64,000 bases of DNA from Candidatus Thorarchaeota archaeon (GCA_020348985.1 CP070761.1:979713-1043712); one strand, 5' to 3'. Shown: positions 1 through 64,000, numbered from the stretch's first letter. The notes: generated by a model not told the origin, from the letters alone. A program made the numbers and translations.

Positions 1-128
1 GACAGGCAATAATGCAGGTTGCAGATTCTATGTTTCTCAGAGTCCTGAATCCGGGAGTTCCTGAGACAATCGAGGAAGAGGAGCTGTTCGCAGATCTTGA
101 GGGAATTGAAGACCTGGAGGCAGACTAG
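1..128 (+). CDS. rpl32e: 50S ribosomal protein L32e, 3' end (partial, starts before window)
   Basis: Frame 3 reads QAIMQVADSMFLRVLNPG...EAD*. RVLNP is the typical L32e C-terminus, and the gene sits directly before rpl19e. Confidence 0.8.
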   Translation, partial: QAIMQVADSMFLRVLNPGVPETIEEEELFADLEGIEDLEAD

Positions 129-131
129 AAG

Positions 132-581
132 ATGAAGCTCACAACACAGAAACGCCTCGCAGCAAGAGTAATGAAAGTTGGAACCTCAAGAGTCTGGATT
201 GACCCGGAATTTGAGGACGAGGTATCCTTGGCAATAACCAAGGATGACATCAGACGACTTGTCGACGAAGGGGCAATACAGGCCAAGGCAAAGACAGGTG
301 TAAGTCGAGGTCGAGCTCGTCATAAGATGAGACAGAAGCGGAAAGGTCTCAGAAAGGGACTAGGCAAGAAGAAGGGCAAGCATACCTCGAAGCTATCCTC
401 GAAAGACAGATGGATGATGAAGATTCGCCCTATGCGAAAGGAGCTCAAGCGTCTTCGAGATGAAGGTAAGATAACCCGAAGAGTGTACAGAGACTTGTAC
501 CTGAAGGCAAAGGGTAACGCATTCAGAAACACTGCGCATCTCAGAACTTACATTGCAGAACGCAGACTGGGGGTGTCCTAG
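132..581 (+). CDS. rpl19e: 50S ribosomal protein L19e
   Basis: QKRLAA..KVG.SRVWIDP, GVSRGR, WMMKIR..R..L and YR.LY.KAKG motifs. Confidence 0.97.
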   Translation: MKLTTQKRLAARVMKVGTSRVWIDPEFEDEVSLAITKDDIRRLVDEGAIQAKAKTGVSRGRARHKMRQKRKGLRKGLGKKKGKHTSKLSSKDRWMMKIRPMRKELKRLRDEGKITRRVYRDLYLKAKGNAFRNTAHLRTYIAERRLGVS

Positions 582-1328
582 ATGGCACAGGGTCCAACAT
601 ACAAGGTCAAATTCAGACGTCGTCGTGAAGGCAAGACGAACTACTATAGAAGGAGAAGACTCCTCCTTTCAAGGACGCCAAGGCTAGTGATTAGGAAGAC
701 TAACACTGCAACGATTGTTCAAGTCATTGAAGCACAGGTCATAGGAGATGTCACCCTGGCTGCTGCGAAATCGACGGAGCTGATTTCACACGGATGGAAT
801 GCGGGAACTGGCAATATGCCTGCCGCATACCTGACCGGGCTCCTAGCGGGCAGGAGAGCAAAACAGAACGGTGTCTCTGAGTCGATACTCGATATCGGAC
901 TTAACCCTCCTGTCAGAGGATCAAGAGTCTATGCAGCTCTCGGGGGTGTATTGGATTCTGGATTGGAGGTGCCGCATGATCCTGAAGTGATTCCAGATGA
1001 TGAAAGAGTATCTGGAAAGCACATAGTAGAGGCGTTCAAGCACTTCCAAGAGAACAAGTCCAACCCGAGCCAGTTCGCAAGTCTTGGGAAGAAGAAGACA
1101 ACCATCACTTCGATACCCAAGCAATTCGAGGCCACAAAGAAGTCAATTCTGGCCTTGACGGAGACAGGACTGAAGAAATCCAAACTACCAGCTGCTGCGA
1201 AGAAACCCAAGAAGAAGGCACCGAGGGAGAGACCGGAAGTCAGACCACCGAGGGCTGTACCTAGAAAACCAAAACCGAAGAAGCTGATATCTCGAGGGAG
1301 AGGTAAGAAAGGCAAGAGGAGACGATGA
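582..1328 (+). CDS. rpl18: 50S ribosomal protein uL18 with basic C-terminal extension
   Basis: MAQGP.Y.V.FRRRREGKTNY..R..LL and N.PAAYLTGLL.G motifs; spc operon position. Confidence 0.96.
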   Translation: MAQGPTYKVKFRRRREGKTNYYRRRRLLLSRTPRLVIRKTNTATIVQVIEAQVIGDVTLAAAKSTELISHGWNAGTGNMPAAYLTGLLAGRRAKQNGVSESILDIGLNPPVRGSRVYAALGGVLDSGLEVPHDPEVIPDDERVSGKHIVEAFKHFQENKSNPSQFASLGKKKTTITSIPKQFEATKKSILALTETGLKKSKLPAAAKKPKKKAPRERPEVRPPRAVPRKPKPKKLISRGRGKKGKRRR

Positions 1329-1331
1329 TTG

Positions 1332-2015
1332 ATGAGTGCTAGGAGGCAGAGAGGGCGCAGACCGCCACGACCCGAGCATAGTCCTCTGGATGATTGGGTA
1401 CCAAAGACCCATCTTGGCAGACTTGTGAAAGAGGGTCACTTGAACAGTCTTGAAGAAATCCTATTGGGAAACCACAACATTAGAGAGTCAGAGATTGTTG
1501 ATATGTTGTTCCCCGAACTACGTCAAGAAGTGGTTGATGTCACTCTTGTACAGAGGCAGTCCGACAGTGGTCAGCAGAAGAGCTTCCGAATAACTGTCGT
1601 GGTAGGTAACGGCGAGGGAGTCATTGGCATAGGAATGGGCAAGGCCGCAGAGTTCGTGCCAGCAATCAGAGCGGCTGAGGCTCGTGCGAAGATGAACATC
1701 TCGATGTTCAGAAGAGGATGTGGTTCTTGGGAATGCCGATGTCACGATCCACATAGCATTCCATTCCAAGTTATGGGAACCTCAGGTTCAGTCACTGTTA
1801 CATTGAAACCTGCGCCCAAAGGAACAGGGCTTGTGACCGCTGATGTGGCGAAGACTGTGCTTCGCATAGCCGGACTAAATGATGTCTGGTCGATAACAAA
1901 GGGACGATCACGAAGCTCGTCAAACTTTGCCAAGGCGACCGTGGAAGCACTGATGGAAACATACAGAATGCTGCCGCCACAAGACTGGCAGTCTTCAGGA
2001 GTCGATCTACCATGA
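1332..2015 (+). CDS. rps5: 30S ribosomal protein uS5
   Basis: WVPKT.LG.LV, RGCGSWEC.C..PHS.PF and L.PAPKGTGLV motifs; ATG at 1332. Confidence 0.96.
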   Translation: MSARRQRGRRPPRPEHSPLDDWVPKTHLGRLVKEGHLNSLEEILLGNHNIRESEIVDMLFPELRQEVVDVTLVQRQSDSGQQKSFRITVVVGNGEGVIGIGMGKAAEFVPAIRAAEARAKMNISMFRRGCGSWECRCHDPHSIPFQVMGTSGSVTVTLKPAPKGTGLVTADVAKTVLRIAGLNDVWSITKGRSRSSSNFAKATVEALMETYRMLPPQDWQSSGVDLP

Positions 2016-2494
2016 GTAGCGAAGAGAAAGTGATTCTGGCAATACGCGTTAGAGGTCAAGTGAGAGTGCGTCCCCAGATAGAGGACACTCTCGATAAGTT
2101 GCTGCTGGTCAGGCTCCACCATGCAAGGGTCTTGCGAATGACCCCAAGCCTTCAGGGCATGATTACAAAAGCCAAGGACTACATCACATGGGGAGAAATT
2201 GACGAGGAGACTGCGACGATTCTCCTAACCAAGCGAGGAAGACTGCCCGGAAACAGGCGGTTGACTGATGACTACATTAAGAGTAACTCGAGCTTCAAGT
2301 CAATCAAATCCTTTGCCAAAGCCTTAGCTGCGGGAGAAGCAAGCACTTCTGATGTCGAGGGATTGAAACCAATCTTCCGACTTACACCCCCATCCAAGGG
2401 CTTCAAAGGAAAACGCAACCTACCTGTCGGGATGGGTGGGATTACTGGATACAGAGGTAGCGAGATTAATGGTCTTGCTGTGAGAATGGTTTAG
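2012..2494 (+). CDS. rpl30: 50S ribosomal protein uL30
   Basis: AIRVRG, KDYITWGE and KP.FRL.PP.KGF motifs. Confidence 0.95.
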   Translation: MSSEEKVILAIRVRGQVRVRPQIEDTLDKLLLVRLHHARVLRMTPSLQGMITKAKDYITWGEIDEETATILLTKRGRLPGNRRLTDDYIKSNSSFKSIKSFAKALAAGEASTSDVEGLKPIFRLTPPSKGFKGKRNLPVGMGGITGYRGSEINGLAVRMV

Positions 2495-2508
2495 AGTGTG
2501 TGTAAGAC

Positions 2509-3045
2509 ATGAGCTGGGATGATCCTGAAGAAAGAAGAAAGGAATTCCGCCGCTGGTTCGGTGACTTTCTACCTGATTCACTCTTTCGTGAAATAGAAGA
2601 AATGATGGAACGTATGATGAGCCAGATGGGCGAAGATGGCTTCTTCGATCCTGAAGCAATTAGAGAGTTCATGGAGAACCCTCAAAACACTAGTCCGTTC
2701 CTGTTTGGTTTCCGTGTTCAGATAGGATCTGATGGAAAACCAACAATCCAGCGGTTCGGTAACCCAGGTCCCGAATCCATTGGGGAAGACGTGCCTCCAG
2801 TGGTTGAGCCATTGGTGGACGTGTTCGATGAGGAAGACGAGGTAATTGTGGTGGCAGATCTTCCTGGCGTCGGTCGGAACGAGATTGGCGTCAAGATCAA
2901 GGGCGAGAAACTTACAATTCATGTTGAAAATCCGGATAGACCCTATCACAAAGAAATCAGGCTGCCGGCCAAGGTAGTCAAGGACGAAGCAACATCATCT
3001 CTCAGAAACGGAGTTCTGGAGATTAGACTGAGAAAAGCAGTTTAG
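2509..3045 (+). CDS. hsp20: Archaeal small heat-shock protein Hsp20
   Basis: FGF...IG.DGKP.I..FGN N-terminal motif, EPLVDV, VVADLPGV and NGVLEI alpha-crystallin end. Confidence 0.9.
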   Translation: MSWDDPEERRKEFRRWFGDFLPDSLFREIEEMMERMMSQMGEDGFFDPEAIREFMENPQNTSPFLFGFRVQIGSDGKPTIQRFGNPGPESIGEDVPPVVEPLVDVFDEEDEVIVVADLPGVGRNEIGVKIKGEKLTIHVENPDRPYHKEIRLPAKVVKDEATSSLRNGVLEIRLRKAV

Positions 3046-3059
3046 AGGAGCGACCAACG

Positions 3060-3509
3060 ATGCAGAAGAGACCGAAGAAGAAATCCAGCAAGATGCGGGG
3101 ACGAAGGGCAATGGGATATGGCTTTAGTGCCGGTCATAGAGCCTCAGGACAGAGAGGCGGCAAAGGAAGAGCTGGAACAAAGAAGCACCACTACGTCAAG
3201 ACAATCTTGGAAGACCCGGACTACTTTGGAAAACACGGGTTCAAACGACCACAGAAGATTATCGAAGAACCAACTGCTGTCAACGTGGGTGACCTCGATG
3301 CTGCTGCTGACAGACTTGCAGAAAGAGGCCTTGCAGTAAAAAGTGGGAAGAAATACACCATAGATATTACCAAGCTCGGGTTCGACAAGATACTGGGTTC
3401 GGGCAAGGTCACTAAGAAATTGGATCTAACTGGTGTCAAGGCCATTACTGATAGGGCAAGGGAGAAGATTACAGAGAAGGGCGGCACCGTCGACCTTCCC
3501 GCAGAGTAG
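3060..3509 (+). CDS. rpl15: 50S ribosomal protein uL15
   Basis: K.RG.R..GYG...HR..G.RGG.G.AG..KHH, YFGKHGF and KILG.G motifs. Confidence 0.95.
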   Translation: MQKRPKKKSSKMRGRRAMGYGFSAGHRASGQRGGKGRAGTKKHHYVKTILEDPDYFGKHGFKRPQKIIEEPTAVNVGDLDAAADRLAERGLAVKSGKKYTIDITKLGFDKILGSGKVTKKLDLTGVKAITDRAREKITEKGGTVDLPAE

Positions 3510-3693
3510 ACACTTCTCTGCCAAGTGAGCGGCTGCTCCTCTGACTAGTACAGATGCTCTACATTGCTTACGATTATCACCATTTTGGACAATAACATTG
3601 GGTGGTTTGGGCGGCAGGAAGCAGACCACTAGCTTTAAAGGTTGAACCCCGCTCGAACGCGAGAAAACCAACCCCTTGGAGACTTTGGGTCAA

Positions 3694-5190
3694 ATGCCAA
3701 GTATGTTTCTGAGAGCACTATCCCCTCTTGTCAGAGTGATGCCAGAGGTCAAGGCTCCAGACCGTGAGATTTCATTTCGCGAGAAGATCATATGGACTCT
3801 CATAATCTTGGTCTTGTTCCTCGTAATGTCACATATGCCCCTCTACGGTGTCGATCCCGCAACAGGAACCGACTACCTTTGGGCGATGCGAGTTATCCTC
3901 GCGAGCACACGGGGCACGTTGATGGAACTGGGGATAGGACCCATAGTCACTGCAGGACTGGTAATGCAGCTTCTGTCAGGCTCAAAGATAATCGATGTAG
4001 ACTTTAGTGATCCTGAGGACAGGTCACTGTTCACTGGTGGTCAGAAAGTCCTTGCAATGATAATGACTGCCTTCCAGGCTTTCGCATACATTGTGGGTAA
4101 TGCCTATGGCCCGCTTCCACCGGCCATGCAGGTCATCATCTGGTTCCAGCTATTTGTGTCCGGAATGATTGTCATCTTGATGGACGAGCTAATCCAGAAA
4201 GGATGGGGACTTGGTTCAGGCGTTTCTCTGTTCATCATGACAAATGTCGCAGGTCAAGTCATGTTCAACATGCTCAACATCACTGAGGTTGAGACTGTGG
4301 CCCCAGTAGGATACGCTCTTGCATCTACAAACCTGCCTAAAGGCATTATAGCAGCAATGATTGCCAATCTCCTGAGAGCGTTCGGAGTTGGTGAAGAACC
4401 ACCTGTTGATGTTGCTTGGCTATTCATACGTAATGGATTCGATCCCAGTGTTCTGGCGTTGATAGTGACGTTTCTCATATTCTTCGGAGTCCTCTGGATG
4501 GAGTCAGTTAGAGTTGAGATACCGCTTCAGTATGCGAAGTACAGAGGCATGAGAGCTAGGTATCCCATTAAGCTGCTGTATACTTCGAACATTCCAGTAA
4601 TACTTGCACAAGCTCTGTATGCCAACATCCTGTTCTTTGGGCAGATCATTTTCAATGCGTGGAATCCTGGTGCCAACAATCCGTTTCTCAATTGGCTGGG
4701 AGTCTTCGAGCAAGACCCAGATTCAGCAAGGATGATAGCCGTCTCGGGGCTGGCGCGGTATATTACGCCGCCGCAAGGAATCTTCTCCTTAATCCGCGAG
4801 GATGATTTTCTGATACATGTTATCATCTACTCAGCTCTGATGATCCTCCTTTGTTGGGGTTTCTCGAAGATATGGGTGGAAATATCAGGAATAGCCCCGC
4901 GCGATGTCTCACGCCAACTCCTGAATTCGGGGTACATCGTCCCAGGATTTCGCCGAAGTGAGAAGGTTCTGGAACGCCTCTTAGAAAGATACATCCCCGT
5001 GGTGGCCGGGTTGGGTGGCTTCCTAGTTGGAGTCCTAGCCGCGGCCGCAGACGTAATGGGGGCCCTAGCTTCAGGTACAGGAATACTGCTCATGGTCAGC
5101 ATAATAAAACAATACTATGAACAGATTGCCAAAGAGCAACTCGCGCAAATGGGTGGAGAAGGCGTCCAAGGATTGCTTGGGATTATCTAA
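3694..5190 (+). CDS. secY: Preprotein translocase subunit SecY/Sec61alpha
   Basis: GTLMELGIGPIVTAG, KGWGLGSG.SLFI, YPIKLLYTSNIPVIL and GTGILL motifs; about 10 TM segments. Confidence 0.97.
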   Translation: MPSMFLRALSPLVRVMPEVKAPDREISFREKIIWTLIILVLFLVMSHMPLYGVDPATGTDYLWAMRVILASTRGTLMELGIGPIVTAGLVMQLLSGSKIIDVDFSDPEDRSLFTGGQKVLAMIMTAFQAFAYIVGNAYGPLPPAMQVIIWFQLFVSGMIVILMDELIQKGWGLGSGVSLFIMTNVAGQVMFNMLNITEVETVAPVGYALASTNLPKGIIAAMIANLLRAFGVGEEPPVDVAWLFIRNGFDPSVLALIVTFLIFFGVLWMESVRVEIPLQYAKYRGMRARYPIKLLYTSNIPVILAQALYANILFFGQIIFNAWNPGANNPFLNWLGVFEQDPDSARMIAVSGLARYITPPQGIFSLIREDDFLIHVIIYSALMILLCWGFSKIWVEISGIAPRDVSRQLLNSGYIVPGFRRSEKVLERLLERYIPVVAGLGGFLVGVLAAAADVMGALASGTGILLMVSIIKQYYEQIAKEQLAQMGGEGVQGLLGII

Positions 5191-5199
5191 TCCTAGAAA

Positions 5200-5237
5200 A
5201 GAGGGACTCGGACAGAGTTCCTCTCTGACTTTCTTTT
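5200..5237 (+). terminator. Hairpin plus T-tract after secY
   Basis: AGAGGGACTC-GGACA-GAGTTCCTCT stem followed by TTTCTTTT. Confidence 0.4.
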
Positions 5238-5965
5238 GGCACACAATAAACTTCGACATTGGCTCTAACCACCATCTCTGCTGCGGACGAATTCACAAAA
5301 TCTCCTTGAATAGGGACGTCGTCAGTAGACGCCCCACCTTCCATTCCCCGAGCAAACCACTCTGACTTCACATGTCCTTTCAAGATTAGCAGCATAAGCT
5401 CTTTCTGAAGACGAGTTGGTCAGCACCTTCGACAGCTTGAAGCGGCCTATACGGTTCTCTATTGACTTGGAAAGCTTGATGAGTTTGGCCGCCATTGCCC
5501 TCACAAATATATTGGCACTGTGAAGTAATAGCGACTTCGCTATTTAGGTCCCTGCTGTCTTGAGAATCTGACAACTATTTTGTCTCTTCTTGCTTAGGCG
5601 TCTTGCTCCAGAATGCCCTCCATCTGCCCCTTCCAACTTGCACGAAATAGAACTCGATAGTCTCCTCTGTGATATCGTCGACCACGTTCTCAACTATGGA
5701 ATACTCAACCGCCTTAGCCAGATTGTTTCAGCTCCATTCCAAGCTCAGGTGATTTCTTAGTTCATGCAAGTAGATTATCTATCTTTGTCAATCTGTGACT
5801 TATAGAATATGCACGGAATCAATCGGAAGCGACCGATTTCCGAAAAGCTTGTCTCCAAAATGCGCTGCCTTGAGATGTTATTGCGGACCCTTCATTCAGA
5901 ACTGTTTTATAACCTCACCTGAGAGGAGAACGATGCTTAAGCATATAATTCCACGGTGAAAACCA

Positions 5966-7078
5966 TTGGCGTCCACCAGTAGATGGCGATTTGTCCTGCC
6001 AGGACTCATGTTCATTGTGTGTGCATTCTTCACATACTACTTCATCGACACAACTATCACTTCACTTGATGTCGATCGTTTGGATCCGATATTGAGCTGG
6101 ACCTATTTCGACTTCAACATAGTCACTGTGACCTTGATTCTTGCTGTGCCGATCTTGCTGCTTGAATATCGTGTTTTGGCGGCTCCAGGTGCTTCGGCAT
6201 TCCTCTATTTCGCAAAAGCCTGGAAGGCCGCATCATATGAAATGAACATTATGAACATAGGGAGGGAGTTTGGATCAGCCCGACTTATCAGAAGAGCGGC
6301 ACCACCTGCACTATTCAGTGCGGCTTCGGCGGGTGTATTTAGGGTAGGAATAAGGCGCTTCATCTTTGGACCGACACCCCCTATCGTGCCACAGGAGCTC
6401 ATTGGACAATACAATATCATGATCACTCTGATGGGGACTCTTGTGTTTCTGCCTATCGCACTTGCATTCTTCATTCCAACATGGGTTCTAAACGATGCTG
6501 GGGTAGTCACACACCTGAAAGGATCGAAGATGAAGGTCAGGCAGCCCCCCGATACTCAAGGTGTAGGAAAATGGGCTGGGAACATGCTAGGCGGGTACGC
6601 GTTGATAGCCTATCCCCTCACTGCACTCAACGATCACTTCTACGAGCCCCTGTTCTTCGCAGGGGATGCGGTTCAGACCTTTGATCCCATCAGAAGCTTC
6701 CTGTGGATAGTTGGTATTCCATTGATTGCTATGGCATTTGTCTTGCCAGTCATAGCTTTGAATGAGAGGTCACACAAGAAGATGAAGGCGCGGGTTACGA
6801 GGTCTGCACGAAAGCTTGGAGCCAGTCCTATACGAAAGGAAAGAATCGCTGTAATAAGGAAACCTACAAGGCCGAAAGTCAGTACGCCTACAGCAGAAGC
6901 TGAAAGCGAATTTGTGGAGGAGGAACCTCCTGCCGTTTTTGACTTGGAAGAAGAGGACGGCATACAATATGTGACGACGGCAAAGAGCAAGAAGAAGGCA
7001 AAGACCAAGGAAAAGGAATCTTCGACATCTTCCAAGAAAGCTCCTTCATCCAAACCGAAGCAAAAGAGCAAGAAGTGA
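5966..7078 (+). CDS. Hypothetical multi-pass membrane protein with charged, Lys-rich C-terminal tail
   Basis: Long ORF with about 5-6 hydrophobic segments and a low-complexity tail; no family recognised. Confidence 0.7.
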   Translation: MASTSRWRFVLPGLMFIVCAFFTYYFIDTTITSLDVDRLDPILSWTYFDFNIVTVTLILAVPILLLEYRVLAAPGASAFLYFAKAWKAASYEMNIMNIGREFGSARLIRRAAPPALFSAASAGVFRVGIRRFIFGPTPPIVPQELIGQYNIMITLMGTLVFLPIALAFFIPTWVLNDAGVVTHLKGSKMKVRQPPDTQGVGKWAGNMLGGYALIAYPLTALNDHFYEPLFFAGDAVQTFDPIRSFLWIVGIPLIAMAFVLPVIALNERSHKKMKARVTRSARKLGASPIRKERIAVIRKPTRPKVSTPTAEAESEFVEEEPPAVFDLEEEDGIQYVTTAKSKKKAKTKEKESSTSSKKAPSSKPKQKSKK

Positions 7079-7099
7079 GGACTGCAATCGGCGGATGGC

Positions 7100-7942
7100 G
7101 TGATGCTGATGTCAGTCCATATCGAGAGACTCAGAGAAGAATATGAAGGACCCCACCACTTGGTTACTACATCTGACGGTCTAACTCTGTTTCTTCGTGA
7201 GTGGAGACCGGCTCAAGGAACCGCAAGAGATACTGCGATACTGATACTGCATGGAATTACAGCTTACAGTGGTCCATACGCAATAATCGGTGAGCCGCTC
7301 TCTGAGAACGGATTCACAACGTATTGAATGGATCTTCGTGGACACGGCTTATCGGACGGCCATCGGGGTGACAGTCCAGGTATGGAAGTGTTTGTCCGTG
7401 ATCTTTGCGAAACGATTTCCTTTGTTCGAAGAAGACACGCACGACTGGTCCTCTTAGGTCACAGTCTCGGTGTCCTTTCAGCAATCCTCGCGATGGCTGA
7501 GTGCAGTTCTGCCGCTGATGGTGCAATTCTCCTTGGTGCTGCACGTACTATGAGAGAGAGCGCATATCCGGAATTGTCACTTGGTAAGAAGCTTCGAATT
7601 CTACTCAGTTCGTTGATATCCCCTACCAAGCAAGTAGTTGAATACCGGCGGGAGGGCATGGTTGGATTGGATGATCCATTATTCACTTTCAACTATACAT
7701 TGCGCTTCATGAGGATTGCAGGCCTAAGAGATTTTGAGTTTCAAGAAGAACTGAATATTCCTGTCTTTGTGGGGATTGGAGAAAGTGATGAGTTGTTCGA
7801 TGTTGAAGCCTGCAGGAATCTCTATGATGAGATACCAGCGTCAACAAAAGAGTTCCATGTGGTGCAGGGCGCAAAGCATGCTGAGTTCCCGCAAGGAAGT
7901 TGGTCCAGACTAATAGAATGGGTCGTTGAGAACTTCGCTTGA
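7100..7942 (+). pseudogene. Alpha/beta hydrolase (lysophospholipase/monoglyceride lipase-like) interrupted by in-frame TGA at 7325-7327
   Basis: Two in-frame ORFs: ILILHG...GFTTY*MDLRGHGLS, then GHSLG nucleophile with Asp and His triad residues. Confidence 0.8.
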
Positions 7943-7986
7943 ATAGCAATCCCGGTGACCATTTTCTCATAAGAAACGGAGAAGCA

Positions 7987-8026
7987 TGGACTAGGCTGAG
8001 CCCTAATGAAGGTCTCAGCCCGTCCA
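7987..8026. terminator. Stem-loop between convergent genes
   Basis: TGGAC..GGCTGAG...CTCAGCC.GTCCA inverted repeat. Confidence 0.4.
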
Positions 8027-8069
8027 AGAGATAGAGAGTCTTTGTTAGTTGGCAACCGTGATTCTGAGA

Positions 8070-8366
8070 CTAGGTCTTCCGACTCCAGTCAAGAAGTGCT
8101 TGGGGCCAGTGTATCAACGGAAATGCAGAGGGTTCCTGCAGAAGAGTCCTCAGCTCACTCTGGCGAACGTGATAGACACTCTGTCGCATATCCTCAAAGT
8201 TGGGCTTCTTTGTAATCAGCTTTAATCCCACTAATCTGCGTAGAGCAAAGCTCACGGTTCTGGCCGGGAGTTTTGAGCTTTCGCTGATTTCCTTGGGAGT
8301 AAGAGGGCCCTTTATTGTCAGCATACCCAGAACAACCAACGCACTTCTTGGCAATTCAGTCAACAT
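8070..8366 (-). CDS. Small winged-HTH (MarR-like) transcriptional regulator
   Basis: LP.SA..VL..L...GPLT.KEI.....LP.RTV.FAL.RL...LI...PN..D.RQ..Y, an archaeal wHTH pattern. Confidence 0.8.
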   Translation of the reverse strand: MLTELPRSALVVLGMLTIKGPLTPKEISESSKLPARTVSFALRRLVGLKLITKKPNFEDMRQSVYHVRQSELRTLLQEPSAFPLIHWPQALLDWSRKT

Positions 8367-8523
8367 ATCTCAGTAATCTCCATTGTCTAACGACTATTTG
8401 TGTGTAAAAGAACAATATCTATTTGCGTGACCCTGAATGTTCAGAATGATGCGGATTCGGGTGGTATTTCGAGGAGATTTCCGAACTGCCATGTTCAGAA
8501 AATGCCAAAAATGCGGTTTCCTC

Positions 8524-8937
8524 TCAAGACAGGACTTGAAAGATTGGTCGTAGACGTATGATTAGGGCCAACGTTACCATCGCAATCATGACATCAAATG
8601 CGGTCGATCCAACAAGAAGCATTGCCATCTCTGGTGTTTCGAATGCTTGCACTATTGTGAGAATTGGTAGGATGAAGCGAACGCAGCATGCTGCAAGAGG
8701 GATTACTATGTATCTCGCCGGGTCGCGTGCAGCTACTAGCTGGAGGCTTCCTAGAGTCACTGCTAGTAGTCCCATCGTTCTCCAATACAAAGGATAGTTC
8801 GGGATTGTCTGAAGTCCTGTAGCCATTGCCACGATAGTGTCACCCCACAGCATGACAGCTGCTCCCATTACTACCTCGAAAGCTCCTCCAAGACCTATCA
8901 TTCCCTTCAACAGCACTTCGGCGTTGCGATTTGACAA
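8524..8937 (-). CDS. Hypothetical 4-TM membrane protein
   Basis: Four hydrophobic segments; TTG start preceded by GGAGG. Confidence 0.65.
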   Translation of the reverse strand: MSNRNAEVLLKGMIGLGGAFEVVMGAAVMLWGDTIVAMATGLQTIPNYPLYWRTMGLLAVTLGSLQLVAARDPARYIVIPLAACCVRFILPILTIVQAFETPEMAMLLVGSTAFDVMIAMVTLALIIRLRPIFQVLS

Positions 8938-9048
8938 TGAGCGTTCCTCCGCTGGTCACCACTGCAATATACTTGCCTACAGAATGATATATATCCTGCA
9001 CTAAAACGACCTCGACTTGTCATCAGCTCCAGACGGTGATTCTGTTAT

Positions 9049-9639
9049 ATGAGTGAGTCAAGAAATGTTGTAATCGTGACCGGGATACCTGGTGTTGGGA
9101 AGACAACAGTCATCAACACAGCAGTGGATATGATCAAAGAGGAATATGGAGAAGAAGTACTCATCTTGAACATTGGGACAGAGATGTTTGAGATAGCTTT
9201 GGCGAAGGGAATGATAAAGGACCGTGATGAGCTCAGAAAGATGCCCACCTCAAAACAGAGAGAAGTGCAGAGACTTGCAGGCGAAGCCATAGCGAAGAAA
9301 GGGAAGTCTGCACGAGCCATTGTAGACACACATACACTCATTCAGACAGAAAACGGATTTCTCATTGGATTGCCCGAGTGGGTTTCCAGACCAATCCAGC
9401 CGAAGACTGTTGTGCTGATCGAAGCGGATTCAGCCAACATCGCCAGTCGCAGGAATTCTGACGAAACCCGCACCCGTGACGAACAGCTTGTAGACGATAT
9501 TCGAGTTCATCAAGAGATGTGTCGAGCAGCTGCTGTCTCAGTGGGAACACTTACTGGAGCGACCGTTAGAATAATCAAGAACCGCGAAGGTCTAGTTGAA
9601 GAAGCTGCAAGAGAACTTGCCGAGACACTAATGGAGTGA
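9049..9639 (+). CDS. adkA: Archaeal adenylate kinase
   Basis: TGIPGVGKTT P-loop, DRDELRK, VDTH and G.LIGLP.WV motifs. Confidence 0.95.
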   Translation: MSESRNVVIVTGIPGVGKTTVINTAVDMIKEEYGEEVLILNIGTEMFEIALAKGMIKDRDELRKMPTSKQREVQRLAGEAIAKKGKSARAIVDTHTLIQTENGFLIGLPEWVSRPIQPKTVVLIEADSANIASRRNSDETRTRDEQLVDDIRVHQEMCRAAAVSVGTLTGATVRIIKNREGLVEEAARELAETLME

Positions 9640-9645
9640 ACCTAG

Positions 9646-10206
9646 ATGCAGGATATTTTCGCTGCGATGTATAATTGGATGCTAGTCAACGTCTCATCAC
9701 CGCCAGGATCAGCAGTTTTTGTGCTGATTGTGTCAGTTAGCATCTCCACAATCAGCAATATGGCAATGCGACGATTCACGGACATGCGTCGACTCAATAG
9801 GTACCAAACTGAGATCAAGCAATACCGTGAGATGGAGCAACAGGCAAAGAAGACTGGAAACGAGAAGTTGTTGAGAAAGGTCAGAAGGCGAAAGAGCTAC
9901 GTTGACCGCATTCAAAGGGAAATGCTCACTGCTCGCTGTAAGCCAATGATGTTCTTCTTCATACCCTTCATCCTGCTTTTCAATGTCCTCCGAACATTCT
10001 ACCTTGAAGCAGACGGCATAACTCAAACGATCGTAGCGATTCTTCCATTCAATGCCAACAAACTACTGCCTTTCTTGGAAGGTTTCATCGGAGTCCAAAC
10101 CGCTGCAGGTTTTGGACTGTGGTTCTGGCCATTCTACTTCCTAGTCGGTCTTGGTCTCGGACAAATCCTTCAGAGGATACAAGGTGTCCAGATTATGACT
10201 ACTTAG
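9646..10206 (+). CDS. DUF106 / EMC3-TMCO1 (Oxa1 superfamily) membrane insertase-like protein
   Basis: TM1, coiled coil, KPM.F..IP.I motif and further TMs; conserved position after adk. Confidence 0.8.
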   Translation: MQDIFAAMYNWMLVNVSSPPGSAVFVLIVSVSISTISNMAMRRFTDMRRLNRYQTEIKQYREMEQQAKKTGNEKLLRKVRRRKSYVDRIQREMLTARCKPMMFFFIPFILLFNVLRTFYLEADGITQTIVAILPFNANKLLPFLEGFIGVQTAAGFGLWFWPFYFLVGLGLGQILQRIQGVQIMTT

Positions 10207-10336
10207 GAATAAACAAATGCCTAGGTATGGACAGAATCATAGAGAAAGTGATTGCACCCATCGTTGCACACCGCTTTCCTTAAAAGTGAAAACCAAGGGT
10301 GCGTGAGAATAGCACAGGGTTCAGAAGTGAGTGATT

Positions 10337-10606
10337 ATGCCACGACCAGGCCATCTAACGAGAGGAAGAGCAAACCGTACGATTAGGACGCCAGGCGGCA
10401 GATTTGTTGTTCACAGACAGAAGTTCTATCGTGCGAAAGGCACTTGTGCAGAATCCGGTAGACAGCTGCAGCTTCCAAGAAGAGCGAAGCATAGACTAAC
10501 CAGGAAAGCTAGTCATTCTTCGAAGAGACCCAATCGACCATATGGTGGTAAGCTGACTTCCAAGGCACTGAAGCGGGGAATAACTCGACAGCTCCGCAAT
10601 CAGTAG
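10337..10606 (+). CDS. rpl34e: 50S ribosomal protein L34e (divergent)
   Basis: MPRP, RTPGGR..VH and S.KRP.RPYGG.L motifs; position before cmk. Confidence 0.88.
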   Translation: MPRPGHLTRGRANRTIRTPGGRFVVHRQKFYRAKGTCAESGRQLQLPRRAKHRLTRKASHSSKRPNRPYGGKLTSKALKRGITRQLRNQ

Positions 10607-10638
10607 GAGATGATGCACTCCAGATTCGTTCAATTCAG

Positions 10639-11187
10639 GTGATGAACTTGAAACGAACTGTCACAATAGGAGGGCTCCATGGAACAGGAAAGAGCTCGGT
10701 GGCCGACGTTATTGCCAAGCATTTCGATTTGAGAAGAGTCTCAGCGGGAGCAATCTTTCGGGCAATCGCCAAAGAAAGGGGGTATTCTCTGGAGGATTTC
10801 AGTAGAGTCGCCGAAGGTAGCGAGGAAATAGACAGAGAGCTTGATGCTCGGCAGAAGGAAGAAGCAAAGGCAGGGAATGTCGTGCTGGACGGACAACTCT
10901 CAGCATGGATGGCAGGCGAGTACGCTGACTTCAGAATCCTGCTGACAGCGTCTCAAGATGTCCGCATAGCTAGGATAGCTGGAAGGGACGGAGTTAGTAT
11001 TGAGGAAGCAACGCAGGAAACGGTTGCCAGAGAGAATAGTGAGATAGAGAGATACAAGGAGTACTATGGAATAGACATCTCTGACCTCTCGAAGTATGAT
11101 CTTGTCCTGAACACCGAAAAGTTCAGTCTGGAGGGCGTGGTCAAAGTCGTAATTGCGGCCCTGGAGAACTTCTTCTCTCAGAAGTGA
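10639..11187 (+). CDS. cmk: Cytidylate kinase (archaeal)
   Basis: TIGGLHGTGKSS, SAG.IFR..A, ID..LD and RY..YYGID..D.S.YDLV motifs. Confidence 0.93.
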   Translation: MMNLKRTVTIGGLHGTGKSSVADVIAKHFDLRRVSAGAIFRAIAKERGYSLEDFSRVAEGSEEIDRELDARQKEEAKAGNVVLDGQLSAWMAGEYADFRILLTASQDVRIARIAGRDGVSIEEATQETVARENSEIERYKEYYGIDISDLSKYDLVLNTEKFSLEGVVKVVIAALENFFSQK

Positions 11188-11323
11188 GCTCGTCCTCAAA
11201 CAATCAAAGCGCAATGTCTATATTGTGACCGACAGTCGGCACCCTAGTCTCCCAGCCAAGGAATGGGGTCATGAGGTGACTTGTGACTGCAGCTTGACTG
11301 AGGCATGGTTGAGGTTGGAAGAA

Positions 11324-11605
11324 ATGAAACTGTACGAAACAGGAAGAGTCTGTGTAAAGACCATGGGCCGTGAAGCCGGAAGCTACTGCGTCGTAGTTGA
11401 GCAGAGTGAAGGTAAGTACGTCATCGTCACGGGCCCACAGCATCTCAGTGGAGTGCGAAGAAGAAGAGCGAACATTGGACATCTCGAACCCCTTGAAACG
11501 ATAATCTCGATTAAAGAGGGTGCGGACGACCAAGAGGTTGAGAACGCCATCAGAGAGGCAGGACTCGAAGAAACCTTCAGGTCCGGAGTCCGTCTGCCAG
11601 AGTAA
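11324..11605 (+). CDS. rpl14e: 50S ribosomal protein L14e
   Basis: GRVCVK..GREAG..CVVV and GV.RRR.N..HLEP motifs; ATG at 11324 is the probable start. Confidence 0.93.
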   Translation: MKLYETGRVCVKTMGREAGSYCVVVEQSEGKYVIVTGPQHLSGVRRRRANIGHLEPLETIISIKEGADDQEVENAIREAGLEETFRSGVRLPE

Positions 11606-11643
11606 TAACCGGTGTTCAAGCCAGTCGTAATGGGGGAACCCAA

Positions 11644-12651
11644 ATGCCCGGCATCCTCCCATCTGACCTCCCCCGCGAACTCATTGTGAAGACTTCACAT
11701 TCTACAAGTAGCGACTATGGATTTCTATCATTAGACAATCTGCCAATTGAGTATCTTCTTGAGAACGGAGTAATCTCACTTGACAAGCCTGCAGGTCCGA
11801 CAAGTCATGAGGTCGCAACTTGGGTCCGGTCGATTCTGAATATTGAACGGGTCGGTCACGGAGGCACACTCGACCCGGGTGTAACGGGAATTCTTCCACT
11901 CGGGATTGGAAATGCTACGAAAGCGATGCAAGCACTGCTACCTGCAGGAAAAGAGTATGTTTGCGTGCTAGAGCTCCATGAGATGGCTTCCGAAGCAAGA
12001 ATCCAGGAGGTACTTGCAGAATTCGTTGGAAAGGTGTATCAGAAGCCCCCTCTGCGTTCGTCAGTGAAAAGGGTCCTGCGAGTTCGAGAGATATACTACA
12101 TAGACATCAATGAGATCAAAGGCAAGCTCGTGCTATTTCACGCGGGATGCCAGGCTGGAACCTACATACGCAAGCTCTGCTATGATGTTGGTGAGGCACT
12201 TGGATCTGGGGGGCATATGAGAGAGCTGCGCCGTACTCGGGTTGGAGCCTTCAGAGAAGACGAGCACCTTTGCACGCTGTTAGACTTGAAGGATGCGTAT
12301 CAGTTCTGGAGGGAAGACGGTGACGAACAGGAATTGCGACGGTACGTACAGCCTATCGAGTTTGCCATGAAGCATCTTCCTGAGATTAATGTTCGTGACA
12401 GTGCTGTTGATGCGATTTGCCACGGTGCCAGCCTCGCCGCGAGCGGAGTCGTCAGTTTAAGCAATGGTATCAAAAAGGATGATGCTGTTGCACTCAAAAC
12501 CATGAAAGGTGAGATCATTGCAATCGCCAAGGCTGCTGCAACAAGTGATGCCATAATCAAGGCAAATAGCGGCCTAGTGGCAATGACTGAACGCGTCTTT
12601 ATGGAGAGAGGACGATATCCGTCACAGTGGAAGAAACGCACGAAAGAATAG
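11644..12651 (+). CDS. cbf5: H/ACA pseudouridine synthase Cbf5
   Basis: LDKP.GPTSHEV, GHGGTLDP, YQ.PPL.S.VKR and GTYIRKLC motifs; C-terminal PUA domain. Confidence 0.96.
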   Translation: MPGILPSDLPRELIVKTSHSTSSDYGFLSLDNLPIEYLLENGVISLDKPAGPTSHEVATWVRSILNIERVGHGGTLDPGVTGILPLGIGNATKAMQALLPAGKEYVCVLELHEMASEARIQEVLAEFVGKVYQKPPLRSSVKRVLRVREIYYIDINEIKGKLVLFHAGCQAGTYIRKLCYDVGEALGSGGHMRELRRTRVGAFREDEHLCTLLDLKDAYQFWREDGDEQELRRYVQPIEFAMKHLPEINVRDSAVDAICHGASLAASGVVSLSNGIKKDDAVALKTMKGEIIAIAKAAATSDAIIKANSGLVAMTERVFMERGRYPSQWKKRTKE

Positions 12652-12702
12652 AATTGTTCGACTTCATCGAGAAGTTCTTAATGCTTCCAGTCGTATTCTG
12701 AG

Positions 12703-13055
12703 TGGCTCTGGAGCAAGAGTGCGACTGACGGTAGCAGTCCTTCAGGACAGCAGCTGAGGAAGCTCCCAACTACATGCCGGTACCGGTCCTGTGCGAACAG
12801 GGAGGTGAGAGCCTCGCTCTGGAAACAGAAACGACACCTCCAATTCACGTTTGACTGTGATACGGACTCGAATCCGTTGAGAAGTGATTTGGCCAGGTTG
12901 AAACGGTCCATCACCGGGTTAGCAATCTCAAGAATACGCCTACGACGTGCCGGCCCGAGGCGTAGGGTAGAGAGCATAGTTTGATGTCGCAAAGCTCTAC
13001 TCTGGTAACTCAGTAGGGCAGAACAGAATTGGGGCTACTCCTTGCACCAGGGCCA
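12703..13055 (+). ncRNA. rnpB: RNase P RNA (archaeal type A)
   Basis: P1 TGGCTCTGG/CCAGGGCCA; CR-I GAGGAAGCTCCCAA pairs with CR-V ACAGAATTGGGGCTA (P4); ACAGAAAC, TGAAAC and AGCAA conserved regions; GNRA-capped P8/P9; P2 TGCGAC/GTCGCA; P19 present. Confidence 0.93.
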
Positions 13056-13058
13056 TCT

Positions 13059-13613
13059 TCACCTATTGGAGTCACGTTGGTGATTCTCCATAATCTCTTG
13101 TTGTGTAGCGACGACTTCTGTACTCGAACTGCACGATGCGTAGGCATCTAGCCATTCTTTGTTGAGAGTCAGAAATGCGTGGCCCCATTTGAACACAGAT
13201 ATTACCCTCTCCGCCGCATCCTCAAGCCCAATGATGTACAATGCAGACGCAATAGCCTCAGCTGTTGAGAGCTTTATTGGTTTGTACGTATTAGTAGGAT
13301 TAGCAGCCAATAGGTAAGGCAGAGCGCGTTGGATTCCGTATCTTGATCGATTGAAGATTTCTTCTGCTTGCTTCCATGAGCAGTCCAAACCTACCAGACC
13401 GGACTGTAATAGAGAGACTTTGTCGGCCCTCGAGAACGCCGTGTCTGCCGTGGGATTGAGGACGATGGCCTCTCGTGGGATTCGCCTCATCTCCTTCAGG
13501 GTCTCTGCGATCTTGAACCTAGCCAATCTGTGTCCTGTGCACTTCTTTGGGTCACATTGGCCCGCCTGATACACAAGCAGATTGGGAAGTCCACTCTTCT
13601 GAGCTGCCATCAT
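13059..13613 (-). CDS. tsr3: rRNA aminocarboxypropyltransferase Tsr3 (DUF367)
   Basis: CDPKKCTG..L, LDCSW, RALPYL.AANP.N..KP.KLST.EA and FKWG..FL.LN motifs. Confidence 0.93.
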   Translation of the reverse strand: MMAAQKSGLPNLLVYQAGQCDPKKCTGHRLARFKIAETLKEMRRIPREAIVLNPTADTAFSRADKVSLLQSGLVGLDCSWKQAEEIFNRSRYGIQRALPYLLAANPTNTYKPIKLSTAEAIASALYIIGLEDAAERVISVFKWGHAFLTLNKEWLDAYASCSSSTEVVATQQEIMENHQRDSNR

Positions 13614-13671
13614 GTAGGAGCTAGTGCAAAACAGATTTCAGGTTTGCTACTTCCAATCCATGTGTCCGACC

Positions 13672-13938
13672 ATGTCAGGTGAAACTAACGAGGAATGCGA
13701 GATTTGCGGAGACGGTCTAGTCTCATCAATCGTTTGCCGCATGTGCGACTCGACTGTATGTCCAAACTGTACTCAAGGGACAGAGGAGCTTTGCCTGACA
13801 TGTTATGAAGCGAAGTGCAGGATTTGTGGTGATTATCTTTCATCTCGGGCTTGTGACAGATGTGGGAATCCGGTCTGTGAAGATCACAGTGTTAGAATCG
13901 ATGCTGCGACAGTCTGTGATGGATGCAGGATGAGTTGA
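13672..13938 (+). CDS. Small Cys-rich multi-zinc-finger protein
   Basis: Seven CxxC plus one CxxH in about 88 aa; overlaps the tiaS start region. Confidence 0.7.
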   Translation: MSGETNEECEICGDGLVSSIVCRMCDSTVCPNCTQGTEELCLTCYEAKCRICGDYLSSRACDRCGNPVCEDHSVRIDAATVCDGCRMS

Positions 13939-15275
13939 TAGTGGTGGAGGAAAGGATTCACCTAGGAATGGACGACATTGACAGTCCGAGAGGGGGCTGC
14001 ACCACACACTTTGCGAGTTTGCTTGTAGAGTACCTGTCCACAATCGGCGCAAAGTGGATAGACTATCCGAACCTAGTCAGACTCAATCCGAACATCCCGT
14101 ATAGAACACGAGGGAATGGAGCAGTCGCTCTGCGGTTTGATATCGACTCCTCGGAAAGCGAAGGGATACTGAAGTGGGTTAGTGAGAAGATAGTTGGATA
14201 CATCGAGAAGTCCTACCCCAACACCAACCCCGGAGTTATCATCGTGAAGGGAGAGATTTCAAACGATGTCACCAATTTCGCGCGGAGAGCCCTTTGGAGA
14301 GCACTTCCTATAGAATTAGCCCGAAGGATACTGAGAAAACACGAGTTGATGCATTTCTGTGTTGGTAATGGTAGAGGGTTGATTGGAGCTTTATCTTCCA
14401 TTGGAAACCAGCTACGAAACGACCACACCTATGAATTCCTCGCATATCGAGGTTTGGACGCCATCGGTGAGACCAGAGGTGTGAACCCTCAGTCTGTCAT
14501 AGAGATGGACAAGATGTTCTCAGGCCGTCTCTTCTCCAATCTCGATCCCGTGTCTGGTAGAATACTGGTAGAGCCCAGAGGCCCAGATCCAGTCCTTTTT
14601 GGGTTGAGAGGAGAAGCGGCGGGCGACGTAATCCGGGCCGCGGACCATGTGCAAAGCAGCCAGGACATTGACAGATGGATGGTCTTCAGAACGAATCAAG
14701 GCACGAATGAGCACTTGGAGAACAGACTTCAGATATCAAGACTGCGGCCATATATCGCTGTGACTGTAGAGGGGAGAGTAGAATCGCAACCAACTATGCT
14801 AGAGGGCGGTCATGTCGTTTTCAAACTGGGTGACGATTCTGGAACCATTGAATGTGCTGCGTACGAGCCTTCGGGCGATTTTCGCAAGACCATCCTGCTG
14901 CTTAGACAGGGCGACAGCATTGTGATTCTGGCGGGAGTGAGGCCTTCATCCAAGAACCATGGATTAACTCTCAATGTAGAGGGATTGCAGGTTCGGGAGG
15001 TCACAGAGCAGGTGGAATATGCTAATCCAGTTTGCCCCAGGTGTGATCGGAGGATGAAGAGTGCTGGCAAACAGAAAGGATTCAAGTGCGCAAATTGTGG
15101 TCATAGAGACGCTGTTGCAGAGAAGATCGCCACACCGGTATCTAGAAGCCTTAAGATTGGGTACTACCTTCCACCTTTGTCCGCACAAAGACATCTTACG
15201 CGGCCCCTAGCTAGGATCAAACGACGTAATCGGGGAAGACCAGATCATATGGTCGAGGAATGGCATATTCCCTAG
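13923..15275 (+). CDS. tiaS: tRNA(Ile2) 2-agmatinylcytidine synthetase
   Basis: G.DD.DS..GGCTT, LVRLNPNIPY.TRGNGAV, GRGLIGAL, P.GPDPVL.G.RG, OB fold and zinc ribbon. Confidence 0.95.
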   Translation: MQDELIVVEERIHLGMDDIDSPRGGCTTHFASLLVEYLSTIGAKWIDYPNLVRLNPNIPYRTRGNGAVALRFDIDSSESEGILKWVSEKIVGYIEKSYPNTNPGVIIVKGEISNDVTNFARRALWRALPIELARRILRKHELMHFCVGNGRGLIGALSSIGNQLRNDHTYEFLAYRGLDAIGETRGVNPQSVIEMDKMFSGRLFSNLDPVSGRILVEPRGPDPVLFGLRGEAAGDVIRAADHVQSSQDIDRWMVFRTNQGTNEHLENRLQISRLRPYIAVTVEGRVESQPTMLEGGHVVFKLGDDSGTIECAAYEPSGDFRKTILLLRQGDSIVILAGVRPSSKNHGLTLNVEGLQVREVTEQVEYANPVCPRCDRRMKSAGKQKGFKCANCGHRDAVAEKIATPVSRSLKIGYYLPPLSAQRHLTRPLARIKRRNRGRPDHMVEEWHIP

Positions 15276-15300
15276 ACCGTGAGAACTGAATGAATGTACT

Positions 15301-15702
15301 TTAGACCCTTCGGCCACGCCGACCGCCGGGCTTCCGTGTCCCATCGTGCGGCATTGGGGTAACTTCGTCAATGATACCGATTCTCAGACCTGCACGGCTA
15401 AGAGCACGGATTGCCGCCTGAGCTCCGGGCCCGGGAGTCTTGGGACCGTGTCCACCGGGGGCTCTAACACGGATGTGTATCCCGTAAATCCCTTTGTCTT
15501 TGGCTTCACGCGCAGCTTGAAAGGCAGCCTGCATTGCGGCATGTGGTGATGATTCATTGCGGTCTGCTTTCACCATCATTCCACCAGAGTAGCGGGCGAT
15601 TGTCTCAGCACCGGTGATGTCAGTAATGTGTACAATCGAGTCGTTATACGAAGCGAAGATATGTGCTATGCCCCACTTAGTTCTCTCTTCCTTTCTACTC
15701 AT
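15301..15702 (-). CDS. rps11: 30S ribosomal protein uS11
   Basis: [24 protein letters not shown] and [14 protein letters not shown] motifs. Confidence 0.98.
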
Positions 15703-16322
15703 TCGGTATCACCTGGCATTGGTTCTCTCTCGTCTTTAACCCCATCTGTATCCGTGTCAATGACAGACTCTTCATCAGGTACCTCTACAATCCTACGTGC
15801 GGCATCCGAGGCCGCAATTCTGGCTGGATGCGATTCATCGTTGAGAGGAGATTTCCCAGCATATGTCAAGCGGCCTTCCTCAGCAATTGTGATGATTCTG
15901 GCAGGTGTCGTCACTCTCGCACTATCAAGTGCTATGTGTCCGTGCGTGACTAGCTGCCTGGCATGGTACATAGAACATGCCAAACCCTTTCTGAATATGA
16001 GTGTCTGCAATCTTCTCTCAAGAAGATTCTCGAGCGTTAGGTCTAGTACATGATCGAGAGTGGGTTCAGTCGTTAATACTCCATTTCGAGTCAGTCTGTC
16101 TACAAGCTCTCGTTCAAGCTGGGCTCGTTCAGATACTGGCAGTGCAAGTAGATTCCTTGCTTGCCGTCGATATCCCGAGAGCTCCGTCCTGTGCCTCCAC
16201 AATTCCCTCTTGTTCCTGAGACCATAAGACCCCACGAGCTGCAATTCCTGCTCAAAGCGGTCACTGTCAAATGGCCGCTTCGGAGCCACGTACTTCTTTT
16301 TGGATCTTCTGGGGTCTCCCAT
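15699..16322 (-). CDS. rps4: 30S ribosomal protein uS4
   Basis: MGDP....[21 protein letters not shown] and [10 protein letters not shown] motifs. Confidence 0.97.
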
Positions 16323-16338
16323 GCTAAGCGACCTCTGT

Positions 16339-16791
16339 CTATGTCTTCTTCCTCGAAACTCCTACGGCCATTCCGGCACGTCCGGTAGTTCTGGTGTGCT
16401 GACCTCTTGCCTTGAGACCTAATGAGTGTCTCACGCCACGCCATGATTTTATCCGTTTTAGTCGGTCAATGTCACTACGATGAGCAAATTGTAGATCCGA
16501 GCCTATGAGGTGCAACATCCTTCCTGATAGTCGATCTCGAGGCCGGTTGATATACCACTCTGGCATCTTGGCGGTCACCGGATCCTTTACGAACTCCTCT
16601 ATTCTCGCAATATTCTCATCAGTCATGAAACCGAGTCGGTCATATGGGTCAATCTCCAACCGATTCAGAATCGCCCTTGAAAGCCTAAGTCCAACTCCTC
16701 GGATTCGGGTTAGCCCTTGAAGGATATTCTCTTGGCCATCGATGTCGTGGCCTGCGAGTCTAACGATGTGTTTATACTCTTGCTCGGACAT
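16339..16791 (-). CDS. rps13: 30S ribosomal protein uS13
   Basis: L..I.GVG, P.W..NR..D and I.SWRG.RH..GL..RGQ.T.TTGR motifs. Confidence 0.97.
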   Translation of the reverse strand: MSEQEYKHIVRLAGHDIDGQENILQGLTRIRGVGLRLSRAILNRLEIDPYDRLGFMTDENIARIEEFVKDPVTAKMPEWYINRPRDRLSGRMLHLIGSDLQFAHRSDIDRLKRIKSWRGVRHSLGLKARGQHTRTTGRAGMAVGVSRKKT

Positions 16792-16910
16792 GGTCTATAA
16801 CCTCATACGAACTGACATGAGGCTTGCTCGCCTCTTTCAGGGGCCTTATAACCATTACCATAAGGAAAGGCTATGAACTGCTCAAAATCGGCAAGATGAT
16901 GAGGGAATTG

Positions 16911-17822
16911 TCACGCGGCCTCTAACAGCTCGTCTCCTTCAAACTTTAGGAGTTCATCAACTGGAATATCAGGTATCTGGACATTCACATGCTTTGCCGC
17001 GGTATTGAGGAGAATCCGCATGAAGTCATCACGATAAGCAAGATCAATTGCCACCAAGGGATGTGTTTCGGCGCCGATTATCTTCTCAATTATGGACGGG
17101 TCAAGGGCATTGGGCAAATCCTGTTTGTTGGCTATGACAACGATTGGAATGTTGGCGGCATCCCGTCTTATCATTGTAAACATGTCCTTCGAGAGAATAA
17201 CATTTCGAAGAGTCGAGTCCGTAAGTAGGAATACAATGTCTGCCCCCTTGAAGTACAACTTCCAAAGCTTGCGGAATCGCTCTTGACCTGCAAAGTCCCA
17301 AATCACCAAGGAGTAATTCGCAAAATGGATGTTTTCGATGACTTGCATGTCTAGCGCGACAGTAGGGATGTACTGAGTTGGTGGCTGCTCGCCCATCAAG
17401 AGATGCAATGTGGTAGTCTTGCCAACACCGCCTTCTCCAACCAGTGCTATCTTCAGCTTTGAGCGCACAAACGGGGCCATGATGTTAGCGTACCTCTTTT
17501 TGATGTGCGTGACAGGGTGCCTCTCCAGCAACTCCGCAATGGCCTTCGCGGCACTATCGATTTTTTCGTTGACAACGCGGTCGTTTTCACCAATGTCGGC
17601 GATGAAGAGAAGGGCAATCTTCTCCGTACACATCCTGCAGAAGTACTTGTTACCGCCTATGTTTAGGGAAATGTCTTCTCTACCGCGCGAGACCTTTCTC
17701 AGTTCCTCTAGTGCCGCCAAGTACTCGTTGATTTCTTTTCTCGGCACTTGGACGGTCCAGTATTTAGTAGACGCAATTGTGCGTTTACTGCCGGGCCGAA
17801 TTAGCACCGTGCTGTGTATCAA
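16911..17822 (-). CDS. Arf-like small GTPase with N-terminal longin-like domain
   Basis: G1 GEGGVGKTT, G2 YIPT, G3 WDFAGQERFR.LW..Y, G4 NKQD. The ~120-aa N-terminal domain starts (M)IHSTVLI. Likely TTG start at 17822; the ORF is open to 17918. Confidence 0.85.
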   Translation of the reverse strand: MIHSTVLIRPGSKRTIASTKYWTVQVPRKEINEYLAALEELRKVSRGREDISLNIGGNKYFCRMCTEKIALLFIADIGENDRVVNEKIDSAAKAIAELLERHPVTHIKKRYANIMAPFVRSKLKIALVGEGGVGKTTTLHLLMGEQPPTQYIPTVALDMQVIENIHFANYSLVIWDFAGQERFRKLWKLYFKGADIVFLLTDSTLRNVILSKDMFTMIRRDAANIPIVVIANKQDLPNALDPSIIEKIIGAETHPLVAIDLAYRDDFMRILLNTAAKHVNVQIPDIPVDELLKFEGDELLEAA

Positions 17823-18056
17823 TGATCGTCCGCCTTGCAATTCTGACAGAAAGATTGTCAGAGCTTTCTTGTAACCATTACAAGAATGGCCAATCTCGCA
17901 TAAATCTAGTGAGGGCACGACAATTTAAGCTGAATTCGGGCAAGGTCCTTCGCAAAATGGGTGCATATGTCCTGGAACCCAATCTCTTTGGAATACCGTC
18001 ACATGGTGGCCAAAGATTATAATCGACTGCATATGCACTTCGCTCGATGGTTTGCG

Positions 18057-18815
18057 ATGGTCCTGGATAATCCCCAGAAAGCAATTCTGACCAAACGTGT
18101 GAAAAGTAGAGCAATTGATGCGGGTTTCGTTTCTGTAGGTGTGGCAGAAGTAGACAGGCTGAGAGAACTCTATTACGGCTGGGCTGGTGAGGTCCGTGAG
18201 ATATTCAGGCCGGAGAAAGAACTCCCTTCCACGAGATCGGTTGTAGTGATGGCATACAGCATTCCGGATCATGGCTACTTCCTGAACATTCCCGCACCAA
18301 GATTGAGAAGCAGCGAAAAGCATCAAGAGAGTAAAGGACCAGGTCACAATAGCTATGTCTATGAAGTAATGAAGAACAAAGCTTGGAGAGTTGTAGAATA
18401 CCTTAGAGATGAGGGTTTCGAGACGAAATGGTCAGTAGGAATTCCTCTAAAGACAACTGGTGTTCTCTGCGGTATTGGTTATCAGGGAAAAAGCTCGCTT
18501 CTGGTGACTCCTAGTCACGGCCCTCGTGTAGACCTAATAGCTATCTTGACGTCGGCTGAGCTTAATCCAGATGTGCCGTTTGAGAGGGACCTGTGCGGTA
18601 CATGTGAAAAATGTATCATTGCATGTCCAACAAACGCAATAGAGCCCTATAGACTAAGAATCAATCATTGCATGGTATATCCATTGGAATGTCCTGACTC
18701 AACTGAAGTCCCTGATAGTGTGAGGGAGAAAGCAGACCAACTAATCACACGGCCCACAAGGAGCAGCTTCATCCAGTGCTCAAGATGCATGGATGTTTGT
18801 CCTATTGGACGATAA
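18057..18815 (+). CDS. Epoxyqueuosine reductase/reductive dehalogenase-like 4Fe-4S protein
   Basis: A...GF..VGVA, GIGYQGKSSLLVTP.HGPRV.L..ILT, CGTCEKCIIACP and C.RC.DVCP.G motifs. Confidence 0.8.
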   Translation: MVLDNPQKAILTKRVKSRAIDAGFVSVGVAEVDRLRELYYGWAGEVREIFRPEKELPSTRSVVVMAYSIPDHGYFLNIPAPRLRSSEKHQESKGPGHNSYVYEVMKNKAWRVVEYLRDEGFETKWSVGIPLKTTGVLCGIGYQGKSSLLVTPSHGPRVDLIAILTSAELNPDVPFERDLCGTCEKCIIACPTNAIEPYRLRINHCMVYPLECPDSTEVPDSVREKADQLITRPTRSSFIQCSRCMDVCPIGR

Positions 18816-18904
18816 GACATTCAAATGGCTACGCACAATGGGCGTATGAATCCACTCAGGATAGCGACAGTCTTAAAACAAATCAATCTCTGTCCGTGCC
18901 CGAT

Positions 18905-19022
18905 GCCTGGGTAGCCAAGCGGCGACGGCGGCAGCCTGGAGTTTCTCGTCTGTTCAGATGGGTCTAACAGGCAGCTGCTCTCCCTTTGGGAGGCATGAGT
19001 TCGAATCTCATCCCAGGCGCCA
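18905..19022 (+). tRNA. tRNA-Ser(GGA) with 31-nt intron at 37/38 (18942-18972), CCA encoded
   Basis: Acceptor GCCTGGG/CCCAGGC, discriminator G, anticodon stem GCAGC/GCTGC, loop CT-GGA-G|A, long variable arm CTCCC-TTT-GGGAG, T-arm ATGAG-TTCGAAT-CTCAT; TATA-like CTTAAAA upstream. Confidence 0.93.
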
Positions 19023-19114
19023 TTCTCTGCTGTTGATTTTTCATTACTGGGTTTGAAGCATTGATATCTTCTTGTGAGAACAATATCAGGAAACGCTCGA
19101 GAGGCTTGCATCTG

Positions 19115-19714
19115 ATGAAAGTTGTTGATGAGTTTCGTATGGCATGGAAAGTGATAGCCCACCCTGAATCGCTGTTCAATGAAGAGAGAAGCGTCCCAGG
19201 CTATTGGCCAGTCGTTCGCTTCTACCTCGTTGTCAATCTACCGTTGGCTCTTCTAACTCCATTCGTGAACTGGCTTCACATTCCAAGTGACATAGTGCAT
19301 GCTGGCACGAATGCGCAGATGATGGCCTATGTCCAGGCCCCGCTTCTAGAAGCGACAACAGGGATATGCCGCTATGTGTGGGTCGCTTTTTTGACATACT
19401 TCGGGAATGTTCTGAAGCTTCCTGTCTTGGTGACCATCTTCCATGCTTTCGCCATCGTCTTGAAAGGGTCAGGTACTTCCCTTCATTCGCTAAAGGTTGG
19501 AGTGTACGCTGCTTCCCCAGTGCTACTGTTTGGATGGATCCCCTTCTTTGGACTGATCTCAGGCCTTTGGGTTGGTTATCTATATGTTGTTGCTCTGAGA
19601 ATGCTTCATGAGTCACCAATGGGTCCCACTATAGCTCTCATCAATCTGCTAATCGGTATTCAGTTGGTGTGGGCATTCCTCTTTGGGTGGGTTGGAAGCT
19701 CGGTGCCGTGGTAG
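19115..19714 (+). CDS. Yip1-domain membrane protein
   Basis: I.HP...F motif, then H..A..L.G.G....S.K...YA..P.LLFGWIP; about 5 TMs. Confidence 0.75.
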   Translation: MKVVDEFRMAWKVIAHPESLFNEERSVPGYWPVVRFYLVVNLPLALLTPFVNWLHIPSDIVHAGTNAQMMAYVQAPLLEATTGICRYVWVAFLTYFGNVLKLPVLVTIFHAFAIVLKGSGTSLHSLKVGVYAASPVLLFGWIPFFGLISGLWVGYLYVVALRMLHESPMGPTIALINLLIGIQLVWAFLFGWVGSSVPW

Positions 19715-19753
19715 CTATGCAAGATGTTGATTTGGAACACGTGTTCCAAGTGC

Positions 19754-20818
19754 TCATGTTCCACGCATTCCTGCACCAGGAGACATCGTGATTTCGCCAA
19801 CGATGTTAGTATGAATTATCTCTGCAATCTCGGAAAGATCATCGGTCTGCCCTAAAGACCACATCAGTTTGACAAATGCGGCCTCGGAAGTCATGTCATA
19901 AGCACTCAGAGCGCCTACCTTCAGCGCCGCTTTGCCGACTTCATAGAGGGATAGGTCAGCCTGTCCGAATGGACACTGAGTACTCATCAGCACTGTACAG
20001 CCCCGCTCGAGTGCTTCCTTGATAACGCCGCCTAACGCATTCTCTCTTGTAGGTATGTTTCCAGACCCAAATCCTTCGATGACTATACCGTGATAACCGA
20101 GGTCTACTATCTTCGTGATCACACTCGGTTTCATTCCGGGAAACACCTTGAGCAGAAATACCTCTTCATCAAGATGCATCTTGAACTTGGGTTTGGGGCT
20201 AGTTCGTCTCATCCTATTCTCGTACAGGACTATGTCCCGACCTAGCAGCCCTAGTGGAGTTGGGTCGACCGAATCAAAAGCGTCATGTGCCCGCTCCCTG
20301 AGTTTTCGAGCCCGTGTTGCACGATGTATCTCACCATTGAATACAATGCAGGTCTCTCCCAAATCAGCCCATGCAGCAACTCTGATTGCATCGCGTAGGT
20401 TCCGTGGCCCGTCACTCCACGGAACAGATGCAGGTATCTGTGATCCTGTGAAGGCGACCGGCCTGCCAAGTCCTTGTGCCATGAAGCTCACTGCCGCCGC
20501 CGAATAGACCATTGTATCCGTCCCATGCAAGACGACAAAACCATGAATATCACTATCCTCTTTCGTGATTGTCTTGATGGCATCAGCAATCTCTATCCAA
20601 TGGTGTGGTTGAGCATTGGCGGAATCCAATTGGAAAAGATCTCTTGTTACAACTTCGATCTCGCCCATGTCCTTGGGAAGGCCTGAGAGAAGGCCTTCAA
20701 TCGACATTCCCGGACGATACGCACCAATCTCTGAATCATAAACACTGGAAATTGTTCCACCTGTGGTCATGATGCAGATTCTTCTAGAGCCCCCTTCAGC
20801 CAAGAGTGCTACACCCAC
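19754..20818 (-). CDS. ansA: L-asparaginase type I
   Basis: TTGGTI, HGTDTM, TGSQIP, EGFGSGN and DMT.EAA.VKL motifs. Confidence 0.92.
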   Translation of the reverse strand: MGVALLAEGGSRRICIMTTGGTISSVYDSEIGAYRPGMSIEGLLSGLPKDMGEIEVVTRDLFQLDSANAQPHHWIEIADAIKTITKEDSDIHGFVVLHGTDTMVYSAAAVSFMAQGLGRPVAFTGSQIPASVPWSDGPRNLRDAIRVAAWADLGETCIVFNGEIHRATRARKLRERAHDAFDSVDPTPLGLLGRDIVLYENRMRRTSPKPKFKMHLDEEVFLLKVFPGMKPSVITKIVDLGYHGIVIEGFGSGNIPTRENALGGVIKEALERGCTVLMSTQCPFGQADLSLYEVGKAALKVGALSAYDMTSEAAFVKLMWSLGQTDDLSEIAEIIHTNIVGEITMSPGAGMRGT

Positions 20819-20847
20819 TTTGTAGGAATTCGGAGTCCATATTGGTG

Positions 20848-21804
20848 TTATGTTGTTTGAGCGTCGGGCATTTCGATTGAATGCGTTCCATCTGATGACA
20901 GAGTTATTCGCATTAAGTCTCTTGCCAGCATCACATCGGGGAAAACTTTGCGAGCTTCGTCAATGATTGCTGTACCATCCCCATAACGCGGACTGTAGTG
21001 TGTAAGTGCGAGGAGCTTGACTTTACAGTCTCGAGCGATTTCTGCGGCGGCTTTTGCTGTCATGTGACCCCTCTCTTCGGCGAGATCAGCGTTGTCAGAA
21101 GTATACATAGCTTCACAAATGAGAAGGTCAGCCTCCTTGGAGGCTTCCAAAAGTGCATCACATGGTCTCGTATCGCCAGAGTACACAACTGAGAGCGGCG
21201 GAGGCTGGGGCCCGGTTACATCTTCAGGATTTACTGCTCTTCCGTTGTCGAGCACAACGGATTCACCCGCGGCCAGTTTTCTCCATATGCTCCCTTTGGG
21301 TATGTCAAGTTCTATAGCTCGTTCAGGCAGGAACGGTCCAGTTGGTTTCTGATAGACTACTTTGTATCCAAGCGCATGTCCTCGATGGTCTACCTCAAAA
21401 GCTGTTACTCTGACGTTTTCAATCTCCGAAACTGTTCCTGGTTCAACTGCATATACAGTAGTATCGAAAGTTGTGCCCAAGTTGATTGAGTCCTGGGCCA
21501 TTCTCACATATTCAATGAGCTCTGAAGGTCCATAGACTGACAAAGGCTTCGTTCTTCCCAGAAGAGAGAACCTGAGAAGTAGGCCCCCTAGTCCCAAAAG
21601 ATGATCTGGATGACGGTGTGTGATATAAATCGCCATTCTCTTGTTTGTGCCAAGTTTTGCCCGCTCAAACTGTCTTTGGACATCCTCACCTGCATCAAAC
21701 ATCAGGTTCCATCCTTGATACTTGATGACTATCGAAGGGTGATTGCGTCCAGTTGTGGGCATGCTTCCACCTGTGCCTAGGAAGACGGCCTCCAATCGTG
21801 ACAT
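20848..21804 (-). CDS. rnz: Ribonuclease Z
   Basis: FLGTGG..P...R, THRHPDH, exosite arm, YSGDT.P and LTHYS.RY motifs. Confidence 0.94.
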   Translation of the reverse strand: MSRLEAVFLGTGGSMPTTGRNHPSIVIKYQGWNLMFDAGEDVQRQFERAKLGTNKRMAIYITHRHPDHLLGLGGLLLRFSLLGRTKPLSVYGPSELIEYVRMAQDSINLGTTFDTTVYAVEPGTVSEIENVRVTAFEVDHRGHALGYKVVYQKPTGPFLPERAIELDIPKGSIWRKLAAGESVVLDNGRAVNPEDVTGPQPPPLSVVYSGDTRPCDALLEASKEADLLICEAMYTSDNADLAEERGHMTAKAAAEIARDCKVKLLALTHYSPRYGDGTAIIDEARKVFPDVMLARDLMRITLSSDGTHSIEMPDAQTT

Positions 21805-21865
21805 ACTATGATACCAGAACCAGAAATCCCGGAAGAGTCAGATAATGATTTTGCTTCTTGTGTCA

Positions 21866-23254
21866 TTATGCAAGGTCTATTGGGATGCCACTACCACTCT
21901 CACATCCTTCACGAGCAGATTCGTACGAACACGTATCGTAGAGCGCTGGATTGTAATCCCAGGTTATTCTGTCTGCCTTAATCCTGCTCCTGCTTCCAGC
22001 AACGACTGGATACGCTGTTACATCATCGGCCAAGCTCTTCTCTTCATTCAGGACATTGATTAGCTGTATTGCCTGTCCTGCAGGTAGTGCTGATAGTAAT
22101 AGGATCTTTTTCTCCCTTCGATTCTCTAGATTCTCGATAAGTGAGACATAAGTCAGTGGCAAGGCACCCCAAGCGGGCATGAAGTCACCTGCAGCTGTCT
22201 CGTCCAAGACAGCAAGAAGTCGATCCCGTAGTACTGGGATATTTACTTGTGCCCTTGGCTGGATGACTTCCTGTATTAGCTTGGATTTCTTTCTAAATGC
22301 AGTGCTCTCCGAAAGCCCTGTTTCTTTGACAATCTCTTGAGCAGTAGCGTCATAGTTGCACAGCAATTCGTCTAGAACCTCCAGTTCTGCTATGGTGAAT
22401 CTCCTCTGTCCTAAACTCGATTGACTTGGGTTGCTTCCAATAATCAGTCCCGAACCACCGGCGCGAAGAAGAAGCCGCCAATGGAACAAATCAACATGCC
22501 ATCTTCCACTTCTTTCATTGTAGTATAGATCATTGAAGCGAGGACGGCCTTTGGACAGCCGCCACGCGGTAACGCTCCTGGCCTCTCCACGAAGTCCTCT
22601 TATGGTGTTCAGAAGCTCCTTCAGGTGATCCCGGGGTACGGTGAGAGTAAGGAATACTATAGCGTGCTTGCCATCCACAAAGAGAACGTTCTCAACATAT
22701 GGACCATAGAGAACTGATCCGGGTGATTCGAAACGGACAAGAATCCTTTCTAGTCCGAGACGTTCAACATCAAGTAGACCAATGGTCCTAAGGACATCCG
22801 CGCTTCGAAGCCTATGAAGAGCCCGCCTTGTCTGAGAATAAGTCAGGCCGACATGCGTGGCCAGCTCACCAAGTCCCGCGCCGGGATTTCCGATTGCTCC
22901 ACTCAGTACTGCATTCTCCTTCTTTGATAGCCGAGAGACGTTAGTTGCCCAGACAGAGTGGACGACACTCATCAAGTCGCGCTGGGTAATGACACTAACC
23001 CCTCCCATCTTGATGACGCCATCCAAGCGCCTTTCTAGGGCCCGATACAGACTCCCCTTGTAAGAAGACGTGATTCTTCGAAGCCTGTCAAAGTCGGGAT
23101 CCCTTTGGAAGAGATCAATGGATTCACCATCCTCCAGAACTCGAATTGCACGTAGGACCGCGTGAGCTGATGAACTGAGCCGCTCGTGGAATCTTTGTCC
23201 GAGATGCAATTCAGCGGGTTCGTCTGCTGACTGCTCGTTGTCATCCGTAACCAT
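21866..23254 (-). CDS. Putative regulator with two Lrp/AsnC-like HTH modules
   Basis: LSKKE..VL...P...L.ELA..GL.Y....R.L..L and FT..EL.VL..L.....T..EI...GLSEST.FR. Confidence 0.55.
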   Translation of the reverse strand: MVTDDNEQSADEPAELHLGQRFHERLSSSAHAVLRAIRVLEDGESIDLFQRDPDFDRLRRITSSYKGSLYRALERRLDGVIKMGGVSVITQRDLMSVVHSVWATNVSRLSKKENAVLSGAIGNPGAGLGELATHVGLTYSQTRRALHRLRSADVLRTIGLLDVERLGLERILVRFESPGSVLYGPYVENVLFVDGKHAIVFLTLTVPRDHLKELLNTIRGLRGEARSVTAWRLSKGRPRFNDLYYNERSGRWHVDLFHWRLLLRAGGSGLIIGSNPSQSSLGQRRFTIAELEVLDELLCNYDATAQEIVKETGLSESTAFRKKSKLIQEVIQPRAQVNIPVLRDRLLAVLDETAAGDFMPAWGALPLTYVSLIENLENRREKKILLLSALPAGQAIQLINVLNEEKSLADDVTAYPVVAGSRSRIKADRITWDYNPALYDTCSYESAREGCESGSGIPIDLA

Positions 23255-23317
23255 GCGGCGAACCTCTCAGAGAGTTGCGTACACACATGGAGAGGTTACT
23301 TCGATCTCAATAAAAGG

Positions 23318-24100
23318 TCAGAGAGGTTTGGACTCGGTCCAAAGCGACTCAAAATAGCTTGAGCTCATTTCTGCAAATACGGCGTGTGAAGAATACACTC
23401 CAAGAAATGTGGAGTCTTCATCACCGCCAGCTATCATTATCAGTGTTTCACGTCGGTCGATCACTAGCCCGGCTCCAAAGACCCTCTCACGAACTCTAAC
23501 TTCTGTATTCTCTGGAACAAGAGCCTTGACCGTCTTTGGGACGTCCGATGTAAGAATTCTAATCTTGGGGTTCCTCAGATTCAAAAGTCGGTCGATGAGT
23601 CCAGATAAGTCCTCAACATATCCGGTGCCTTCTTCGCTAGTTATATCCAGACTTGGAATAGAGAGCAGAACCTCTTCTCTTGCGTTGTCAAGCATTCCTA
23701 TGGCCTTGGCGACAATGGCAGCTCTTCCATGCAAGAGCCAAACATCACGTGGTTGTTCGTGAAGCTCCTGTTCGAACCTCGGTTGGAGTTCGTCGATAAC
23801 TACCTTGCCTGATTTCTCGATTCTCTCCTCAACATCCAAGCGGACAAGTCTGACTACTTCCGTTGGGGCTTTTGCTACATATCGGGTTGGGCGTCCACGC
23901 TGAATCTGAACAAACCCCTTCTCTTCGAGTCGACCCAGAACATCATAGATACGACTGTAGGGCACCTTGGACATCGCACTGATTTCAGAAGCAGGCAATT
24001 GGCCACCGTCGACGAGAGCAACATAGGCCTGTACTTCATACTCGGTCAGCCCCAGATCCTTCATTGCTTTAAGTGTGGCCTCGCTAATCTTCAAGTCCAT
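23318..24100 (-). CDS. TrmB family transcriptional regulator
   Basis: LGLTEYE..AY.ALV, S.VP.SRIYDVL..LE.KGFV and GRP..Y motifs; C-terminal effector domain. Confidence 0.9.
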   Translation of the reverse strand: MDLKISEATLKAMKDLGLTEYEVQAYVALVDGGQLPASEISAMSKVPYSRIYDVLGRLEEKGFVQIQRGRPTRYVAKAPTEVVRLVRLDVEERIEKSGKVVIDELQPRFEQELHEQPRDVWLLHGRAAIVAKAIGMLDNAREEVLLSIPSLDITSEEGTGYVEDLSGLIDRLLNLRNPKIRILTSDVPKTVKALVPENTEVRVRERVFGAGLVIDRRETLIMIAGGDEDSTFLGVYSSHAVFAEMSSSYFESLWTESKPL

Positions 24101-24128
24101 ACCCGCCTGCTCTTTCCATTGCTGGGAC

Positions 24129-24701
24129 TTAAGCATTGTCAGACGACTCTTTGAACCACTCTATGAAAGAACGAAAAGCCCTTGATCTATGGGAGATAGA
24201 GACTTTCTGTTCCGTTGACAGCTGTGCATATGTTCTGGAGTGACCTTCAGGGACGAAGATGGGATCATAGCCGAAGCCTCCAGCTCCAACTATGGTCTTA
24301 GCTATGGTTCCTTTCATTTCGCCTGTGAATGTCTTTGAAACACTTCCATCACAAAACGCCACTGCAGTAACGAACCTAGCCCCTCGGTCTTCAGCCCCTT
24401 CTAGTAGCTTCAAGACCCCCTCCAAACCTATGGTTTCAAGGATGAACGCAGGATATGCACGCGGGAATCCATTTAGCGCGTCAATATAGAGGCCAGTGTC
24501 ATCGACGATAACCGGTTTCTGCAACTTCTCGAATGCGTCACGTGAGGCTTCTTCAGCAACAACATTCACCGAATCAGAGCGGATTTCCAGCTTTTCCAGT
24601 GCTGAACTCTCGAATTCTATGTTCGCTTCTCGGAAAAGAGGAGTAATCTCATCTAGCTTGTGTTTGTTTTGTGTAACTAGGACCAGCCTATCCCTTGACA
24701 T
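24129..24701 (-). CDS. rdgB: XTP/dITP diphosphatase (Ham1/RdgB)
   Basis: T.N.HK..E, DDTGL.I.ALNGFP, GFGYDPIF.P and ISHR.RA motifs. Confidence 0.95.
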   Translation of the reverse strand: MSRDRLVLVTQNKHKLDEITPLFREANIEFESSALEKLEIRSDSVNVVAEEASRDAFEKLQKPVIVDDTGLYIDALNGFPRAYPAFILETIGLEGVLKLLEGAEDRGARFVTAVAFCDGSVSKTFTGEMKGTIAKTIVGAGGFGYDPIFVPEGHSRTYAQLSTEQKVSISHRSRAFRSFIEWFKESSDNA

Positions 24702-25812
24702 AGGCTAGGACCTCCTTCATGATTCTAAATGAGTCACGTGTCTTTTCTAAGTCGAACATTCCGGTCGCATTCCAGATGATGATGTGATCAAGACCTGCTT
24801 TTGCATAGTCTTCGAGCTTCTGAATGATAGTCTCGGAATCGCCACTCATGAAGAATTTCCTGGTGATTTGATCCGGAACTTGTTCAATTGCATCCAACAC
24901 AGTTGATCTATCAAAGCGCATAGGTACGTAATCGCGTAGAGCATAGAATTCTTCTCCGAAGGGGTGTTCATGACCAAGACGCTTCCATTCAGAGGAAGGA
25001 TAAAGGAGGGCATAGGCCCTTGCAAGAGGAGTCTGCATCAATCGTTCGCATTCGGATACGTCTTCGTCAAGAATGCACCAATTCCAGAGTGCAGCCGTGA
25101 AATCCCCATGTTTGTCAAGTTTCTTCCTGTGTCCCGCTATCTCTTTGAGCTTCTCACCATATTCCTTTGACGGAAGAAGTGTGGGAATCCAGCCATCACC
25201 AAATTCCGCGGCAATCTCAAGCATCTTTGGTCCGTGAGCGGCAATCCAAATCGGCGGGGGCTTGCCCTCCACCGCGGGACGTAACGACATTACCGCGTTC
25301 TTAAGCTTCCAGAATCGGCCCTCGAAATCGAATTGCTCGTGAGTCTTCCAGATGAGACGGATGATTTCGAGGGCTTCTCTCAGTTTCCCCACCTGCCCTG
25401 AATATTTCATGCCGTAAGGTTCTACGTTCTCAATCTCCCCTGCACCTATCCCGAAGATTGCACGTCCATTCGATATTTGATCTAACGTCAAGAAAGTCTG
25501 CGCAAGCAAGACTGGGTGGCGACGAAGAGGTTCAGTCACAGAAGACACCAGTTTTACTTTCTCAGTAACTACCGCGCAGGCAGACATAATGGCAGACAAC
25601 TCGAAGAAGGTGTGAGGTGATTGTTGGAATAAAGCGAGAGGCGTAATGTCAGGTGTCCAGATACTCTCGGGAACGAAACCGGCGAAGTGATCGGGAAACG
25701 CCATGGAATCGTATCCCAGTGAATCAATGGTCTTAGCGTTCTTCTGGCAGTTTTCCCAAGGCGGAAGGAAAGGTCCAGGTGCCCCTATCTTCATGTCTTT
25801 CAGGTCAGGCAT
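24688..25812 (-). CDS. LLM-class (probably F420-dependent) oxidoreductase
   Basis: G.DS....DH, RHP..LAQ...TLD..S.GR...G.GAG and PP.WIAA.GP.ML..A....DGW motifs. Confidence 0.88.
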   Translation of the reverse strand: MPDLKDMKIGAPGPFLPPWENCQKNAKTIDSLGYDSMAFPDHFAGFVPESIWTPDITPLALFQQSPHTFFELSAIMSACAVVTEKVKLVSSVTEPLRRHPVLLAQTFLTLDQISNGRAIFGIGAGEIENVEPYGMKYSGQVGKLREALEIIRLIWKTHEQFDFEGRFWKLKNAVMSLRPAVEGKPPPIWIAAHGPKMLEIAAEFGDGWIPTLLPSKEYGEKLKEIAGHRKKLDKHGDFTAALWNWCILDEDVSECERLMQTPLARAYALLYPSSEWKRLGHEHPFGEEFYALRDYVPMRFDRSTVLDAIEQVPDQITRKFFMSGDSETIIQKLEDYAKAGLDHIIIWNATGMFDLEKTRDSFRIMKEVLAYVKG

Positions 25813-25872
25813 AATCTACAGTTCACTCGGACACGAAGTAAAAGGGTGCCGGTCACAGTTTGAACCGAGACT

Positions 25873-26919
25873 CTAGTCACTTTCTTGAGTGAACACGTAT
25901 GCAATGTTTGCTCCTGTCTGCACAGCTTGTAGACTGCCAGCTGTGCCCAAAATGTCACCACAAGGATACGCCCATATGTATCCATCCACAGGAATCTTTG
26001 CTTCTTCCAGAATGTCACCATGAAGGTTGTAGATTTCAGCGAATACTTCACCCTCTTTCAAGAAGTCTCCAGGAGCCCTCACGAATCTAATCAGACCACC
26101 TCTGTTTGCACGTACAACTCCTTGCCACTTGCAGACACCGGGAATGATTGGGAATCCTTCTTGTGGTTCAATCTCACCATCAATCATGTCAAAGGCTTTC
26201 ATGATGTTCAGGACTCCTCTTATCCCAGCACTTGTAGACGGTTCTGATATCCATCGACCATCGATTAACTCAAGCAGAATGGCGGGTTTGCCATGTTTTG
26301 CTGCAAGGTTTACCAGCGTTGGAGGTCCGTCTTCGTTGAATGGTGTGCCGTCCACAATTGTGGTGACACCAAATGCCTTGGCCATTTTCCAAAGGTCATC
26401 TCTCGTCTTTGGATTGCCAGTCAGAATCTTTTGAAAGATGAGCGAATCAGGTCTCGTATTGCAATGAAAGTTGAGAATCATATCAGCCTTAATCCATGCC
26501 TCATTCCACAAAGCATGTGCAAGCCTTTCAGTTGCAGTTCCATCAGGTTTGTCTACAGTGAGTGGACTGGCGCTTCCTCCACCGCCGGGGTCTTGGTTGT
26601 CTATCCATGATAGATATTGGCTATGCATGTATGCCAATGGATTCTCAACAGGAATCCCAATCAGGGCACCTCTGAGAGCCTTCGAGTCCACCTTCTCTCT
26701 CATCACTTTGATGATGACCTCAGCACCCTGAATCTCAGTCCCATGTTGAGTAGAAACCATGAGAACGGTCGGACCGTCCCTAACGCCATTCATGACGAGC
26801 ACGGGGATGTCAATCCTCGTTGAATCGAAGAGCTCAACACCCTTTATGATACCTTTCTGGAGTTCACCTCTCTTCGCGGTTGCTGTACCGACTGTCAGTT
26901 CATTTGGAATCTTGAACAT
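25873..26919 (-). CDS. Succinylglutamate desuccinylase/aspartoacylase family (M14) protein
   Basis: GPT......HG.E..G, FH, LEL motifs; C-terminal biotinyl-like domain. Confidence 0.85.
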   Translation of the reverse strand: MFKIPNELTVGTATAKRGELQKGIIKGVELFDSTRIDIPVLVMNGVRDGPTVLMVSTQHGTEIQGAEVIIKVMREKVDSKALRGALIGIPVENPLAYMHSQYLSWIDNQDPGGGGSASPLTVDKPDGTATERLAHALWNEAWIKADMILNFHCNTRPDSLIFQKILTGNPKTRDDLWKMAKAFGVTTIVDGTPFNEDGPPTLVNLAAKHGKPAILLELIDGRWISEPSTSAGIRGVLNIMKAFDMIDGEIEPQEGFPIIPGVCKWQGVVRANRGGLIRFVRAPGDFLKEGEVFAEIYNLHGDILEEAKIPVDGYIWAYPCGDILGTAGSLQAVQTGANIAYVFTQESD

Positions 26920-26944
26920 CTCCTATGCTAGTGTAGTACTGGAT

Positions 26945-28126
26945 CTAATCGCATTTCTCTGCAAAGCAGACAAGAGCGGCTCTTACACTGTCAAAGTCTT
27001 TCACTGCAAGCCATTCGTCTAGACCATGAAAGGACCCATCTGTGGCAATTGTCCCGTAACATGCTGTGGGAATCCCAACTGATGTGAAGAAGTGACCATC
27101 GTTTCCGCCCAAATCTGCGCTAATCGGCAAATCCGGATCAACTACCTCCTTAACTGCGGCATGGAGAGCTTGAATGAACTTGTCTTCTTTGTCAGAACCC
27201 CAACCGTGAACCTTCATTGTAATCTCCAGAGACGCATCGACACCCGTTTCTTCTTTGGCTTTCTCTAGAAACGATTCGATATCCTTCGCAATATCTTCAG
27301 GATCTTCTTCTGGGATAAGTCTGCAATCAAACGTGATATCTGCCGTCCCTGGTATGACATTCGATTTTGAGCCGGCCTTATAGACAGTCATGGAGAAGCG
27401 GCCCCAGAGATTCTCGTAAGGGCTCCCAGGTGGTGCAGGATACTCTGACGTGACTTTCCGCCGAACGTCAACGTAGTCTAACATACAGTCCAAAAGTGGA
27501 ATGCTGAGATGTATTGCATTTGCGAAAGCAAAGGGATACCCTGCGTGTCCTTGCTGTCCATGAACAGTGATCTTTCCTGCCAAAACACCGCTAGCACCGA
27601 TACTGACGTATTCTGGTCCACTATCAACTACTATGCCGAATTCGCCGCGCACTTTTGGTGGACCATTGATGAGATAGTCTATGCCATAAACGCCACCTAT
27701 CTCTTCATTTGGAGAGAGGAGTAGTTTCAGATTGATCTTGGAAGTGCCCTTCTTCGCCAGTTCCTTGGCCGCGCTCACGGCGGCCACAATATTGCCCTTG
27801 TTGTCAGTGACTCCGCGACCGTAAAGCTTCTCTCCTTCGTCAGTGAGCTTGAATGGTGGTCTAGTCCAACCTTCAGCGTCGCCCGCGGGGACTACATCAT
27901 AGTGCATACATAGCAAGACAGTCTCTTTTGCACCGACGTCCAACGTGGCCACAACATTGGGCTGAGGGATGTCATCATGCTTTGAGTCGAAGATCTCGAC
28001 CTTAAGTCCCGCTTCTTCACAGTACCTTGTAATGACATCCGCGCACTCAGTGTAGTTCTTCTTCTCTTCACTATTGGTGTCCAATTCCACAATCTCTTTC
28101 AAAAACCGCTTGTCCCAATCGTCCAT
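26945..28126 (-). CDS. M20 family metallo-hydrolase (ArgE/DapE-like)
   Basis: HYDVVP, GRG..DNKG, NEEIGG, G.QGH, NVIP and HG.DE motifs. Confidence 0.9.
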   Translation of the reverse strand: MDDWDKRFLKEIVELDTNSEEKKNYTECADVITRYCEEAGLKVEIFDSKHDDIPQPNVVATLDVGAKETVLLCMHYDVVPAGDAEGWTRPPFKLTDEGEKLYGRGVTDNKGNIVAAVSAAKELAKKGTSKINLKLLLSPNEEIGGVYGIDYLINGPPKVRGEFGIVVDSGPEYVSIGASGVLAGKITVHGQQGHAGYPFAFANAIHLSIPLLDCMLDYVDVRRKVTSEYPAPPGSPYENLWGRFSMTVYKAGSKSNVIPGTADITFDCRLIPEEDPEDIAKDIESFLEKAKEETGVDASLEITMKVHGWGSDKEDKFIQALHAAVKEVVDPDLPISADLGGNDGHFFTSVGIPTACYGTIATDGSFHGLDEWLAVKDFDSVRAALVCFAEKCD

Positions 28127-28207
28127 GGAGCCTTCTCTCCATCCAGATTAGTCCCACTGGGAGCTATCTCATAGATTAGTCTTATCTTTCAGCGGGAAAG
28201 AGGTGAT

Positions 28208-29014
28208 CTAGATCTGACAAGTCTGGCAGTAGTTCGTCTTGAAACGATTGGCTCTGACTTCCGAAATTCGCCCACCACAGAGAGGACAAACCCCTCCGCC
28301 TTTTCCATGAATCATTAGAAAGTTCCTCTTCTCTGAACTGAACTCTGACAGCTCTCTCTGAGTCATGAGATCAAGGTACTTCGCGAGAACTTTCTTCATT
28401 GATTGATAGAGGGATTCCACTTCTACCTCCGATAGTGTTGACCTTCTCCTAAAAGGATGGATTCCAGCGTACAGCAGTATCTCATCCGCATACGCGTTTC
28501 CGATGCCCTTTACGAAACTCTGATTTCTGAGCACGTTTTTGATTTGCCCTCTGCGTCGCTTGAGCCTCAACGTGAATTCTTTAAGAGTTAGTTCAGAATC
28601 CAGGGGCGAAGGTCCACGTCCCTCAAAACCAGCGACATCTGAAAAGTCGTTTCCTCGTATCAGATAGACACGACTCATTTGCTTTCGGTCTCTGTACCAT
28701 AAGACCGTGGATTCCATTTGAAGAGAGAAGATGTCAGTCTTCCCGGGGGCCCTACCAGCATTATAGACCCAAAAGCGTCCAGCGAGCATAGGATTCACCA
28801 CAATCTTGACCCCACCGCTAAGATTGAACAATAGAAATTTCCCGTCAGCTTTGACTGAATTGAGCTTCTTACCTATGATGCCAGCCTCAAACTCGAGAGC
28901 TTCAATACCATGAATCACTAAATGATTATATACTGCCACATTCTGAATCACTTTGTCCCCGAAGTTCTCTGTCAGGCGGATGGCAATGATTTCAAGCTCA
29001 GGAAGTTCGGGCAT
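28208..29014 (-). CDS. mutM: Fpg/Nei family DNA glycosylase/AP lyase
   Basis: MPELPE N-terminus, GK, H2TH (Q....GIGN.YADE.L..A.IHP) and C-terminal zinc finger CPLC..CQTCQ. Confidence 0.88.
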   Translation of the reverse strand: MPELPELEIIAIRLTENFGDKVIQNVAVYNHLVIHGIEALEFEAGIIGKKLNSVKADGKFLLFNLSGGVKIVVNPMLAGRFWVYNAGRAPGKTDIFSLQMESTVLWYRDRKQMSRVYLIRGNDFSDVAGFEGRGPSPLDSELTLKEFTLRLKRRRGQIKNVLRNQSFVKGIGNAYADEILLYAGIHPFRRRSTLSEVEVESLYQSMKKVLAKYLDLMTQRELSEFSSEKRNFLMIHGKGGGVCPLCGGRISEVRANRFKTNYCQTCQI

Positions 29015-29111
29015 TTGAAACACCATGTGGACTTCGATATTTCTCCAAGCCGTTCAAGGCGAACATTAGTCTTATTTGGTTTCCTTCGAATGTAATAGCT
29101 AGGTAGGACAC

Positions 29112-29303
29112 GTGGTCGATATTTGGATTCCACTAGTTGCGATACTCGTTACTGTGGTTCTGATCTATCTGATGATCCCCCGAAAGAGAATCAGGGGATA
29201 TCACGATCTCCGTGAGAAGTCGTCGTATGAGCTCGAAAGAAGAGTTGAAATCGACCGCGAGATAGACAGAGCCGAGAGAAGGTATGGTTTCAGAAGAGGC
29301 TAG
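29112..29303 (+). CDS. Small single-TM hypothetical protein
   Basis: N-terminal TM and charged tail; TATA-like CTTATTT upstream. Confidence 0.55.
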   Translation: MVDIWIPLVAILVTVVLIYLMIPRKRIRGYHDLREKSSYELERRVEIDREIDRAERRYGFRRG

Positions 29304-29367
29304 AACGGTCAGATGAACACAGTAGGCACACGCTTAACTTAAGTCCGGTTCTAATGAACCGGACTCT

Positions 29368-29964
29368 ATGACCGAACCTACAGTTTTCCACATCCAGAAA
29401 GGCAACCTAGTAAGAATGGTGGACCCTGGAGCATTTGGAAGAGGGGACTGCTATCTAGTCGACGCAGGAATGAAGCTGTACATATGGATTGGTCCCAACA
29501 GCTCGGTCGACGAGAAGTTCTTGGCTGCAGCGGAAGCAGTCTTTCGAGATACGGCACTGAAGGGCGATGCAGACATTGATCACATTGATGGTGGAGATGA
29601 ACCCGAAGAGTTCAAGGCACTCTTTGACGACTTCAAACTCACGGATGAGGATACAGAAGGGATTCTGAAGAAGGTCCAGCTAGAGAAACGGGAACACAAA
29701 CTCTGGCGTGTTCATCATGAAGGTGATGACACGTTCTTTGCAGAGGTCCCTATGGCACGTGAGTCCCTCAGGAGCGACGATGTCTTCATCTTAGACACGT
29801 TCGATGACATCTTCGTCTGGCGCGGGGCTGAGGCAAGTGCCCGCGAGAAGTTTGACGCAACTATGATTGCACGTAGGTACGATGCGGAAAGAGTGGGCGT
29901 CCAAGAGATTGAACTGATAGAAGAGGGGAGTGAACCACAGGACTTCCTAGACCTGCTTGGATAA
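29368..29964 (+). CDS. Two-domain gelsolin-like actin-binding protein
   Basis: Two repeats: GDCYLVD....YIWIG..S..DE...EPEEF..LF and SDDVFILD....FVWRG..AS..E...EG.EP..F. Confidence 0.9.
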   Translation: MTEPTVFHIQKGNLVRMVDPGAFGRGDCYLVDAGMKLYIWIGPNSSVDEKFLAAAEAVFRDTALKGDADIDHIDGGDEPEEFKALFDDFKLTDEDTEGILKKVQLEKREHKLWRVHHEGDDTFFAEVPMARESLRSDDVFILDTFDDIFVWRGAEASAREKFDATMIARRYDAERVGVQEIELIEEGSEPQDFLDLLG

Positions 29965-29970
29965 TACTGC

Positions 29971-31395
29971 TCACAGCACCATCCGGTATCTCCCAGGACG
30001 CGGCTCATATACTACACCTGCACTTTTCATGTCGGAGAGAGTCTTTGCCGCCTCATGAGTCTGGACATTGGCCTCTCTTGCGATCTCGTCAAGTGTAGGT
30101 CCCAAGGAACCTCTTTTTCCTGTGTCTAGCCTTTCTAGCGCACGCCACACCTTTGAGTTGAACTCATGTAGGCGAGCAGAGTTCCCATACTTTTGAATTG
30201 AGTCCGCTTTGAACTGTGACAGTTCGATGAACTCCTTGAGAGCAGGTTCTAGTACACGATTCCAAGACGCTTGCAAATCCTTGGAAGTAACCTTGTCCCT
30301 CCATCCTGCTCGTGCTGAAGATCTGGCAATTCTGAGGGTACTGAGCGGCCGGCCCAACGAGTCTGCGTCCAACAGTCCACCTCTACCTAGAACAATCTCA
30401 TCAAAACCAAAGCTCTCTCTGAGAATATCTATGCGGGAGATTACGTGTTTCGTAGCGGAATCGACCGATCGCGATGCGACTGCAGGATTCAGCATATGAC
30501 TAGTGATGACCGCTTTGATAATCGGAAGCCTTAGCTCTTGGGCGTTGCTACTTTCGACCCAGAAATCCTCCGCTGCTAGTGCGAGAGGCACATCAGGAAG
30601 TGTCGCCGTCGTTGTAGTCGTCAATGCCGCTATTGAGACCTCGGAGAATCCGGCAGAATCTATTCGTTCAACGCAAGGTTTGAACATGTCCGCCTTGGAG
30701 AGCTGTCCTATCTCAAATCGCCAACTTCGATTTGATAGAACAGGGATTCCACCGACTATCCGTGTGGTCCTGCTCCTACGGCGTAGAGCAGGCGGTAGAA
30801 TGTTCCTCATGAAGGAGAGCAGTCTCTGAACCTGTGGACGGGATGCAATCGCTTGAATTCCTGCCGTCATCCCACCAATGTGTCCTTCATATGGCGGACT
30901 TGAAACAAAGAGTCGTGCAAAGACTCTCTTGCTTGCCTCGGCCATGCCCACATGCTCAAAGAGCAGACTGGAGAGTTGCCTGAGTCCTAGAGGAGGATCA
31001 ATCTCGGACAGAACATCAACAGGTAACATTTCGATCGATTCGACAAGGAATGCCCTCTGTAATCCTATCTCGGACAAAGAGATACTGTTGGCAAGGACTT
31101 CAACGCGAGCACCGTCAGGGGGATGGTTGATGCCTTCCGTGAGGTATAGAAAGACTCCACCGTGCATCCAAGGGCTGGGAGTCAACAGCACTATCGACCT
31201 ATTCCTAGTTTGGCGAGCAAATCCGCGTAGTCGATATGAGCGACCGCCTGCTCTATCTATGAATTGGCGCTGATATCGTAGCTCCCACGATGCCAGCTGG
31301 GCGCCGAACTCTCTGTCAAACAGATCGCTTGAAGCGATAACATCGCCCAGTCTGTCTCTGGTCATGTCTTTGGAGAGCAAGCGATCATTGTCCAT
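29971..31395 (-). CDS. Degenerate MCM-like protein (OB-like segment, inactivated AAA+, C-terminal wHTH)
   Basis: PDGARVEV OB segment, RPLSTLRIARSSARA..RDKVT..D sensor-II helix and G.VYEPRPGRY wHTH end; no Walker A/B. Confidence 0.6.
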   Translation of the reverse strand: MDNDRLLSKDMTRDRLGDVIASSDLFDREFGAQLASWELRYQRQFIDRAGGRSYRLRGFARQTRNRSIVLLTPSPWMHGGVFLYLTEGINHPPDGARVEVLANSISLSEIGLQRAFLVESIEMLPVDVLSEIDPPLGLRQLSSLLFEHVGMAEASKRVFARLFVSSPPYEGHIGGMTAGIQAIASRPQVQRLLSFMRNILPPALRRRSRTTRIVGGIPVLSNRSWRFEIGQLSKADMFKPCVERIDSAGFSEVSIAALTTTTTATLPDVPLALAAEDFWVESSNAQELRLPIIKAVITSHMLNPAVASRSVDSATKHVISRIDILRESFGFDEIVLGRGGLLDADSLGRPLSTLRIARSSARAGWRDKVTSKDLQASWNRVLEPALKEFIELSQFKADSIQKYGNSARLHEFNSKVWRALERLDTGKRGSLGPTLDEIAREANVQTHEAAKTLSDMKSAGVVYEPRPGRYRMVL

Positions 31396-31488
31396 GCCTT
31401 GATTTCACAACCCTATACTTCGTTCTACATCGTTGTTCCTGTAAAAGGCTTCTAAAGGCCGTATGGAGGTGTTCACAACCGGCACAAT

Positions 31489-32610
31489 CTAGGTTTGCCT
31501 CAACTCTTCGAATCGATGACAACGAACCCAGTATCCTGATTCGACTTCCCGATACTCAGGGACTTCTTCCTTACAGATTTCTGAAGTGTGTTCACATCTT
31601 GTTTGAAAGACACACCCGGAGGGAAGATCTACTGGATTTGGAGGAGGACCAGTTATGCCCCGAAGACGTTGTCCCTTCTCCTTCATACGTCTAATCATTT
31701 CCATTGTCGGGAACGCCATCAGAAAGGCCTCTGAAAATGGATGGCCAGGCTCATTGAGGACACGTGATGTATCGCCATATTCGACAATATGACCGCCAGT
31801 CATGACAGCAATCTTGTCAGCAGTCTCAGCGACAACGGCCCGGTTGTTGCTAATTACCAAGAAGGAAAGGCCCATCTCTTCCTTTGCGATTCTCAGTGCG
31901 TCAAGTATCCATCTCTGTACGGTTGAATCAACAGCCGTCGTTGGTTCATCAGCGATGACCAAAGAGGGATTTGGAATCAAAGCCATGGCAGTAAGCATTC
32001 GTTGAGATTCACCAACACTAAGACTTCCTGGATTGTCGATCAAGTCGTCGATCTCCAGATCAACAAGATCGAGGGTTTCCAGGACTCTTCTCCTGACCTC
32101 TTTCTCCGGAACACTATAGTCTTGTGCACGCAGCGCGTCAAGAGCCTGGGTCCAAAGACCGACAGTCGGATTGAGTGACTGAGATGTTCCCTGAGGAATG
32201 TATGTTATATCGCTTCCAATGATTTTCCGCCGCTCCTCTTTGTCCATGGTTAGGAGGTTCCTTCTATCAAAAACGATCTCGCCCTCTAAGCCCGGCAAGT
32301 CTTGGCCAATATCCTCAGAAGTAAGTCCTTTGCTTCGTGCGTCCTCACGGAGTGCCCAGAGATCTTTCGATTCTTTGTCGGCGCTTGAGGATGAATGAGA
32401 TCTAGCGATAGTCTCGAAGATTCCAAGGATTGCCAGTGCAACTGAGGACTTTCCTGATCCAGACTCTCCGAAAAGACCGACAGTCTCCCCTTTGTGCACC
32501 TTCAGACAAATGTCATTGACTGATTTGACAAGCTGGCCCCGGACAAGATAGTATGCCTTGAGACCTCTAATCTCAAGAATCGGAATCTCCCCAGATGGCA
32601 TATACTGCAT
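31489..32610 (-). CDS. Oligopeptide/dipeptide ABC transporter ATP-binding protein (OppD-like), orphan
   Basis: GESGSGKS, IADEPTTA.D and C-terminal GC.F..RC....C...P...V.CH motifs. Confidence 0.88.
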   Translation of the reverse strand: MQYMPSGEIPILEIRGLKAYYLVRGQLVKSVNDICLKVHKGETVGLFGESGSGKSSVALAILGIFETIARSHSSSSADKESKDLWALREDARSKGLTSEDIGQDLPGLEGEIVFDRRNLLTMDKEERRKIIGSDITYIPQGTSQSLNPTVGLWTQALDALRAQDYSVPEKEVRRRVLETLDLVDLEIDDLIDNPGSLSVGESQRMLTAMALIPNPSLVIADEPTTAVDSTVQRWILDALRIAKEEMGLSFLVISNNRAVVAETADKIAVMTGGHIVEYGDTSRVLNEPGHPFSEAFLMAFPTMEMIRRMKEKGQRLRGITGPPPNPVDLPSGCVFQTRCEHTSEICKEEVPEYREVESGYWVRCHRFEELRQT

Positions 32611-32665
32611 TCGTTAACGATTGCACAAATATCCTGCGAACAGCGCTTTGAGCAAGCCGACGCCG

Positions 32666-33631
32666 TCAGGATGCCCTATCTTGTTTCGTTCTCTGACGAA
32701 GATACTCCTTGTAGGCTCGTGGATACATCGCTCCCAGTTCCTCTATTGAGGGAAGCCTGTCGGAATAAGGAATATAAAACTGGCCAGGTTTCACGCTCCA
32801 GACTTCTTGGTCTATGATTTCCCGCAGTTGCTTATTGATTTCAAAGCCAATGAAGTGTCTCCAGTTGCCGCGAGCGGCTGCGGCTGTGGTTCCATTTCCC
32901 ATGAATGGATCCAGGACCAAATCACCAGGCTGAGATGAGAAGTCAATACATCGCTGAACAACCTGTAAGGGTAGCTTCGTGCTATTCTTCGATTGCCCGG
33001 GTCTGTAATCTCGATTTATGATCCAGACATCTTCAGGGTAGTTCTCCCATTTGTTGAAGAAGTAGTTCTTTGGATCATTTGTGAAGAGAATCAAATGATA
33101 ATGGCTTGTCACGAATCTTCTCTTAGTGAATACACCGAACTGATACTTCCAGATGATGTGGTTCATCATGGCAAGTCCTGCTTTGCGCGCGGATCTGAGA
33201 ATGTCCTCGAGATTGTTCCACCCGCTGAATATGTAGGCTGAGCCCGTGTCTTTCAGAATACGCGGAATCTCACCAATCCATTCGCTTGTGAATTGATCAT
33301 AGGAAGAGAGGACTTCTTCATAGCCTTCAACAACTCTTGTACCATCGCGATTGTACATACTGCTCTTGCCATCGAAATCAATTCCAAACGGCGGATCTGC
33401 AACAATCAGATCAATGGAATCAGAAGGTAGATCTCGCATTCCTTTGACACAGTCTACATACCGGACAGAGTCGAGCTTGACGTCATCTCTGGAACGTGAA
33501 TTCTCGTAGAGATTCTTTGCCTCCTCAGCGGACCAGTCAAAGTCCGGGCGAAAGAAGAACTTCGCTAGATGCGGAACATACTTCCGCCTAAGTCCATCCT
33601 GGGACTTCTTCTGGTCGGTAGATTCATCCAT
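32666..33631 (-). CDS. Site-specific DNA methyltransferase (N4/N6, beta class), orphan
   Basis: DL...DPPF motif IV precedes LDPFMGNGTT motif I. Confidence 0.9.
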   Translation of the reverse strand: MDESTDQKKSQDGLRRKYVPHLAKFFFRPDFDWSAEEAKNLYENSRSRDDVKLDSVRYVDCVKGMRDLPSDSIDLIVADPPFGIDFDGKSSMYNRDGTRVVEGYEEVLSSYDQFTSEWIGEIPRILKDTGSAYIFSGWNNLEDILRSARKAGLAMMNHIIWKYQFGVFTKRRFVTSHYHLILFTNDPKNYFFNKWENYPEDVWIINRDYRPGQSKNSTKLPLQVVQRCIDFSSQPGDLVLDPFMGNGTTAAAARGNWRHFIGFEINKQLREIIDQEVWSVKPGQFYIPYSDRLPSIEELGAMYPRAYKEYLRQRTKQDRAS

Positions 33632-33720
33632 TGACTACAGCTCACCTGAAAGAGGCTCTACGCTACTACTTCAGCAAGGCCAGCTGATAAGATTATGCCA
33701 TTGCGTTTGAGCGTAAGTCA

Positions 33721-34803
33721 CTACCAAAGGTCGGAGGGGTCTACTCCTCGTGATATTGCCTTCTGAGTCATCCAGTCCGTGAACTTCTCAGGAGGTTCGT
33801 GCTTCTTGTCGCTTCTGGGTGCCAGACTAAGTGCGCCTTCAGGGCAGACTGTTGTACAGACACCACAACCAATGCAGGTGTTCTTGTCAATCTCCAGTAT
33901 GTCTCCTGGCACGCTCAGAGCGTCAAATTGGCATCGTTCAATACAGGTCTCACAGCCAGTGCAAAGATCCTCATCGACATAAGCGAGGAAGTTGGACTTT
34001 ACAAAAGCATGTGGTGCACCAGATTCGTAAACACCCCTAAGGATGCTACAACAACAAGTACAGCAATTGCAAATGTAAGTATGTCCAGTTTGGATGTTCA
34101 TAGTGCAGTGAACCAACCCTGCTTCTTCCGCCTCTCGGAGATGCTGAAGAGATTCTTCCTTAGTGATTGCTCTGATCGTGCGATTATCGTCAAACGCATT
34201 CTCTTTTTTGGGTGCGAATGTAAGACAAATAGAAGTGGGATACTTGCAGGTGTTGTCAAGAAGAGCTTGCTGCGTCCTGCAGATGCAATCCTGTACACCC
34301 CACGATTTTGAGTTCTCTACTATCTGCTCTGCAACTTCATACGGGTACACTTCAAGCTCTGTGTCGATAGCTCGATTAACTGGAAGGACTTGGAAAAGCT
34401 CCGGCTTTGTGCCAAAGAGATCTCCCCCCTTGCTCTTTAGGAAAAGATCCTCTGAGAGCTTGGCAAACTCAGAGTCCATTCTGCCTAGCTGTTCTTCGAA
34501 GATGCCGATGACATATGGGATTAGGCAGTACCGCCTTCCTGTGCTCGAATTCCAGGCATGTATCTGTCCTTTCTCCGCCATGGTTTCGAGGATTGTTACG
34601 AGATTGCCTGGTTCTCTATCTAGACGCGTAGCCATTTCCTCAACCGTTTCGCCTCGAAGCCTCATGTTGCTGGCAAGTTCTGCCTCCTCCGGAGTGAAGA
34701 TCCATTTCAACACCTTGAGATGGGTTCCATCTTCAGTTTGAGGAAAGCTGTTGGGAATCTTGTCGAGTACGTCCGCAAGTCTTTGATATACATCGTCAGT
34801 CAT
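33721..34803 (-). CDS. Multi-Fe-S cluster protein with C-terminal 2x[4Fe-4S] domain
   Basis: IFTPEEA.LA, C.CR, ICNCC.CCC and two CxxCxxCxxxC motifs. Confidence 0.85.
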   Translation of the reverse strand: MTDDVYQRLADVLDKIPNSFPQTEDGTHLKVLKWIFTPEEAELASNMRLRGETVEEMATRLDREPGNLVTILETMAEKGQIHAWNSSTGRRYCLIPYVIGIFEEQLGRMDSEFAKLSEDLFLKSKGGDLFGTKPELFQVLPVNRAIDTELEVYPYEVAEQIVENSKSWGVQDCICRTQQALLDNTCKYPTSICLTFAPKKENAFDDNRTIRAITKEESLQHLREAEEAGLVHCTMNIQTGHTYICNCCTCCCSILRGVYESGAPHAFVKSNFLAYVDEDLCTGCETCIERCQFDALSVPGDILEIDKNTCIGCGVCTTVCPEGALSLAPRSDKKHEPPEKFTDWMTQKAISRGVDPSDLW

Positions 34804-34888
34804 TGTGTTTTCCTACATTGATGTTTTGGAGTTCGTGGCCTGAATCTTTGGAAATCCATCTTATTAAGGGACTGTTCTTAATCTAGAA

Positions 34889-36226
34889 TCATGCCGGGCA
34901 CTGCAGTGTGATTCCAATCGGCCCGAGCTCATAATTGACTCGAACAATTGCATCACTGCACTCGACGCCTCTTCCCAGGAGAGCGAGCAGGAGAATCTGT
35001 TGGTAAGGTGGTAGGTATGGAATCCCACTGGCCTTTAGAACCGCTGAGTAGGATTCTCTAACGTCATCTCGTTCTAGACAGGACTCAAGCTGTTTTAGTG
35101 TAGCCTTGTTTTCGAGGAGCATCTCAGAGATTTTCTTCAGGAATATATCCTTTGGAACATTTACTGATGGGCCAAACAACCTCTCTACATTAGCCTCGAA
35201 CCAGTCACGAAGCTGTTCGACTGTGTAGTGAGGAATGACTGTTGGAGGGTTTCCTGCTTCATCTGCGGCAAGAACCCTGACGAGACCCCGTTTTTCAGCC
35301 GAAATCACGAAATCAGTCATGCGTTGGTAGCCAATGTCCTCGTACTCCACACCACTTTCCTCGAGTCCCTCGTCCAAGGCTTGAATCTCTGTGGAAGCAC
35401 CTTGGTCAACTCGGTCTTCGACAAGCTTGACGAAAGTCTCATACGCGGTCTTGGTTTCATTGACAATCTTTACTGTCTCAGGTGTGACACTCTCGGGAAC
35501 AGTCAGTAGGGTCCCAGGCAGGGTTCCCTCCAGTGAAACATATCCTTCACTCTCGGCCCACTCTAGGAACTCTGTCCAACCAGAGAAGCCCATGAGGATT
35601 TCGTTAAAGTCAGGGTTGAGTGACACCATCACGTGTTTGACATGGCCCATTCCTGGCTTGTTCCCAGCGTCAACAACGGCACGAATCGCTTCCTGGAGCT
35701 TAACTGCGACAATCCTGCGATACTCATCAGAGCCCATTAAGCTGGCATCACATTCACTGGGATCTCTGCACTCGATGGCCGACGGCCGATACGAATGGAT
35801 GTCGGTATACTTTGTAGCCAAATCAAAAAGGTCGGACGCGGTTATCAAAGGGTTGCTGATGAGCCAGATTTGCAGGCCCTTCTGTCGAAGTGCTCCCAAT
35901 ACAAGCTTGAAATCACCATCACCAGTAATCAGGACGTAATTTGTTGTCTCTGAGTAGTGCATCAGGTGATCAATGATGTATGCAGCCATTTTGTAGTCTG
36001 CTGCATTCTCGGTGTCAGATGGAATATGGACGAGATCATATCCCAGTGAATAGAGGTCTTCAGCAAGCTCACGTCGATTATCCCAATCTGCAAATGCATA
36101 CATTCTGTCGACAGTGCCCAGAGAATGGATTGCCTCGGTCATCGTTCGGTGCGTATCACTATCGTCGTGAACGTTTTCAACATCCCAGAAGACAGCTAGA
36201 TGCGTAGCACTATCTGTTTCGGTCAA
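34889..36226 (-). CDS. NYN (PIN-like) domain protein with OST-HTH/LOTUS-like repeats
   Basis: VFWDVEN, NAAD and ITGDGDF acidic residues; PDF.E...GF..W.EFL and Y...GY..M.DF LOTUS-like segments. Confidence 0.82.
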   Translation of the reverse strand: MTETDSATHLAVFWDVENVHDDSDTHRTMTEAIHSLGTVDRMYAFADWDNRRELAEDLYSLGYDLVHIPSDTENAADYKMAAYIIDHLMHYSETTNYVLITGDGDFKLVLGALRQKGLQIWLISNPLITASDLFDLATKYTDIHSYRPSAIECRDPSECDASLMGSDEYRRIVAVKLQEAIRAVVDAGNKPGMGHVKHVMVSLNPDFNEILMGFSGWTEFLEWAESEGYVSLEGTLPGTLLTVPESVTPETVKIVNETKTAYETFVKLVEDRVDQGASTEIQALDEGLEESGVEYEDIGYQRMTDFVISAEKRGLVRVLAADEAGNPPTVIPHYTVEQLRDWFEANVERLFGPSVNVPKDIFLKKISEMLLENKATLKQLESCLERDDVRESYSAVLKASGIPYLPPYQQILLLALLGRGVECSDAIVRVNYELGPIGITLQCPA

Positions 36227-36409
36227 ATGACCACCACCTGGATTCGAGTGTCAGGGACAGGCTAATAGGATTGTCGAATGCGAGCTGTTCAGACTGTTTC
36301 GAGACGAATAACAGACCACATGTCATCTAAGGAGATTTGAGAGGCTGCAGTCATACCAATCGTCTTGCTTTAGACCCAGATACTGGGCCTGGAGCGCTTG
36401 GTCAGACTC

Positions 36410-37258
36410 TCAAGGCAATTCTACAGTGGATACAACTGGCAGATGATCGCTTCCTAACGCAGATGAAATGACCCAGCATGACACAACATTGATGTCAGGA
36501 CTAACCCAGATGTAGTCAATTCGTTCATAAGGCCCGATGCTTGGCCATGTGAAGCCTTCTGGGGGGTTGAGTACGTTTCCGGCTGCGGTCCATGTATCAT
36601 TGAGATGTTCTGAGATATCTTCATAGATCGTATCGTTTTCGCTGACAACACCAGGCTCTGGTTCTCCTGTCGGCTGGGTATTGAAATCTCCCATCAGTAC
36701 CTTTGGGAATGGAGCAGCATTCACAATACCCATCACCTCTTCGGCCTGTGTGGTTCGATCGACGTAGGAGAGTCCCAAATGTACCACGAAGACTGTCAAT
36801 TGCGTGGCTCCAACTTCGACAGTTGCTTCAATGAGGACGCGAGGCAATTCCTCGTGCGAAAGCAAATGATAGGTGGCATTTGCGATTGGATACTTCGATA
36901 GTAGCGCAACCCCTATAATCTGTTCACTGGAGGGCGGGCCATAGTAGCTGTACATGTTCAACTCATTCGCAAGCCAGAGGATTGTGTCTATGTTCATCGA
37001 GCTAATCCTGGTGGTATCACATTCCTGAAGACCGATTATGTCAGCATTTCCGGCGACGATTGTGTCTCTAATGGCCTCAAGATTGATAGCTCCTTCGGGG
37101 GTGTAGCCCTGATAGATGTTGTATGTCATCAGAGCAAGCGGTTGAGTCGGAGTTGTATCGGGTGTAGGCGGCAGCGTCTGCACGAGACCAATCATGGAAC
37201 CCAAGAGGAAGATGATGGACAAGAATACCGTGATTCTGAACGTATTTGTAGAACTCAT
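36410..37258 (-). CDS. Endonuclease/exonuclease/phosphatase family protein (CWH43/PGAP2IP C-terminal-like), N-terminal TM
   Basis: MTYNI, DIIGLQECD, G.A.LSKYPI, MGDFN, RIDYI and SDH motifs. Confidence 0.88.
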   Translation of the reverse strand: MSSTNTFRITVFLSIIFLLGSMIGLVQTLPPTPDTTPTQPLALMTYNIYQGYTPEGAINLEAIRDTIVAGNADIIGLQECDTTRISSMNIDTILWLANELNMYSYYGPPSSEQIIGVALLSKYPIANATYHLLSHEELPRVLIEATVEVGATQLTVFVVHLGLSYVDRTTQAEEVMGIVNAAPFPKVLMGDFNTQPTGEPEPGVVSENDTIYEDISEHLNDTWTAAGNVLNPPEGFTWPSIGPYERIDYIWVSPDINVVSCWVISSALGSDHLPVVSTVELP

Positions 37259-38448
37259 TCCACCGCCTCCTGTGTAAGAAGTCTCGGTGATGCCAATAGA
37301 GATGAGAGAATCAGAAGACTGAATGCTAGGACGACTATGTAAGGTGAGAACCCTTCCAGTGCGGGCAGTACCTGTCCTGCGACGAATGACAGAACGAAGA
37401 ATAGTGTGAAGAAGAGCAGAAAAGTCATTCCTATGAGATGAAAAATGCCGCTACTTGACAGGCGGCCACCAGACCTGTTCAGATAGCTCCATAAGACTCC
37501 TAGGTCCATCAGCAGCACAAATGACCCAAGACCTGCTACAATACCCGCTAAAGGAGAATGAAAGAGAATCAGGTCAGCCGCCGCCAGAGCCAAGAATGCG
37601 TTTGCCACCAACACTCCGTCAATTCGTTTCATGATGCACCTAAATGACGGATGATGAACCACGATTGCATAAAGCAGCGTTCCAATCAGGATCATTACGA
37701 GTGAGGTTTCGTAGTCAGTGCCAGTCCATCTGGCGACACTACTGGGATATGCAAAGAATGACGTTACGAGAAACATGAATCCACCAAAGCCCGCTCCAAG
37801 AAACACGATCATGAGTCTTGATCCCATTCCTTCCGAGAACTGTGCGTCTTCCAAAACAGCACCCTTGTTGTCCTTGTACACAATACAAAGCACTATGAAT
37901 GCCACCGCCGAAAGAACAGCACTCACAAGAATGCCGGAATATCCGACTGTGAAATCCCAGGTTGCCCCCAACGCCCTGAACATAATGTCACATGCCAAGG
38001 CTAATGCAAAGCCGGCAACAGTCATTTCTGACCGAGAAGGGATACTAGTTGGATAGTCCACAGGATTAATCGCCATTGTTGAGGGAAGATAGACACCGTA
38101 GAAAGCCGTCAGGAGTCCAGCCACTAGGAGGGCTAATGAAGCATAACCAGCAACAAAGGGCAATGCCAGTCGAAGGGCAACAATTCCCATGCCGGTCACG
38201 ATAGTTAACATGAATGATCCAAATCGTTTCAAGATAAAGACAGCAATTGGCGAAAGCAATAGGAACACATACAGAACAGAGATTCCTATGGCCATTGCAC
38301 CAAGATTCTGGAAGTAGATTTGACCAATGAAGACCCTGAGCGATTCCAAAAAGAACAGCGTCATCATCATCGGTTGAACCAAATCCCGAAGAAGGACAGG
38401 TCCTTCATCTCCAAAAACTCGTTGAGATAATTGAGTCTGTACAGTCAT
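37255..38448 (-). CDS. Multi-pass membrane protein coupled to the downstream EEP phosphodiesterase
   Basis: About 11-12 hydrophobic segments; ATGA overlap with the next gene. Confidence 0.75.
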   Translation of the reverse strand: MTVQTQLSQRVFGDEGPVLLRDLVQPMMMTLFFLESLRVFIGQIYFQNLGAMAIGISVLYVFLLLSPIAVFILKRFGSFMLTIVTGMGIVALRLALPFVAGYASLALLVAGLLTAFYGVYLPSTMAINPVDYPTSIPSRSEMTVAGFALALACDIMFRALGATWDFTVGYSGILVSAVLSAVAFIVLCIVYKDNKGAVLEDAQFSEGMGSRLMIVFLGAGFGGFMFLVTSFFAYPSSVARWTGTDYETSLVMILIGTLLYAIVVHHPSFRCIMKRIDGVLVANAFLALAAADLILFHSPLAGIVAGLGSFVLLMDLGVLWSYLNRSGGRLSSSGIFHLIGMTFLLFFTLFFVLSFVAGQVLPALEGFSPYIVVLAFSLLILSSLLASPRLLTQEAVE

Positions 38449-38581
38449 GACTGATGCGCCCTTTCCATCCAAAGCGACTTCCTTGAGGGGCCAATCTGTC
38501 CAATATACTTTCGCGCTCACGCACCAATTGACAAATCATTTGACTAACGGGATGACAACGTCCGGTATTTCTGAAGAGAAT

Positions 38582-39667
38582 TCAAACCAGATCGGTGTAG
38601 TCCACTCCACGAGCACGCACCTTCGCCTTTGTCCACTCCCATAGAGATTCTGGGGGGGTAGTCCTCTCACTTGGGTCCCGTAATATGAGACTCAATGCAT
38701 TCTCAGGGCAGACGACCGAACACACCCCACACCCAACACACCGCACATGATCCACTTGGCAAAGATCATCAACAATGGACAAGGCGTCGAACTGGCATCT
38801 GTCAATGCATGATTCGCAGCCCGTGCATGTGCTGTCATCAACATTCGCAAAATAGTCTGATTTCAAAAAGGCATGGGGCTGACCCCATTCCGCGGCCCCT
38901 CTAAGCATGGTGCAGCAGCACGTACAACAGTTGCAGATGTAGCTATGTCCCTTCTGCGCATTCATTGAGCAATGAATCAACCCGTCCTCTTCTGCCTGAT
39001 GGAGTATCCTAATCGCCTCATCTTTGGAGATCGGTTTTGTCAGTGGATCGTCATCATAGGCATTCTCGCGTCTAGGGGCGATGAGTAGACAGACAGAGGT
39101 GGGATACTTGCACTGCTCACCAAGAATGCCCTTATGATTCTTGCAGGCACATTCTCGAAGACCCCACGATTTTGCGCTCTCTAGAATCTTCTCAGCAACT
39201 TCGTAGGGATAAACCTCAAGCTCGGCTTTAACAGCCCGATTCACTGGAATAACCTTGAAGATAGGAGGCTCGGTGGTGAACAGTCCATCGCCTCGGCCCT
39301 TCTGAAAGTATTGCTCAACAAGCTCCGCAAATTCCTCGTCGGCACGGCCCATCTGCTCTTCCCAGATTCCGCCTATGAAGACGAGTAGAGCATATCTCCT
39401 TCCTGTGCTTGAATCCCATGCCCTAATCTGCCCTTTCTTGGCCATGGCTTCAAGCTTGTCAACAAGCCCCTCCAACGGTATAGCGATTCTAGTAGACAGT
39501 TCTTCTGCGGTTTCGCCGCGGGCCTTCATCTTGCTGGCCAGGTCTGCCTCCTCTGGGGTAAAGATCCACTCAAGAACACGCAAATGCGTGCCATCCTCAA
39601 TGTGCGTGAATCCGTTTGGTAACTTGTCAAGTGTAGCAGCAAGCCGTTCATAGGGACTGGACGACAT
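38582..39667 (-). CDS. Multi-Fe-S cluster protein, paralog of 33721-34803
   Basis: Same motifs (EDGTHL.VL.WIFTPEEA, ICNCCTCCC, two ferredoxin motifs). Confidence 0.85.
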   Translation of the reverse strand: MSSSPYERLAATLDKLPNGFTHIEDGTHLRVLEWIFTPEEADLASKMKARGETAEELSTRIAIPLEGLVDKLEAMAKKGQIRAWDSSTGRRYALLVFIGGIWEEQMGRADEEFAELVEQYFQKGRGDGLFTTEPPIFKVIPVNRAVKAELEVYPYEVAEKILESAKSWGLRECACKNHKGILGEQCKYPTSVCLLIAPRRENAYDDDPLTKPISKDEAIRILHQAEEDGLIHCSMNAQKGHSYICNCCTCCCTMLRGAAEWGQPHAFLKSDYFANVDDSTCTGCESCIDRCQFDALSIVDDLCQVDHVRCVGCGVCSVVCPENALSLILRDPSERTTPPESLWEWTKAKVRARGVDYTDLV

Positions 39668-39924
39668 GGGGGGTCAACACTTCGAAAGCAATCCTACGGA
39701 TATTTCTTGTTGTAAAGGCGGCACTCCTAACGCATGAAGTAGCCGGCGTAGCCAAGTGATGAATCCGGGTACAGAGTTTCCAGGTCTATCGGTCAAGAGA
39801 GCAAAGTGAGTTTATGTACACGGTCATTACAGCACGGCGCCCAGTAGAATTCGCGGAGTTCGATATCCTCTTATCGAATCTGTGCGAGTTATACTGTTCC
39901 AATTGCGGTTTGGGAGGTGATAGA

Positions 39925-40212
39925 ATGAAGTACGTTGTGTTCTGGGAATACAATCCAAACGAGATCGATAGTGCGGTCAAGAAGCTCAAAGCTTTCAGAG
40001 AAGAGGTCAAGAAGAACCCGGAGAAATACGCGAAACCGCTAACTCCAAACTACACAATGAGTGTTGGGTTCAAGGGATTCCAGATATTCGAGTCTGACGA
40101 CCCTGAACAGCTAGCAAGAATGGTGCTTCACTACAGACCTGAAGTGAAATTCGAGATTGTACACATCACTGAAACAAAGAAGACCGTCAGTCTCTATGAC
40201 GAATACAAATAA
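39925..40212 (+). CDS. Small DUF3303-like protein
   Basis: GGAGGTGA SD before ATG at 39925; MKYVVFWE...KGFQIFE.DD.EQL pattern. Confidence 0.65.
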   Translation: MKYVVFWEYNPNEIDSAVKKLKAFREEVKKNPEKYAKPLTPNYTMSVGFKGFQIFESDDPEQLARMVLHYRPEVKFEIVHITETKKTVSLYDEYK

Positions 40213-40342
40213 TGATGACCAAAACGAAGCACCATCCTTTTCTCAGAGCTTGTCTCCTGTCATGCATTATTCCACTCAGAATTTGAAGTGAGGGAGCAAC
40301 TAGGATATGTCAGTCAAGTTAGGGATAACTAACTGAACTTAT

Positions 40343-40789
40343 CTAACGTTCAACTCTAACCACGGACTCAAAGTCACTCACAATATACATCTTGTCAATG
40401 CCTACCTTCACAATGGCGCAGTCATCTGATTCGACAAAGTTCCGTAGACCTGGATGTCTTGCAAGCAAGAACTCGGCCAATTCTTGGCGGGATTTGCCGG
40501 ACACATCTTCTGCATCTCCAATAAGAGCGACCGAGATTGTTTCCTCGAAATCCGATGGTCTGTTCTTCCTATTATCAATCATGAGTGTAACTCGGGGGTT
40601 TTCAATCATGTTTCTGTACTTCAACCTCTTCCGCTTGGTGGCGAACACAATTGATCCATAGTCCTCAGTGACAGAGAATGCAACTAAGCTGAGGTAGGGA
40701 TCTCCTTCACCTCTTGTACCCAGAACAGCAAATAGCTGGTCTCTGTATAGGTCGCCTAATCGTGATTGGTCCGAATCGCTGATCTTCAT
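40343..40789 (-). CDS. Pyridoxamine 5'-phosphate oxidase-like split-barrel protein
   Basis: AVL.T....PY.SLVAF and F.T....KY.N...NP.V...ID.R motifs. Confidence 0.85.
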   Translation of the reverse strand: MKISDSDQSRLGDLYRDQLFAVLGTRGEGDPYLSLVAFSVTEDYGSIVFATKRKRLKYRNMIENPRVTLMIDNRKNRPSDFEETISVALIGDAEDVSGKSRQELAEFLLARHPGLRNFVESDDCAIVKVGIDKMYIVSDFESVVRVER

Positions 40790-40893
40790 CTTGGCACACC
40801 TTTATGTTCGGTGTTGAGTAAATCAGACACAACGACGTACAGCCGAACAGATTAGTATTGTTGCCCATCTGCAAATGCTTATATTAACTCCGT

Positions 40894-40909
40894 ATTAACT
40901 ATAGTTAAT
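40894..40909. promoter_or_regulatory. Perfect 16-bp palindrome, putative operator
   Basis: ATTAACTATAGTTAAT lies between a TATA-like CTTATAT and the start codon of the 40910 gene. Confidence 0.6.
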
Positions 40910-41941
40910 TTGATGGGTGTGTTAAAAGTGAGAAAAGAGATAGCCATCGTAGTTCTGGTTTCATTCGCATTGCTAGCTTTGACCAGTACTGCAGCGGCGC
41001 ATGTCCCAATTGGCATAGGCACAGGAGATACGCTCGATGATGCGGTTGAGATTCCTGACGCCACAAAATCCTGGGTAATCTACTCTGAAGTGCATGAGGC
41101 AAGTGAAGGCCATTACTATAGATTTCACATGCATCAAGGAGAACGTATTCGATTCACACTCATGATTCCGAACTATATGTCTGATACTGGATTTGCACCC
41201 GGAGCAGTCTTGATGGGACCGGGCTTGGTCAACCAAGGTGTCGCGCCCTCCTATGTTGAAGTAGCCAACGGCACCGGAGTCATTGTTATAGAAGGTGTTG
41301 ATCCAGAGCACGCCGAGTATGAAGGTTTCACTCCCAGCACCTTCAGAGTTGTGGTAGATGTTAACATTATTGCTCCTGAAAGCGGGGAGTATTACTTAGT
41401 GGTACATGATGCTGACATGGGAGGCCCTTTTGGCATGGCAATTGGCTACGTGGAGTCGTTCACACTTGATGAGTGGATACTAGTTCCTGTCAACGTCATA
41501 GGGATATACCTTTGGCAAGGACAGAGTCTTGCTATTGTCTTTGCTCCTATGCTTGCCACAGTCATCGTGGGACTCTGGGTGGTCGCGACAAAGAAGAATG
41601 AAGATTTGAAAGATGGAGGGCTGACAAGCTGGCTCGGCTTGCTGGCAGGCGTGCTATTCTTGGGTAGTGCGGCTTCATTCGGATTTCAGATTGTCTATTC
41701 AGCTCTGCAATCAGCAGCTTCGGCACAGATCTTGATCTCCGTGCTCTTTGCACTGATTCCAGCGATACTCGGACTGATGACGATTCGAATAGTTCTTGAC
41801 GGAGAAGCATTTCAGAAGAAATCGGGTCAAATCAAGCTAGTAGGAATCGGGATTCTCTCTCTATTCGGTTGGGCAGGACTTCTAATTGGACCTGTCCTCG
41901 CAGTTGCGGCTGGTTCCATCAAATACGCCAACACGCGCTAG
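40910..41941 (+). CDS. Signal-peptide protein with extracellular domain and C-terminal TM helices
   Basis: Signal peptide ending AAA|HVP, beta-rich domain with YEGFTP motif, about 4-5 C-terminal TMs. Confidence 0.75.
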   Translation: MMGVLKVRKEIAIVVLVSFALLALTSTAAAHVPIGIGTGDTLDDAVEIPDATKSWVIYSEVHEASEGHYYRFHMHQGERIRFTLMIPNYMSDTGFAPGAVLMGPGLVNQGVAPSYVEVANGTGVIVIEGVDPEHAEYEGFTPSTFRVVVDVNIIAPESGEYYLVVHDADMGGPFGMAIGYVESFTLDEWILVPVNVIGIYLWQGQSLAIVFAPMLATVIVGLWVVATKKNEDLKDGGLTSWLGLLAGVLFLGSAASFGFQIVYSALQSAASAQILISVLFALIPAILGLMTIRIVLDGEAFQKKSGQIKLVGIGILSLFGWAGLLIGPVLAVAAGSIKYANTR

Positions 41942-42037
41942 AAGAGGATTTTCAGCATCTCCAATATCCTAGAAAACCTTTACTGGGACAACATCGACTA
42001 CTCTAATGATTGAATCAATCGTTAGGGTGGTCATGCA

Positions 42038-43237
42038 TTGAGAGTATGCAAGTGTGGAAAAGCGAACAACCCGACACGGAAATTCTGTGTTCGGTGTGGC
42101 GCGAATCTCATTACTCAAGCCATGGAGGAAGAACCAGCGAAGGAAGCTGTGGCTCCTGTTAAGGCAGAAACAACCCCACCTGCAGCAGAGGTGGCTACGA
42201 CTGCACCTAGGACACCCCCGGCTGAATCCGCACCCGAAAGAATGGTTCGACCAAGTGAAGTCAATCAAGATAGAATGAGGAGAACGGAACCCAAAGTCAA
42301 GTCAGAATTGGAAAAGGCAAGGGAGGCCTTTGCTAGGGCAGAAGAGGTAGGTATAGAAGAAGGAGGAGAGGGTATCGTCGAATCCAGAATGCTCCGGGCT
42401 AGTGAAGTGCGGGAGCTCCTGGAGAAGGCAGAGGATTTCGCAGTCCAAGTGGAACCTCCTGTGCCGGAAGCACCATCAGAAGGAGTAACAACGCCTGCAG
42501 CACCAGCGGTACCTACATCTAGAGATCTTGAGGAGAGCATTCTTGGTTCAAAGTCTGTACTCGTGGAACATGATGAACCTGTTGTGGAAGCCGCACCTGA
42601 ACCAGAGCCATATGTTGAACCAATTGTGCAACCAGAACCCGCTGCAGCACCACCTCCCGAACCTGCTGCTCCAGTGACACCTGTGGAGTCTAGGCCTGAA
42701 CCAATTGTCGAAGCGGCAGCTCCACCACCTAAGCCCGAACCTGTCGTTGAAGTTGCTCCGGCAAAAGCTCCGACTACCGAGGCGGTCCCAGCAGTTGTGC
42801 CGGAGGTCAGTGAGATTGAGATGAAGATTCTTGACACTGACTATCTAAATGACAAGAAGATCAACGGCTCTTTGACAGATTTGAGGCATCTCTACACGGA
42901 GTTGAAACATGTCCAATCCGAATTGGAGGATGTTACTACTCGTCAGGACGAAATAGTTCAGCAGTACCGCAACGATATGGAAGTCAAGAGAGTACGCTAC
43001 GAGGGTCTGAGAGAGCAGACCCTGGCGGCCAAGGACGAGTGGAAAGACGCAGAGAAAGAACTCGAGCTATCTGACAAGCGGAGAACGAAGGAGATCTTGA
43101 GCAGGCGGAAGCGCCTGGAGAAGATCGATTCCGGCATAAAGAAGGGTAAATCCACGATCGAGAAGCGGGTCCGTGACCTTGACAAGGAGAAAGAGAAACG
43201 CGCGGAGAAGGCAAAGAAGCTAGCCGAAAAGAAGTAA
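42038..43237 (+). CDS. Zinc-ribbon, Pro/Glu/Ala-rich linker and coiled-coil protein
   Basis: CKCG..N....KFC..CG N-terminus, EP[VI]V repeats, heptad-rich charged C-terminus. Confidence 0.8.
   Translation: MRVCKCGKANNPTRKFCVRCGANLITQAMEEEPAKEAVAPVKAETTPPAAEVATTAPRTPPAESAPERMVRPSEVNQDRMRRTEPKVKSELEKAREAFARAEEVGIEEGGEGIVESRMLRASEVRELLEKAEDFAVQVEPPVPEAPSEGVTTPAAPAVPTSRDLEESILGSKSVLVEHDEPVVEAAPEPEPYVEPIVQPEPAAAPPPEPAAPVTPVESRPEPIVEAAAPPPKPEPVVEVAPAKAPTTEAVPAVVPEVSEIEMKILDTDYLNDKKINGSLTDLRHLYTELKHVQSELEDVTTRQDEIVQQYRNDMEVKRVRYEGLREQTLAAKDEWKDAEKELELSDKRRTKEILSRRKRLEKIDSGIKKGKSTIEKRVRDLDKEKEKRAEKAKKLAEKK
42575..42760 (+). repeat. Imperfect intragenic repeats encoding EP[VI]V[EQ] and AAAPPP motifs
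   Basis: GAACC(T/A)(G/A)T(T/C)GT occurs four times. Confidence 0.5.
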
Positions 43238-43280
43238 TGGACCCATCGTCCCATACAAATCTTGCTGGAGGGCAGTTCTA

Positions 43281-43664
43281 GTGGCGCTCACAGAAACAGT
43301 AGTGACTATTGCACTCGCCATGATTACGATGGTCGTCTCGATTGTCGTGGGCCATGTTCTTGGTCGTGGTCGAGGCACAGGGTGCCTCCTTTCGCTTCTA
43401 ACAGGCGGCTTGGTTCTGCCAGTAATCTTCAGCATTGTACTTGTTCAGCTCACTCCATATATGATTGTACTTGACTGGCCTACTGGAAGTCCGTTTCTAT
43501 TGCCACCACCCTTCGCAATCTGGATGGGCGGAATCATAGGCGGGATTCTAGGATGGAAGACCTCGGACTTATGGAATCAGGATGAGGACACTAGCTGCCT
43601 ATACTGCACTTTGGTTCCTGTTCTATTGGTGACTGCCGTCTCCTTGATTGCTTTGCTACTGTGA
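43281..43664 (+). CDS. Hypothetical 4-TM membrane protein
   Basis: Hydrophobic ORF downstream of the 42038 gene on the same strand. Confidence 0.6.
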   Translation: MALTETVVTIALAMITMVVSIVVGHVLGRGRGTGCLLSLLTGGLVLPVIFSIVLVQLTPYMIVLDWPTGSPFLLPPPFAIWMGGIIGGILGWKTSDLWNQDEDTSCLYCTLVPVLLVTAVSLIALLL

Positions 43665-43728
43665 AAATGATAGGAAAAAGGAGATTTCGAAGGCAGGCCT
43701 TGCAGCCCACCTTCTGAAACTATGGCGT

Positions 43729-44868
43729 CTAAATGCACCTGTGGATGACTTCTGGTCCTGCCTCTTCGAACTCCTTTCGAGTGACCCACATCTTCTGGAA
43801 TGTCTTGAGTGAAGCAAGAATGCTTCCGCCAATCCAGACAGAATATTGTCTCTCGGGTGGAGCAATGATTCGGACCTCGACGTTCTCAGGTACGAGCTCA
43901 GTGATCTCCTTGTGGAGTCGCTCCTTGAGACCTGGGAACATGGTTGACCCGCCCGACAGTACGACGTTTGCGTACAGGTCACGTCGCAGGTCGACGTCAC
44001 AGTCCTTGATAGACTGGACAATGTGCTCATCCAGTGGTTGGGTATCAAGCCCAATTCCACTTGGGTTGAAGAACAACTCGGGTGCTTGGAACCTCTCCGC
44101 ACCAACTGTGATTACCTCACCGTCAGGTAGCATGTAGGGTTTATCAACACCAGCCTTGTCAGCGACAGTCCTTTCCCTCTCGGGATCGAGAGCCACGTAA
44201 CATAGCTTCTCCTTGATGTCTCTTACTATCTCCTTTTCAGCACCGCTCACGAAAGTTCTACCTCTCTGCCTGAGCAGCCTGCGGAGATACTCGGTAATGT
44301 CTCTTCCAGCCAAATCGATTCTTCGGATGGCGTGTGTAATTGCAAAGCCCTCATAGATTGGGACTATGTGGGTAACACCATCACCAGAGTCGATGACTAG
44401 ACCGGTTGTTCTTCCAGACGCATACAGTGAGAGCACTGCCTGTGTTGCAACGTACACAGCTGGTACATTGAACTGGTCAAACATGACAGATGCCATGCGC
44501 TCTCTGTTTTCTCGTGGGTTGAATGGCGCCTCGGTTAGCAAGACTGGGTTCTCGCTCGGGTCAACTTTGAGATCGTTATAGAACGTATACGACCAAATCT
44601 TCTCGATAGCATCCCAGTCGTCGATGACACCATGTGTGATTGGGTAGACCAGTCGTAGGACACCTCGGAGGTTGATTGCTTCTTCTCCAATGTAGTAGTC
44701 CCTTGTGTAGTGGTCCACGTCGGTCATGATGGATTCATATCTAGGATATCCTATCAGGGTCGGCCATACGCTTCGCGGCTGATCTTCGCCAGCGTAACCA
44801 TTCTTGCTGAGACCGGTACCGTTGTCGATAACAACGGGCTTTGCGCCAAGAAATTCGTCTTCAGCCAT
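43729..44868 (-). CDS. Asgard actin (eukaryote-like actin)
   Basis: [85 protein letters not shown] and IHRC motifs. Confidence 0.97.
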
Positions 44869-45187
44869 TTTCTATCGGTCCTCATTTTCTTTCAGAAATC
44901 TAAATCCCTGCGCTGAGCTTTAAGAGCTCTATGCTGGCAGAATATGGCTTCCCCACGTATTTAAGCGTTATTTGGATACTGACAGATAGATTAGAGATAT
45001 ATCTAACATATGTAGGTCGAGTAGGTTGGCGAATTATGCCCTGAAATCTTCATAGACAGCATTTCCGCACTCGACTATGCTGTGGAAGAAAATGAACTGC
45101 TATCATGAACAAGTATGAAATTCTCACCACTGTTCCGTGCACACACTATGCAGAAGATGATTATATATAGTTCGTATATGTGTCTAA

Positions 45188-45988
45188 ATGATGAGCGTAA
45201 TGTTCTGGACTACTCCTGATGAAGTCATAAGAAGAGAAATCGAGAGCGTCCGTGCCCGTCGAATGATACTTGACCAGCTTGAGGGAGGTCCGAAGACTGG
45301 GTCTGAGCTTCGAGAGAGCATTCGAAAGGACATGGCTGCCCAAGCTGCAAGGAAAGGCGGACGGAGGTTCAAACCGGACAAGATCAAGGTGACAGATCCC
45401 AAGCTCTACTTCAATACGAAACACTTGGAAGACATTGGGATAGTCATGAGTCAAAAAGAGTCGCAACAGAGAGTCTTCAGTCTAGCTCCAAAGGCAGTCC
45501 ATCCAGTCCGCCGCGTCATTGGAGTGACTAGACCCAACCTTCTTCTGACATCCATGGCACGTCCAGAAGACCAGAGGCCATTTGTTGCATGGGTCTCTAG
45601 TGAGAGACGATTCAGGGCGAAAGCAGTCAAGATATTCGTCGAGGCTGAGCGGTTCTCCAGAGGGGTCTCAAGAAACCTGGAGAAGTTTGTCCCAGAGGGC
45701 TCCAGAACCAGATGGAAAGCAGATTGGTATGATCTTCCTATCGAAGTCGCTGGTGACAATGAGAGTGGAGTGAGAGGAGATCTCATAGCAACCTATGACG
45801 AGATTGAAGAAGCTGTTAAGGAAGACGTTGGAGAGTTTGACATAGTTGTGGACTTGTCCAGGGGCCCGCCCACAATCAACATAGCCCTGATGCTAGTGGC
45901 CATGGAATACTCGCTGATGGCGATTCATGCATCAGCCTACGAGGGAGAAAAAACAGACCTCACACAGATTCTACCAAGGGGTGAGTGA
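45188..45988 (+). CDS. Winged-HTH (PadR/ArsR-like) fused to a C-terminal CARF-like Rossmann domain
   Basis: RRMILDQL..GPKTGSEL...KLY...HLE..GIV wHTH; DL...YDEI.EAV.E...IVVDLSRG...NIALML.A CARF-like core. Confidence 0.65.
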   Translation: MMSVMFWTTPDEVIRREIESVRARRMILDQLEGGPKTGSELRESIRKDMAAQAARKGGRRFKPDKIKVTDPKLYFNTKHLEDIGIVMSQKESQQRVFSLAPKAVHPVRRVIGVTRPNLLLTSMARPEDQRPFVAWVSSERRFRAKAVKIFVEAERFSRGVSRNLEKFVPEGSRTRWKADWYDLPIEVAGDNESGVRGDLIATYDEIEEAVKEDVGEFDIVVDLSRGPPTINIALMLVAMEYSLMAIHASAYEGEKTDLTQILPRGE

Positions 45989-46697
45989 CCTGAACACAAG
46001 GCGAGCCTCTGATCTTGAGTGGGTTCCATTTGGGCTCACAGAGAAGCTTGAGACACTGACAACGGCAGTCATAGAATCTCAGAGAGAGGCCCCTTCACAG
46101 AATACACGACTGGTCTCGAAGCTGATGAAATGGTCTAAGCAGCTGGAGTACATTCGCTTAGCAGTCGATAAGATTACCCATGATTTGCAACCAGAAGTTC
46201 AGAATGCTCTTGGCTTGATTATTGAAGAGACCGAGCTATTTCAAATAATCATGTTTCAGCCCAGCACGAAGAATCTGTTTCTGGAAATCAAGGCTCACTA
46301 TCTGGCCGAGTCAGAACTGCCATTGACCGAGAGACAGATGGAGTTCCTTATTTCAACAAGTGAACTGTCCAGGGTCATTGCCCTTGTTGGGGATGGTGCA
46401 ATATCCATGGCAGTACTTCATCAGCTTTGGAGCCCCGAATCTGATGAAGTTGGGACCATGACTGAAAGAAGGGCAGGCGTTGTGAGCAATGAGAATCTTG
46501 CCAGGGTATGTGATAGATGGAATCTGTATGAACATAGAATCCACTTCGATCCTCCAACGCCCACCAAATCCGAGATTGAACATATCAAAGGGACACTTGT
46601 GGAAGCCGTTTATGGGATCATATACATAGAAAGAGGGCTTGATGGAGTGAAGGACAGCATTCGTCATCTCAAAATGGCCAGCAATGATGTTGACTAG
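45981..46697 (+). CDS. Ribonuclease III family protein without dsRBD (Mini-III-like)
   Basis: IALVGDGAI, VVSNENLA..C and GTLVEAVYGIIY..RG motifs; GTG start overlaps the upstream stop. Confidence 0.75.
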   Translation: MSDLNTRRASDLEWVPFGLTEKLETLTTAVIESQREAPSQNTRLVSKLMKWSKQLEYIRLAVDKITHDLQPEVQNALGLIIEETELFQIIMFQPSTKNLFLEIKAHYLAESELPLTERQMEFLISTSELSRVIALVGDGAISMAVLHQLWSPESDEVGTMTERRAGVVSNENLARVCDRWNLYEHRIHFDPPTPTKSEIEHIKGTLVEAVYGIIYIERGLDGVKDSIRHLKMASNDVD

Positions 46698-48205
46698 TAA
46701 TCAATGAGGTCATACTCATTTTCACGATAATTCGGCTTTCTTTCAAGTGGGAATATCTTGTCAAACTTCTCACGAACATTGTCATAGTGTTTACGATCAG
46801 CATATACCCTAACTGATGGAATTGTAAGCCGCTGCTGTTTTAGAATTTGCATTAGAGGCCTGCCTTCGTCAGTCTGTTCTAGACTTACCAGATCGAGACC
46901 AGTTTCACCACCAACCAAGACCGGAATCTCACTCAGAAACCGTTCTCCAAGCTCTGGGTTGACAATGTCGATGACACAGCTACCGGGGTCATCAACTAGC
47001 TCCAGCTCAGCTTCGAGCAGGTTCTCTATGTTTTCTTCCATATCCATTAGACGTCCCTTTGCATCTGAATCGAATGCGGCGAGGGGTCTGGAAAGAACCA
47101 CCTTGAATAGTCGGCGATAGCGGATTCTAGCCGCATATTCCCGAACAAAGTCTATCTCTGACTTCTCAAGCCATCTGAATAGGTCTCCATCGGTCATTCT
47201 TGTGAATAGCCCAATGCATTCACTCTTCGAGAGTCCTTCTTCTCTCAATCTGAAATACGTGGCCTTTGACACGAGTGCCTCTGCCAACCTGACGGCATGA
47301 TGAAGATAGAGATCAGAGAACATCCAATTCCGGCTAAGGATGAGTGCCTCCAAAGAATGAAGTGCCTTCAGCATGAATGCTCTTACAAATCGTCCTTCCT
47401 CGTTGCGGGCCACTCTGTTTGTCAGGAGGACTCTCTCAGCTGGAAAGACTCCGAGCTGAACTCCGCTGAAGTGGGCGTCCCTGATTAGATAGTCGGTCTT
47501 ATCTATGTCGAGAGGACTATCAAGAAAGTCTGACATTAGAGAAAGAACAGCGTCAGAAGTCCTACGCCGTAGAATATCAACGACTGTCTTACCTTCAATG
47601 CCGTTTCTCTCGAGCGTGTCAGTGAGATCGCTGTGAAGAATCAGAAACTCTCCCAGATCTGAATGATCTAGACCCACCCACATTCTCAGGGAGAACTCGA
47701 TGGTATGGGAAGTGGGCGGGTGACCCACATCATGAAGCAGGGCTGCGGTTCGGAAGATCTTCTGCTGATACTCATCCAACAACTCTGTCAGAGGAACAAA
47801 ACAGGGTTTTGAGAGATCTTCGCAGTAGTTCACTACCTTGATACATTTCTGGGCCAAGTAGTTGGTCCCTAGGCAGTGTTGGAATCGTGTGTGAGTTGCA
47901 CCCGGATAGACTATGTGTGCAGGCCCAAGTTGGCGGACGTACCTGAGTCGAAGCATCTCCCAACCTGAGATAACGTCAAGTTCCCAAGGTTCTAGGAGAA
48001 TGGCACCATGCACTGGATCTTGTACTGCTTTCTGTCGAGTATGCTTCTCGGCCATAGAAATGAAATGCTCGTGAGCTTGAGTGATGCTCTCGACTCTTGT
48101 CCATTGGCCATTCTTCTCTTTCCTGGCCTGAGTCAACTCATGCTCTCTCATTCCGGTCAGACGAATCAGACGGACGATATCCAGGTCAACATCTTCACTT
48201 GACAA
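46694..48205 (-). CDS. HD-domain phosphohydrolase (SAMHD1/dNTP triphosphohydrolase-like)
   Basis: DPVHG.I, RLR..RQLG....VYPGA.HTRF.H.LG, ALLHDVGH.P.SH, D.DK.DYL.RD and LY.HH motifs. Confidence 0.9.
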   Translation of the reverse strand: MSSEDVDLDIVRLIRLTGMREHELTQARKEKNGQWTRVESITQAHEHFISMAEKHTRQKAVQDPVHGAILLEPWELDVISGWEMLRLRYVRQLGPAHIVYPGATHTRFQHCLGTNYLAQKCIKVVNYCEDLSKPCFVPLTELLDEYQQKIFRTAALLHDVGHPPTSHTIEFSLRMWVGLDHSDLGEFLILHSDLTDTLERNGIEGKTVVDILRRRTSDAVLSLMSDFLDSPLDIDKTDYLIRDAHFSGVQLGVFPAERVLLTNRVARNEEGRFVRAFMLKALHSLEALILSRNWMFSDLYLHHAVRLAEALVSKATYFRLREEGLSKSECIGLFTRMTDGDLFRWLEKSEIDFVREYAARIRYRRLFKVVLSRPLAAFDSDAKGRLMDMEENIENLLEAELELVDDPGSCVIDIVNPELGERFLSEIPVLVGGETGLDLVSLEQTDEGRPLMQILKQQRLTIPSVRVYADRKHYDNVREKFDKIFPLERKPNYRENEYDLIDY

Positions 48206-48281
48206 GGCTTGAACCTGATTTCAGGAGGTGAGTCTGTTCCTTAAGAAGGCTAGGCATAGGTGAACGGTGATTCATTCTCCT

Positions 48282-48815
48282 TCATCTTGATTGCTTGACC
48301 TTCTCACGTGCCTTGATGTACTCCAGTGTGTAGTCCTTCTCCATTGCTCTGCAATACTCATCTTCGCTACAGTAGCCCCATCTTCTCATAGCCCGACAAC
48401 CAGGGGCTCTTCGTATCTTGTAGAACGGCGGATGTATCAAATTCGCCTTCACGAGATAGTCAGCGACGTTCTTGATACTCTTCTTCCTGAACGCTGATCT
48501 AATACATGGTGGTGCTCTTCTTACTAGCTTCCACTCAACCACATCAAAGAGGCGGAACCAGAGAAGACATTCTTTGGCGACATAGAGTGAACTACATCTC
48601 GGGCAATGACCATGGTGAATAGACACCTCGCAGAACTCATCACGTGTCTCTATAGTTAAGCCAGATTGACGCAGCAGATGGAATTTGATCTGAACGAAAT
48701 GTTCAGGCGTAAAGGAGCCCATTTCAGAAATGAATAAGCGTAGTTCTTCCGCCAGCTCATTGGCAGTGCAATTCCAGCTCTCCTCACTCAAACTGGGTGG
48801 ATTATCATTGGCCAT
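48282..48815 (-). CDS. Cys-rich protein with a PriL C-terminal Fe-S-like motif set
   Basis: APPCI...APGC..M...GYC....YC......LEY; additional C/H cluster HGHCPRC. Confidence 0.5.
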   Translation of the reverse strand: MANDNPPSLSEESWNCTANELAEELRLFISEMGSFTPEHFVQIKFHLLRQSGLTIETRDEFCEVSIHHGHCPRCSSLYVAKECLLWFRLFDVVEWKLVRRAPPCIRSAFRKKSIKNVADYLVKANLIHPPFYKIRRAPGCRAMRRWGYCSEDEYCRAMEKDYTLEYIKAREKVKQSR

Positions 48816-48971
48816 TTTCGAAAGTACGTGTACTGAAGGAGTCTTAAGTTCATCAGTCGGACACAGGCTCCGTGGATTCAGAAGCTCTAGCGGTGTCGAG
48901 CTGAACAACTCTTAAATTGTGCACAAACCGTCATCGCATCAGAGTCCACTTTTGGCTAGTGAGGTCATTGA

Positions 48972-49988
48972 TTGATGCATGATTTGGAAGTCACCTCGGA
49001 GATCGCACTCAAAGAGGCCATCATGTCAATCGAAATCAGTTCACTCAGTGATGATGACAACGAGAAACTCGTCCTCACTACAATCAACGGAGATGTCAGG
49101 GTCTATGACTATGTGTCAGGTGACAAGAATCCGTTGCAGGAGGTTTGTGTTACTAGCGGCTTTCCTCCAGTGTCAACACTGGCGCTTGGAGATGTGACTG
49201 GAAACGGAGTCACTGACTTCATTCTAGGGTGTATGGACAACACAATGAGGACTGTTGTGTTGTCTGAGGGTGAGCTTGAGGAGATATCTTCAACACCTCT
49301 TGGAGGTCTGCCTACAGCTATATGTGCTCTGAATGTTCTTGATGATGACGCAGCTGAAGTTGTGGTTGCCTCTAATGATGGTGCACTGAGATGCTATCAG
49401 TGGTTTGATGTGGTTCTTGATAAACTGGCACACAAGGTGTTAGAACATCCGGTTTTCTCGATCCGACCATTGTCAACGAGAGGAGTCTCATACAGTAGGT
49501 TTGTCTTCGGAGACGAATCTGGTAATCTCTACGTCTATCAATATGCAGACGACCGACTTCATGAGCGTACCAGGGTGAAACTACAAGGAGACGTAAACCT
49601 TGTCGCAACCGGCAATATTCTAGACGATCGCAACGATGAGATTCTCACTGTGTCAGACGGAAGGCGGCTAACTCTCCTGACGCTTGATCAGGGTGGAATC
49701 TCCGTTCTGGACAGAATCAGGGCACCAAGCCCAATCACATCAGTTCGTCTTGGAGTTCTTCAATCTGACGAATCATCAGAAGGTCTGATCATATCATGTC
49801 AAGGCAACTCCAAGGTGACTATCTTCTCCTTTGAGGAAAACCAAATGAAAGAGCAGGCTTCGATTAAGACGGCCAAGAAGTCTGTTGAGGCCCAGATAGC
49901 TATGGGCGACTTGAGTGGTGATGGATCGGCAGAGATTGTACAGGCTGTACGGAACTCGATTTACGTAATGTCGCTGGTTGAAGAGTAG
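48972..49988 (+). CDS. FG-GAP-like beta-propeller protein, no signal peptide
   Basis: Repeated GDVTGNG..DFILG, NVLDDD..EVVV, GNILDD..DEIL and GDLSGDG..EIV blades. Confidence 0.7.
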   Translation: MMHDLEVTSEIALKEAIMSIEISSLSDDDNEKLVLTTINGDVRVYDYVSGDKNPLQEVCVTSGFPPVSTLALGDVTGNGVTDFILGCMDNTMRTVVLSEGELEEISSTPLGGLPTAICALNVLDDDAAEVVVASNDGALRCYQWFDVVLDKLAHKVLEHPVFSIRPLSTRGVSYSRFVFGDESGNLYVYQYADDRLHERTRVKLQGDVNLVATGNILDDRNDEILTVSDGRRLTLLTLDQGGISVLDRIRAPSPITSVRLGVLQSDESSEGLIISCQGNSKVTIFSFEENQMKEQASIKTAKKSVEAQIAMGDLSGDGSAEIVQAVRNSIYVMSLVEE

Positions 49989-49994
49989 CTTCTG

Positions 49995-50417
49995 TTAACA
50001 TAGATCGGGCATGTAGAGCTCATTAGGTTCAGCAACCCTAATAGTCTTGACCGGAATCTTCGAAGTGATCTCCGGGATTACCTTACCCTCAATCCATTCT
50101 CTGACATTCTTGCGAGCCTCATCGATTGTTTCCCCCTCAGCATTCATATCGAATCTGACAAATAGCTGGTACGGTTCGCGGTCTGTTGTATCTCTCTTGA
50201 TCATCGCCCAGAAAGCTTTGGACCCCGCAGGTACATCAATCCGACCAAGGATCTCCAACCATGATTTGTCCTCAAGTTTCTTGGTCACCATGGCCAAGTC
50301 CTTGAGCTCAGTTAGCATCTTTAAAGCATCCAAGACCTTCGGACCATCAGATCGAAGGTCGAGTTGCTCGAACTCAGCAACTAGATAGTGATCAGCTCGA
50401 AAGATTGCCATGGGCAT
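49995..50417 (-). CDS. Hypothetical protein
   Basis: Clean ORF; likely ATG at 50417 after a TATA-like CTTAAG. Confidence 0.6.
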   Translation of the reverse strand: MPMAIFRADHYLVAEFEQLDLRSDGPKVLDALKMLTELKDLAMVTKKLEDKSWLEILGRIDVPAGSKAFWAMIKRDTTDREPYQLFVRFDMNAEGETIDEARKNVREWIEGKVIPEITSKIPVKTIRVAEPNELYMPDLC

Positions 50418-50534
50418 CAGACTCCATTCGATGATATTTGCGCCCCTTTGACTTGGACTCTTAAGGTTAGTGGTCATCAGACTGCCGAAGAATGAGCTGT
50501 CTGACGAAGCTCCAGAGCCATGTCACGATGAGGA

Positions 50535-51131
50535 TTAGTATATTTGTCGGCTATAGTGAACGAAACGATAGGCAGCCGTGAGCACACCTACGAATGTCAC
50601 TATCACGAGGCCCAGCAGCAACATACTTGCAAGTGACATTATCACGAGAATCAGAAGTCTCTCAGAACGACCGCCCAGACCGATGTCCAAATCATTTGCA
50701 CCAAGAGTCTCCGCGCGTGATCGGGAATAGCTAGTCATTATCCAGCCAAACATGCAAACAATAACCCAGAGATTCACAGAGAGACTGAAGACTGAAGCAG
50801 CAGGATACGCGATGATGATTGCCATCAGGATGACAAACTCGGATACTTTGTCAGTAATCGAATCGGCAAAAGCTCCTTGTTGAGAGCTCATCTCCCGAAT
50901 CCTAGCGACTGCTCCATCGACTCCATCGAAGAATCCAACCAGAAACACGAGAATTCCGTACAGCGGCTCAGAGTGTGTCACGACAAGAGCTAGAAATGCT
51001 GAAAGTGAAAGGAGGATTGAGAAGTAGGTGATTGTTATGGGTCGAACTCCAGCCGACGAAAGAGCTCGTGCCACTACAAGTATAGGCCCCTTGAACACTC
51101 TTCTAGCTCGAAGTTTACTTGGCAGTTTCAT
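50535..51131 (-). CDS. CDP-alcohol phosphatidyltransferase
   Basis: D..DG.VAR......GAF.D...D and SY.R.RAE motifs. Confidence 0.92.
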   Translation of the reverse strand: MKLPSKLRARRVFKGPILVVARALSSAGVRPITITYFSILLSLSAFLALVVTHSEPLYGILVFLVGFFDGVDGAVARIREMSSQQGAFADSITDKVSEFVILMAIIIAYPAASVFSLSVNLWVIVCMFGWIMTSYSRSRAETLGANDLDIGLGGRSERLLILVIMSLASMLLLGLVIVTFVGVLTAAYRFVHYSRQIY

Positions 51132-52158
51132 TGGCCCCCTTTTCCAGTATTGCTTCTCCACATACTATTGCCTCAAGGAGGATATTACCTTCTGGTAGTT
51201 GCGCCCCTCCAAAGAGCATGCAGTCTCTTATATCGCAGTGGTCTCCTAAGACTGTGTCCGTTCCTATACTCGCACTCGGACCAATGTGGCACTCTCTGCC
51301 AATCCTCACATTTCTTGCAATAAAAACAGGACCAACAATCTGAGTGCCGGCGCCGATTGTGGGACCAGATTCTGACTCCAACAGGTTTCCAATCTCAAGA
51401 GTATCTCGGGGGTGGAGATAGAGCCCACCTGAAACATCCCCCGGCATTGCTTCCAGCAGCTCTCGGTTCGCCTCAATGTAAGCATCCAAGTCATCAAGGT
51501 CTCGCCAGCTTCCTTTTTCCACTTGAATCATGCCTGCCGTTGCGCCAGATTCAAGGGCAAGATTCACGGCATCTGTCACTTTTGCTGCGTTCACTTCTAG
51601 TGCTTTGGTGCAATACTGCCGGAATGTCCAGTCAACAGCCATCATCATAGCTGAACGAACCACATTCGTCGCTACCTCGGAAGGGGCTCCAATTCGGATC
51701 AATCGTCCTTCATCTGTTACCTGAACACGGGTTCCCTTGTCCACAATCGAGTCAACCGACAATGTGAGCAAGTGAGCCCCCTCTGCGGAAAGATGAGCAT
51801 CAATTAGTCGTCCAACATTCTCTGGACTCACAATCATGTCGGCGGGACATACAATGAACGGGTTTTTGTCCAGTGAGCTCGATGATGAAACCAGTGTTTG
51901 TAGGGGCCCACGTTTCCATTCAGGTACTTCGATCACCTGTACTTGACCGCTTCCAATTGCGGTTTTCAGATGATTTTCAATCACATTACCCAGCCACCCG
52001 ATTCCCACAGTAATGCTCTGGACTCCTCCTTCATTAAGAGACTGAATCAGTCTTTCAAGAGTCGACATTCCAGCGCAAGAAATGAGGGACTTTGGAACCA
52101 GACGAGTGATTGGGTCCACACGCATACCCCTTCCAGCGGCGAGGATGACTGCGTGTAT
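51115..52158 (-). CDS. NDP-sugar synthase/nucleotidyltransferase with C-terminal hexapeptide repeats; probable ATA start
   Basis: AVILAAGRG.R..P.T...PK.L lies partly upstream of the first ATG; W.DLD and GPV.I LbH repeats. Confidence 0.85.
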   Translation of the reverse strand: MHAVILAAGRGMRVDPITRLVPKSLISCAGMSTLERLIQSLNEGGVQSITVGIGWLGNVIENHLKTAIGSGQVQVIEVPEWKRGPLQTLVSSSSSLDKNPFIVCPADMIVSPENVGRLIDAHLSAEGAHLLTLSVDSIVDKGTRVQVTDEGRLIRIGAPSEVATNVVRSAMMMAVDWTFRQYCTKALEVNAAKVTDAVNLALESGATAGMIQVEKGSWRDLDDLDAYIEANRELLEAMPGDVSGGLYLHPRDTLEIGNLLESESGPTIGAGTQIVGPVFIARNVRIGRECHIGPSASIGTDTVLGDHCDIRDCMLFGGAQLPEGNILLEAIVCGEAILEKGANETAK

Positions 52159-52243
52159 AGTTATTCCTCCTTCCTGTTAGGTTACTGTAAACATCATAAC
52201 CTCAATATGTGGGTTTTGCAGTATACTTGTTTGTGAAAAACGG

Positions 52244-52939
52244 TTGAATGTCAGGACATTGAAGGTGGAGGAAGATCGTTTTAGCGACATTGTCAAAGAT
52301 GCAACCCGTGTGTTGCAGGAGGGAGGCCTCGTAGTCTATCCAACTGATACAAGCTACGGACTTGCATGTGATCCTCGATTGCCAGATGCTTTGGAACGCC
52401 TGATTCAAGCAAAGAAAAGGGACAAGAAACATGGAGTGCCTCTTCTCTTCGCAGATTTTGACCAATGCAAGACATTCCATGACTTTCTTGGTCTTGAAAG
52501 CGTACTGGCCCGACTATTCTGGCCTGGTGGCATGACATTGCTAGTCACGGCCAAAAGAGACGTGCCTGATGAGATTACGGGAGGCAGAGACTCGGTAGCA
52601 ATAAGGGTACCTGATCATGAGATTCCAAGAAGTATTGCACGCGAGTTGGGGGCCCCGATCGTTGGTACCAGCGCCAATGTTCACCATGCCCCTACTCCCT
52701 TTGACATCGATACAGCCAAACAGCAGCTCGGCGACAGCGTAGAGCTCTACATCGATGGCGGCCCTTCATCGGCCACAAAAAGCTCGACCATTATTAGCGT
52801 GATCATGGAACAAGACCGAGGACACATCAAGGTCTATCGAGAAGGTCAGCTGAGTCTTGAAGAGTTGGAGTCGAGTTTGAAAGTTGATTCGGACGCTATC
52901 CGACTTTGGACTACAACGTTTCTACAGGCCGACATGTGA
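52244..52939 (+). CDS. tsaC: L-threonylcarbamoyladenylate synthase (short TsaC/YrdC form)
   Basis: YPTDT.YGL, K.R, FWPG..T, AIRVP, TSAN and STI motifs. Confidence 0.93.
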   Translation: MNVRTLKVEEDRFSDIVKDATRVLQEGGLVVYPTDTSYGLACDPRLPDALERLIQAKKRDKKHGVPLLFADFDQCKTFHDFLGLESVLARLFWPGGMTLLVTAKRDVPDEITGGRDSVAIRVPDHEIPRSIARELGAPIVGTSANVHHAPTPFDIDTAKQQLGDSVELYIDGGPSSATKSSTIISVIMEQDRGHIKVYREGQLSLEELESSLKVDSDAIRLWTTTFLQADM

Positions 52940-53481
52940 GGCGAAGTCAGCTGCAGGAATTCAATCTCCTCGTCGGTTGTCCCAGAGACCGTGAACAGGC
53001 AGCACGTTCGGAGGTTCAGTACTTCATCGGTGATCTCCTAGAGGATGATGGCCTCAAAGTCTACAGTACAAGGATTTCTGGACTAATTACGTGCATGACA
53101 ACTCTGGATCCATTCGATGTCGTGAAACGCCTGAGGGAGTATGCTGATGAGAACCCCTATCAGTTTAGATTCGCCATACGATTCACTCCTCTGGAACTTT
53201 GCGTTGAATCAAGTCTGGAACAGATAACTCAGGCTGCAGCCAGATTGTTGCCAAAGATAGACAAAGACAGCACATTTCGAGTAACTGTGAGACGAAGACA
53301 CACAACGCTCGAAAACATGGAGATCGTTGAGGCCGTAGCTGAGAAGATCCCTCGTAAGGTCAATCTTGAAAATCCTGACAAGACCGTGTGGATCGAGGTT
53401 GTGGGCGAACTCACTGGTATTTCGGTGCTCGTGGAAGACGATATCCTATCAGTGATGACGTTGCGTGATGACATGTACTAG
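52936..53481 (+). CDS. THUMP domain RNA-binding protein
   Basis: FNLLV.C.R..E, R..P.E, TF.VTV.RR and V.L.NPD....IEV.G motifs; GTGA overlap. Confidence 0.85.
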   Translation: MRRSQLQEFNLLVGCPRDREQAARSEVQYFIGDLLEDDGLKVYSTRISGLITCMTTLDPFDVVKRLREYADENPYQFRFAIRFTPLELCVESSLEQITQAAARLLPKIDKDSTFRVTVRRRHTTLENMEIVEAVAEKIPRKVNLENPDKTVWIEVVGELTGISVLVEDDILSVMTLRDDMY

Positions 53482-53489
53482 TCAGTGTT

Positions 53490-54089
53490 CTACGATTCGA
53501 ACGCAACAAGTGAGACTCTACTTGCTACGCATCTGGTTAGTGCAGACATCTTCTCTTCAAGTTTGGCGGAGCTGGTCAAAGCCTCGATCTCATTAATCTT
53601 AATATCAAAGTGGGTCATGACCTTTTGAAGGCGTTCGGCGCTTGCTTCGAACATTGGATCGGCTTCAGTTCCAATAGCTTCTATCAGATTCTTTAGACAG
53701 CTCTCGATGTCTGACTGGTCTTTGCCTATCACAGCAATTGCAACGGACTCCATACCATCACGTACTCCCATCTCTTCTAATGCCCGTCCAATCTGTCTCT
53801 GTGCGGAGGAATAGACCAAGAACTCCATGCTTAGGCTCCTTGTCTTGCCATATCCTCCCTGCCATGCATTTACAGCGTTCTGGGCAGCTGAGAGAACGTG
53901 CCCCGCGCCAGAAGTAACATCGGCTCTGAAGAACTGAAGGGCCAGAAAGTCATCCACGGAGTCACTTGCCAAAGAAAGAAGCTGATCTTTGGTTAGTCCT
54001 TTGGAGTTTACAGCCTCTGTGAGACCTAGTGTGATTTCGTCATCTCCAATCGAGAGCTTCTCAACTAGCATCTCAGCACCCTCGCCCAT
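53490..54089 (-). CDS. cgi121: KEOPS complex subunit Cgi121
   Basis: H...A..NA..A.......RSL..EFL.Y.S..RQI..AL...G motif. Confidence 0.85.
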   Translation of the reverse strand: MGEGAEMLVEKLSIGDDEITLGLTEAVNSKGLTKDQLLSLASDSVDDFLALQFFRADVTSGAGHVLSAAQNAVNAWQGGYGKTRSLSMEFLVYSSAQRQIGRALEEMGVRDGMESVAIAVIGKDQSDIESCLKNLIEAIGTEADPMFEASAERLQKVMTHFDIKINEIEALTSSAKLEEKMSALTRCVASRVSLVAFES

Positions 54090-54098
54090 TCTGGTCTC

Positions 54099-54680
54099 CT
54101 ATAGTCGCTTGATGAAGTAGTCTGCGACGGGAGGCTCAAATCCAACCTCGAAGACAAGCTTGTTACGAATCTTCTTCATTTCAAGCGTATCGTCCTCTTC
54201 TTTGAAATGTTTCACAAGTGAGATGATCGATTCTCGGTGCTCCCATGGATATACCATCCACTTGTCAACAATCTGCATATAGTAGTCCGGCTCAATCTTC
54301 GAAGTGGGTTTGAGATGAAGCACAGCAGTTCGGACCTCTTCTGCACCCAGGTCTTCAACATACCCCTTGGCGTGCGTAAGGCTATCGCCAGTGTCAGCGA
54401 CTTCGTCAACCAGCAGTATCCGTCTTTGCCCAATTGGAACTGACAATGGTTGTGTGACCTTGGGTTCAGGGCCCCTCCGTCCAATGTCGCTATAGTATTC
54501 AATTCGAATGTTGAACATCGCATCTGTATAGAGCACATCAGACAATATCCTTGCAGGGATCCACCCACCACGGGCTATTCCAACTATTATGTGTGGTCTA
54601 TAGCCACTGCCCACAATCCTTTCTGATAGCTGAAGCGTAAGGTTGTAGACATCATCCCAGGAGAGTATTTCGTATTCCAT
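54099..54680 (-). CDS. Purine phosphoribosyltransferase
   Basis: LSWD, IVGIARGG..PA, LLVDEVADTG.SL, PDY and W.VYPWE motifs. Confidence 0.9.
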   Translation of the reverse strand: MEYEILSWDDVYNLTLQLSERIVGSGYRPHIIVGIARGGWIPARILSDVLYTDAMFNIRIEYYSDIGRRGPEPKVTQPLSVPIGQRRILLVDEVADTGDSLTHAKGYVEDLGAEEVRTAVLHLKPTSKIEPDYYMQIVDKWMVYPWEHRESIISLVKHFKEEDDTLEMKKIRNKLVFEVGFEPPVADYFIKRL

Positions 54681-54809
54681 CTTCAATCTACCACTCAGGT
54701 AGTACCCTAAGTCATTCGATAGGTCCAACCTAATTAAGGCAATTGGCAGTGAATAAAGCCACAACGTAAATGAGGGGCCTCTTTCCATCGTCCGGTCTGT
54801 GTGAGTCCC

Positions 54810-56069
54810 ATGAAGCCCGACCTCCTGATTTCCAGCATTGGCCAGCTGGCTACACTTGCTGGCCACAGCAAGCGTCCTAAGTCTGGCGCCGAGATGATGG
54901 AACTATCGATTATTGAAGATGGCGCCATTGCTATAAAAGATGGGAGAATATCTGCGGTTGGGAAGACATCTGATATTATGTCGGTGGTTGATGATGAGGC
55001 TACTCCCACAATGCAATTCCCTGATCAGCTTGTACTACCGGGGTTTGTAGATAGCCACACACATCTTGTCTTTGGGGGATCACGCGAACAGGACTTTCCT
55101 ATGAAGCTAGCTGGGAAGAGCTATATGGAAATCCTCCAAGCAGGAGGGGGAATTCTCAGCACGCTTCGTCACACCAGAGAAGCAACACAATCTGAACTGA
55201 CAGCGTCTGCATTAGTATATGCCACACGAATGATGCACAGCTCAGCGACTACAATCGAGGCCAAAAGTGGTTATGGACTTGACCTTGAGAACGAGGTCAA
55301 GATGATGGATGCTCTCAATGACCTACGACATAAGGTCGACATTGATCTGGTTAGCACATTCATGGGAGCTCATGCGGTACCTCCAGAGTATGAAGGGAAG
55401 ACTCAGGATTATGTGGACCTTGTTGTTGGCGAAATGATTCCTGTTGTCGCGGAGAGAGAACTAGCCGAGTTCTGTGATGTTTTCTGTGAAGAGGGAGTCT
55501 TTGATGTAGAACAATCCAGAGAAATCCTGATGGCCGCCAAGAAGGTGGGCTTGTTTCCGAAGGTCCATGCAGATGAGATTGTTCAGCTTGGAGGGGCTGA
55601 GCTTGCCGCAGAGACTGGCGCAGTCTCTGCTGACCATCTCCTCAAGTCATCGGAAGACGGACTTGAGCAGATGATGAAAGCTGGAACAGTAGCTACTCTA
55701 CTTCCTGCAACTGCTTTTAGTCTAGGCACAGATTATGCGGATGCTCGCCGCATGATAGATATGGGACTACCTGTGGCATTGGCGACGGACTTCAATCCCA
55801 ACTGTGCCAACGAGTCATTGTTCTTCACAATCGCTCTTGCGTGCTACAGAATGAAAATGAACCCCAGAGAAGCCATCTCCGCGATTACGATAAACGGGGC
55901 ACATGCCCTAGGCAGAGGGCAGGAAACTGGCAGCATCGAGGTTGGTAAGAGGGCCGATGTTGTTATTCTTGATTGTCCGAACCCAGACTTTCTGGCTTGG
56001 AGATTCGGTGCGAATCTGACAAATACTGTTGTTGTAAATGGAAAGGTAATCTACACGAAACTGGACTGA
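54810..56069 (+). CDS. hutI: Imidazolonepropionase
   Basis: PGFVDSHTHLVF.G.R..F, SY.EI...GGGI..T, EAKSGYGL, DVFCE.G.F, HADE, SADHL and ATDFNP motifs. Confidence 0.95.
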   Translation: MKPDLLISSIGQLATLAGHSKRPKSGAEMMELSIIEDGAIAIKDGRISAVGKTSDIMSVVDDEATPTMQFPDQLVLPGFVDSHTHLVFGGSREQDFPMKLAGKSYMEILQAGGGILSTLRHTREATQSELTASALVYATRMMHSSATTIEAKSGYGLDLENEVKMMDALNDLRHKVDIDLVSTFMGAHAVPPEYEGKTQDYVDLVVGEMIPVVAERELAEFCDVFCEEGVFDVEQSREILMAAKKVGLFPKVHADEIVQLGGAELAAETGAVSADHLLKSSEDGLEQMMKAGTVATLLPATAFSLGTDYADARRMIDMGLPVALATDFNPNCANESLFFTIALACYRMKMNPREAISAITINGAHALGRGQETGSIEVGKRADVVILDCPNPDFLAWRFGANLTNTVVVNGKVIYTKLD

Positions 56070-56084
56070 GAGGTTCGCCTGACA

Positions 56085-56516
56085 CTACTTCGAATCCGAG
56101 ATTGCGGCCTGGAACTCCCTGATCCAGGGAGCTTCGTCACCTGCAGACTTGACATAGTCAGCGAATCTCGTGAGTTTCTCTATTGTCTCTGGATGAGCAA
56201 TGTGCTCGATCTCGCACGCATCGGCTTCAGCGATTTGACTGTCAATTCCAATCAGTCGAAAGAACCACCTCAGGGTCTCATGCGCCTTTTCCAGCTTCTC
56301 CGCCAGTTTCAGCCCTTTCCGTGAGAGAACGACGCTCTTGTAAGGCTCGTAATGCACGAAACCGGCCTCACTGAGCTTCTGAAGTACATATGTTACACTG
56401 GGTGATCTAACACCACGAATCTTCGCAATGTCTGTGACACTAGCGGACCCAGACTGCATCTGGAGCTCATAGATTGTTTCCAAATACGGTTCCAAAGACT
56501 TGGAGAGGCCTGTCAA
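56085..56516 (-). CDS. DtxR/MntR family metal-dependent regulator
   Basis: E.YLE.IY.L, DIA...V..PSVT, L...G...A and H..L..F......A..DAC.IEH motifs. Confidence 0.92.
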   Translation of the reverse strand: MTGLSKSLEPYLETIYELQMQSGSASVTDIAKIRGVRSPSVTYVLQKLSEAGFVHYEPYKSVVLSRKGLKLAEKLEKAHETLRWFFRLIGIDSQIAEADACEIEHIAHPETIEKLTRFADYVKSAGDEAPWIREFQAAISDSK

Positions 56517-56543
56517 TTATCGAATACATCCTCAAAGCTCTTT

Positions 56544-56559
56544 GTTAGATGATTCTAAC
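56544..56559. promoter_or_regulatory. Palindromic putative DtxR-family autoregulatory operator
   Basis: GTTAGA-TGAT-TCTAAC about 28 bp upstream of the DtxR-family start codon. Confidence 0.55.
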
Positions 56560-56637
56560 TATATTGGCTGTACCTATTTCAGCGGACATAAGTGTTCATA
56601 ATCGTGAATAGCGGCATGCTCCTGGCTGCAGTACAGG

Positions 56638-58194
56638 CTATTCTTCGAGCAAGAACCCAGTGATCTCTTCTGCTGCAGAAACGATAGACCTAGACCGCAT
56701 CAAATCTCGTATTCCTGAAATGTCCTTATACAGAGCTCGGTCATCCTTGAGCGTTTTGACTTGCCCCCGTATAGCAGCAAGTGCCCTCTGAAGCGGATCA
56801 GATGTCGTGAGTGGTGCAAGAAGTTCAAGTCCCTGAGCAGCGCAAAGATACTCGATGGCAACTACGTTGGTTGAGTTCTCTAGGATTTTGCGTGCTTTCC
56901 TTGCGGCGATTGTCCCCATGCTCACATGGTCTTCTTGGTCTGCACTTGTTGGAATGGAGTCAACGCTTGCGGGATGGGCTAGAATCTTATTCTCCGATAC
57001 AAGTGCTGCCGCAGTATACTGTGCAATCATCATACCGGATTCAAGTCCGCCCTTTGTTGTAAGAAAGGCTGGAAGTTCGCTAAGATTTGGATTTACCAAT
57101 CTGTTAATCCTTCGTTCGGCGATGCTGGCGATTTCAGACAATGCAATGCCAAGAAAGTCCATAGCAAGTGCTACTGGCTGTCCATGGAAATTGCCTCCTG
57201 AGACCACGGATCCATCTTCAGCAAAGACCAAGGGATTGTCAGTAGCCGAATTGATCTCAGTCTCTAGAATGCTTCTTACGTATCGGATTGTGTCTAGAGA
57301 CGCCCCTAGTACCTGAGGAATGCAACGTAGGGAGTATGCGTCCTGAACTTTGCCACAGTCAACATGTGACCGGTTGATCTCGCTATCACCAAGGAGCAAT
57401 CTCAATATCCGTGCAATATCACTCTGCCCCTCATGAGGTCGTACTGAGTGAATCCTCTCATCGAGAGCAGCTCGTGTGCCACGTAGGGCCTCGAGACTCA
57501 TCGACGCGGCAATAGATGCATCACGAACAAGATTCATGGCGTCATGGGAAACTAATGCACCAATTGCGCTCATGCATTGAGTGCCGTTGATAAGAGCGAC
57601 CCCCTCTTTCGCCTGGAGTCTCAGGGGCTTTAGCTTGGCCTTCTTCAGCGCTTCCTGTCCAGAGACAATCTTGTCTCCAATGAATGCTTCACCTTCTCCC
57701 ATGACAACTAATGCCATGTGGGCTAGGGGAGCAAGGTCACCGCTCGAACCTACTGATCCTTGTTCCGGTACAGCGGGGGTGACATTCGCGTTAAGCATTC
57801 CAAGGAGTGACTCAATGACCTCTTTCCTCACTGCCGAGTAGCCTTTGGCGAGGGCGTTCGCCCTAAGAAGCATCATTGCTCTAACTATCTCTGGGTGCAA
57901 AAGACCACCCACTCCAACACTATGACTCCGTATTAGATTGACTTGGAGCTGTTCAATATCTGCAGGTTCGATGCAGACTTGCGAAAGATCACCAAATCCC
58001 GTGTTGACACCATAGACAGATTCTCCTGCCTGCAGAACTCTCTCTATGACTTCGCGGGAGGCCTCAATTCCGGTCTTGGCAGATTCGGCGAGGACTGCTT
58101 CTCTTTGCTGTCTGGAAACAAGCACGATGTCCTCGACCGTTAGATTTTCTCCATCAATCTGAATTGGCATATCTGTCACAACCTGCATCAACAC
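56638..58194 (-). CDS. hutH: Histidine ammonia-lyase
   Basis: VYGVNTGFG.L, NLIRSH, GSVGSSGDLAPL, KEG.ALINGT, QDAYSLRC.PQ, GGNFHG and QEDHVSMG motifs; true start may be ATG 58188 or 58170. Confidence 0.95.
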   Translation of the reverse strand: MLMQVVTDMPIQIDGENLTVEDIVLVSRQQREAVLAESAKTGIEASREVIERVLQAGESVYGVNTGFGDLSQVCIEPADIEQLQVNLIRSHSVGVGGLLHPEIVRAMMLLRANALAKGYSAVRKEVIESLLGMLNANVTPAVPEQGSVGSSGDLAPLAHMALVVMGEGEAFIGDKIVSGQEALKKAKLKPLRLQAKEGVALINGTQCMSAIGALVSHDAMNLVRDASIAASMSLEALRGTRAALDERIHSVRPHEGQSDIARILRLLLGDSEINRSHVDCGKVQDAYSLRCIPQVLGASLDTIRYVRSILETEINSATDNPLVFAEDGSVVSGGNFHGQPVALAMDFLGIALSEIASIAERRINRLVNPNLSELPAFLTTKGGLESGMMIAQYTAAALVSENKILAHPASVDSIPTSADQEDHVSMGTIAARKARKILENSTNVVAIEYLCAAQGLELLAPLTTSDPLQRALAAIRGQVKTLKDDRALYKDISGIRDLMRSRSIVSAAEEITGFLLEE

Positions 58195-58282
58195 TAGAAC
58201 CAGAACTTAGCCCTTTTGGCAGACAGCACCAAATGTTTTCAAGGTCTTGTCGTTCATCTTAGGCTACTGATCCAAGGTTGAG

Positions 58283-59464
58283 ATAACAACGAGTAGTGTC
58301 ATTATTGTCGGTGCTGGCCTGGGCGGGCTTATGTCAGGTGCGCTTCTTGGACAAAAGGGTTTCAGAGTAAATATCCTTGAGCGGATGAACTTCATCGGCG
58401 GTCGCTTCACCAGCTTCGAAAAAGACGGCGTGCCTATACCCACCGGCGCCGTCCATATGATTCCACACCGAAAGGGACCCATGAAACAGATTCTGGTAGA
58501 CAAACTAAATCTGCCGATAGAGCTGATAGATGCGGGAAGACCTGCAATAGTGAATGAGAAGGGAGAAGGGATTGAGCTCGGAGGACTTGATGCGGCCAAA
58601 TTGTTCCTCAAGTCCCTGATGGGATTCTCTTCTGCGAAGAGAGCAATGGATTCAATCTATGAGTTTTCAATCGGGCTCAAAGGTTCGAGAATTCCACTTC
58701 TAGACCGATTTGCCTTCATGAGGAGAATCGGATCTTATTCTCATCACGTGACTCCAAAAGGTGGAGTGAAGAGTGTCATTGACGCTCTTGCTAGTTCTAT
58801 TAGGGAGAGTGGGGGTAGAATCAGAATCAACCATAATGTCATTTCTGTGAAACCAATAGATGAAGGGGGCTTCGAAGTGACAACTGAAGGTGAGAACTAC
58901 AGATCTGACATTGTCATTGCCAACTGCAGTCCAGCAGTACTGTTTAGGCTGTTGGGTGGCGAGGCCAGACTTCTCGGTTCTTCATTCGAAAGGAAAGTCA
59001 CTGAGTGTGAACCAGTCCCAGGTATCAAGATAGCTGTGGTCTGCAATCACCGGGTATGCCCAAGCTCAATAACATTCACACCGTTTCTTCAGGTGATTTC
59101 CGGATTCTCGGAGCCCACGATTGCTGATCCTGAACTTGCAGGGGAAGGCCGTCATCTAATAATGAGCCATCAAGAAGTGGGACCAGGATCCCTCTACGAT
59201 CAAATCGAACGGGCTATGGAGGATTTCAGAGAGTTCATACCTAACTTCCAAGATAGCTGCAAAGTTGTATCAACTCATGTGTACAGGGATGTCTATCCGG
59301 TCAACCACGCATCACAGGGTCAAGATTTCAGGCCGATTACTAGGATTCAAGGCCTGTACTTGGTGGGTGACGGCGTTAAACCTCGTGGCTACATAATGAC
59401 CGAAGGTGTTGCGAAATCGGCTGAGATAGCCGTCAAAGCAATCTTTGGAGGAAACGGTTCATGA
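58283..59464 (+). CDS. FAD-dependent oxidoreductase (phytoene dehydrogenase-like); probable non-ATG start
   Basis: VIIVGAGLGGL lies upstream of the first ATG; ILE....IGGR, TGA.HMIPH, PKGG and GLYLVGD motifs. Confidence 0.85.
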   Translation: MTTSSVIIVGAGLGGLMSGALLGQKGFRVNILERMNFIGGRFTSFEKDGVPIPTGAVHMIPHRKGPMKQILVDKLNLPIELIDAGRPAIVNEKGEGIELGGLDAAKLFLKSLMGFSSAKRAMDSIYEFSIGLKGSRIPLLDRFAFMRRIGSYSHHVTPKGGVKSVIDALASSIRESGGRIRINHNVISVKPIDEGGFEVTTEGENYRSDIVIANCSPAVLFRLLGGEARLLGSSFERKVTECEPVPGIKIAVVCNHRVCPSSITFTPFLQVISGFSEPTIADPELAGEGRHLIMSHQEVGPGSLYDQIERAMEDFREFIPNFQDSCKVVSTHVYRDVYPVNHASQGQDFRPITRIQGLYLVGDGVKPRGYIMTEGVAKSAEIAVKAIFGGNGS

Positions 59465-59655
59465 AATTGCCAGAGATCGACGCTGAACTATGTGTTGGTT
59501 GCGCACAGTGCTTTCTTGTTTGTCCTGAAGATGCGATGGATGTGCTTGTCGAGGCCAAGCCCAATGAGAGATGCACTGGATGCGGAAGATGTGAGACGGC
59601 ATGTCCAGCACTTGCAATCAAAATGATTGAAACCGGATTCATTGTTTCGGAATAG
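59461..59655 (+). CDS. 2x[4Fe-4S] ferredoxin
   Basis: CVGCAQCFLVCP and CTGCGRCETACP; ATGA overlap with the upstream oxidoreductase. Confidence 0.9.
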   Translation: MKLPEIDAELCVGCAQCFLVCPEDAMDVLVEAKPNERCTGCGRCETACPALAIKMIETGFIVSE

Positions 59656-59772
59656 ATGGAAGAGACTGATGATGGCAATATGGTCACACATATGAAGCAG
59701 GGTGTCAACTGACCTCCACACATCGTTTCATCATCGTCATAAGAACTATTGAACTCTGGAGAATCACAGGCA

Positions 59773-60687
59773 ATGGACCGAATTGATAGAGCGATAGTGT
59801 GGCTGCTTGATTCCAACTGCAGAACCACGTACGAAACTATGGCCAAAAAGCTGGGCCTTACGGCTAATGCAGTCAAGAAAAGAATAGACAAAATGATAGA
59901 TTCCGGAATCATATCCCAATTCAGCGTCATGTTCTCTTCGGCTATGATTGACGCAGATATTCTTCTTGCTCTGGTTCATACAGATGGATCGGAGGATGTT
60001 GATGAAATCATACAACAGATTGGATCTAACCCACTTGTTCTCCAAGTTTCGGCTGTGGCCAGCGGCATAGGAGAACTATATCTGATATTTGCTCAATACG
60101 TTGGTACCACTGAGCTGGCTTCACTAGGAACATTCCTTCGGGGAATCGAGTCGGTCAAAGAGGTAAACCTTCACAACATAATCTACCCCCGGGGAAAGAA
60201 GATGGAACTTAAAAAAACACATCTCAAAGTTCTAGATAGTCTTGTTACGGATGCGAGGATGTCTGTCAGAAACATTGCCCGCGAAACGGGAATGACCGCC
60301 AAAAGGGTTCGTAGGATAATAGGAGAATTGGAGAAGAGCGGTGCCTTCCTGTTCACCTTAAGGTGGAATATAAGCGCCGGCGGAAACTCGGCATTTCACC
60401 TCAGAGTGGATGTTGATATGGGTCAAACGACAGCAGAGGAGGTTGCTCAATGGTTGAGAGATAAATATCCGAGAGAACTATGGTATCCTTTCATGTCTGC
60501 TATTGAACCAGTAATTTTCGCGGCCTTTGTTGTAGATGACCTTTATGCAGTGCAACGAATATCATCAGAGGTCAGGAAAGCGTCCTTTGTAAAGGCAACA
60601 GCCATATTACTAAGCTATTCAGATCACAAGTTCCCATGGCCCGCTGAGATGAAGCTCAGAGAACTGTTGTCCAGAGAAAACGGATAA
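59773..60687 (+). CDS. Tandem-domain Lrp/AsnC family regulator
   Basis: D.ID..I...L..NCR..Y...A..LGLT.NAV..RI, second HTH L..DARM....IA...G.T.K.VR. Confidence 0.85.
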   Translation: MDRIDRAIVWLLDSNCRTTYETMAKKLGLTANAVKKRIDKMIDSGIISQFSVMFSSAMIDADILLALVHTDGSEDVDEIIQQIGSNPLVLQVSAVASGIGELYLIFAQYVGTTELASLGTFLRGIESVKEVNLHNIIYPRGKKMELKKTHLKVLDSLVTDARMSVRNIARETGMTAKRVRRIIGELEKSGAFLFTLRWNISAGGNSAFHLRVDVDMGQTTAEEVAQWLRDKYPRELWYPFMSAIEPVIFAAFVVDDLYAVQRISSEVRKASFVKATAILLSYSDHKFPWPAEMKLRELLSRENG

Positions 60688-60701
60688 GTAGATCCAGAAG
60701 G

Positions 60702-61211
60702 CTAACGCAGGTATCGCTTGCCAATCCAAAAGGCACAAGACGCCAAGGCGATTGCGGCCAATGACAGCAAGAGAATGGGGGATTCTGGATTCGTCCATAC
60801 TACTCCGCCTGACATCTGGTCATAGAACTGCGAATCAACAGACGGATCAAACGCCTCTCCATAGGCCTCTATTGATTGCTCAGTTCCATGTTCTGAGAGT
60901 TTTGCACGGTACGTCCTCGGATTGAAGAGAACAGTCACACCATTTAGCTTCAAGAAGACAAAGTCGATGTCAGCCGAAAGCACAGTGTCAATGAGAAGCT
61001 GAATGTCAACCCAGGCGCCTTCTCTCTGAATCGAGAATCCGTCATCAGGCGATATAAGCTCCCCACCGTCAAACGTCAGATTTGCTTTCAAATCAAACCA
61101 GCTCTCATCACTCAGTCTACTCTGCCCTGCCACTGGCTGGCTAACCAGAGGAACTAAAATCAGGGCTATCAGAACAATGAAGAGTGAACGTCGCAAGGGA
61201 ACATGCCTCAT
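60702..61211 (-). CDS. Hypothetical secreted protein with C-terminal membrane anchor
   Basis: N-terminal signal-like segment; C-terminal TM followed by KR. Confidence 0.6.
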   Translation of the reverse strand: MRHVPLRRSLFIVLIALILVPLVSQPVAGQSRLSDESWFDLKANLTFDGGELISPDDGFSIQREGAWVDIQLLIDTVLSADIDFVFLKLNGVTVLFNPRTYRAKLSEHGTEQSIEAYGEAFDPSVDSQFYDQMSGGVVWTNPESPILLLSLAAIALASCAFWIGKRYLR

Positions 61212-61280
61212 CCTAATTATATGTATTAACAGTGGCTAATACCAAAGCGTTTTCACAAGCTGTAACCAAAGGCAATCTGT

Positions 61281-63293
61281 CTAGGATAGACGTACCTTTA
61301 CGAGGTCTTCCACTAGATTATTCTCCGGTACGAATGGCAAAGTAATGTGACCCTTGCCTCTTGACGCTCGATTCCACTCTGTGACTGTCTCGATAGCTGG
61401 TGGGTTCGTTGCCCAAGCTCTACGTGCGACTCCACCCATGACGTCCCAGTCGAGAGCTGATCGGATAATTGAGTCGACTCTTTCACTGCCATCAAGAACA
61501 AGACCAAATCCGCCGTTGATGGCCTTGCCCGTACCTACTCCTCCGCCATTCGAAAGCACACAGAGGGTCATACCCCTTGATGCGTTGCCGGCCCAGCACT
61601 GATGTGCCATGTCGCTCATTATGCTGCTGCCATCTCGAATATTGGCGGTCTCTCGGAACGGAGAATCGGTTCCTCCAGTATCATGATGATCACGCCCAAG
61701 CATAATTGGTCCGACATTTCCTTCTCTCACAGCCCGGTTGAACTCTAGGGCGATGTTGACCCTGCCTCCTGCATCGGCATATAGTATCCTGGCCTGCGAT
61801 CCAACAACCAGCGCATTCTTCTCAGCATCTCTTATCCACACGAAGTTGTCTCTGTCTTGTCCCCTTCTTGTTGGGTCTATCCGGGACATGGCAATCCTGT
61901 CAGTCTCGGTGAGGTCAGATGGCTTGCCAGACAAGCAGACCCATCTAAAGGGCCCGTAGCCATAATCGAAGCAGACCGGCCCCATAATATCTTCTACGTA
62001 GCTTGGAAAGATGAATCCTTCACTCGTATCCCGTCCATTCTTCGCAATCGCAGTTGCACCTGCATCAAATACGGCCTTCATGAATGAGTTTCCATAATCC
62101 CAGAAGAACGTGCCTCGCTTGGACATCATCTTGATCAAGCCAAACTGCGTTCGCAGGGATTTGTCAACAAGCGTCTTGAATTCATCTCGATCGGTCTTCA
62201 GAAGCTCACGTCCATCCTCGAACGATATTCCCTGGGGAGTATAGCCGCCGCTGTAGACATCGTGGCAAGATGTTTGATCCGATGAAAGCTCCACAATGAT
62301 TTCACGGTCAACTACATATTGCCATAGATCAACTACGTTTCCATAGTAACCGATCGAAATCGGTTCCCTGCTAACTCGAAACTCGTCAACCCAATTGAAA
62401 ATCTCGTCCAGGTCGTCAGACCATCTTTTCAGCCAGTCCTGCTCTGATCGGGTGTCAATTCGGCTCTTGTCTACTTCTGCGATGACTCCGATTCCGCCCG
62501 CGATTTCTACAGCCTTCGCTTGAGCGCCACTCATTCCCCCAAGGCCTGAAGTCAAAAACAGCCTTCCGCTTAAGTCTTGGTCTTCTGGAATCCCCAAGTA
62601 TTGGCGACCTGCGTTGAGAAGTGTGATGTAGGTTCCATGAACAATGCCCTGTGGGCCAATGTACATCCACCCTCCCGCTGTCATTTGAGCCATCGAAGCA
62701 GTACCCAGCTGTTGCGCTCGCTGGAAGTGTTCAGGCGTGTCAAACATTCCTACCATTAGCCCGTTGGTCAAAATGGCCCGAGGAGCGTTTCTATGAGAAG
62801 GAAAGAGTCCGAGAGGATGACCCGACATCACTGCTAGTGTTTGTGTCTCATTCATCTGCTCGAGATACATCTTGATGAGGCGGTACTGCATCCAGTTTTG
62901 ACATACTTGACCGCTCTCACCGTATGTCACTAGTTCATACGGATAAAGAGCAACATCGAAGTCCAGATTGTTATCAATCATTAGCTGTAGCGCACGGGCC
63001 TCCAAAATCCCGGTGTATTCATCAACAGGTTTAGCCTTGATTGGACCCGAGGGCCTGTATCTGTAACCGTAGATTCTTCCGTACGTGACAAGCTCCTCAA
63101 GAAACTCCGGTGCAAGCTGCTCATGGAGTTTAGGAGGAATGTATCTTAAGGCGTTCTTTACCGCTAGGACGGTCTCTCGCTCATTCAATGTATAGGCTCT
63201 GTGAGGAGCTCTTCTGTACTTGGGGTCGAAAGAGGGCTCTGGGGGTAGCTCTTTCGGGAGTCTAAATGTCATGGCCTCTGAGACATCGGACAA
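61281..63293 (-). CDS. hutU: Urocanate hydratase (long, ~670-aa form)
   Basis: GRIYGYR.RP, NNLD..VA.YP.ELVTYG, QMTAG...YIGPQGIVHGT, GLGGMSGAQ, SDQTSCH, GRDHHD and DSPFRET motifs. Confidence 0.96.
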   Translation of the reverse strand: MSDVSEAMTFRLPKELPPEPSFDPKYRRAPHRAYTLNERETVLAVKNALRYIPPKLHEQLAPEFLEELVTYGRIYGYRYRPSGPIKAKPVDEYTGILEARALQLMIDNNLDFDVALYPYELVTYGESGQVCQNWMQYRLIKMYLEQMNETQTLAVMSGHPLGLFPSHRNAPRAILTNGLMVGMFDTPEHFQRAQQLGTASMAQMTAGGWMYIGPQGIVHGTYITLLNAGRQYLGIPEDQDLSGRLFLTSGLGGMSGAQAKAVEIAGGIGVIAEVDKSRIDTRSEQDWLKRWSDDLDEIFNWVDEFRVSREPISIGYYGNVVDLWQYVVDREIIVELSSDQTSCHDVYSGGYTPQGISFEDGRELLKTDRDEFKTLVDKSLRTQFGLIKMMSKRGTFFWDYGNSFMKAVFDAGATAIAKNGRDTSEGFIFPSYVEDIMGPVCFDYGYGPFRWVCLSGKPSDLTETDRIAMSRIDPTRRGQDRDNFVWIRDAEKNALVVGSQARILYADAGGRVNIALEFNRAVREGNVGPIMLGRDHHDTGGTDSPFRETANIRDGSSIMSDMAHQCWAGNASRGMTLCVLSNGGGVGTGKAINGGFGLVLDGSERVDSIIRSALDWDVMGGVARRAWATNPPAIETVTEWNRASRGKGHITLPFVPENNLVEDLVKVRLS

Positions 63294-63624
63294 AGTAACT
63301 CACATCCGTACCAATACTCACTGCAAGACACGTCTGATATAGGACTTTCTCTAAGTATCGGAGTCACTCATCGTCAGAGTGTCTCAAGAAGGCTGTACGA
63401 ATTGATGAAGGGCTTCGAAAATCGCGCCTTCTATTTCTCGTGTCACTAGTTAATCACCATGTGAAGACATACAATATTTTCTAAAATCCCTTTTTGACTA
63501 AATTTTCATGACACCTGGAGTTGTCAAGAAATCAACCGATTCGACGTGCAGCTCCGGCTTTGCAAGAAATCCTTTTGCATGAACGTAACATCTATGGATG
63601 GATAGTGTAATTCAAGGGGCTCAG

Positions 63625-64000
63625 CTATTCAAGAGCGGCATTCTGAATCAGTTGTGCTAGTGTCTTCGATCTTAGTCCCCGGAAATATCCGTGATAAGTG
63701 CTAACTGTAACTTTCACCGTGTCTACAAATTCTGCATTTCTTATCGCTCGTGTTATACTGTCAAGCTCTGTCAGAGTTTCTGTTGAGAAGAGTGCAAAAA
63801 CGACAGGTTCGGATGCAGAGATGAAGGTCTGCCAGAGTGGAACAAAATACTCGTCTCTAATCCAATCCACAACCTCGTGTGCACTCTTCGCGGTCTCGTC
63901 AAAAGCTGTTCTGACGATGAAGGGAATGCTTCCTGCGGCACCGAGTTCTACGAGTGCAGCAAACCGGACGGCCATGCTGTCTGTGAACCTCTTGAGTGTC
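63625..64000 (-). CDS. Tandem Lrp/AsnC-like regulator, C-terminal part (partial, starts beyond window)
   Basis: Frame open to the window edge; resembles the 59773 C-terminus (EV..W.R..Y...LW..F.SA.EPV.FA.F). Confidence 0.7.
   Translation of the reverse strand, partial: TLKRFTDSMAVRFAALVELGAAGSIPFIVRTAFDETAKSAHEVVDWIRDEYFVPLWQTFISASEPVVFALFSTETLTELDSITRAIRNAEFVDTVKVTVSTYHGYFRGLRSKTLAQLIQNAALE

Follow-up and report, generated by a model that had tools for sequence, protein, structure and literature searches.

A probable ATPase-dead paralogue of the MCM helicase in Thorarchaeota, with relatives in Asgard and TACK archaea

An unannotated gene and its surroundings

The window, that is, the whole 64,000-nucleotide stretch of DNA analysed here (CP070761.1:979713-1043712 of GCA_020348985.1), belongs to a Candidatus Thorarchaeota archaeon whose genome is a single 3.16-Mb contig; a gelsolin gene and the named sources of the P0001 homologues likewise assign it to a Thorarchaeota (Asgard) chromosome. 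It carries an unannotated gene for a protein of 474 residues, P0001. The reading frame is unbroken over 474 codons, from an ATG start to a TGA stop, and is thus intact, as a sequence-only reading of this DNA had described it. Relatives of P0001 that carry a name in their source records are all called "hypothetical protein" and have no Pfam domain. The parts of the gene and the genes on either side are collected in Table 1.

Table 1. The P0001 gene, its parts and its neighbours, in window coordinates
Feature	Coordinates	Strand	Remarks
Fpg/Nei glycosylase	28208-29026		Downstream of P0001
Gelsolin-domain protein	29368-29964	(+)	Two repeats; eukaryotic signature protein; convergent with P0001
P0001, probable ATPase-dead MCM paralogue	29971..31395	(-)	474 aa + TGA stop; intact ORF; AlphaFold2 model; top structural matches all MCM
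P0001: C-terminal MCM-type winged helix, residues 406-474	29974..30180	(-)	Profile match to 2m45; winged-helix structural matches
P0001: predicted lid (alpha-helical) domain, residues 301-405	30181..30495	(-)	Motif GRPLSxLRxAxSxARA and a long connecting helix
P0001: predicted degenerate, shortened AAA+ alpha/beta core, residues 177-300	30496..30867	(-)	Without P-loop, Walker B, sensor 1 and arginine finger
P0001: linker and pre-core helices, residues 126-176	30868..31020	(-)	Ends in the family motif VSSPP-x6-GG
P0001: predicted compact OB fold, residues 46-125	31021..31260	(-)	No zinc-finger insert; six strands at 46-123 in the AlphaFold2 model
P0001: N-terminal segment, residues 1-45	31261..31395	(-)	Disordered start and one helix (36-44)
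OppD/DppD-like ABC transporter ATPase	31489-32610	(-)	Upstream, between the methyltransferase and P0001
Beta-class (CcrM-like, PF01555) N6/N4 DNA methyltransferase	32666-33631	(-)	Upstream of P0001
4Fe-4S protein	33721-34803	(-)	Upstream of P0001
NYN-domain protein	34889-36226	(-)	Upstream of P0001

Downstream, the stop codons of P0001 and the gelsolin gene are separated by 6 bp. This convergence is kept in most Thorarchaeota loci, where the gelsolin orthologues are 69-82% identical versus about 50-57% for those of P0001; two peptidase-like genes also lie on this side. Upstream, the product of the ABC ATPase gene fits the ABC_tran model well from residue 108 onward only. The gene occupies that place in none of 14 related Thorarchaeota loci (0/14) and therefore looks like a lineage-specific insertion. 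The methyltransferase is solitary: no restriction enzyme was recognised alongside it.

The canonical MCM gene of the same genome lies at ~48.5-50.7 kb of the contig (G000:C1) and encodes an intein-free protein of 694 residues; the two Orc1/Cdc6 genes of the host are at ~16 kb and ~55 kb (G000:C1). P0001 is ~1 Mb away from this cluster. In many other Asgard genomes, canonical MCM genes form frames of 1000-2300 residues that PF00493 matches in two to four pieces (G003, G012, G014, G018, G019, G024-G027, G029, G035 and others), a pattern that would be expected for inteins within the MCM ATPase domain.

Among distant relatives of P0001, the seven loci examined revealed no shared neighbourhood. One Methanomethylicaceae member (L047:5740-8788, JAVZKW010000016.1) faces an Orc1/Cdc6 gene in convergent orientation; Cren7 and TFIIB genes lie close by, and the intergenic gaps measure about 550 and 790 bp. 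The region may be a replication-origin region, and the Orc1/Cdc6 neighbour, as a single case, is an anecdote. Two further distant members (L054:2290-3051 and L055:1606-2343) are shorter, at 416-423 residues, and each has a MobB and FeS-domain gene (PF03205, PF04060) at most 2 kb upstream, which is the sole recurring neighbour among the distant relatives examined.

Predicted fold and likeness to MCM

An AlphaFold2 model of P0001, built on an alignment of 54 family sequences, has a mean pLDDT of 89.5 and a pTM of 0.85. The predicted fold is a small OB fold followed by a shortened AAA+ core, a lid, and a C-terminal winged helix; canonical archaeal MCM proteins (8x7t, SsoMCM 4fdg and 6mii, and 4r7z) have the same domains in the same order and are the best structural matches, with Z scores of about 17. 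In a Foldseek search of the PDB, the top 50 matches are all MCM chains, with E values down to 3e-12. In a VIA all-against-representatives search, eleven MCM entries come first (Z 17.6-13.8), and their alignments span model residues ~44-394, covering the OB and AAA+ tiers; the AAA+ domain of PfMCM (4r7z) aligns at Z 17.3 with an rmsd of 4.0 Å over 229 residues. By the same measure, the OB region (residues 50-126) matches the OB fold of PriB at Z 7.3, and numerous winged helices align with the final 70 residues at Z about 8-9. A Bathyarchaeota family member, modelled from an alignment that left out the close Thorarchaeota orthologues, yields the same MCM matches (Z 17.6-14.4; pLDDT 85.9). Since an OB fold, an AAA+ core, and a winged helix are all predicted and MCMs match first, the similarity exceeds that of a generic winged helix; the fold comparison that the sequence-only reading had proposed thus comes out for OB plus AAA+.

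The model also indicates where P0001 departs from MCM. Its first 45 residues occupy the place of the MCM helical subdomain A; residues 1-11 have a pLDDT below 50, E38 and F45 are conserved in the family, and alignments to MCM structures begin at residues 43-46. The OB fold is followed by the pre-core helices (128-131, 138-145, and 153-164), which belong to the best-conserved segment of the protein within Thorarchaeota (residues 126-176, 69% identity), where S165, P167, G174, and G175 are invariant or almost so across the family. The lid is modelled as helices 308-329, 349-363, and 371-403. Conserved motifs specific to the family are VSSPP-x6-GG, ExS at 252-254, DxP at 268-270, P304, and GRPxS.

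At the level of sequence, significant likeness to MCM appears only in the last lid helix and the winged helix. Residues 353-473 of P0001 match MCM 560-692: the phmmer match to residues 560-682 of the MCM in PDB 8x7t has an E value of 3.7e-4, the match to the genome's own 694-residue MCM has an E value of 1.7e-4 at 27% identity, and positions 561-682 of NCBIfam NF040949 match the C-terminal 120 residues at E 0.0034. Searched against the PDB, the 54-sequence family profile reaches SsoMCM 4fdg at E 3.9e-10, 8x7t at 1.5e-9, and the NMR structure of the SsoMCM winged helix, 2m45, at 6.1e-9. In an hhalign comparison of the family with 17 intein-free Asgard MCMs (probability 96%, E 2e-9), the entire signal is C-terminal. 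R355, R362, and the YEPxxGxY motif of the wing are shared with canonical MCM.

Residues 1-345 are insignificant against the 17 Asgard MCMs (E 0.19 by hhalign; 0.085 for residues 1-135 and 0.31 for residues 125-345), so the homology of the OB and AAA+ tiers is argued from the predicted structure together with weak, consistent anchors. In the local profile alignment, G95/G102 of the family fall on the OB-fold 'PGD..G' of MCM, helix 285-299 falls on 'LAxHILxLH', and G174 G175 fall on 'LFGG'. Features of the MCM family are thus present on two kinds of evidence: the OB fold (strands 46-123) and an MCM-type AAA+ core by predicted structure, and the lid helix and winged helix by profile matches.

The sequence-only reading had picked out four segments in MCM order, and these are present, mapping in the model to OB strands (81-123), pre-core helices (141-163), the lid helix (348-374), and the wing (455-470). 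The last two are significant against MCM. The first two are insignificant and, taken as sequence matches, seem indistinguishable from chance; their positions fit both the structural match and the anchors at G95/G102 and G174 G175.

Pfam, NCBIfam, and PADLOC scans of P0001 returned no model at its cut-off. The protein stays below the thresholds for MCM, MCM_OB, and MCM_C (PF00493, PF17207, and PF21100) and for NF040949, scoring 11.5 bits against a cut-off of 27 for MCM_C and 15.7 against 940 for NF040949. Searched against the genome, the Pfam MCM_OB profile has no match at the P0001 locus, and PF00493 recognises just two genes, the canonical MCM and an unrelated AAA+ gene.

ATPase motifs, selection, and spread of the family

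P0001 is 220 residues shorter than the MCM of its own genome and lacks subdomain A and the zinc finger; relative to canonical MCM, it also lacks Walker A, Walker B, sensor 1, and the arginine finger. The Walker A signature [AG]x4GK[ST] occurs at the junction of strand 1 and helix 1 in 0/54 family members. In the model, three residues lie between strand 177-182 and helix 186-199, and in both global and local profile alignments the column of the Walker A lysine (MCM GDPGxxKS) holds V, S, or A in the family. This residue-level mapping of motifs comes from low-confidence profile alignment, not from structural superposition. In a low-confidence region of both alignments, Walker B (IDEFDKM) falls in a gap, the sensor 1 asparagine column is variable (T/K/P/R), and the column of the SRFD arginine finger holds S/E/D/A. 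A conserved acidic pair or arginine elsewhere in the AAA+ core was found nowhere across the family.

Between anchors shared with its own genome's MCM (GG to H300, versus G321-G322 to H503), the AAA+ core is ~57 residues shorter, which would fit a loss of the DNA-translocating hairpins. The sole cysteine of P0001 (C241) lies outside the OB region, which means that there is no zinc finger; in the MCM of the same genome, the zinc-finger cysteines C146, C153, C172, and C175 are invariant. The sequence-only reading, which had found Walker A, Walker B, SRFD, and zinc finger unrecognisable in this one protein, is borne out across the family. Basic residues of the lid helix are kept: R362 in 54/54 members, with R or K at position 355 in 46/54 and at position 349 in 50/54. 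On sensor 2, the alignments differ, as hhalign sets R349 on R567 of MCM and the ungapped phmmer extension sets G348 there. With all ATP-handling motifs lost, P0001 is most likely a non-motor binding protein; canonical ATP binding and hydrolysis would be absent, and with them translocation on DNA.

The gene is under purifying selection. Pairwise dN/dS among orthologues, a comparison that had been suggested from the sequence, is 0.09-0.11 at unsaturated dS of 0.24-0.82. In a sample of 201 Asgard genomes, a full-length copy is present in all 43 sampled genomes of the archaeal family to which the window belongs (43/43); outside that family, full-length copies are scattered only (G031, G199, G048, G178, and G111), and the remaining profile matches are MCM C-termini or small winged-helix proteins.

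Family members form more than 200 clusters at 90% identity, and an exhaustive search of 1.84 billion representatives adds ~25 full-length clusters at 18-31% identity. Distant full-length relatives with source names come from Odinarchaeota, Methanomethylicaceae, Bathyarchaeota, and Nitrososphaerota. A word-index search with the family alignment returned the same Thorarchaeota proteins and nothing else, and IMG/VR and phage records yielded no relative in a search that detects close relatives of a single protein only. The family is old and spans Asgard and TACK archaea.

Many Asgard genomes also contain ORFs of ~210-265 residues that match the winged-helix part of the family profile only (positions ~395-468; for example, G070:C81:41196-41402 and G047:C4:14768-14980). 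The profile also matches the winged-helix domains of archaeal RPA32 in the PDB (9f27 and 8oej), so these small ORFs may be RPA32-like.

Together, the MCM fold, the family-wide loss of motifs, and purifying selection support the proposal, first made from the sequence, that P0001 is a catalytically dead MCM paralogue; we put the probability of this reading at roughly 0.9.

Known MCM relatives and possible roles

Two known relatives of MCM bear comparison with P0001. MCM2 of Methanopyrus kandleri (3f8t) is an inactive, monomer-sized MCM homologue with internal deletions and without a conserved Walker A (PMC2933578). Its structure matches the P0001 model at Z 16.7 (VIA), and it is absent among the best 60 of 84 family-profile matches to PDB chains (E up to 10). 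Only one euryarchaeal species is known to have the M. kandleri protein; the P0001 family, by contrast, is found in Asgard and TACK archaea and keeps the MCM-type winged helix. The second, MCM-BP, has an MCM-like domain without Walker A and acts on the MCM2-7 complex, not as a motor (PMC9018068); according to a figure legend, it keeps Walker B and arginine-finger elements (PMC9018068), which P0001, unlike MCM-BP, lacks. The likeness of P0001 to MCM-BP and MCMDC2 is one of concept, that of a non-motor MCM-like domain. By sequence, P0001 is not a member of MCM-BP: MCM_bind (PF09739) has no match in an hmmscan of P0001, nor anywhere in the genome at E up to 10.

A 2025 survey of the Asgard replisome places MCM among mostly single-copy genes and leaves a protein of P0001 type unmentioned (PMC12680538), and a phylogenomic paper on the CMG complex makes no mention of such a dead MCM (PMC3307487). 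No description of the family was found in the literature searched.

We consider it likely that P0001 is a vertically inherited, motif-stripped derivative of MCM, and probably a module that binds DNA or replication factors without acting as a motor. On this account, the protein would descend vertically from the archaeal MCM replicative helicase and would have retained the body plan (OB fold, helix-2-insert-type AAA+ core, lid, and MCM-type winged helix) while losing subdomain A, the zinc finger, the P-loop, Walker B, sensor 1, the arginine finger, and ~57 core residues. In Sulfolobus, the winged helix of MCM contacts ORB/origin-bound Orc1-1 (PMC12141716). Because the MCM-like part of P0001 is the lid helix and winged helix, the part that contacts Orc1-1 in Sulfolobus, this module, aided by the OB fold, would likely engage DNA or partners of the MCM C-terminus. 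P0001 could then take part in replication initiation or in the handling of MCM, whether as adaptor, as competitor, or as regulator. A link to replication is a tentative assignment, to which we give slightly less than even odds; the distance of ~1 Mb from the MCM and Orc1/Cdc6 cluster and the lack of a shared replication neighbourhood among the distant relatives examined speak against it. An unrelated chromatin role is an alternative. A more far-reaching proposal goes further on age and partners: an ancient non-catalytic MCM paralogue, predating the split of Asgard and TACK archaea, that binds MCM or Orc1/Cdc6 as a licensing factor and is the archaeal counterpart of MCM-BP or Cdt1, such that pseudo-ATPase partners of MCM would be pre-eukaryotic. 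As a whole, this proposal is doubtful.

The OB tier of MCM mediates ring formation, and the MCM-like body plan of P0001 includes this tier; hhalign also places a basic residue, kept in 50/54 members, on the trans-acting sensor 2. P0001 could thus be a true subunit of a heteromeric ring with canonical MCM, as the sequence-only reading had suggested, but we find this unlikely. P0001 has neither an arginine finger nor a zinc finger, and its core is shortened, so that such a ring would contain two inactive ATP sites and an incomplete N-terminal tier. Nor is the gene co-localised with mcm. Complex modelling of MCM 100-610 with P0001 30-474, supplied as alignments, scored 0.00 in two runs without controls, a result that weighs neither for nor against binding.

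The neighbouring methyltransferase offers another partner, for which P0001 would be a specificity or targeting subunit within an epigenetic or restriction-modification-like module. In 9/12 Thorarchaeota loci, a PF01555 gene borders on the 5' end of the orthologue or runs into it; the window has one as well (32666-33631). In the window, however, the ABC ATPase gene separates the pair; the same-genus G005, and also G016, keep the dead MCM with no methyltransferase beside it, none adjoins the gene in relatives from other lineages, and PADLOC finds 0 defence families for P0001. The methyltransferase is a frequent but dispensable neighbour, and the partnership is quite unlikely. A restriction-modification or anti-phage component was considered separately and rejected, with 0 PADLOC families and a methyltransferase linkage that is not obligate.

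An origin outside MCM is very unlikely; on that view, an OB fold and a winged helix would have been added to another helix-2-insert AAA+ protein (of MoxR/RavA, BchI, ComM, or BrxL type). Such proteins are the next-best matches to the model (RavA at Z 12.2, BchI at 10.1, BrxL at 8.9, and ComM at 8.6, by VIA), but they trail the MCMs by 2-5 Z units, the MCM alignments extend over the OB tier as well, and the significant sequence matches of the lid helix and winged helix are to MCM. Extra MCM copies from mobile elements are frequent in archaeal genomes (reviewer discussion, PMC3307487), but that P0001 is a decaying viral or plasmid remnant, or a cryptically active ATPase, is hardly credible given a dN/dS of about 0.1, universal presence in its own family in a stable chromosomal context among housekeeping genes, no relative in IMG/VR or phage records (close-relative search), and a P-loop in 0/54 members.

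Read as a dead MCM paralogue, P0001 represents a second, MCM-derived gene without ATPase motifs that is under selection, universal in one Asgard family, and accompanied by relatives in TACK archaea. Archaeal MCM is usually taken to be a single-copy, homohexameric helicase; the P0001 family points to an unstudied, non-motor role of the MCM fold in archaea. The sequence-only reading had suggested relevance to the origin of heteromeric MCM rings; within the Asgard sample, every genome of the window's own family has the gene, other lineages have it patchily, and it occurs in TACK archaea as well. Should P0001 bind MCM or Orc1/Cdc6, the pseudo-ATPase relatives of MCM in eukaryotes, such as MCM-BP, would have a prokaryotic precedent, and the protein would offer a tractable handle on helicase loading or regulation in the lineage closest to eukaryotes.
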